IMG/VR virus record: IMGVR_UViG_3300020045_005861
Span: 1-24,334 of that record
Reading direction: 5' to 3' (one strand)
Length of the DNA stretch: 24,334 nt
DNA from: a virus
Lineage: Duplodnaviria > Caudoviricetes
The position numbers and the translations under genes are program-made. Under the pieces are notes generated by a model. The model ran no database searches. It worked only from the letters and a program-made list of their open reading frames with translations, and was not told where the DNA came from. Numbering within the stretch: position 1 is the stretch's first letter; the number at the start of each line of letters is the position of its first letter. Shown here one piece after another: positions 1-24,334 of the stretch.

Positions 1-512
1 AGCTCGCGGTTTGACACCAGGCCGGCCCGCATGAAAGTGCCCATCCAGCCGATCTGAAACGCCTGCTCCGCCGAGGTGGTAACGTCGGCAAAATCGGCCA
101 CAAGAATATCGTTGCGCCAGGCTCGCACCACGCCTTTTATTCTGCCGGTCGGCAGGTGGTCGGTTCGGCAAATTCCTACCGCGTAGGTGCGGAAATATCG
201 GTAGGTGACGGTCTCGGTTTTGGGTGTTAAAAACCCGCCGGAGGATTTTTTTATTTTTACCTCTTTGTATTTTTTGCCACCGGGATAGCTGCACACATGC
301 AGCAGATGCCCCACGCAAGGCCCGTCACCGTCTACCTCGGGGATGGCAACGCCTGGGTCAGCGGTTTGCGGGCGGGACAGATCGGCCCGTGGCCCCTCGA
401 TGCGGGTAGCCGGGGTGAGCATGTTGATCAGCCCGCCGATGACTACATTGACGGCAACCGATTTTACAATCCCGCCCAGGCCCTGCCAAAATCCGCCCTG
501 TTCGCCCGCCAT
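1..512 (-). CDS. Tail tip / host-specificity protein, GTA g15 (megatron)-like; N-terminal part only, runs off the window
   Basis: Not in the ORF track. My translation from ATG 512 (TGATG overlap with the hub stop) is MAGEQGGFWQGLGGIVKSVAVNVVIGGLINMLTPATRIEGPRADLSRPQTADPGVAIPEVDG...VTYRYFRTYAVGIC...VVRAWRND, open to the edge. The Gly-rich hydrophobic N-terminus, EGPR motif and YxYxxTxAVGxC pattern are typical, and it follows DUF2163. Confidence 0.8.
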   Translation of the reverse strand, partial: MAGEQGGFWQGLGGIVKSVAVNVVIGGLINMLTPATRIEGPRADLSRPQTADPGVAIPEVDGDGPCVGHLLHVCSYPGGKKYKEVKIKKSSGGFLTPKTETVTYRYFRTYAVGICRTDHLPTGRIKGVVRAWRNDILVADFADVTTSAEQAFQIGWMGTFMRAGLVSNRE

Positions 513-1660
513 CAAGTGCCCCTTATTTCAGCGCCGGCCGTCATCAACTGCGCGGCATCGGCGACTGGCATATCGGGCTCGGCCCGCATGTTGATTAGAT
601 TATTTCGCGCCACGCAGGCGGCTTTGGTGCGCGGGCAATCCGGGCGCAGGCTGTAGGTGTCGCCAATCGTCACGTTGTAGGCCATCGGTTGCACCAACTC
701 AAAAACTCCAGAGGCAAACGCCTTGATCTCCATCTCCTTGCCTGAGTTGTCGCCGGTGACCCAGGTGATAATGCCCGGCACGAAAAAACTCGCAGCTTCG
801 GCCCGGCTGGAATCGGTAAATTTAAACGTGGGGTAGGTGGCATTGACAGCGGTAATTGTACCAGTGACCACCATGTCGGCATTGAGATTATCGGGCACCC
901 AGGTGTCGGCGGTGGTGATGGCCTCTGGCAATGCAGACGCGAGGGTAAAGGCCCCGCTGGTGTAATCGGTAACCATTCGGGTCAGCCCGTTGTTGACGCC
1001 CGATGCCGTAAATGTCAGCGTTACGCCCACAAAGTGCCCGTCTGGCAGGCTGAGAGTTGAGTCGGTAAATTTGGTGGTATTGGGTGTGCCAACGGACGAC
1101 ACCACGCCATTGACTCCGGTTTGCCAGTCCGCCACCACTTTGCAGCGGGTATCGCCAAACGTGGCCCGGCAGGTCAGGGATGTGCGCTCGCCAACACCTT
1201 GCTTGAGCAGTGCCACCAGCGACAACAATTCGACCCGATAGCTGCCCACCGTTTCATCCAGAGCGAATTCCCCCAGCCGATAATAGCCCGGCCCGATGAA
1301 TTCATGGCCCATGGTCAGGTCTTTGTAGTTGACCTCGTAGAGATAACACGCGGCGTTGTCAAAGCGCCCGGATCGAATGTCGGCAGCAGTAAACCCCTCG
1401 CCGTCAATGATCGACAGCGCCCCATTAATTTCGGCATTGTCCACGCTCATGGTCGAGTCTGTGGCAATGTTCGATTCCTGCCCCGAGAGGCTGGATTTGT
1501 ACAACAGCGCCCCGGCCCCGTCGTTGTAGGTTATATCGACATCGTGGTTGGTCAGCGCCACCGTGTAGGCGTCGGCGCAGACGATTTTGCACAGCAATGC
1601 CGGTGTGCGGACAAGCCCCTTTTTGTAGGTGTCGAATGCAACAGAGCGGGATTTAGGCAT
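512..1660 (-). CDS. Baseplate hub protein (DUF2163 + Phage_BR0599; GTA g13-like)
   Basis: Contains ALTNHDVDI, DIRSGRFDNA, CRATFGDTRC and the C-terminal CPRTKAAC..NNLINMRAEP. The start is revised to ATG 1660 (MPKSR), which overlaps the DUF2460 stop, giving 382 aa. Confidence 0.88.
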   Translation of the reverse strand: MPKSRSVAFDTYKKGLVRTPALLCKIVCADAYTVALTNHDVDITYNDGAGALLYKSSLSGQESNIATDSTMSVDNAEINGALSIIDGEGFTAADIRSGRFDNAACYLYEVNYKDLTMGHEFIGPGYYRLGEFALDETVGSYRVELLSLVALLKQGVGERTSLTCRATFGDTRCKVVADWQTGVNGVVSSVGTPNTTKFTDSTLSLPDGHFVGVTLTFTASGVNNGLTRMVTDYTSGAFTLASALPEAITTADTWVPDNLNADMVVTGTITAVNATYPTFKFTDSSRAEAASFFVPGIITWVTGDNSGKEMEIKAFASGVFELVQPMAYNVTIGDTYSLRPDCPRTKAACVARNNLINMRAEPDMPVADAAQLMTAGAEIRGT

Positions 1661-2303
1661 AACGATCCTCGACCAGGCTGATTTGCACAGCACCGGATCG
1701 GAAGTCGTTATAGCTGGCAAGAAAATCGTCCTGATCAAACACTACCGCCACATCGAAATGGCCGGAGACTTTGACAGTATGCCCGTTGGGCGGTGTGGTG
1801 GTGGGCGTGATAATTCCAGTGGTGGCGCTGACTGCTGCGGTCGCGTCCAGAACGTCATTGATGTAAACAGATACCACGGTTCGATCATCGTAGCCGAACG
1901 CGGTGGCCGTTGTGACGGGCTTGGTTAGAGTGCGGACCAGCTGGTCCCCGTCCAATGCCCCGTAGGTTTTTGTCATTTGGAACGTCGTTAATGCCCCCGT
2001 GCCGGTGCCAATAAGCTCGCTGGTCAGGGTGTAGTCCAGCCAGTCTTTAAACCGAAATGCCTTAGAACCACGGGTGCGATTGAACAGCGCCACCAGCGTG
2101 GAATAGGCCGCCGCGGTGGAGACCGACCCATCAACAGATATGGCATTATAATCGAGGCTGTATCGGTAGGTGGGCTGGTCGCGAATAATCGATCTGCGAA
2201 CTTTGCCCGATGGAAGCTCGACGCGTTGCGTGACAAAGGTCGGGCCGCCGACAAACCCGTAGGATATGCGCGGGTCCAAGAGTGCGCTTAGATATGAGCT
2301 CAT
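1653..2303 (-). CDS. Distal tail protein (DUF2460; GTA g12-like)
   Basis: Contains ISYGFVGGPTFVT, FRFKDWLDY, IGTGTGALTTFQMTKTY and GHFDVAVVFDQD. It directly follows the tape measure gene. Confidence 0.9.
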   Translation of the reverse strand: MSSYLSALLDPRISYGFVGGPTFVTQRVELPSGKVRRSIIRDQPTYRYSLDYNAISVDGSVSTAAAYSTLVALFNRTRGSKAFRFKDWLDYTLTSELIGTGTGALTTFQMTKTYGALDGDQLVRTLTKPVTTATAFGYDDRTVVSVYINDVLDATAAVSATTGIITPTTTPPNGHTVKVSGHFDVAVVFDQDDFLASYNDFRSGAVQISLVEDRYA

Positions 2304-4456
2304 CCGAACCGCCTCTGTACTCGGGCGATGGCAAACGCCGTCTGGTTGGCCACCTGCTGGCCGGTATAGCGGGCCTGGTGGTTATTGGCGGCGGGAGCCA
2401 CATTGATGGTGATTGACTGGCTGCCGCCCTGTTTGGTGAGGTCTGTAACCACCTCGCGGGGGTGCAGCATAGCAGGAAATCCGCCCTTGCCATCCATGCC
2501 GCCAGAGCGTGAGCCATTGCCGGTAAACCCACCCCCGGCGAATGAAAACAGGTCACTTGATCCAATTAATTTATCGAGATCGCCGGATGTGCCGCGCCCG
2601 CCGAACATTCCACCCAGCGATCCCAGCATCCCGGACAGATTCCCGCCAGAGCCCGCCCCAGGAAGCTTGATCAGCGCGGCTAGATCGGCTGCTGCCGCTT
2701 CCGCAACCATCCGGCGCATCACGCCAAGAAATCCTGTCAGCATCCCGTCTAGGCCTTCCGCAAACGGGTCAAACAGAAAATCAGCGAATGCGTCCTGCAT
2801 GTTCTCGGCTGCCCGTTCTGCGAATTTCGACATTTCATCGGCGGTTTCTTTCGTGCCATCGATGATGGCCTTTTCTTCTGCCTGCAACCGGATCATGGCT
2901 TGGCCAATTGCGTCGGCCTTGTCCGGGAAATCCTCCATCGCCATGTTGAGCAGCAGCATCTGTTCGCGCACATCGCGGAGGGCCGCTTCCTGCGGCGTCA
3001 TGGTGGCAGTAAGTGCTTCTTCCAGCTCAATCAGCGAATCAATGGCCGGCGTGGCCTCAAGAAGTTCCGCCGTGTACTTCGCCATGACCCTTGTGTGCTC
3101 ATCAACAGAGATTGCCCCCTCGATCAGGGCAAGGTCTGCATCCTCGACCTTGGCGGCAAATTCAGTCTGTGCTGTGCCCAATTCTCCACGGATGGTTTCC
3201 GCAAGGTCTTTAATGTGCTGGTCATATTCGGTCACGCGGTCAGAGGCACGAACATACAGTTCATCGATTGATGTCTTGCCGGTAGTTCCCCCGGCATCGG
3301 CAATGCCTGGGGCGGCGGTTTTTGCTGCTGGCTTTTTGTCGGTTGCCTTCTTCGGCGCTCGCAGCTCTTCGTACAGCCTGATTAGTTCCCGGTTTTTCGC
3401 AATCTCAACGTCGAGGTCTTTGATTGCCTGCTCGGTGGCCTTGTGGGTTTTCATGCCGATGAAAGACTTATCGCCAAGCGACTTTACAAGCTGCTCACGC
3501 TCCTTCATCTGCTCCCATAATTTGCTCTTGGTGCCCATCTCGGCGGGCATCATGGCCTTGGCCAATCCGGAGTAAGCATTGACCCCGGCAACGCCCCACC
3601 GAATAAGTGCAGCAGTGCTTTTGATTATCGCGCTGGTGATTGAGTTTATGCCGGCAACAGTATCCGGGTCTTGCAACAACGAGGTCAGACTTTCAACCGA
3701 CTCCTTGGCGTCGTCCAGCCCGTCGGACGCCTCGAACAGATCGTCGAACGCATTGCTCAATCCGGTTAGTGCCCCGCCGAACGTATCACGAGCCGCACGG
3801 GCAGAACCGCCGAACTCTTTGGTCAGTTCTTGCAGAATAATATCCTGCGCTTCCATTAGCCGATTTGACTCGACCAGGTTTTTTATCATTTTTTCCTGGA
3901 CGGGCGTGAACGAAACGCCAACCCTGGACAGCGCCGACAGCCCTTTTACCGGGTCATTTAGCGCCTTGCCCAACTGGACAATAGAGGTAGTAAGGTCTTG
4001 ATCCATGCGGGTGGATAGGTCCATCGCCGCTTCCATGGTGCGGTCGAACGTATCCCCGGCGATGTTGACGAACGTCACCAGCTTTGACATGCCGGAAATA
4101 ATGGCGTCGTCGTCAAAGGTCGTGGCTTTCTGTAGCTCTTTCGCCTTGGTGGTCAGCTCGTCAAACGACCTTCCAACTGCGCCGCCCGTGCTGATCAAGC
4201 CCTGCTCAAGCTGTCTGGCGGCAGCTTCGGCGGCCTTGGTTGATGCGATGACCTTAGTGGTAAATGCTGCAATCGCAACACCGCCGACAGCAATGCCGAT
4301 CTTCGCGGCCCGGCCAAACCCTGCAAACGATTTGGTGAGTTTGTCAGTTGCCCGCTCGGCCTTGGCGCCCTTGGCAGTCAACCCGTCGAGAGACTTCCCC
4401 GCTGCATCGACGGATCGGCTATCGACCTTTAGGCCCAGCGTGGCAAATTCGGTCAT
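2300..4456 (-). CDS. Tail tape measure protein
   Basis: 718 aa, Ala-rich and helical. Contains the N-terminal ATLGLKVDS, QLGKALNDPVKGLSALSRVGVSFT and the C-terminal FAGGGFTG...GGFPAMLHPREVV. It follows the chaperone genes. Confidence 0.93.
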   Translation of the reverse strand: MTEFATLGLKVDSRSVDAAGKSLDGLTAKGAKAERATDKLTKSFAGFGRAAKIGIAVGGVAIAAFTTKVIASTKAAEAAARQLEQGLISTGGAVGRSFDELTTKAKELQKATTFDDDAIISGMSKLVTFVNIAGDTFDRTMEAAMDLSTRMDQDLTTSIVQLGKALNDPVKGLSALSRVGVSFTPVQEKMIKNLVESNRLMEAQDIILQELTKEFGGSARAARDTFGGALTGLSNAFDDLFEASDGLDDAKESVESLTSLLQDPDTVAGINSITSAIIKSTAALIRWGVAGVNAYSGLAKAMMPAEMGTKSKLWEQMKEREQLVKSLGDKSFIGMKTHKATEQAIKDLDVEIAKNRELIRLYEELRAPKKATDKKPAAKTAAPGIADAGGTTGKTSIDELYVRASDRVTEYDQHIKDLAETIRGELGTAQTEFAAKVEDADLALIEGAISVDEHTRVMAKYTAELLEATPAIDSLIELEEALTATMTPQEAALRDVREQMLLLNMAMEDFPDKADAIGQAMIRLQAEEKAIIDGTKETADEMSKFAERAAENMQDAFADFLFDPFAEGLDGMLTGFLGVMRRMVAEAAAADLAALIKLPGAGSGGNLSGMLGSLGGMFGGRGTSGDLDKLIGSSDLFSFAGGGFTGNGSRSGGMDGKGGFPAMLHPREVVTDLTKQGGSQSITINVAPAANNHQARYTGQQVANQTAFAIARVQRRFG

Positions 4457-4776
4457 CGGGTCGCGCTCCGGTAAATATTATTGAGGGACATTATCACGTC
4501 AACCTCCCATGCGCGGAGGTCTCTGCGGGTCAGTTGTGACCAATGGTAAATCTCGGAAAATGTCAGGTCTTGGCCCCGGAAAATATCGAGGAACCACGAC
4601 CAAAGGTATTCTAACTCGGGCGGAATCTCAGGTACGTCCAGTTCTGCCGGTTTTTTTCCGGTAGATTCCCAAACCCTTTTGAGGTGAGTTTTTAAGGAGC
4701 AGGTCGAGCCTTGCGGGACTTTTTGGAGCCCGAACTCGGCTTCGGCAAATCGTTCGAGCTGGCCGACCGTAGCGCG
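4453..4776 (-). CDS. Tail assembly chaperone T segment (C-terminal part of the -1 frameshift product GT)
   Basis: Not in the ORF track. The -1 frame after the slippery site is open for 107 codons: RATVGQLERFAEAEFGLQK...PEIPPELEYLWSWFLDIFRGQDLTFSEIYHWSQLTRRDLRAWEVDVIMSLNNIY...*. It has no usable start of its own and its TGA overlaps the tape measure ATG. Confidence 0.85.
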   Translation of the reverse strand, partial: RATVGQLERFAEAEFGLQKVPQGSTCSLKTHLKRVWESTGKKPAELDVPEIPPELEYLWSWFLDIFRGQDLTFSEIYHWSQLTRRDLRAWEVDVIMSLNNIYRSATR

Positions 4777-5132
4777 AAAAAAAGGGCACGGTTCCCTGCT
4801 ACCCTGTCCACGGTGTCGGCAACTTGGGGGGCCTCAACCAGGAACGCCTCGACGTTTTCAGCGGTCGGATCCTGGTCAAACGACCATGCGAATATCAGCG
4901 CTGCAACCAGCCGCCGCTTTGCCGCCCGCAAGGCTTCATCGCGTTCGTTTTCCGGCAGCGCCGCAATCCTCATTGATGCCCGTTTAGAGTCGGAATCTGC
5001 TATGCGGAAGACGTCCGAGTCCACACCATGAATCATGATGTAATGCTCGGTTTTCTCCCCGGTCGGTGTAACGAGGGGCAGTTTCACCCCGTCGTTTGAC
5101 GCGCCGCGTGTATAGAATTGCTCCATGCCCAT
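4692..5132 (-). CDS. Tail assembly chaperone G
   Basis: 146 aa between tail tube and tape measure. Contains GVDSDVFR, LIFAWSF and NRALFF just at the slippery site. Confidence 0.85.
   Translation of the reverse strand: MGMEQFYTRGASNDGVKLPLVTPTGEKTEHYIMIHGVDSDVFRIADSDSKRASMRIAALPENERDEALRAAKRRLVAALIFAWSFDQDPTAENVEAFLVEAPQVADTVDRVAGNRALFFALRSASSNDLPKPSSGSKKSRKARPAP
4776..4782 (-). other. -1 programmed ribosomal frameshift slippery heptamer T TTT TTC
   Basis: The zero frame reads GCC CTT TTT TTC, an X XXY YYZ heptamer in the correct phase, and the -1 frame stays open to 4453. Confidence 0.82.
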
Positions 5133-5133
5133 A

Positions 5134-6342
5134 TTAGGTGGCCGCCGAATCTTGAATGGATATGGTGGTTGCCTCGGAGCTAATTCCCGACCCGCCGGCG
5201 CTGTTCAGCAAAGCGGTAAATGGCATGGTTTGAACGATACCCTTCTCGCCATCGTCTTTCGACGCGCCACCAACTTTAACCCTGGGCATGACAAATGCGG
5301 TAAAGGCCGGGTTTGCAGTCGATCCGCCTTTAAATACTGCGTAAATCGAGACCTCCGTTTCATTTTTAAAATAGTCACGAAAGGTTGCATCCTGGAAATA
5401 AACGCTCATGTTTCCAGACACCAACACGCGGCCACGGAATATTGCAGGGTATGAGTTGGACCCGACAACAGGCTCCGCACTCAAACCAGTTGTGATGGTA
5501 AAATCCATCCCGGTGATCAGCGCAACAGCGGTCCCACCAACATAGATAAACCCATTCACCGCAGCTAGAACCGAATCGGTCCCGGCAGCCGTAGGCGTGG
5601 TGTAATAGGCCGATGTGGCGGTGGTAACCGACTTGCCCATAAAGCCAACGTCAATAGTAGCCATGCCCGTGGGAGGGAGCGCGATGGCCATGGACTCGAC
5701 CTTGCAGCCAAGAAACAATTCCCCCTGCGCAATATCAGAGAACCAATGCTCGATGGCAAAGGAATCATCTGTCTGGCTCGACGTTGCGGCGAAGGTCTTT
5801 TTGCCCACCACTGCAATGGTTACGGTATCGCCTGCGGCTTCGTCGGTCAGTACCACCCCGTCCAGCGTGGCAACGGTCATAGTGGCACCCACCAGAGCGG
5901 TGATCATCGCATAATGGGTGTTGTTGTTCGCCTCGGTAAATCCGGTTGCCTTTACCACATCGCCCAGCTTAAATCCGTCGGTTAGGAACGAACCCGATGA
6001 TCTTGTGAACTGTGTCCCAGTCCCAGCCACGGCCAAAGTAATAACCGCCCCGGTGGTTGCCGCCGTCGGAAAGTCTTTTCTCAGTGCAGCGGCATAGAAC
6101 GGGTTATACGTCCCTACCGACAATTCGCCTTTAATGCTGCCGGTGATCGATCCAACCCCGTGGCGGAAGTCGGCAACCTGGCCATCCGACCGGATTTCCG
6201 CAGACTGATAGGTCTGCTTCGTCAGATCGAGGTTAGACTCGACCCGCCGCATATACTGCGCGCCGGTAGCCCCAGGAGCCACGCCCCAGGAGGATTCCTC
6301 TTTGTAAACAACCTGCTTGTTGACGCCTGCTGCAATAGTCAT
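5134..6342 (-). CDS. Major tail (tube) protein with an internal insertion domain
   Basis: 402 aa. Contains YKEESSWGVAP, SAEIRSDGQVADFRHG and LFLGCKVESM. It follows the tail terminator gene. Confidence 0.88.
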   Translation of the reverse strand: MTIAAGVNKQVVYKEESSWGVAPGATGAQYMRRVESNLDLTKQTYQSAEIRSDGQVADFRHGVGSITGSIKGELSVGTYNPFYAAALRKDFPTAATTGAVITLAVAGTGTQFTRSSGSFLTDGFKLGDVVKATGFTEANNNTHYAMITALVGATMTVATLDGVVLTDEAAGDTVTIAVVGKKTFAATSSQTDDSFAIEHWFSDIAQGELFLGCKVESMAIALPPTGMATIDVGFMGKSVTTATSAYYTTPTAAGTDSVLAAVNGFIYVGGTAVALITGMDFTITTGLSAEPVVGSNSYPAIFRGRVLVSGNMSVYFQDATFRDYFKNETEVSIYAVFKGGSTANPAFTAFVMPRVKVGGASKDDGEKGIVQTMPFTALLNSAGGSGISSEATTISIQDSAAT

Positions 6343-6743
6343 CTTGTCACCCTTGCTTGCCAGATAATATTAACGATTACCTGATACCAGGAATCGACGT
6401 TGCGAGAAATGCCCCGGCCAGAGCTGGTAATAAATACGTCCTGGCTGGAGTACGTGAATATGCGCCCCGCATAGAAATAATCGCGGATTGCCGTTGCCTT
6501 CTGTTTTGCGGTGCCCGCCCCACCGCCTACCGGGTAATTTAGATTGACCTGCATCACTCCGTCGATGAGGTCTTGCCCGTTATCGCCCAGTGTGTGGATG
6601 CTTGGCTGGTTGGGCATCATGAATATCTGCGCCCATGCCGTACCAGCCACGGGTGTAAATTCAAGGTTTTCGTGGGCAACGCTCAACCCAAACGACCCAG
6701 CAGTAAACGCGGCTTTGAGTGCGGAATCTATTTTGTGCGTCAT
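6339..6743 (-). CDS. Tail terminator / completion protein (DUF4128-like)
   Basis: 134 aa. Contains VAHENLEFTP and GVMQVNLNYPVGGG. It precedes the tail tube gene. Confidence 0.78.
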   Translation of the reverse strand: MTHKIDSALKAAFTAGSFGLSVAHENLEFTPVAGTAWAQIFMMPNQPSIHTLGDNGQDLIDGVMQVNLNYPVGGGAGTAKQKATAIRDYFYAGRIFTYSSQDVFITSSGRGISRNVDSWYQVIVNIIWQARVTR

Positions 6744-7138
6744 AGTTTATGCGCCCGCGCTTGCTCATCGACAAGCCTTTGAAACCGCGCCACGTTGCGC
6801 CGGACCATACCCTGAGGTGCCTGCCCGGAATGCCCGTATTCCAGTGCGATGGCATAGGGCAGGTTATTAACCAGAAATGTGACGCGCCCGCCTTTGAGTG
6901 ATTTGACAAACGATTCTGCCCGCGACACGGAACCAGCCCCGGTCGGGTCAAATCCTGCCGTTGTTCCGTCTTTCGGCCCGTCTATTGACGCCATCCAGTT
7001 GCCACGGAACCGCCCCGTATCAACAGGGGAATCCATGATTACCGAACTGAACAGCTTGATCTCGACGGCCTGAATCAACTCGTTGCTTTTCGTGCTGAAC
7101 TTGACGCGGAATTGATTTAATTCGCCCGCAAAGGTCAT
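6740..7138 (-). CDS. HK97 gp10-like tail completion / neck protein
   Basis: Contains SPVDTGRFRGNW and NNLPYAIALEYGHSGQAPQGMVR. Confidence 0.88.
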   Translation of the reverse strand: MTFAGELNQFRVKFSTKSNELIQAVEIKLFSSVIMDSPVDTGRFRGNWMASIDGPKDGTTAGFDPTGAGSVSRAESFVKSLKGGRVTFLVNNLPYAIALEYGHSGQAPQGMVRRNVARFQRLVDEQARAHKL

Positions 7139-7488
7139 GCCCGCACCTGCACGAAATACGCCAGCGGGGTGCCGGCCGGGTTGACGGTTTGAATGTCCAC
7201 GATGTTCCAGTACACGGACCCAACCTTGACCTTGTCGCTCAACACCGGCACTTGGTCATCGTCGAGAATGTACAATCGGTCTCCATGCTGCACCCGTGTT
7301 CCGTCGATCTGGTCCTGCCGGTAGTTCTTTTGTATTCCCGTTGTGGTGATGTCCGATGTAGAACCGCCGCTTTCTGTTTCCGTGGTCGCGTCAAACGTCC
7401 CGGCAACTGTGCGGCGCAGCGTCACGGTCTGGCCGAAGTCGTCCAGCAGCTCGTTGACCATGTCCGCCATGTCGGAATAAAACGTCAT
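7135..7488 (-). CDS. Head closure / head-tail joining protein
   Basis: 117 aa. Contains FGQTVTLRR, IDGTRVQHGD and NPAGTPLAYFVQVR; synteny fits. Confidence 0.8.
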   Translation of the reverse strand: MTFYSDMADMVNELLDDFGQTVTLRRTVAGTFDATTETESGGSTSDITTTGIQKNYRQDQIDGTRVQHGDRLYILDDDQVPVLSDKVKVGSVYWNIVDIQTVNPAGTPLAYFVQVRA

Positions 7489-7646
7489 ACTTTTGACGCT
7501 CTGGGCTTTCTGGCTGGCTTTTCACCCGAAGGCTTTTCTTCGTCGAACGCCACGTGGAATTCAGGGTCAAAGTCCGTTTTGTTGATCTCGACAAAATCCC
7601 CCTGCCCTTCGCCCCACGGTTTAACTTTCATCGTTTCGACGATCAT
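7485..7646 (-). CDS. Small conserved head-region phage protein (53 aa)
   Basis: Below the ORF-track cutoff. It reads MIVETMKVKPWGEGQGDFVEINKTDFDPEFHVAFDEEKPSGEKPARKPRASKV* and is coupled at both ends (TGATG, ATGA), exactly filling the gap. Confidence 0.8.
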   Translation of the reverse strand: MIVETMKVKPWGEGQGDFVEINKTDFDPEFHVAFDEEKPSGEKPARKPRASKV

Positions 7647-8146
7647 CACGACCTCACCGCAAAAAGGCCGCTGTTTTTAAGCAGCAGCCTGATATGGACT
7701 TGGGACGGTTGTTCCTTGCCGACCTTCAAAGCCTGGCCGGGGTTGGCATATTCCACCTCGACGGCGCCATCGACTTTTTTGCGGATCGTCGGCATGGTAG
7801 CGATCGACGGGTTGAATAAATCCTCGCCCGCGTGGACCTCCAGAATCAGCGCCAGCAGCGCATTTTTCACCTGACGCGGGATCTCCGTGTAGTCCCATGT
7901 CCAGCTCTCGATAACCACGCCGGTCCTGGGCCATTGAAGCGCCTGATCCCGGTCCACCTTTTGCCCCTTGAACTTGTCACCGTAGGACTCAAAATAATCC
8001 ATCGCGGTCCGAATCTGGCCCTCAAGCGTAGCGTCCACAGCCGACAGGGTAATGCTCCTCGCCGTCGCATGGGCGCGGGCCTCGGTCAGAGTAACGTAAC
8101 TGTCGGCCCCCGTTACCTGAGAGCCATCTTCGATTATGAGAGCCAT
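7646..8146 (-). CDS. Head-tail adaptor/connector (family often labelled DnaT-like)
   Basis: Contains MALIIEDGSQVTGADSYVT, QALQWPR, IPRQVK and GAVEVEY; synteny fits. Confidence 0.82.
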   Translation of the reverse strand: MALIIEDGSQVTGADSYVTLTEARAHATARSITLSAVDATLEGQIRTAMDYFESYGDKFKGQKVDRDQALQWPRTGVVIESWTWDYTEIPRQVKNALLALILEVHAGEDLFNPSIATMPTIRKKVDGAVEVEYANPGQALKVGKEQPSQVHIRLLLKNSGLFAVRS

Positions 8147-9363
8147 CAGTATGCAGACCCCAGGCTGACACGCCGCCAGTTAGTTCCGGAGATGGTGTTG
8201 GCTGCCACGCAGTAGTACAGGTACGTGGAATCTGCCGCCAGTTCAAGGGCTGTTCCAACCGTGCCGTCAATGCCGCCATCGAGCTGCCCCCCAGTCACGC
8301 CAGACACAGCCGTGCCGGTTGCCGACTCGGAAAGGGCAATGCTTCCATTCCCAATCACGCCTTTGGTTGCGGCAGTCACTGTGACGGCTCCAGACGAATT
8401 GACAGCGGTGACTCCAGCGGTGTCGTCTGCGGTGATAGCCGTTACCAGATTATCCCCCTGCGTGGTGTTGTTCGCGCTGACAGTAACCTCAAACGCTACT
8501 GACCGGGTGGTGACGAACGTGTAAACATCCGTCCCAATCGTGACGGTTTCTTCGACCTCATCCACACCATTCGCCAGCGTACCGGCACCGCTTACCGCAA
8601 CACCTGTTGCCACTTCGGACAGCACAATACTATTGCCAGCCGTTCCTGCGGCCACCGATGTGATGGTGGCAACTCCGTCCACATTCGCCGCCGTGACCGT
8701 GGCCAGATCGGCGGTAATTGCCGTGACGATGTTCGCGGCCTGGGTGGTGTTGTTGGCGTCGATGGTAATTTCACCAGCAATAGCTCTTGTTGCCTTAAAC
8801 GTAAACACCTGGGCATCAACAGTGAGGGTTTCGTCGGCAATCGGCGTCCCTGTGACTGTAATCGTACCGGTTGCAAACACGTTGGCCACATAAACCAATG
8901 GCGTGCCGGTGAAGGTCACAACGCCATTGGCCGCCACCGCATTAACCGGGGTCTTGGTTGGTAGTTTCAGGATGGTTGGGGTCAGGTCGTCAAACGTACC
9001 CGATCCGCCATCTAGCGTTGGGATTGTGGTCGTCCCTGTAAATGTCGGGCTTGCCAGTGGAGCCTTATCCGCCAACAGTGCAGCCACTTCATCATCAAAC
9101 GATACATCTGCCGGATTAGGTATAGCCAGCGCGCCCGCCACCGATCCAACAGTACAACGAATTTCAAATCGTTCAGGCTGTGCATAAGCCCCAAACGTCA
9201 AAGTCGCTCCGGCAATTTGGGTAACGCTTTGCGCATCGCCACCGCCCGGAGTTGTCGGCAATCGAACCACCGACCCGGTAGCATCTGCCGAAACGGTCAG
9301 CGTTAATTGCTGGCCCGTCGGAAGCCCGATAGTGGTCCTGCCGCCTGCTGCTAATGTTTCCAT
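8146..9363 (-). CDS. Putative head fibre / decoration protein
   Basis: 405 aa, T/A/G/V-rich and beta-like, directly after the coat gene. It has the fibre motif KAPLASPTFTGT and a C-terminal DSTYLYYCVAAN..WRRVSL. Confidence 0.65.
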   Translation of the reverse strand: METLAAGGRTTIGLPTGQQLTLTVSADATGSVVRLPTTPGGGDAQSVTQIAGATLTFGAYAQPERFEIRCTVGSVAGALAIPNPADVSFDDEVAALLADKAPLASPTFTGTTTIPTLDGGSGTFDDLTPTILKLPTKTPVNAVAANGVVTFTGTPLVYVANVFATGTITVTGTPIADETLTVDAQVFTFKATRAIAGEITIDANNTTQAANIVTAITADLATVTAANVDGVATITSVAAGTAGNSIVLSEVATGVAVSGAGTLANGVDEVEETVTIGTDVYTFVTTRSVAFEVTVSANNTTQGDNLVTAITADDTAGVTAVNSSGAVTVTAATKGVIGNGSIALSESATGTAVSGVTGGQLDGGIDGTVGTALELAADSTYLYYCVAANTISGTNWRRVSLGSAY

Positions 9364-9375
9364 CGATCAAGCCTC

Positions 9376-9398
9376 AAAATAAAAGGGCGTCCATGCCC
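9376..9398 (-). terminator. Weak intrinsic terminator / regulatory hairpin after the coat gene
   Basis: GGGC-ATGGAC-GCCC followed by TTTTATTTT. The stem is only 4 bp. Confidence 0.45.
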
Positions 9399-9406
9399 GG
9401 TGTGGA

Positions 9407-10564
9407 TTAACCCAACAGAACAGCGCAATGCTCGGGCTTGATCATCTTGACGCCCCAGCAGCAGCTCACCTCGTACTGCATCTGGCGATACTGCGGGTAC
9501 ATGGCGATTTCAAATGCCAACCCAGAGCGAGGATCGACCAGAATCTCCCGGTCCGTCGCCATATCGCCAGCTTCCGGCAGGGCAGGGACGCGGGTTGCCA
9601 GCACAATCGCATTGCGGCTAAATGCCATGTTACGGGCCGCAGCAGCCACGACAGTGATGGCCTTTGTAGCCGCAGACATCGCGACTCTCAGGCCGGGGGC
9701 AGCGATAACGATAGTACCACCGCCAGACACGTCGGCATCACCTGTCACCACTAGGTACTTGTTTGAGTCGCCCGCGAACGTCACAACGTCACCGGCGATG
9801 ATCGTACCCGTACCAGCGGAGGCCAGGGTCAGGGTGGTAGCCCCTACTGCATAGCCCGCGTTGTTGGTAGTCGCGCTGGCACCAGTACCGACAGTAACGG
9901 CCTGCTTGACCTGGGCCGACTCACGAACTGCGAAGCCGTGCAGGTCCAGCAACACGCCTTGCCGCAGCAAAGTAGCGTCGTTGGCCTCGTTGGCCTTGGT
10001 CAGCTGCGCCAGGGTCCGCATTGCTGCGCCCGCTGAGGTGTCGATGATCAAATGACGGTCGGACAATGGCGCTCCGTTGTCATCGAGGATTTTCCGCACC
10101 TGCGCAGGATCGGCGAGGGTGGAGGCAAACGGCGTGGTTGCGGCAGTACCATACGCCCGAGAGGCGTAGATATGCAGCGCAGCCAGGTCGGTTTCAACCT
10201 CGTTTGCCAGTGTGCGGAACGCCTGCGCGAACTGGTCACGCATGACGTTCATCGTACCGGCCCCGCCGTTGTTCAGCGACAGGCTTTGCTCACCGTTCCA
10301 GCGCACAGGTACACGCCGGGACTTGGTGATGGTCAGACTCACGTTGCCGATGGTCTGATCGCCGTCATCGGGCGGTGTAACGCCGGGGGTGATGTCGCCG
10401 GCAGTCGAAGCCGGGGTGACGAAGGACCGAACAGTCTGGTTGACCGCAGCGCGCTCGGTGGTGGAATCCCGTGCAACTGCGGGGATGAACCCGACAAGCT
10501 CCCGGCTGACAACATCCAGCGCGGAATACATTTCGGGGAAAAGGTTGGTAATGGTGTTAGCCAT
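9407..10564 (-). CDS. Major capsid protein (P22 coat family)
   Basis: 385 aa. Contains ALDVVSRELVGFIPAV, LRQGVLLDLHGFAVRES, an insertion domain (IIAGDVVTFAG) and DPRSGLAFEIAMY..WGVK. A GAGG RBS precedes it. Confidence 0.93.
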   Translation of the reverse strand: MANTITNLFPEMYSALDVVSRELVGFIPAVARDSTTERAAVNQTVRSFVTPASTAGDITPGVTPPDDGDQTIGNVSLTITKSRRVPVRWNGEQSLSLNNGGAGTMNVMRDQFAQAFRTLANEVETDLAALHIYASRAYGTAATTPFASTLADPAQVRKILDDNGAPLSDRHLIIDTSAGAAMRTLAQLTKANEANDATLLRQGVLLDLHGFAVRESAQVKQAVTVGTGASATTNNAGYAVGATTLTLASAGTGTIIAGDVVTFAGDSNKYLVVTGDADVSGGGTIVIAAPGLRVAMSAATKAITVVAAAARNMAFSRNAIVLATRVPALPEAGDMATDREILVDPRSGLAFEIAMYPQYRQMQYEVSCCWGVKMIKPEHCAVLLG

Positions 10565-10584
10565 GGTAGTGCCTCAAAAGTTGA

Positions 10585-11292
10585 TTAATCGGTGATTGTC
10601 CCGCCACCCTTGAAGTGATCAGATCGCGCCTCGGGAGACATCCCACTGAACTGAGTCCGGGTGATGGTTTTCGCTTTTGCAGCCCCGCCGCCATTGCTAC
10701 CGTTGGCCCCGCCGCCAGTAGCTTTACTGCCAACGATCACCGGCGCAAATGCCGGATTGCTGGCGAATTCGTTTTTCAGATCGTCCAAAGTAGACGCGGA
10801 AGGTTTCCCAGCCGCATCTCGGACCACTGTTACAAAATGTCCATCCCGCTGTTCGGCAGCCAGTCGGCTCTTGATGTGTGGTATCAGCAAATCAGCACTT
10901 CCCTGAACGGCCATCTCGTTGGCGAGTCTCACCGCCACGTTATCCACCGTCATGGTTGTAACTGCTGATTGCATGTTGTTGATTTCGATGTTCAGCGCAG
11001 CTTCGCGGGCGTCGTACTTTGCCTGCCAGCTTTTCTCCAGAGCCTCGACATCGCCGCTTTTCTTCGCGGCCCCAAGCCTTGCGGCTTCGGCTGCTTCTTC
11101 GGCCTCCTTGGCCTTTTTGCTCTCGGCCTTTTTCTCGGCCAGCAGTTGATCGACCTTGGCTTTTAGGCCGGACACATCCTCGCCCGATGGCATCCCCTGG
11201 ATGTCGAGATAGAATTTGCCGTCCTTTTCTTTGTAGAGTTTCTTGGTGCTGTCGTCCAGATCGTCGATTGAATCAAGTTGATATTTTAGCAT
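10585..11292 (-). CDS. Capsid scaffolding protein
   Basis: Contains the charged coiled coil GLKAKVDQLLAEKK, KSGDVEALEKSW, LLIPHIKSRL and a Gly-rich GSKATGGGA linker. It lies just before the coat gene. Confidence 0.88.
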   Translation of the reverse strand: MLKYQLDSIDDLDDSTKKLYKEKDGKFYLDIQGMPSGEDVSGLKAKVDQLLAEKKAESKKAKEAEEAAEAARLGAAKKSGDVEALEKSWQAKYDAREAALNIEINNMQSAVTTMTVDNVAVRLANEMAVQGSADLLIPHIKSRLAAEQRDGHFVTVVRDAAGKPSASTLDDLKNEFASNPAFAPVIVGSKATGGGANGSNGGGAAKAKTITRTQFSGMSPEARSDHFKGGGTITD

Positions 11293-11295
11293 GTT

Positions 11296-11346
11296 GACTC
11301 CCTGAGTCGGTTTGCTGGCCCAGCCAGCGGCAATAGGCTTTCGCCC
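11296..11346 (-). promoter_or_regulatory. Tandem hairpins over the scaffold RBS (putative translational operator)
   Basis: GGGC-GAAA-GCCT, then GCTGGC-TGG-GCCAGC AAAC C GACTC-AGG-GAGTC AAC ATG. The last stem buries the AGGGAG SD. Confidence 0.6.
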
Positions 11347-11348
11347 GG

Positions 11349-12407
11349 TTAAATTCCTGCTTTCTCGAACGCCAGCGGTTCAAGCCGGCGCATTTCTGGT
11401 AGCGTGAGTGGCTGAAAATTCTTGCCAATGTTTAATTCTGCAAACCGTTCAGCAGTCAGCCCACCATTCCGCAGCAGCTTGCCGCGAACAGGCCCGACTG
11501 CCGCATCCTGGAAGCCTGCCGGCTGTTGTTTCAGCCAGCCGTAGTAAGTCTGCTCTGCCGGGACATAACCGCCCATGCTGGCCCTGGTTGCGCCCTCATC
11601 GAGAAAATCAAATCGCCCGTCTAACACCGCGACCGTGGTACTCCTACAATTCGGATGTATTGGCGGGCGCGGGCCTGAGTCAACCGGAAACACCTGACCG
11701 TCCAAAGACTGACACTGGGCCGATGTGCGCCCGTCCAGGGTCGATACCCACTGGACCCCGGTGATTACATTGCTGTTCTGGTTCCATGTCTCCTGACGCG
11801 CCACAGAGGCCGCATGCTGCACTGCCGTCCTGACTACGGTCGAGGCGTTGCGGTTGCTGATTTCTAGCAGCCCGTCCCGGTATTTGTTGGCTTTCGTGCC
11901 GCGCACCGTCTGCAATATTTTGCTGGTGGTCTGGCCCTCGAAAAACCCCTGCCGAATGGCCCCGGAAACCCGCTTGACCTCGACCGCCGACCAGTCTTTG
12001 ACGAATGGCTCCAGCAGCTTGCCACCAGATGGACCACGAACCGATAAAGGCGCAGTGAATATTGCCGCCCGCACCTGGTTGTGCGATGGTATGACCGCCT
12101 CGAACCCGGCGAGAACCTTGTCCATGGACCTGGCCTCGAACCCGGCCTCATAATCGGCAATCTCGATCAGCCTGCCGCTCAGCTCATCCCAATGCCGGGC
12201 ATAAATCGCATTCAGGTCGGACTCGACCACCGTCAACAACCGTTCCAACCGATCCCGGCTAAACTCCGTCATCACTCCCGACAATCTCAGCCGGATAGAC
12301 CGATCGACCTCCAAAAGAAACGCGGCAAACTGGTTGGCCTCGCCGGTCTTGACCCGCTCAAGCATGACCTGGTGCCGGGTGGTCTGCTCAACCAATTTCG
12401 ATTGCAT
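11349..12407 (-). CDS. Minor head protein (SPP1 gp7 / Mu gpF family)
   Basis: Contains VVRTAVQH, WVSTLDGRTSAQCQSLDG and PPIHPNCRS. Confidence 0.92.
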   Translation of the reverse strand: MQSKLVEQTTRHQVMLERVKTGEANQFAAFLLEVDRSIRLRLSGVMTEFSRDRLERLLTVVESDLNAIYARHWDELSGRLIEIADYEAGFEARSMDKVLAGFEAVIPSHNQVRAAIFTAPLSVRGPSGGKLLEPFVKDWSAVEVKRVSGAIRQGFFEGQTTSKILQTVRGTKANKYRDGLLEISNRNASTVVRTAVQHAASVARQETWNQNSNVITGVQWVSTLDGRTSAQCQSLDGQVFPVDSGPRPPIHPNCRSTTVAVLDGRFDFLDEGATRASMGGYVPAEQTYYGWLKQQPAGFQDAAVGPVRGKLLRNGGLTAERFAELNIGKNFQPLTLPEMRRLEPLAFEKAGI

Positions 12408-13818
12408 CTAACCCAAGCCCAGCCGTTTGGGATTCAACTTCTTCCCGGATTTCTTCGTCCGTTTTCTCGCCGTCGATTACCCCGTATTTCCTGAGTTGTC
12501 CCCACAGATCCGAGCTTGGTAATTGCCCTGACTGCCACGCACCGATCAAGGCAACGAGCATTTGGGGGTCGAGCCGGTGTTCGGTAAAGTCTTGATTGAT
12601 GCTGTATTCAATCTCCCCGGTCACGTTCATAAACCGGGCCGCCCATCCAAGCGCTTTGGTGTACGCCTCAGACACGTTGGCGCAAGCGAGGGACAGGACG
12701 GAATGATTGGCCTCCTGCTCGCCTTGTGATTCTGTTGCAGTTTTGACCGCCGTCCCCGGCTGGATTAGTCTGGCCCCGAGCGCAATCATCTGCTGCTCTT
12801 TCTGATCCATGGCTTCCTTTGCCAAGGTGTTCGGTTGCGCCTGGGCAATACCAAACTGCCCGCCCTCGGGCAAAAGGATTGGCGAGCGTGACCCGATGTA
12901 AATTCCTGTTTTCTCCAGGTGGTCGCGCCAGGATTCCGACAGCCCCGACATCCAGGGTTGGGCCTGCCCTACAAAAAACGCCGAGTCTTCGTAATCCGCT
13001 GAATTTCGGTAATGGGCGATGTTGATCTCGGCCATGTCATACATCGGTGACGGATCAACTGTGTGGTCGTTGTTGCTGGCCCCTACAAATGTTGCGGGAA
13101 TTTCGTCCCATGCCCGGCCCGCTCCATCGGTGATAATCCACGGGGCTTGATATAGCGCCCATTTATCACCGTCCCTGCGCCATATTTCCTGCGTGTAATT
13201 TCCGCCGTCATGCCGGAGTACACGGTATTGCGGGATGTGATCGACACCGAAACCGTCCGGCGTTACCTCTTCCGCCGTTTCGTCCAGCACCAGCAGGGTC
13301 AGCATATGCTTTGCCCCGACCTTGGTAGTGCGCCAGTTGATGACCTGCTGGGCCCGATACGGAACCACCGTCGAGCGGACGGTGCCTGAACTCATCTGTG
13401 CCCGTGACGTTTGTTCCGTGACCATCGGATAGTCGGCCAGCAGCAAATGCCGCCCCATGCCCAGCACAGCCTTGAGCGTTGCTTGGGACTGCTGATAAAC
13501 ACTGACCCCGGCCCCGTCGATGTCATCCGTCACATAATCCAGCGCCTTCGGAACTGCGATTGCTGGATCTTTCCGAAATGCCGCGCCTATCAGGCCCTGC
13601 AATGTCCGCCCGGTGGCGTTGTAAAACACCGCCCGCGCTAAATATTGCTTATATCTGATCGTGTTCTCGGGGCTTTTGTCGGACGGGTTTGGCTGGGGAA
13701 GATAGATAATGCCCTTTTCTTTGATCGCCTGTTGCCCGCAGCACACGTCACAGACCAGCGACCACGCATAGAGCGAGTTTTTATATTCCTCGCGCTGGAA
13801 TGTAACGTCATTTGCCAT
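12388..13818 (-). CDS. Portal protein (DUF4055 type)
   Basis: 476 aa after TerL. Contains YLARAVFYNATGRT, INWRT, NIAHYRNSADYE and MIALGARLI. Confidence 0.92.
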   Translation of the reverse strand: MANDVTFQREEYKNSLYAWSLVCDVCCGQQAIKEKGIIYLPQPNPSDKSPENTIRYKQYLARAVFYNATGRTLQGLIGAAFRKDPAIAVPKALDYVTDDIDGAGVSVYQQSQATLKAVLGMGRHLLLADYPMVTEQTSRAQMSSGTVRSTVVPYRAQQVINWRTTKVGAKHMLTLLVLDETAEEVTPDGFGVDHIPQYRVLRHDGGNYTQEIWRRDGDKWALYQAPWIITDGAGRAWDEIPATFVGASNNDHTVDPSPMYDMAEINIAHYRNSADYEDSAFFVGQAQPWMSGLSESWRDHLEKTGIYIGSRSPILLPEGGQFGIAQAQPNTLAKEAMDQKEQQMIALGARLIQPGTAVKTATESQGEQEANHSVLSLACANVSEAYTKALGWAARFMNVTGEIEYSINQDFTEHRLDPQMLVALIGAWQSGQLPSSDLWGQLRKYGVIDGEKTDEEIREEVESQTAGLGLDAIEIG

Positions 13819-15050
13819 CAGGTTGCCATTTTCATGTTGATTGTCATTGCCGGTTTAATAATCGGGTATTCGCTATGTATGAAATAGCCGCCGCCGTCCG
13901 GCAAGTGGTCCAAGCCCTGCGTTTTATCCGGGTCGCCGTTCTTGTTGTATGCCTGCTGTTCAAGACACCGAACATAGTTCGGGCACCGGTCAACATTGAC
14001 TTTGTAGCCGTGGCGGAATGCCGCATTCATGGCGTTGATTCTGTCCCGGATCGGCGGGTTTTTGTTCGGCGCGAACACCGAAAATCCCGCATCCCGCAAC
14101 ACCTTTAAATCTGTCAACCCAGCGTCGTTCGATTTTCGACTGCCGCCCGAACTGTCCGGGTAGACGTTGATCGAATGGCCCGCGTATCTGGTCTTAATCA
14201 CCCCGCACATATCCGGTGTGTCATATGCTTTCGTTATCTCGGCCACCGCCACCGGCTTGCCGTCCCGCTTAACATGGACCACCGCCGACATTTCGCCCAC
14301 GTTGAAATCCATCCCGACGAACAGCGGCTCTCCCGGCTTTTCGACCTCGTGCGTGTTGCACAACTTCCGGTCGAACCCGATATAAACCGTCCCCGTTGTC
14401 AGGTTGACGAACAACCCTTCGAGGTACGCATCCAAAAGATGTTCAGGGTAAATGTCCCGAAGCGACTGAATGTAATCGCTTGGCAGATGCGGATTGCTCG
14501 ATGTTGGAGCCCGGATCAGATCGTACCCTGGGAGTTTTTTTTCCTCCCATGTCTCATAGACAAATCGGAACCCTTCCGGGGTCGTTGCAACCGCTGCCGT
14601 ATTGGGTGCGCCTTCCGGCTTTTTCTGTCGGTTGCGAGAAAGCACCCTGCGCCACACATCCGCCGCGTCATCTCTTTTAAGCGTGTCCAGCTCATCAACG
14701 TCCGAGTCTCCAACCTCGTATCCGATGATTCTTCCGGGTGTGTCCATGGATCGGAAGATAATCCGCCCACACCCCTGAATATCCAGCACGTTGTGCGGGT
14801 GTTTTGTCAGCCGGTACGGAACGCCCAGGCTGGACAGCATTTCCTCGAATCGCGGCCATGCGATCATTCGGATCAGGTCATAAGTCGGCTCGTAAAACGC
14901 CCGGTCTGTTGTGGGCGTTTTGATCTTGCCAAGGATCGCCCGGACGATTAAAGCCTCCGTCTTGCCGCTACCAAACCCGCCAACGAACGCGGGATATTTT
15001 GCCTCGCTGAATATGAACCTGTCCTGCTGGACAGTGGGATTAATCTCCAT
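13818..15050 (-). CDS. terL: Terminase large subunit
   Basis: Walker A GGFGSGKT, Walker B SDVDE, TTPEG coupling motif, and nuclease motifs VGMDFN and DHLPD. Confidence 0.96.
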   Translation of the reverse strand: MEINPTVQQDRFIFSEAKYPAFVGGFGSGKTEALIVRAILGKIKTPTTDRAFYEPTYDLIRMIAWPRFEEMLSSLGVPYRLTKHPHNVLDIQGCGRIIFRSMDTPGRIIGYEVGDSDVDELDTLKRDDAADVWRRVLSRNRQKKPEGAPNTAAVATTPEGFRFVYETWEEKKLPGYDLIRAPTSSNPHLPSDYIQSLRDIYPEHLLDAYLEGLFVNLTTGTVYIGFDRKLCNTHEVEKPGEPLFVGMDFNVGEMSAVVHVKRDGKPVAVAEITKAYDTPDMCGVIKTRYAGHSINVYPDSSGGSRKSNDAGLTDLKVLRDAGFSVFAPNKNPPIRDRINAMNAAFRHGYKVNVDRCPNYVRCLEQQAYNKNGDPDKTQGLDHLPDGGGYFIHSEYPIIKPAMTINMKMAT

Positions 15051-15552
15051 TCGGTCGATTGATGACTAGCGTTATCGCTCCGGGCGGAATTATCAGATCG
15101 TCTTTGAAAGCCCCCACGTTAATGTGCCGGCCAATCAGTTCCAGTCGTCTCGTTCTGTCCGACAGCTTGACCTTAACTACGGATGATGTGGGCCTTCCCT
15201 CCGTGGGTTGCATTTGCATCACATCCACACCGGCAACAAGCCCTTTGCGCCAGATTATCGGCCACTCTCGGACAGGCTTTAGTGACCCGTCATCGCTGTA
15301 CAGGTCTGCCATGTCTGCGTCGGCCTCTTCCGCCAGTCGTTTTAGCAGCCAGTCGGCATCGATCCCCGTCCTATCTGACCGGCTTGCTTTGGCTTTTGTG
15401 ATGGCTTCGGCTATTTGCGGTTTTCTAAGGTTTTCCGCGCCCACGGACGCAGCGGTTTTAACGCTGTACCCAGCCCTGATTGCCGCTTGTGTTGCATTCA
15501 AGTCGAGCAGGTATTCGTCGATAAACCGTTGCTGCTTTGGTCTCAGCTTCAT
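15040..15552 (-). CDS. terS: Terminase small subunit
   Basis: KQQRFIDEYLLDLNATQAAIRAGYS..TA...GAENLRKP is the Terminase_2-type signature. Confidence 0.95.
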   Translation of the reverse strand: MKLRPKQQRFIDEYLLDLNATQAAIRAGYSVKTAASVGAENLRKPQIAEAITKAKASRSDRTGIDADWLLKRLAEEADADMADLYSDDGSLKPVREWPIIWRKGLVAGVDVMQMQPTEGRPTSSVVKVKLSDRTRRLELIGRHINVGAFKDDLIIPPGAITLVINRPNGD

Positions 15553-15555
15553 ATC

Positions 15556-15588
15556 GGCCCCCGGCCTTTATGTTTGCGGCCCTGCCGC
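15556..15588 (-). promoter_or_regulatory. Tandem hairpins over the terS RBS (putative translational operator)
   Basis: GCGGC-AGG-GCCGC AAAC ATAAA GGCC-GGG-GGCC GAT ATG, the same architecture as upstream of the scaffold gene. Confidence 0.55.
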
Positions 15589-15591
15589 GAG

Positions 15592-15873
15592 TTAGGATAG
15601 CGAGTAGGTGAGCGATGGTGTACCGCCACCCGTTACGGTCAGGCAGTACGTTGCATTCGGCCCCAGGCGCCAAGCATCCCCGAAATTGGCGGTATAGGCC
15701 GCGCCGGTTACGGCCCGCCATGTTCCGTCGGGCTGGTGTAATTTAATTGTAACCGTTGCGGTACTCCATGTTCCGGCGACATCGATAGAGGCCTCGACCT
15801 CATCTTTGCCCTGTACGGTCCAGACAATAACACCGTCTGCGACATCACCCGTGATTGTGCCTTGCTTGATCAT
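15592..15873 (-). CDS. Small all-beta virion-type protein (possible spike base / cement)
   Basis: 93 aa with GTWSTATVTIKL..DGTW and GGGTPSLT; an AGGT RBS precedes it. The function is inferred. Confidence 0.6.
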   Translation of the reverse strand: MIKQGTITGDVADGVIVWTVQGKDEVEASIDVAGTWSTATVTIKLHQPDGTWRAVTGAAYTANFGDAWRLGPNATYCLTVTGGGTPSLTYSLS

Positions 15874-15925
15874 TTTGACACCTACGATTTCGGTCTTGTT
15901 TTAAGCCACGCAATCAGCTCGTTGG

Positions 15926-17635
15926 TTACACTGCCCAAGATCCGGCCTCCTCTGCTGCGACGGTATAGGAGTTTGCCGTGTCCCGCACGTTTTTGTCCTC
16001 ATATGCCAGCCATGCGTCGGACTCCTGGTTGGAGGAAAATCGTATTTCTCGGATTGAACCATTAAATATTTCTGCCGGGCTCGTATCGCCAGCACCGATG
16101 AACAGGGTATCTCTTGTTGACGGAATTGTTCCCGCAGAGCCCGTAGCTTTAGTGGCTCCGCCATTGTGGCCAACGGTTCGATTTCCACCAGTGGCGAATT
16201 TTACATATCCACCATGCCAGACGTGATTTGTTGGGTTGACCCCGGTGTTTAGCCACGACCCCCCGTTACTATCCCAAGTGCTTAGGTTGGTTCCCGATTG
16301 CGCTACTAGTGTTGATCTGTCGTTGCCTGTTCCGTTGACGCTCAGGCTAACTATGCCATCCTGTTCTGCGACCTCTGGGCTAAACCAGGCTCGCATGGTC
16401 CCGCTGGTGTAGTTTGTGGGCATTTGAGCCGACACCCACTGTGACCCACCAAACCGCCGACCATCTCTGGGTCGTAGTCGGCGCACAAATCGACTGCCCC
16501 CCCCACCATCCGTCAAAACATGCAGATCGGTTTCGTCGTATGCCAGACCCTCGATGTTTGGGTCGCCCGACGAGTGCCAGTAGACAACGCCGATTACGGT
16601 CCCGGTAAGCCCAACCTGATAGATTTGTCGCAGGCCCGATACATCGCTGGTGATGTAGTAATAACTGCCGACTCTGGTAATGCCCTGGATGTTGGGAATT
16701 GTTGATGACAGAGTTACATCGGCCTCGCGTGCGAACGTACCGAGGTTATACCTGTAGAGTTTATTATTTGTGTGGTAGGACGTTACAGTAACCCGGTTGT
16801 CGCTCGCCTCGACCACCAGGCCGGAGACCTCATGGCCTTGCGCGGACAGGTCATGTTCGGTGATATAGGCCAGAGTGGTGGCGTTAAATTCTGCAATGCA
16901 CATCCCGGTGGACGAAGCGCCGAGATAGGTTTCCATGGGTGCATACAAAACACTGTTATAAACGTCAATATCGCCTACATGGTCAGTGACGTTCGTCGTG
17001 GCTCCGCACGGGTTGGCATTTGTTGTCTGGACCACCCAGCTTGAGTTGAACCGCTTGAGTGTGTTTGTGTCGGATCCCCAATAACCACCGTCGCGAATAG
17101 CAATTCCCTGGTGACATCCGGTGTCTGACGACGTTGCAGCAATACCCAGCTGGCTGATCGGATAGGTTGCGGACGGCGAATAGGTAAATGTGTTTGCATT
17201 GCCCGTGCTTTCTGCCAGCGCAGCGGCTGCGGATGTGATTGGCATCCCGTGCAGGTGGACGACTGATTTGAAGTCCGATTTCCACACATTCGCCGGGGTG
17301 CGGGTTATAGTTTCGTCGGGGTTGCCGTAATACAGATAAACGATGGTGTTAGATACATGCGACAGGGTCGGGGCTTTGGCGTACAGACGGATCATCCTGT
17401 TATCCGGATCGTATAGTACCAGCTCCGTTTCCAGCCGTGTCCCGCTAGAATCGGTTACAACGATGTCGCTGCCGTCGGATTTTGCTTTGGTCCAAATGCC
17501 TGCATCGACATTGGCCTCGGTGATCAGAAGCGGAAAGTCAGTCAGAGTTGCCGTCAGGCTGGCAGACGCTACCGTCACTACCTGCCGGTAAGCAAAGCCG
17601 CTTGCGGCCGCAGCCCCCTGAAAGAACATCCCCAT
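15926..17635 (-). CDS. DUF2341 + beta-propeller + LamG/ConA-like lectin protein (putative receptor-binding appendage)
   Basis: The N-terminus has LTDFPLLI, AKSDGSDIVVTD and IVYLYYGN (DUF2341-like). Five (Q/E/S)G(I/L)-type blade repeats follow. The C-terminus has LFIG..FNGSIREIRFS..SDAW (LamG-like). Confidence 0.75.
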   Translation of the reverse strand: MGMFFQGAAAASGFAYRQVVTVASASLTATLTDFPLLITEANVDAGIWTKAKSDGSDIVVTDSSGTRLETELVLYDPDNRMIRLYAKAPTLSHVSNTIVYLYYGNPDETITRTPANVWKSDFKSVVHLHGMPITSAAAALAESTGNANTFTYSPSATYPISQLGIAATSSDTGCHQGIAIRDGGYWGSDTNTLKRFNSSWVVQTTNANPCGATTNVTDHVGDIDVYNSVLYAPMETYLGASSTGMCIAEFNATTLAYITEHDLSAQGHEVSGLVVEASDNRVTVTSYHTNNKLYRYNLGTFAREADVTLSSTIPNIQGITRVGSYYYITSDVSGLRQIYQVGLTGTVIGVVYWHSSGDPNIEGLAYDETDLHVLTDGGGGSRFVRRLRPRDGRRFGGSQWVSAQMPTNYTSGTMRAWFSPEVAEQDGIVSLSVNGTGNDRSTLVAQSGTNLSTWDSNGGSWLNTGVNPTNHVWHGGYVKFATGGNRTVGHNGGATKATGSAGTIPSTRDTLFIGAGDTSPAEIFNGSIREIRFSSNQESDAWLAYEDKNVRDTANSYTVAAEEAGSWAV

Positions 17636-18150
17636 TACTGCGTCACCTTCGCGCCGAGAATGTAGTTCGTCCCGTCGAATACCCCGGCTATATGATCTAT
17701 GGCACTCGCTGCGGTGGATAGTGTTGGTGTGTTTTTAAATACTGCATTCCACGTTGGTACTCGTGTGCCCGTCCCGTCCTGAGTGATGGTCAGCAGGAAT
17801 TCCGTATACTGCCCAGCACTCAAGGTTGGCGCGTTTGTGGGCGCTGCGATAGCCGCATTACCCGTCAACGTGGCGGTAAACCCGTGCTTCCCGCTCGACC
17901 AGCTCCATGTGACAGTTGTATCCTGACTTCCAATCGCATGTCTGGGCTTGATAATGGCCCCGGTGAATATCTGGTCTGCTACTCTGGCAAGTGCTGCAAT
18001 GGCCTGAGAAACCCTTTGTGCCGTCCACCGGCGTACACTCGTAGACGTTCCTGCCTCCGCGTCTGTCTGACTGACAACAGCAACCTGTGCGTTATACGCG
18101 GTCTCGATTTCGGCGTTATTTATCGCGCCGTACTTGAGTGCCCTTCTCAT
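17635..18150 (-). CDS. Fibre-like structural protein
   Basis: The start is revised to ATG 18150 (ATGA overlap), giving 171 aa. It has the fibre repeat SQTDAEAGTSTSVRRWTAQRVSQAI and LTITQDGTGTRVPTW..PTLSTAASAIDHI...DGTNY. Confidence 0.68.
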   Translation of the reverse strand: MRRALKYGAINNAEIETAYNAQVAVVSQTDAEAGTSTSVRRWTAQRVSQAIAALARVADQIFTGAIIKPRHAIGSQDTTVTWSWSSGKHGFTATLTGNAAIAAPTNAPTLSAGQYTEFLLTITQDGTGTRVPTWNAVFKNTPTLSTAASAIDHIAGVFDGTNYILGAKVTQ

Positions 18151-18308
18151 TTTTTCACCCCGGTAACAGCCCACAGTGCAGCAACGCCCCATGCGCAGGA
18201 TTTTACGAACTCCAGATAGTTAAACGGGAATTGTGCCCGGTCCTGCTCGATACAGTACGCAACCGCCCCACAGACAATCCACACCGCCAGAATTAATGAG
18301 CAAATCAT
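18147..18308 (-). CDS. Small membrane protein (53 aa, two hydrophobic segments)
   Basis: MICSLILAVWIVCGAVAYC...SCAWGVAALWAVTGVKK, coupled by ATGA at both ends. Confidence 0.55.
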   Translation of the reverse strand: MICSLILAVWIVCGAVAYCIEQDRAQFPFNYLEFVKSCAWGVAALWAVTGVKK

Positions 18309-18550
18309 TTCGTTGTCTCCGACCATTTCTTGATCAATCTTTTGTCCAGATCGCACTTTTCCAGCGCCGTCTGTTGTCGAGCTGCGAGATCCGCGATGTC
18401 GCGCCAGGTGTCGCCGCTCAGTTCCGGCTTGTCGCACGGCCGCAACAGGCTTTCCGGCGGCATGACAACCACCACCTCGGTTTTAACGAGCGGCTTTGAG
18501 CACCCGGATAATGTCATCAGGAGCGCGAGTATCAGCGCAGTTTGTTTCAT
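18305..18550 (-). CDS. Rz1: Outer-membrane spanin (o-spanin lipoprotein)
   Basis: Signal peptide with lipobox LSG-C, Pro-rich PPESLLRPCDKP, and overlap with the 3' end of the i-spanin gene. Confidence 0.85.
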   Translation of the reverse strand: MKQTALILALLMTLSGCSKPLVKTEVVVVMPPESLLRPCDKPELSGDTWRDIADLAARQQTALEKCDLDKRLIKKWSETTK

Positions 18551-18830
18551 CGTTTACCGTTCGGATTATTTTGATGACCGCCGGCTCTTTTGCCTCGATG
18601 CGGTCGGATTCGGTGATCTGGATTGCGGATAACCGCTCGTTTTTAGCGGACTGCGCCTTGACGGCCTTGACGGCCTGGGTCGCCTCTTTGACCGCTTTGG
18701 TCAACTCGACATTCTGGCGCTTGACCTTTTCCGCGTCCTTGATCGCGGAATTGTAGCTCTGCACCACCCACACGCCGGCGCCCATGGCAGCCAGCAATAG
18801 GCCGATCTTGACGTACATCAACCACGGCAT
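18483..18830 (-). CDS. Rz: Inner-membrane spanin (i-spanin)
   Basis: N-terminal TM helix, coiled coil and C-terminal Cys (NCADTRAP); it follows the endolysin gene. Confidence 0.85.
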   Translation of the reverse strand: MPWLMYVKIGLLLAAMGAGVWVVQSYNSAIKDAEKVKRQNVELTKAVKEATQAVKAVKAQSAKNERLSAIQITESDRIEAKEPAVIKIIRTVNDETNCADTRAPDDIIRVLKAAR

Positions 18831-18834
18831 AGGG

Positions 18835-19380
18835 TCACTCGAACAATGTCAGTGGATACCACTTGGTCACGATGATCCGCACATAATGCCGGGTCTCTCT
18901 GGGGGTCACACATGGCTCAATCTGACGGTACATCGCGCCACCCCCGCATCGCTTTTGCGACTTGACCACGTTGCCGCCGCCCCAGTTATACGATGCCAGC
19001 GCCAGCATGTGCCGGTCCATCACCGGGCGAGGGGCCTTCCAGAATCGGTGCAGCTCGGTCATGTACAGCGCCGCCGCCGTTATGCTCGCTGCCGGGTCAA
19101 ACTCACTCGCTGCGGCTAAAGTCGGGTATCTGGCCCGCATGTCTCGCCACGTCCCCGGCATGAACTGGCACAAACCAGACGCGCCTACAGGTGACACGGC
19201 CAATGGGTTTAACAGGCTCTCTTGGTAACACTGGGCTTTGAGAAGCCGGTGATCAATTCCCGCCGGCAATAGAATGGCCGCATCCTGAAAATCCGAATCG
19301 AACTGATCAGGAAAGAGCGAGCCCGACCAGCACGAACAGGCCCAGCAGAGCAAGGCCATAAAAATTAGCTTTCGCGCCAT
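18835..19380 (-). CDS. Endolysin, SLT-type lytic transglycosylase with N-terminal export signal
   Basis: Contains QES (catalytic Glu), AVSPVGASGLCQFMPGTW, ASYNWG and ETRHYV, with a hydrophobic N-terminus. Confidence 0.9.
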   Translation of the reverse strand: MARKLIFMALLCWACSCWSGSLFPDQFDSDFQDAAILLPAGIDHRLLKAQCYQESLLNPLAVSPVGASGLCQFMPGTWRDMRARYPTLAAASEFDPAASITAAALYMTELHRFWKAPRPVMDRHMLALASYNWGGGNVVKSQKRCGGGAMYRQIEPCVTPRETRHYVRIIVTKWYPLTLFE

Positions 19381-19516
19381 CGCTCCACCCGTCGATTTCG
19401 TTTCTCAGGTCGTGGTCACGGTCCATCATCAGTACCATGCTAACCGCAAGACCGGCCCCGATGATAACCAGGGCCAGCTTAAAAAGACCTTGTGCAAGTG
19501 CCGCCTCAATCATCAC
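19307..19516 (-). CDS. Putative holin (2 TM)
   Basis: 69 aa with two hydrophobic helices, starting Met-Met, immediately upstream of and overlapping the endolysin gene. Confidence 0.62.
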   Translation of the reverse strand: MMIEAALAQGLFKLALVIIGAGLAVSMVLMMDRDHDLRNEIDGWSDGAKANFYGLALLGLFVLVGLALS

Positions 19517-19824
19517 CGACCCCCTAGGCTGTCAATTATCGCGTCCATGATCCAGGCAAACCCAGACACGCCCACTATAAACCCGATAGCAACAGCGATC
19601 CATTTTGTTACCCGCATAAAGCCGTGAATGTCCTGCCACGCAGCGGCCATCTCTTTTGTGGCGTGCATATCCTTCTGAATGGCAGCGAGCGAGGTGGTGT
19701 TTTGGCCGAGCGTCTTAGACAGCTCCTCATCCCTGACGCTTTCGGTTTCGACGTGGTTTAAAAAGTCGTTGTAAAACGCGGTCAGCGTATCGTCAGACCA
19801 CCGCTTGCGGTTGAAGTCTGTCAT
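19513..19824 (-). CDS. Membrane-anchored coiled-coil protein (holin/antiholin-like), first late gene
   Basis: The start is revised to ATG 19824 (MTDFNRK; 103 aa) because the longer ORF would run through the terminator. The C-terminal TM is WIAVAIGFIVGVSGFAWIM. Confidence 0.6.
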   Translation of the reverse strand: MTDFNRKRWSDDTLTAFYNDFLNHVETESVRDEELSKTLGQNTTSLAAIQKDMHATKEMAAAWQDIHGFMRVTKWIAVAIGFIVGVSGFAWIMDAIIDSLGGR

Positions 19825-19848
19825 CCGTGCCGTGCCCCAATTTGTGAC

Positions 19849-19879
19849 AATAAAAAACCCCGGCTTCTGGCCAGGGTTT
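19849..19879 (-). terminator. Intrinsic terminator, tR'-like
   Basis: AAACCCTGGC-CAGAA-GCCGGGGTTT followed by TTTATT, between the late promoter and the first lysis gene. Confidence 0.8.
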
Positions 19880-19898
19880 GTTTTGGGGGCATTTCCCC

Positions 19899-19939
19899 AC
19901 ATTAGTAATAACTGTACAAAAGCGTTGGGGCGCTGTCAA
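19899..19939 (-). promoter_or_regulatory. Late promoter (pR'-like) with a -10-like pause element
   Basis: TTGACA (19939-19934), 17 nt, TACAGT (19916-19911), 6 nt, then TAATGT (19904-19899) and GGGG. Confidence 0.75.
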
Positions 19940-19984
19940 GTCACTTAAATTTGACTTACATCAAAAAAATAATGGCTTTCAGCC

Positions 19985-20013
19985 TTGCTCATAGTCCCGG
20001 ATAGGACTATAGT
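19985..20013 (+). promoter_or_regulatory. Sigma70 promoter of the + strand cassette with a palindromic operator
   Basis: TTGCTC, 17 nt, TATAGT. The spacer and -10 carry a perfect inverted repeat, ATAGTCC-cggata-GGACTAT (19991-20010). Confidence 0.72.
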
Positions 20014-20177
20014 TGCATTACAAGGTCAGGGGGGTCCTGGCCGAGAGGAGAAGGAAATGGCCTGGCCTGGCGCGGTTTCAGTACCGCGCAATCGGCTAGC
20101 CAATGACAACCTTGTCAAAGCCCCCTTCGGGGGGCACAGCGCCGATAATGGCGCATCTGCCTGCAGGAGGGCGCGAA

Positions 20178-20579
20178 ATGGCCACACTGGCCGAACTACA
20201 AAATGCCCAGCAAGCCGCCCATGCGGCCTGGGCAGCCTGCCCGGAGAAATCCCGTGCCGACAAAGCCGATAAGTCTCGGCTCAAAAGCCTGATGGCGGAG
20301 GCCACCAAAGCGGTGGCTGCGGCCAAGCGGGCCGCAGAGCCAGCGGCTCCGGTCGTGGACCAGGCGGCGCTAGCTGCCGCATTCCTGGCCCGGCAGGCCC
20401 AAAACGAGGCGGACGCAGCCCTGACGCGGCGCGTCTATGCCGCCTGGCGGCAGTACCAGACGGCCACGGACTGGCCGCGATGCGGTCAGGGCTGGCCCGC
20501 CAATTCGAGCGAGCGGGCTGCCGAGGCGCTGCTGCGCCAGCACTCTACCATGCTGGCCGAGAGCGGCTGGGATGAGTAG
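20178..20579 (+). CDS. Hypothetical Ala-rich helical protein (cassette gene 1)
   Basis: AGGAGG RBS 7 nt before ATG 20178; 133 aa. Confidence 0.72.
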   Translation: MATLAELQNAQQAAHAAWAACPEKSRADKADKSRLKSLMAEATKAVAAAKRAAEPAAPVVDQAALAAAFLARQAQNEADAALTRRVYAAWRQYQTATDWPRCGQGWPANSSERAAEALLRQHSTMLAESGWDE

Positions 20580-21147
20580 CGGCTGGATGGGCAACTACCC
20601 CGAGAGGGGTAGGGCGCGATTTTCGCCAAAAACCGGCCCGACCGAGCTGGTCGCGCCAAAAAGCGCCTTTCAGCCGGATTCGTCCGGCGGATACGGCGTC
20701 CCGTCTGTGACGGGCGACCGTCACGACCAGGTGGCCAACGAGGCACCGGAGTGGTTCCGACTAGTTGTGAGCGCGATCTGTGAGAGCGAGTCGAGCCAGA
20801 GGCTTGTCGCCCGACAGATTGGCGCTGCCGGAAAGTACCGTTTTTGGACGGTGCCCGCCGGCATTAGTTCGGCAAAAGAGCTTTTCGCGGCAGCCGATGC
20901 CATGTGTGCCGCACACAAAGACGCCTGCGCGGCATATGTTGCCAAAGCCCGCGCCGACGAGAACGCGGCGAACCTGGCCTTCCGGCTGAGCCGGATCGCG
21001 CTGTTGCATGAGCGCGTCGCTCGCCGGACCGATGACGTGATTGTCATCGAAGAACGCCAGGAAACGGGCACCCTCGTCATAATGGATGGCGATAATAGGA
21101 CGTGGGAGCTGTCCACATTTTACCCAGACAAAGAGGTAATTTTATGA
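20572..21147 (+). CDS. Hypothetical protein (cassette gene 2)
   Basis: ATG 20572 overlaps the gene 1 stop and the TGA is coupled to gene 3; 191 aa. Confidence 0.65.
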   Translation: MSSGWMGNYPERGRARFSPKTGPTELVAPKSAFQPDSSGGYGVPSVTGDRHDQVANEAPEWFRLVVSAICESESSQRLVARQIGAAGKYRFWTVPAGISSAKELFAAADAMCAAHKDACAAYVAKARADENAANLAFRLSRIALLHERVARRTDDVIVIEERQETGTLVIMDGDNRTWELSTFYPDKEVIL

Positions 21148-21443
21148 AATTTGCATTTGTTTCGCGCCACGCTCCGACCCCGGAGCAATTCGCCCTGGCA
21201 ACTGCCCAGGACATCGAGCTGATTCCGGTCGGGGATCAGGATGCATTTAGCATCACCTGGGCTGCGGTCCAGGATCACCCGGCGGCCCCGTTTGACGGCG
21301 CGGTTGTGGTCCACCCGGCGGCGGCCTTGCGGCTGGCCCCGATGATGCTGGTCGGCGTGTATGAAAACGCCAACCGGGCTCCGGAGGGTGAAAGGCCATC
21401 GTTTACGGCGGTGGCTCTGCACATCTACAACCGGGTGGATTGA
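21144..21443 (+). CDS. Small Rossmann-like SRH-motif protein; candidate Csx15/16/20-like ring nuclease (cassette gene 3)
   Basis: GAGG RBS; 99 aa: MKFAFVSRHAPTPEQ...GAVVVHPAAALRL...VGVYENANRAPEGERPSF. The CDS is secure but the function is inferred. Confidence 0.6.
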   Translation: MKFAFVSRHAPTPEQFALATAQDIELIPVGDQDAFSITWAAVQDHPAAPFDGAVVVHPAAALRLAPMMLVGVYENANRAPEGERPSFTAVALHIYNRVD

Positions 21444-21751
21444 TGAAAATCACCATCCCGGAAAACGTCGGCTTTGCCGACCTGAAATTAACACGCGACC
21501 CAACCACCGGCGCGGTGGAGTTTGCCTGGCAGCCCATCCAGGCGATCTGTACCGCGTCGGGCATCGACCCGGCCATTTTTACCGACAGCCACGAGGACAC
21601 AGTGGCGGGGTTGATCGTGCAGTGGTATGGGGCGCATCGCGCCCAGGGCGGCGCCAGCGACCCGGTGGCGGAAATCCTGATCGCCGAGGTAGAGGCAGAG
21701 GACACCTACGGCCCAGAGCACGATCAGCCCGGCAGCGGGCGTGTACAATGA
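21440..21751 (+). CDS. Acidic hypothetical protein (cassette gene 4)
   Basis: 103 aa, overlapping both neighbours by 4 nt; contains FADLKLTRD..EDTVAGLIVQWYGAHR..GGASDPVAE. Confidence 0.72.
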   Translation: MMKITIPENVGFADLKLTRDPTTGAVEFAWQPIQAICTASGIDPAIFTDSHEDTVAGLIVQWYGAHRAQGGASDPVAEILIAEVEAEDTYGPEHDQPGSGRVQ

Positions 21752-22074
21752 GCAGCCTGTCGAATTACACATCCCTGCTCGACTGGGGCATCAACGCCCA
21801 CATCCTGGAGGACACGCCGACAAACATCAGTCGGAAACGGGCGCTGCTGGCCGAGCTGAACCGGCACTGCGGCACTAACTACAGCGAGCAGCACCTGAAT
21901 AGCTGGTACGCGGGGCGCAAAAAAACCCCGGAACCGGTGTGGCGGTACCTGTGCTGGAACCTGATCGAGTGCGAACTCGGCTACGACCAGCCGGAGCTGG
22001 CGGGCGAGTTGCTGCGGTTGATGGGGTTGGAATTACCGTCGGACGCAGTCCCCGCATTTCAGGCAGCCGATTAA
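21748..22074 (+). CDS. Putative HTH (Cro/XRE-like) regulator (cassette gene 5)
   Basis: ATG 21748 (ATGA overlap); 108 aa. RALLAELNRHCGTNYSEQHLNSWYAGRKKTP fits an XRE-type recognition helix ending in W-x-x-G-x-x-x-x-P. Confidence 0.6.
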   Translation: MSSLSNYTSLLDWGINAHILEDTPTNISRKRALLAELNRHCGTNYSEQHLNSWYAGRKKTPEPVWRYLCWNLIECELGYDQPELAGELLRLMGLELPSDAVPAFQAAD

Positions 22075-22887
22075 CTCCCCTGGCCCGCCGGGCGACATGG
22101 TGACAAGCTCATCTCCCGGCCATTCCGGGGTTCCCGTCCAGGTCTGGCCCATGGCCTGGCCTTGTTTCATCTCCCCTTCGCGCAACCGCTCGATGGCCTC
22201 GGCCACCGGTTGCAATGCCCGGCGGTCGATGTCGTCCAGCACTTCCACGATAATCGATTTCCTGCGGCCCCAGGCCCTCGTTGGCACAAACTCGCTGCGA
22301 TCGACCCCCAGCATTTCGGCCAGCCGGTAGTCGGTGTATTTCCCTCGCCCGTTGCGGAATCGCTGGGCAGTATCGGCAATCAGGTGCTGGATCAGCTCCA
22401 GGATCTTCACGATCTCACCGAGCGTTGCCGCCTTTTTGCCCTCGCGTGCGTCGTACCGGTCGATGCCGTACTCCAAAACTATCCGCTCGTCGTGTGCGGT
22501 GCCGTTGTCGGTGTAGCAGATCGTCCCAAACGCTCGGCACTCTGCGGGCAATTTCTCGATGACCGAGAGTATCCGCCCAGCCTCCATCCCATCCACGATC
22601 CGCCAGTCGTTGTCCCGCAACCCGCTGTTGGTCTGGGTGGCGGTGATCGCCCCCTTTTTTGCCAGCACGGCCGGGCGCTTGCACGTGGCCTGGCATTTGT
22701 CGCACCGCCACACCCTGGCCCCGCCTTCGCCGAAGGCATCCTTTAACGATTCTCGGGCGTGGCATGACGGGCAATACAGCATTGGCGTCTTGCCGGTGCT
22801 GTCGAGCAGCCCAAAGTCTCTCAGCAGCCCCAGGCCGTACTGTGTGTGGACCTCAGTCCATGCGTGGCGGGCGGTATGGAATCTCAT
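22033..22887 (-). CDS. Q-like late antiterminator / activator with a Cys4 zinc finger
   Basis: The start is revised to ATG 22887 (MRFHTARHAW; ATGA overlap with the resolvase), giving 284 aa. It is the last nin-region gene before the late promoter. It contains AGRILSVIEKLP...FG..CY and the HTH-like DYRLAEMLGVDRSEF. Confidence 0.62.
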   Translation of the reverse strand: MRFHTARHAWTEVHTQYGLGLLRDFGLLDSTGKTPMLYCPSCHARESLKDAFGEGGARVWRCDKCQATCKRPAVLAKKGAITATQTNSGLRDNDWRIVDGMEAGRILSVIEKLPAECRAFGTICYTDNGTAHDERIVLEYGIDRYDAREGKKAATLGEIVKILELIQHLIADTAQRFRNGRGKYTDYRLAEMLGVDRSEFVPTRAWGRRKSIIVEVLDDIDRRALQPVAEAIERLREGEMKQGQAMGQTWTGTPEWPGDELVTMSPGGPGELIGCLKCGDCVRR

Positions 22888-23342
22888 GGCTGTCCCTCTT
22901 TTTGGCCGAACCGCGCAATCAAGATAGCGTCTGCCCTGCCAATATCTTTCTTGCGGCCAAGCTGTGCTTCCGGGTAAAGCTGTTGAGCGAGCGTTCTGGC
23001 CATGTCCTTGTCTTTCCCGATCAGGCCGGCAGCCTTCTTCCATGCCTGCGGGGTGGCCATGGTGGCCGGAATGCCGGCCCCGGCCAGGACGCCCAGGATG
23101 ACACCAAACCCCATACCAAAATTAAACATGGACGAAACGCCCTGCCCCGGCATAGCCCCCACCTTTTCAACAACAGCGGCTTCGACCGGGTAGCAGTCAA
23201 TAATCTTTTTGAGTTGCGCCCCGTTAATCTGCTGTTTTTTTCCGTTTGCCATCAGCGGCATATCAACCACTTCGACAAGGTGGCCGGCTGGCGTCATGAA
23301 CGCGATTGCGCCCGTATTGCCTGGATCAATACCTATTATCAT
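22884..23342 (-). CDS. RuvC-like Holliday junction resolvase
   Basis: The start is revised to ATG 23342 (152 aa). Contains IIGIDPG, VVEKV, QGVSSMFNFG, TPQAWKK and GRADAILIA. Confidence 0.88.
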   Translation of the reverse strand: MIIGIDPGNTGAIAFMTPAGHLVEVVDMPLMANGKKQQINGAQLKKIIDCYPVEAAVVEKVGAMPGQGVSSMFNFGMGFGVILGVLAGAGIPATMATPQAWKKAAGLIGKDKDMARTLAQQLYPEAQLGRKKDIGRADAILIARFGQKEGQP

Positions 23343-23448
23343 TTCACCACCATCAGTCCGTTTTGAATTAATTGCCGCAGTCGCAAAACGGGAATATCTG
23401 CAATGTGCAGGTCTGACCCTTGGCGGATTGACGGATTTTGTTAGCCAT
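23339..23448 (-). pseudogene. Internally deleted YbcO/DUF1364-like gene
   Basis: MANKIRQSAKGQTCTLQIFPFC.. stops after 26 codons. A second frame gives RQLIQNGLMVVK*, whose stop is coupled to the resolvase ATG. Confidence 0.6.
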
Positions 23449-23478
23449 CGGCCCGGCACCTTTTTTTCCGCTCGGCCA

Positions 23479-23760
23479 TCAATCTACCGACCCGTTGCGC
23501 ATTTCGAGAATCTGGTCCAGCGTGAAAGTGACGCGCTTCCCGTTTGCTGGGTGAGTCAGTCCGACCCTTCCGTCTCGCCTGCCGTACATCAGAATCGGGC
23601 CTTTACCACCGCGCACCAGTCCGGATGATGTCCGCTTGTTGACCAGAATGTGCCTGGTTGTTTTCTCGATCAGCCGCACCTTCCCGCATTCCGTCGCCTC
23701 GTAGTTGTGGAATTTTTCGAGAGTTCGCCATACTTTTTTGTTATCGCTCAGTTCTGCCAT
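23479..23760 (-). CDS. NUMOD4-like protein without an HNH domain
   Basis: VWRTLEKFHNYEATECGKVR resembles the NUMOD4 start; 93 aa from ATG 23760. Confidence 0.55.
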   Translation of the reverse strand: MAELSDNKKVWRTLEKFHNYEATECGKVRLIEKTTRHILVNKRTSSGLVRGGKGPILMYGRRDGRVGLTHPANGKRVTFTLDQILEMRNGSVD

Positions 23761-23926
23761 GTTCTGCCCCCCCATCCTCGCCGAGTTTCTGCCAACGCCG
23801 GACTTCGGTAGCGAGGGCCAGCTTAATTACAGCTTCCGGCTTCAGTCCTGCCAAACGTGCGATCAGCACAACTTCGTCGTGGATTTCCTTGGGTAGTCGC
23901 AGACTCGTCTCGATAGTTTTCGTCAT
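23741..23926 (-). CDS. Small ribbon-helix-helix-like DNA-binding protein
   Basis: TSLRLPKEIHDEVVLIARLAGLKPEAVIKLAL; an AAGGAG RBS lies upstream. Confidence 0.6.
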   Translation of the reverse strand: MTKTIETSLRLPKEIHDEVVLIARLAGLKPEAVIKLALATEVRRWQKLGEDGGAEHGRTER

Positions 23927-23962
23927 CTCTCAAGCTCCTTGTCGCTCATCAAAGTTGGCGGG

Positions 23963-24334
23963 ATGCTCTACGGCCTGGATGATTACAGCCGGGAATACAT
24001 CAAGAAGCAGCCGAGACACGCGCACATCAAGGTCAAGGTGTCGCGGCCAAAGGAAACCCGTAGAGAGCTGCTGAATCGGTATTCGCACGCGATCTATAGG
24101 GAGGCGGCGAACTTGAAGCAGGAAGGTTTTGAGGAAGACGAGAAAGCCTACTGCAAGTACACCCACGGGATTCCGGTTTTAATCAACGATCCGAGTGATG
24201 GCGACGAGTGCCGGGATTATTACGAGCGATTGTTGTCTGGGGTGGATTATGAAGACCGAATTGCCAGGATGAAGGAGTCGCACAGGTTTTATATTCCGGT
24301 GACATCCCTCATGGATGACCGGCAGATGAGTAAA
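23963..24334 (+). CDS. NinB-like phage protein, partial, in inverted orientation
   Basis: Not in the ORF track because it has no stop in the window. The frame is open from 23897 to the edge: ..IKVKVSRPKETRRELLNRYSHAIYREAA...EKAYCKYTHGIPVL...YYERLLSGVDYEDRIARM..IPVTSLMDDRQMSK. The start is uncertain. Confidence 0.6.
   Translation, partial: MLYGLDDYSREYIKKQPRHAHIKVKVSRPKETRRELLNRYSHAIYREAANLKQEGFEEDEKAYCKYTHGIPVLINDPSDGDECRDYYERLLSGVDYEDRIARMKESHRFYIPVTSLMDDRQMSK

Follow-up and report, generated by a model that had tools for sequence, protein, structure and literature searches.

Twin triloop hairpins over the scaffold gene ribosome-binding site of a tailed phage, and the scaffolding protein as their candidate reader

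Genes and leader hairpins of the window

The window, i.e., the whole analysed stretch of 24,334 nucleotides from a Caudoviricetes record (IMGVR_UViG_3300020045_005861), carries on its - strand a terminase small subunit gene, terS (15040..15552; ATG at 15552; 170 aa; Pfam PF03592, Terminase_2; PHROG 51), a head scaffolding protein gene (10585..11292; ATG at 11292; 235 aa; PHROG 206, E 5e-54), whose product is the candidate RNA binder considered here, and a major head (coat) protein gene (9407..10564; PHROG 283), the likely target of a second hairpin pair described below. The scaffold gene precedes the major head gene, as expected for PHROG 206, and coat genes also lie downstream in remote members of this family (profile E 1e-22 to 1e-38).

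A sequence-only reading had placed four hairpins before terS and the scaffold gene, and their coordinates proved exact on the - strand. The terS leader contains hairpin 1 at 15588-15576 (5 bp, C-AGG-G) and hairpin 2 at 15566-15556 (4 bp, C-GGG-G), and the scaffold leader contains hairpin 1 at 11328-11314 (6 bp, C-UGG-G) and hairpin 2 at 11308-11296 (5 bp, C-AGG-G). All four have Watson-Crick stems of 4-6 bp, a closing C-G pair and an NGG loop, as claimed. The claim that the second hairpins bury the Shine-Dalgarno (SD) sequence was likewise borne out, with the best anti-SD match of each leader lying inside hairpin 2 (-8.6 kcal/mol for terS and -7.7 kcal/mol for the scaffold gene) and both hairpins ending 3 nt before the ATG. 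The AAAC noted after the first hairpin in both leaders did not hold up as a feature, the linker not being conserved among homologues, and the C-NGG-G loop is exact in the leaders of the window but gives way to Y-NGN-G as the family-wide consensus. In a 131-nt context, the closing-pair probabilities were 0.98 and 0.98 for the terS hairpins and 0.44 and 0.32 for the scaffold hairpins, the latter corresponding to partial folding.

The motif in the window is exact and far from chance expectation. A pattern search found two tandem pairs on the - strand and none on the +, while tandem pairs averaged 0.01 over 1000 dinucleotide shuffles and two were never reached, with a pattern that was set post hoc, after the motif had been seen. 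The tandem pair is confined to two of the 27 starts examined in the window, those of terS and the scaffold gene. When a covariance model was built from scaffold leaders alone, its top non-training match in the window was the terS leader (E 0.004). Against the Rfam 15 covariance models, nothing in the window matched at E<=1, and the motif was unmatched in Rfam in 4 related loci (E<=5) and in 20 loci (E<=3).

Conservation over the scaffold gene start

Conservation and covariation in homologous scaffold leaders, which the sequence-only reading had proposed as its check and whose absence it had named as counter-evidence, were both found. A Y-NGN-G hairpin ending 0-14 nt before the start codon is present in 187 of 198 PHROG 206 scaffold ORFs, at the gene's own translation start as P22-type autoregulation requires, whereas the same placement occurs in 1 of 189 head-morphogenesis ORFs and 3 of 171 portal ORFs. 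When hairpins were sought without a loop constraint, the middle base of the loop was G in 147/151 first and 149/155 second hairpins drawn from 168 distinct leaders. Closing pairs (C-G/U-G) numbered 135/10 in first and 143/5 in second hairpins, of 151, and the two loops were spaced 19-21 nt apart in 122 of 151 leaders. In an alignment of leaders picked because they fold, two-sided change was seen in 114 cells compared with 29 in shuffles, and the covariation score was 0.64 against 0.19 in shuffles and 0.03-0.11 in slid controls; two-sided change affected 9 of 11 pairs, a count not above that in shuffles (198/500). G-U pairs occur on the coding strand, and the element therefore appears to act at the RNA level. 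Over the scaffold ribosome-binding site (RBS), tandem Y-NGN-G hairpins form a conserved RNA element, which was nowhere described within the mainly open-access texts searched.

The terS copy

Recurrence of the motif before terS was confirmed in close relatives, though their TerS proteins differ. Under a strict criterion, the pair precedes terS in 8 of 15 close relatives, compared with 1 of 128 loci whose TerL is <65% identical, and it was found in 1/50 and 0/45 members of two other terS clusters. Hairpin 1 of the terS leader also lies before terS in L010, L089, L237, L263, L264, and L270. The terS copy is real but clade-limited, and the inferred co-regulation of scaffold and terS accordingly stands only in part: both leaders keep the motif in close relatives, but the terS copy is confined to this clade. 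In L013, L032, and L072, the pair precedes an ORF of 180-188 aa.

A further hairpin pair before the coat gene

Across the family, the scaffold leader is accompanied not by the terS copy but by a hairpin pair ahead of the coat gene. In the window this third hairpin pair, absent from the sequence-only reading, lies within the scaffold ORF on the - strand. Site A (10713-10705) covers codons 194-196 (Gly-Gly-Ala) in a disordered linker and has 3 bp and a C-GGG-G loop, and site B (10691-10679), at about codons 202-204, has 5 bp including one G-U, a C-GGG-G loop, and a distance of 114 nt to the coat ATG. The internal pair dictates the codons of the disordered linker of the scaffold. An extended lower stem beneath site A was seen in single folds only, with register shifts, and was dropped in favour of the 3-bp consensus fold. 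Frameshifting at the internal G-run was rejected, NGU and NGA variants being devoid of any run. Loops at the internal sites switch along with the type of scaffold segment (defined below), with GGT in 16/16 and 34/35 cases and GGG in 264 of 287, and loop base 3 changes together at all sites within one genome.

Among remote loci, a coat-leader pair was found in 27 of 47, ending 65-137 nt before the coat ATG. Where inserts of 0.8-2 kb are present (7 loci), the pair stays beside the coat gene, and in L609 and L637 it remains behind the scaffold gene, away from the coat start. In the remote subfamily, the second pair is intergenic and overlaps a terminator-like hairpin. A terminator-like helix followed by a U tract was computed in 16 of 25 remote coat leaders versus 0 of 33 leader controls, with long loops and, in some cases, weak U tracts; U-A/C-G exchanges occur in the helix, and hairpin 2 was present in the unbound fold of only 1 of 25 leaders. 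These remote coat leaders have a predicted attenuator layout, in which a GC-rich helix with a U tract is mutually exclusive with the upstream fold. Fold comparison gave no such terminator layout at the internal pair of the window or in 38 core relatives, and no terminator was found downstream of site B. The internal pair of the window likely serves coat expression as well.

Scaffold segment and loop type

The type of loop tracks the type of a 14-residue segment at the start of the long helix of the scaffold (codons 42-55, GLKAKVDQLLAEKK; 11128..11169, - strand), a candidate RNA-reading segment. GLKxKxxELLxEKK goes with NGG/NGA loops and ALKRAK(D/E)HEK with NGU. Across 75 scaffolds of <85% identity, an NGG/NGA leader hairpin accompanied all 49 with the GLK..ELL.EKK segment and 4 of the 26 without it. 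Two hairpins were present in 26 of 52 loci retrieved solely by DNA encoding a GLK-type peptide (39/52 under relaxed criteria; 4/10,400 in a shuffle control), including a subfamily only 24% identical and with a different N-terminus, and 11 of the 52 carried the peptide without hairpins. Among 65 further remote loci, two hairpins occurred in 40 of the 50 with 8 or more of the 11 peptide matches and in none of the 15 with fewer, the peptide standing without hairpins in 8 of the 50. A peptide-alignment scan gave 80 loci, by listing mostly close relatives, and was left out of the counts.

Loop composition showed the same division. The 38 leaders of ALKRAK(D/E)HEK loci contained 31 NGU triloops (0.9 expected), no NGG, and 4 NGA, and the 51 leaders of the GLK set contained 66 NGG/NGA (4.1 expected) and 4 NGU; 23 of the 38 ALKRAK leaders lacked a Y-NGN-G hairpin of at least 4 bp, and 15 of 38 lacked an NGU triloop of any closing pair. 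Independent switches of peptide and loop on well-supported branches amount to only 2-3 pairs, none significant. New here are the hairpin pair ahead of coat and the link of loop identity to the scaffold segment.

The association of peptide type with loop type lends independent support to the scaffold as the candidate binder. Profile search retrieved 139 segment-bearing proteins, mostly of 200-245 aa or fragments, and in the structure model the segment is a plain helix. No recognisable RNA-binding domain was found in the scaffold; against the ANTAR Pfam model, the scaffold had no match at E<=0.1 and 14 window proteins none at E<=0.001. Foldseek with the scaffold model returned nothing from the PDB at E<=0.001, VIA-align gave generic helix matches only (best Z 5.7), and ESM Atlas searches with residues 120-192 yielded phage clusters together with weak Phage_scaffold, DUF6651, and DUF4355 leads (<0.9). 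Other candidate binders were set aside: the middle domain of the scaffold (128-190), whose conserved residues are equally kept in motif-less scaffolds; TerS and coat, both families varying under a constant motif; and the head-morphogenesis protein, since in 20 of 22 remote loci the portal gene lies directly upstream with no such gene between.

Proposed regulation of the head genes

The favoured mechanism, with a probability of about 60%, is binding of the twin loops by free scaffold, which would repress both its own gene and terS and, in the remote subfamily, antiterminate coat transcription. Unassembled scaffold protein would read the twin hairpins as an operator and, once bound, block translation of its own gene and, in the clade of the window, of terS. 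A scaffold oligomer may grip the two loops, about 20 nt apart, via the first part of its long helix (around residues 42-55). Uptake of scaffold into procapsids would lift the block, such that free scaffold could report on head assembly. In the remote subfamily, binding would hold hairpin 2 of the coat-leader pair shut, the overlapping terminator would be prevented from forming, and the coat gene would be transcribed; spare scaffold may in this way lower its own synthesis and raise that of coat. A broader proposal is more tentative: the capsid scaffold may be a sequence-specific RNA regulator of the head operon, in which one short helix segment follows a simple code, with GLK..ELL.EKK reading twin NGG/NGA triloops and ALKRAK.HEK reading twin NGU triloops; the protein would repress translation of scaffold and terminase and act as antiterminator for coat, with unassembled scaffold setting the scaffold:coat ratio and gating packaging and the RNA site dictating scaffold linker residues.

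The peptide-loop link being at clade level, any clade-specific protein could correlate equally, and a real protein-binding RNA element could be read by another head-module phage protein, most plausibly the portal, or by a small regulator beyond the fetched flanks. In all sets, the portal is the sole head protein to accompany the scaffold (171 ORFs, with 22-30% identity in the remote subfamily), and linked genes are inseparable by clade-level correlation. However, the hairpins always lie over the scaffold RBS and almost never over that of the portal (3/171), no stretch is better kept between subfamilies of 24% identity than the 14-residue scaffold segment, and its graded loss goes with hairpin loss; another phage protein as reader is considered unlikely. 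Somewhat less probable again is that there is no trans factor, and that the hairpins are static, fixing translation at a low or coupled rate or marking points of RNA processing or stability. Hairpin 2 hides the SD and would by itself lower initiation, and the SD partly explains the G-rich loops of hairpin 2, but hairpin 1 and the internal sites keep the loop despite having no SD role, the spacing is fixed at 19-21 nt, loop base 3 switches jointly at all sites of a genome, and the two mutually exclusive folds of the remote coat leader call for a switch input.

Two GGA hairpins that cover an RBS are the kind of site bound by CsrA/RsmA dimers, and GGA occurs within the NGA loops of some leaders, which would fit reading of the loops by a host RNA-binding protein of this or another kind. 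This is improbable: the six loops of the window (UGG, AGG, AGG, GGG, GGG, and GGG) include no GGA, the loop sequence of CsrA/RsmA targets, GGA is a minority in relatives, and loop class tracks the phage scaffold type, with both classes present in phages named for one host genus, Pseudomonas. Finally, action as DNA, with the repeats working in transcription or packaging as palindromic operators or as extruded hairpins, is very improbable: every hairpin is an inverted repeat and one copy sits at the terS start, which in headful-packaging phages is often the location of the pac site, but stem sequences vary freely with compensation, G-U and U-G are tolerated on the coding strand even in the closing pair, the loop is specific to one strand, and the placement follows start codons.

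Comparison with known systems

In P22, free scaffold represses, and procapsid assembly relieves the repression. Autoregulation by the P22 scaffolding protein (gene 8) is the precedent for the proposed scaffold-operator mechanism, although PHROG 206 is a different scaffold family, and the present case differs in that the RNA site is defined, a segment that may read it can be named, terS and coat are added as targets, and a loop code is visible. The literature search found no description of a P22 scaffold operator. As to the N-terminal scaffold region of the P22-type criterion, here residues 42-55 co-vary with the loop, through only 2-3 independent pairs.

Dimers of ANTAR proteins (EutV, NasR, and AmiR) bind two small hairpins with conserved loop bases, which either overlap the RBS or have a second stem that forms in alternation with a terminator (PMC3369931, PMC8164766). 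The layout here is similar, with RBS overlap at scaffold and terS and terminator alternation in the 16 of 25 remote coat leaders; however, the ANTAR loops are hexaloops with A1 and G4, while those here are triloops with a middle G, and the ANTAR input is phosphorylation or a metabolite, where here it would be assembly state. Similarly, Aca2 is a phage protein whose dimer binds two hairpins in the 5' UTR of its own operon and blocks ribosome binding (PMC13551039). Aca2 is a helix-turn-helix regulator that also binds DNA, whereas the candidate here is a structural assembly chaperone in which no such domain was detected.

Pfam PF06810 (Phage_scaffold) was formerly named Phage_GP20. Immediately ahead of GP20 genes, structured RNAs have been predicted, namely GP20-a and GP20-b (RF02991 and RF03003) and six csRNAs (PMC10690425). 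The GP20 motifs, at 107 and 72 nt, belong to another scaffold family and the element here measures 35 nt; it may be identical to one of the 10,006 csRNA candidates (PMC10690425). C-G-closed triloops or pseudotriloops serve protein recognition in IRE, HBV epsilon, and HIV TAR (PMC3884659), but those have a 3' bulged base and are single sites in eukaryotic or viral RNA, compared with regular tandem triloops here, and the likeness is one of resemblance only.

For the scaffold:coat balance in tailed phages, one genetic precedent (P22) exists and no defined RNA site was found in the literature searched; offered here are a candidate operator of 35 nt and a candidate binding segment of 14 residues, both occurring naturally in two specificity classes. 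If the proposal is true, a structural assembly chaperone would be both translational repressor and antiterminator, and so small a peptide and hairpin pair, available in orthogonal variants, would be of use in synthetic biology. The element is common and is carried by Pseudomonas, Acinetobacter, and enterobacterial prophages and by environmental phages, and the cultured phages with it include phiES15, TRS1, pAEv1818, and IME1369_01.

Twin hairpins at the scaffold and terS starts

The late module of this 24.3-kb phage contig lies on the - strand and comprises lysis genes, terS, terL, portal, head-morphogenesis protein, scaffold (PHROG 206), major head protein, and tail genes. Direct checking of the sequence bore out the positions at which the sequence-only reading had placed four hairpins in the terS and scaffold leaders. 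These form tandem pairs (hairpin 1 and hairpin 2), of which the coding strand of the window contained two and the other strand none; 1000 dinucleotide shuffles of the window averaged 0.01 pairs and in no case reached two. Of the 27 gene starts examined, those of terS and scaffold alone were preceded by a pair, both with the SD inside hairpin 2. In a wider-context fold, the terS hairpins were dominant (0.98), and the scaffold-leader hairpins competed with another fold (0.44 and 0.32). A search of Rfam returned no match to the motif. A small GAAA-tetraloop hairpin directly follows the head-morphogenesis stop (11335-11346, -), at a place where, in many relatives, hairpin 1 is immediately preceded by a full intrinsic terminator, and a lone 5-bp C-AGG-G hairpin was observed within the scaffold ORF near codon 32 (11191-11203, -).

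For comparison, 235 loci were gathered by scaffold similarity, and 201 representatives, rich in Pseudomonas prophages, were used for start-site counts. A Y-NGN-G hairpin ended 0-14 nt before the start in 187/198 scaffold ORFs, compared with 1/189 head-morphogenesis and 3/171 portal ORFs. The strict C-NGG-G motif first proposed proved too narrow, as NGG occurred in 157 of these 187 ORFs and the family-wide form is Y-NGN-G, and the AAAC linker shared by the two window leaders was not conserved in related leaders. When any triloop hairpin was sought in 168 distinct scaffold leaders with the loop sequence left free, 155 second and 151 first hairpins were recovered, with G as the middle loop base in 149 and 147 and a C-G or U-G closing pair in 148/151 and 145/151, respectively. 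The loop-to-loop distance was 19-21 nt in 122/151 scaffold leaders, and loop 2 started 11-14 nt before ATG in 132/151. Covariation in homologous leaders, a check suggested by the sequence-only reading, was also found: when 48 of 57 diverse leaders were aligned with MAFFT (rows chosen for folding, nine irregular leaders omitted), 89.7% of cells were paired and 114 cells showed two-sided changes, compared with 29 in shuffles, giving a covariation score of 0.64 vs 0.19. The number of pairs showing two-sided change (9/11) was not above shuffles in this alignment, whose rows were picked for folding. The twin-hairpin element is real and conserved; its structure, placement, covariation, and clade-specific loop code emerge from the sequence comparisons, and its alternative folds are computed.

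Among 18 cultured phages, both hairpins were present in phiES15, TRS1, pAEv1818, and IME1369_01, a single hairpin by the same rule in PA73, Dhillonvirus Bas15, eiAU, JeffCo, and Scapp, and neither in the remaining nine. In Serratia phage Scapp (L251), ~85 nt of the scaffold gene end are repeated just inside the annotated start region of the coat gene, reflecting either a duplication or an assembly artefact.

Scaffold peptide and loop type

Comparison of 48 scaffolds having two leader hairpins with 15 having none revealed that residues 42-55 stand out (L51 in 45/48 vs 0/15, E53 in 47/48 vs 1/15, and K46 in 45/48 vs 2/15), the middle domain being kept in both groups. An NGG/NGA hairpin accompanied 49/49 carriers of the segment pattern (GLK type, GLKxKxxELLxEKK) vs 4/26 others. 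Independent peptide/loop pairs on supported branches numbered only 2-3 and were never significant; therefore, the association was tested out of sample. The 120 loci fetched by DNA coding for GLKxKNxELLxEKK alone yielded 52 non-redundant proteins, with two hairpins at the start in 26/52 vs 4/10,400 shuffles, 39/52 positive under a relaxed rule, and 11/52 without hairpins. Of these proteins, 22 belong to a remote subfamily (24% identity and another N-terminus, still PHROG 206), with two hairpins in 18/22 and a position directly after portal, without a head-morphogenesis gene, in 20/22. Among 65 further remote loci, two hairpins occurred in 40/50 and none in 8/50 with at least 8/11 peptide matches, and two hairpins in 0/15 with fewer than 8/11. 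In Bas15 (L241, 5878-5915) and eiAU (L246, 5958-5996), whose scaffold peptide is a diverged GLK type, hairpin 1 has a UGG loop with an inverted G-C closing pair and hairpin 2 is regular; Bas15 infects E. coli K-12.

For the clade carrying ALKRAK(D/E)HEK at this position of the scaffold, NGU loops were predicted. The 57 loci retrieved by this peptide alone gave 38 non-redundant leaders, harboring 31 NGU triloops (0.9 expected), often with other closing pairs, 0 NGG, and 4 NGA; an NGU triloop was absent from 15/38 leaders. The GLK set showed 66 NGG/NGA (4.1 expected) and 4 NGU. Loops inside the scaffold ORF of the ALKRAK loci were GGT in 16/16 and 34/35.

The peptide-loop link remains a correlation between a few clades, and portal could correlate as well, a point in favour of another phage protein as the reader, although such a reader is rather unlikely. 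A static structure acting without a trans factor appears still less plausible. Little credence is given to a host protein as the reader, because phages named for Pseudomonas include both loop classes, and action at the DNA level is very improbable.

An internal pair within the scaffold ORF

A further pair, missed by the sequence-only reading, comprises site A (10713-10705, -) and site B (10691-10679, -) in the Gly-rich linker of the scaffold (residues 192-206, pLDDT under 50 in the predicted model). The internal loop codon was GGG in 264/287 cases; where other structural genes encode this tripeptide, it was GGG in 37/239. Of 75 scaffolds below 85% identity, 53 form the site A stem; the codon usage of the individual genes would predict 16 +/- 3, counted over the 61 scaffolds whose amino acids permit pairing. 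Its stem varies with the amino acids (Gly-x-Ala, Ser-x-Ala, and Thr-x-Gly), one scaffold clade retains the internal hairpin in a shifted frame, and site A has been lost from one related locus (L163), where a pair is instead located between the scaffold and coat genes. Codon bias, stem/amino-acid co-change, the frame-shifted copy, and this relocation together argue that the RNA site constrains the protein sequence at the linker. In 43 core-family loci, the median distance from the first internal hairpin to the coat ATG was 132 nt; a test for a terminator-like layout at site B was negative in 38 core scaffolds, window included. Our guess is that the window's internal pair shields coat expression from polarity or decay following repression of the upstream ORF.

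A second pair before the remote coat gene

A second pair precedes the coat gene, and the system goes beyond the one first proposed. In the remote subfamily, this pair is intergenic; 27/47 loci have one, with its end 65-137 nt (median, 88) ahead of the coat ATG. It stays beside the coat gene in seven loci with 0.8-2 kb between scaffold and coat, and remains behind the scaffold, not with the coat gene, in L609 and L637. The 25 non-redundant remote leaders contain, downstream of hairpin 2, a stretch able to pair with its 3' arm (on average 6.1 Watson-Crick pairs vs 4.0 in shuffles) and, after this stretch, a U-rich tract (4.5/8 vs 2.6/8). Both thresholds were passed by 16/25 remote coat leaders vs 0/33 scaffold-leader controls, and hairpin 2 survived the unconstrained fold in 1/25. 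One position of the terminator-like helix alternates among U-A (9), C-G (9), and U-G (4). In these folding models, the leader has the layout of a protein-controlled attenuator, in which unbound RNA would terminate and bound twin hairpins would read through. Forcing the twin hairpins to form releases the 3' arm of the terminator-like helix, which is then able to pair further downstream (e.g., L596:3882-3960, L632, and L629), possibly as a third helix that would lock the read-through state. No pair was found before any ORF upstream of the scaffold among 65 remote loci, whose terS genes are unassigned.

Proposed regulation and known systems

Free scaffold oligomers would bind the two loops via residues ~42-55; bound over the RBS, scaffold would block initiation at scaffold and terS, and bound ahead of the remote coat gene it would prevent termination, until procapsid assembly takes scaffold protein away. 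The scaffold is our candidate for an autogenous repressor acting on the twin hairpins (probability roughly 0.6), and the full proposed circuit of self-repression, terS repression, and remote coat antitermination is put forward tentatively.

The mode of action would be like that of P22 scaffold autoregulation (bioRxiv 2022.12.13.520362), Aca2 (PMC13551039), and ANTAR (PMC3369931, PMC8164766), and by defining features the element is a member of none of them. ANTAR hairpins are hexaloops, whereas the twin hairpins are triloops; no ANTAR domain was found in the scaffold and no GGA loops in the window's hairpins. PMC10690425 describes other predicted RNAs upstream of GP20 genes; the element may overlap an uncurated candidate from that study or from PMC5737381. 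The element is apparently undescribed: the literature searched contains no description of it or of scaffold-controlled coat antitermination.

The terS copy and other extra sites

When trained solely on scaffold leaders, a covariance model gave its best non-training score in the window to the terS leader (E 0.004). Fifteen loci, counting the window and some near-duplicates, have a TerL of 65% identity or higher; a strict pair preceded terS in 8/15, and in three more hairpin 1 was combined with a second hairpin of 3 bp. A pair was found before terS in 1/128 more distant loci and in 1/50 and 0/45 of two other terS clusters; therefore, the proposed coupling to packaging is a clade feature. The co-regulation of terS and scaffold suggested by the sequence-only reading is partly supported: the motif is conserved, the close clade has the terS pair, and the peptide-loop association favours scaffold as the binder, but a role at terS is narrowed to that clade. 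TerS itself is unlikely to read the hairpins, judging from the divergence of the TerS proteins behind the motif (at most ~55% identical to the window's, or without a direct match).

A few further pairs lie ahead of terS-region genes (L040, L083, L124, and L165). At L124:13951-13985 (+), ~6 kb downstream of the scaffold gene, lies a sequence closely resembling the scaffold leader of the window; the following ORF, a possible extra target, looks like a putative tail assembly chaperone by position and first residues. L165 has two tandem pairs 300 nt apart (6614-6648 and 6913-6948, +), the first preceding an inserted 83-aa ORF that lies upstream of the scaffold gene. Tandem pairs also precede a 180-188 aa ORF ~1.5 kb upstream of terS (L013:2296-2331, L032:2179-2214, and L072:1706, +). 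Proteo-phage-1 and int-alpA RNAs, unrelated to the motif, scored above the Rfam gathering score at L090:1060-1140 and L089:13435-13501. In the window, an ORF block without PHROG matches (19985-22074, +) runs opposite to the late module between a Q-like gene and the lysis genes, and a 569-aa DUF2341/laminin G-like ORF and two unknown ORFs (15926-17635, 17635-18192, and 15592-15873, -) occupy the interval from the lysis genes to terS, where structural-looking genes are unusual.

Follow-up and report, generated by a model that had tools for sequence, protein, structure and literature searches.

Introduction

AcrIC6 (WP_080050315.1) is described in the accessible text of PMC7913775 as a weak, aca4-linked inhibitor of type I-C and type I-E systems which blocks I-E CRISPRi; the wording there puts the acrIC6 gene in P. 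aeruginosa, and acrIC6 is also placed beside acrIC7 in Stutzerimonas stutzeri. Operons with acrIC6 (acrIC7-acrIC6-aca10 and the aca4-linked ones; PMC7913775, PMC9410881) share with the locus described here small coupled genes, an AcrIC6-type domain adjoining a terminal HTH gene (a candidate one here), and a repeat overlapping the promoter. The second group of relevant proteins acts on cA4, the alarm molecule of type III systems: Csx16 and Csx20 degrade cA4, according to the part of 10.1101/2024.09.24.614671 that was consulted, and csx20 homologues occur in operons repressed by the RHH protein Aca14 via a repeat over the -10 box, according to excerpts of PMC13551039. Virus-encoded removal of cA4 is furthermore the role of AcrIII-1 (DUF1874/STIV B116-like) and of a viral SAVED ring nuclease (10.1101/2025.07.01.662501).

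The window analysed here (the whole stretch of DNA, 24,334 bases) contains tail, head, terminase and lysis genes, all on the - strand as predicted by Pfam and PHROG scans, and one cassette of five small genes on the + strand. The cassette is likely to serve anti-defence, and we favour, with somewhat less confidence, its interpretation as a tailed-phage anti-CRISPR operon with transcription of its own, in which gene 4, gene 3 and gene 5 have the roles proposed below. The cassette architecture is already known; new here are the gene 3 family and the AcrIC6 core devoid of the RHH-like part.

Genome context and layout of the cassette

The features of the locus are as follows.

19855..19939, - strand: late promoter TTGACA-17-TACAGT (19939-19911), then terminator (19879-19855), from the consensus scan; back to back with the cassette promoter
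19963..20013, + strand: predicted cassette promoter; A-rich tract 19963-19973, -35 box TTGCTC 19985-19990, 17-nt spacer, -10 box TATAGT 20008-20013
19991..20010, no strand: candidate operator; ATAGTCC-N6-GGACTAT, an inverted repeat with perfect 7-bp arms lying across spacer and -10 box
20020..20177, + strand: structured leader, 158 nt
20178..20579, + strand: gene 1, 133 aa; shares a C-terminal motif with a small gene found ahead of gene 3 homologues in other phages
20572..21147, + strand: gene 2, up to 191 aa; start uncertain
21144..21443, + strand: gene 3, 99 aa; candidate cA4 ring nuclease, a small protein with a Rossmann-like fold and a relative of the Csx16/Csx20 ring nucleases
21443..21751, + strand: gene 4, 102 aa; corresponds to the AcrIC6-family C-terminal domain on its own, without the N-terminal RHH-like part
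21748..22074, + strand: gene 5, 108 aa; candidate repressor; the final 42 nt are shared with the end of the Q-like gene
22033..22887, - strand: Q-like antiterminator gene (phrog_304, E 1.3e-6; phrog_3373, E 2.8e-15), convergent with the cassette

Five ORFs fill positions 20178-22074 with stop/start overlaps of 8, 4, 1 and 4 nt; their frames are intact and coupled, with GC3 values of 0.70-0.83. Their position between a Q-like gene and a late promoter, as given in a preliminary description of this DNA, was confirmed. All annotated genes flanking the cassette are on the - strand, with a RuvC-like gene and the Q-like gene at the right side of the window. Since its direction is opposite to that of the phage operons, the cassette would require a promoter of its own for the host sigma70 polymerase, and would probably be transcribed early. 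The promoter and terminator on the - strand fit a Q-controlled late promoter, by analogy with the pR'/tR' logic of phage lambda. No relatives of the Q-like gene were found in the viral contigs searched and the closest annotated terminases have 47-51% identity, so that these searches gave no related phage in which to compare the presence or absence of the cassette. No strong terminator between gene 5 and the convergent Q-like gene was obtained in the terminator scan of the window.

According to the preliminary description, lambdoid phages usually have almost nothing at this site; as a place for cargo of this type it is, however, not out of the ordinary: relatives of gene 3 or gene 4 are located just before the small terminase gene in four other loci (L027, L036, L061, L083). 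A layout resembling that of the window was observed in L088 (3847-6849), where a cluster of small genes ends in a gene 3 relative and converges on an opposite-strand gene that is Q-like by eye (no PHROG match). Elsewhere in the window (15926-18192), lysis genes and small terminase are separated by genes for a DUF2341/laminin G protein of 569 aa and a further protein of 185 aa, an odd position for an adhesin-like gene.

The cassette promoter (TTGCTC-17-TATAGT, 19985-20013) has 3 of 6 consensus bases in the -35 and 5 of 6 in the -10 box, together 8 of 12, and is below the threshold of the consensus scan; on its sequence it is predicted to be a promoter of middling quality, weaker than claimed earlier. 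The inverted repeat was confirmed as a perfect 7-bp repeat that overlaps this promoter; shuffling the 51 nt of the promoter stretch produced such a repeat 17 times in 1000, and the whole window contains 18 arm pairs of the same kind. It is unlike the Aca1, Aca2 and Aca10 sites quoted in the accessible text of PMC9410881. The promoter-plus-repeat pattern was also tried as support and rejected, its three viral matches being about chance by our estimate, with no gene 5 relative beside them. In an unrelated phage (L141:3001-3100), the same repeat is found inside a good promoter of the sigma70 type that precedes a gene of 313 aa; this was regarded as chance.

The leader forms a chain of short hairpins with one UUCG loop at 20126 (z -3.86 for 20020-20200), and contains a strong Shine-Dalgarno sequence and an ATG at 20057 opening a 71-codon ORF that overlaps gene 1 out of frame (20040-20272); the starts of this ORF and of gene 1 have the common context GAAATGGCC. 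An RNA anti-CRISPR was considered and found no support, the Rfam match being at chance level and over the late terminator.

Hairpins are in excess at positions 19985-21147, with 10 perfect repeats of at least 7 bp against 1.1 expected (0 of 1000 shuffles), partly within coding sequence, and with four of the six UUCG/GNRA-capped hairpins of the window's + strand. In the 1.2 kb preceding gene 3 relatives, 4.0 hairpins were counted against 0.7 expected, and about 1.4-2.5 further off (32 loci; 17 of 50 dropped as near-duplicates or chance); for gene 4 relatives (24 loci), the values were 2.7 against 0.8, and about 1.1-1.8 further off. Both counts (loci L008-L085) are relative to a base-shuffle control. 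Stabilisation of mRNA, or a shield from RNA-targeting CRISPR, are guesses at what this excess might mean.

Gene 4, a probable AcrIC6-type domain

Gene 4 had been listed as an uncharacterised inhibitor candidate in the preliminary description, which has to be corrected: its sequence matches residues 47-144 of protein P0273 (E 3e-33), the two being 53% identical across 99 aa. P0273, encoded in viral locus L067, has the accession AQZ95447.1 (Halopseudomonas phragmitis), and the adjacent AQZ95448.1 and AQZ95450.1 correspond to WP_080050316.1 and WP_080050318.1. Because these accessions are consecutive with WP_080050315.1, P0273 is very probably AcrIC6, on the basis of accession order and locus context and not of a direct sequence record. 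By way of P0273 as the likely AcrIC6, the cassette has in gene 4 a homologue of a validated Acr, and the homology extends over the C-terminal domain. The full-length architecture of AcrIC6 is not present in gene 4, which begins at the domain boundary, with gene 3 occupying the upstream DNA, and is in this respect different from the known acr-aca operons with acrIC6, i.e. by lacking the N-terminal 46 residues of P0273; the assignment of such N-terminal segments as RHH was made by eye, and Pfam gives no match for them. Whether the gene 4 domain without the RHH-like part inhibits type I CRISPR is about an even call.

A word-index search yielded a single close relative (73%), which is extended at its N-terminus, and the full HMMER scan yielded 360 clusters at E<=0.001; stand-alone proteins of about 85-125 aa make up the majority of the 150 best relatives. 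No match was found among annotated phages. The structural model (pLDDT 89) gave no match against PDB, and AcrIF25 did not come up. At the start of gene 4 (21440-21559), an unusually stable fold is predicted on the + strand only (z -5.3 versus -0.7), which could gate translation coupling from gene 3.

The genomic context of the gene 4 family was evaluated for 29 viral loci, of which 26 were laid out after removal of three duplicates. An RHH-like N-terminus is present in at least 11 of the 26 (by eye; no Pfam match), and HTH-type neighbours, among them Aca2 in L078, were found in eight (40 neighbours chosen by eye). The preliminary description had proposed to look for homologues of gene 4 beside known Acr or anti-defence genes, and these were indeed found: an AcrIF11 homologue in L067 (PDB 6KYF, E 4.6e-28) and an AcrIII-1-like gene in plasmid locus L002. 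L067 also encodes a TrfB/KorA HTH protein, and we take Aca4 to be of this HTH type. The gene 4 relative in L075 is from Stutzerimonas stutzeri, and the gene upstream of it is presumably acrIC7. Among 30 longer gene 4 relatives scanned, three are fusions with Aca2 (PF08965) and two are fusions with other HTH domains; the proteins with Aca2 and the AcrIC6-type domain in one chain (P0126, P0130, P0215) are, by their sequences, candidates for self-regulating Acrs. The domain is frequently encoded last or next to last in its cassette.

Seven plasmids also matched gene 4. A Nitrosomonas plasmid (L002:3349-4668) carries a gene without assigned function, an RHH-like/AcrIC6-type gene and, directly after it, the STIV B116-like/AcrIII-1 gene (PF08960, E 1e-10); this is an unannotated acr operon, in which AcrIII-1 adjoins the gene 4 relative as gene 3 adjoins gene 4 here. 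In an IncN plasmid (L004:3652-4299), korA (KorA/TrfB) is followed by a gene 4 relative that is split over two reading frames. No acr/aca-type context was seen in the Delftia and Marinobacter loci.

Gene 3, a Csx16/Csx20-like protein

The earlier list of inhibitor candidates (genes 1, 2 and 4) omitted gene 3, which as a Csx16/Csx20-like protein is the most interesting candidate of the cassette. Its family comprises 202 homologues, mainly in phages; R8, H9, Q15, G30 and D31 are invariant in 120 of 120 relatives, gene 3 retains all 11 invariant columns of the family, and the S-R-H motif common to the family and Csx16 is near invariant. The likeness to Csx16 comprises a Rossmann-like fold of about 100 aa, the conserved N-terminal S/T-R-H motif (strand-S-R-H-helix), a central strand-proline-helix motif, and profile similarity: against 25 natural Csx16 proteins the gene 3 profile scored 28.3 versus 11.5 +/- 1.9, reached by 0 of 40 shuffles (maximum 17), in both local and global mode. 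Against Csx20 the profile scored at chance level, and Csx16 versus Csx20 fails the same test too.

The likeness to Csx20 (NF040559, PF27247) is one of whole-chain fold, with a TM of 0.66 to Csx20-family models. The model of gene 3 (pLDDT 94.5) matched the PF27247 MJ1673 clusters (Csx20) of the Atlas with TM 0.65-0.66 over 90-93 residues, a match of a predicted model to predicted models with a score below the Atlas bar for family naming. The gene 3 family differs from both Csx16 and Csx20 by its own motifs, GDxDAF and GVFENxNR, and by its distribution mainly in phages. The HMMs for Csx16 (TIGR02620) and Csx20 (NF040559) both miss gene 3, for which no NCBIfam family was obtained at E<=1; the 120 relatives gave scattered weak matches only against Pfam, the model gave no specific match against PDB and BFVD (no Csx16 or Csx20 chain among the entries listed), and no match was found among annotated phages. 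AcrIII-1 and the viral SAVED ring nuclease are alike gene 3 in predicted role; no match to PF08960 (AcrIII-1) and no sequence relation to either was found. Gene 3 may degrade cA4, with the chances about balanced, and by analogy would do so as a homodimer. The name Crn5 was considered for Csx16/Csx20 and rejected, since supplement file 1 of PMC12669027 assigns it to a SAVED protein. Our literature search found no paper characterising a phage Csx16/Csx20-like enzyme; the supplementary tables of PMC12409355 and the figures of PMC13551039 could contain members.

Gene 3 relatives occur in varied genomic surroundings. By Pfam, one of the two genes after the gene 3 relative encodes an HTH or RHH protein in 4 of 49 viral loci (L030, L041, L043, L056), and RHH-like genes were recognised by eye in L027, L036 and L037; in two groups of loci, the surrounding genes are of the helicase, ThyX-like or recombination kind. 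A scan of 54-55 neighbours gave no known Acr, and no cas genes were recognised by eye near the six genome matches. Genes 3 and 4 do not occur together in any of the 49 gene 3 loci or 29 gene 4 loci. In 10 of the 49 loci (L008, L009, L014, L016, L018, L020, L025, L027, L040, L056), the gene 3 relative is preceded at a distance of about 600 nt by the gene of a conserved protein of about 150 aa with no Pfam, NCBIfam or PHROG match, a candidate for a further anti-defence gene.

Genes 1, 2 and 5

None of the five cassette proteins has a meaningful match in Pfam, PHROG or NCBIfam. Locus L001 was a chance match and was dropped. With tblastn and phmmer, the C-terminal motif of gene 1 was detected ahead of gene 3 relatives, at E 7e-5 in L023 and as weak matches in L044-L046; metagenome contigs gave no match. 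For gene 2 no homologue was found in viral contigs or in the three family libraries; hairpins with GAGA, UUCG and GCGA loops cluster at 20595-20724, and on this basis the 5' third of the ORF may be non-coding. Both genes are inferred to be further inhibitors by association only.

Gene 5 had been described as HTH-like. A signal of the Xre/Aca type is present at residues 47-72, and it is weak (3.3 bits against the recognition helix of a 13-sequence Aca-like HTH profile, reached by 13 of 1000 shuffles); Pfam, PHROG, NCBIfam and PDB gave no match, and gene 5 matches no Aca family in the libraries scanned, unlike the regulators of known acr-aca operons. The homologue search found only gene 5 itself, with none in metagenome contigs and chance-level rows from annotated phages. 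A role as Aca is plausible from the terminal position of the gene and the promoter repeat, and binding to this repeat is about as probable as its opposite.

Discussion

The anti-defence reading of the cassette gained homology support, with gene 4 as an AcrIC6-type and gene 3 as a Csx16/Csx20-like protein. Because gene 4 is a relative of the likely AcrIC6 and gene 3 is predicted to destroy cA4, the cassette likely disarms two kinds of immunity. The host sigma70 polymerase would transcribe the cassette early; gene 3 would then remove the type III alarm molecule cA4, gene 4 would partially block type I surveillance, with I-C/I-E interference weakened, and gene 5 would finally shut off the promoter through the inverted repeat. 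A parallel on the side of gene 3 is the csx20-aca14 operon of Pasteurella multocida (excerpts of PMC13551039), which likewise has a Csx20-like gene in an anti-defence operon and an inverted repeat over the -10 box; the autoregulation of that operon is only a candidate property here, and its regulator is an RHH protein, whereas gene 5 is a candidate HTH protein.

Within an anti-defence cassette, gene 3 might bind or cleave another nucleotide signal, as a sponge or as a nuclease of the CBASS/Thoeris type, instead of acting as a cA4 ring nuclease. The missing match to the Csx16 and Csx20 HMMs and an alignment with Csx16 that is limited to the N-terminal part point this way, as does the much higher abundance of the gene 3 family in phages, given that the consulted part of PMC12409355 reports Csx16 and Csx20 in 2 and 4 of 28,114 genomes. 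However, gene 3 shares its near-invariant motif with Csx16 and its whole-chain fold with Csx20, and both of these families cleave cA4; we consider another signal unlikely. The alternative for gene 4, that its domain is no inhibitor but works in regulation alongside Aca-type DNA-binding domains, with genes 4 and 5 jointly regulating the cassette, is less likely still: it would agree with the fusions to Aca2, to other HTHs and to RHH-like segments, with the frequent position at or near the cassette end, and with the weak activity of AcrIC6 in the accessible text of PMC7913775, whereas AcrIC6 did block I-E CRISPRi in that source, the best relatives mostly stand alone, and other Acrs, e.g. AcrIF25, have built-in regulator domains, as stated in excerpts of PMC13551039.

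The least probable reading, to which we give little weight, is a mixed accessory cassette, partly decayed or with another early function (host takeover, or antisense damping of Q) and with no working anti-CRISPR role. Genes 2 and 5 as orphans, the moderate promoter, the lack of a strong terminator before the Q-like gene and the many gene 3 relatives among replication genes are what it can draw on; they are opposed by the intact, coupled frames with their GC3 values, by the complete set of invariant columns in gene 3, and by the repeated acr/aca context of the gene 4 family. The anti-CRISPR operon is retained as the preferred explanation.

More tentatively, and as a reading we hold to be possible but somewhat doubtful, gene 3 might found a third lineage of the Csx16/Csx20 fold that is borne by mobile elements, is invisible to current HMMs, has at least 200 members and consists of anti-type III ring nucleases, here paired with a minimal AcrIC6 core and a candidate Aca against type I and type III systems.
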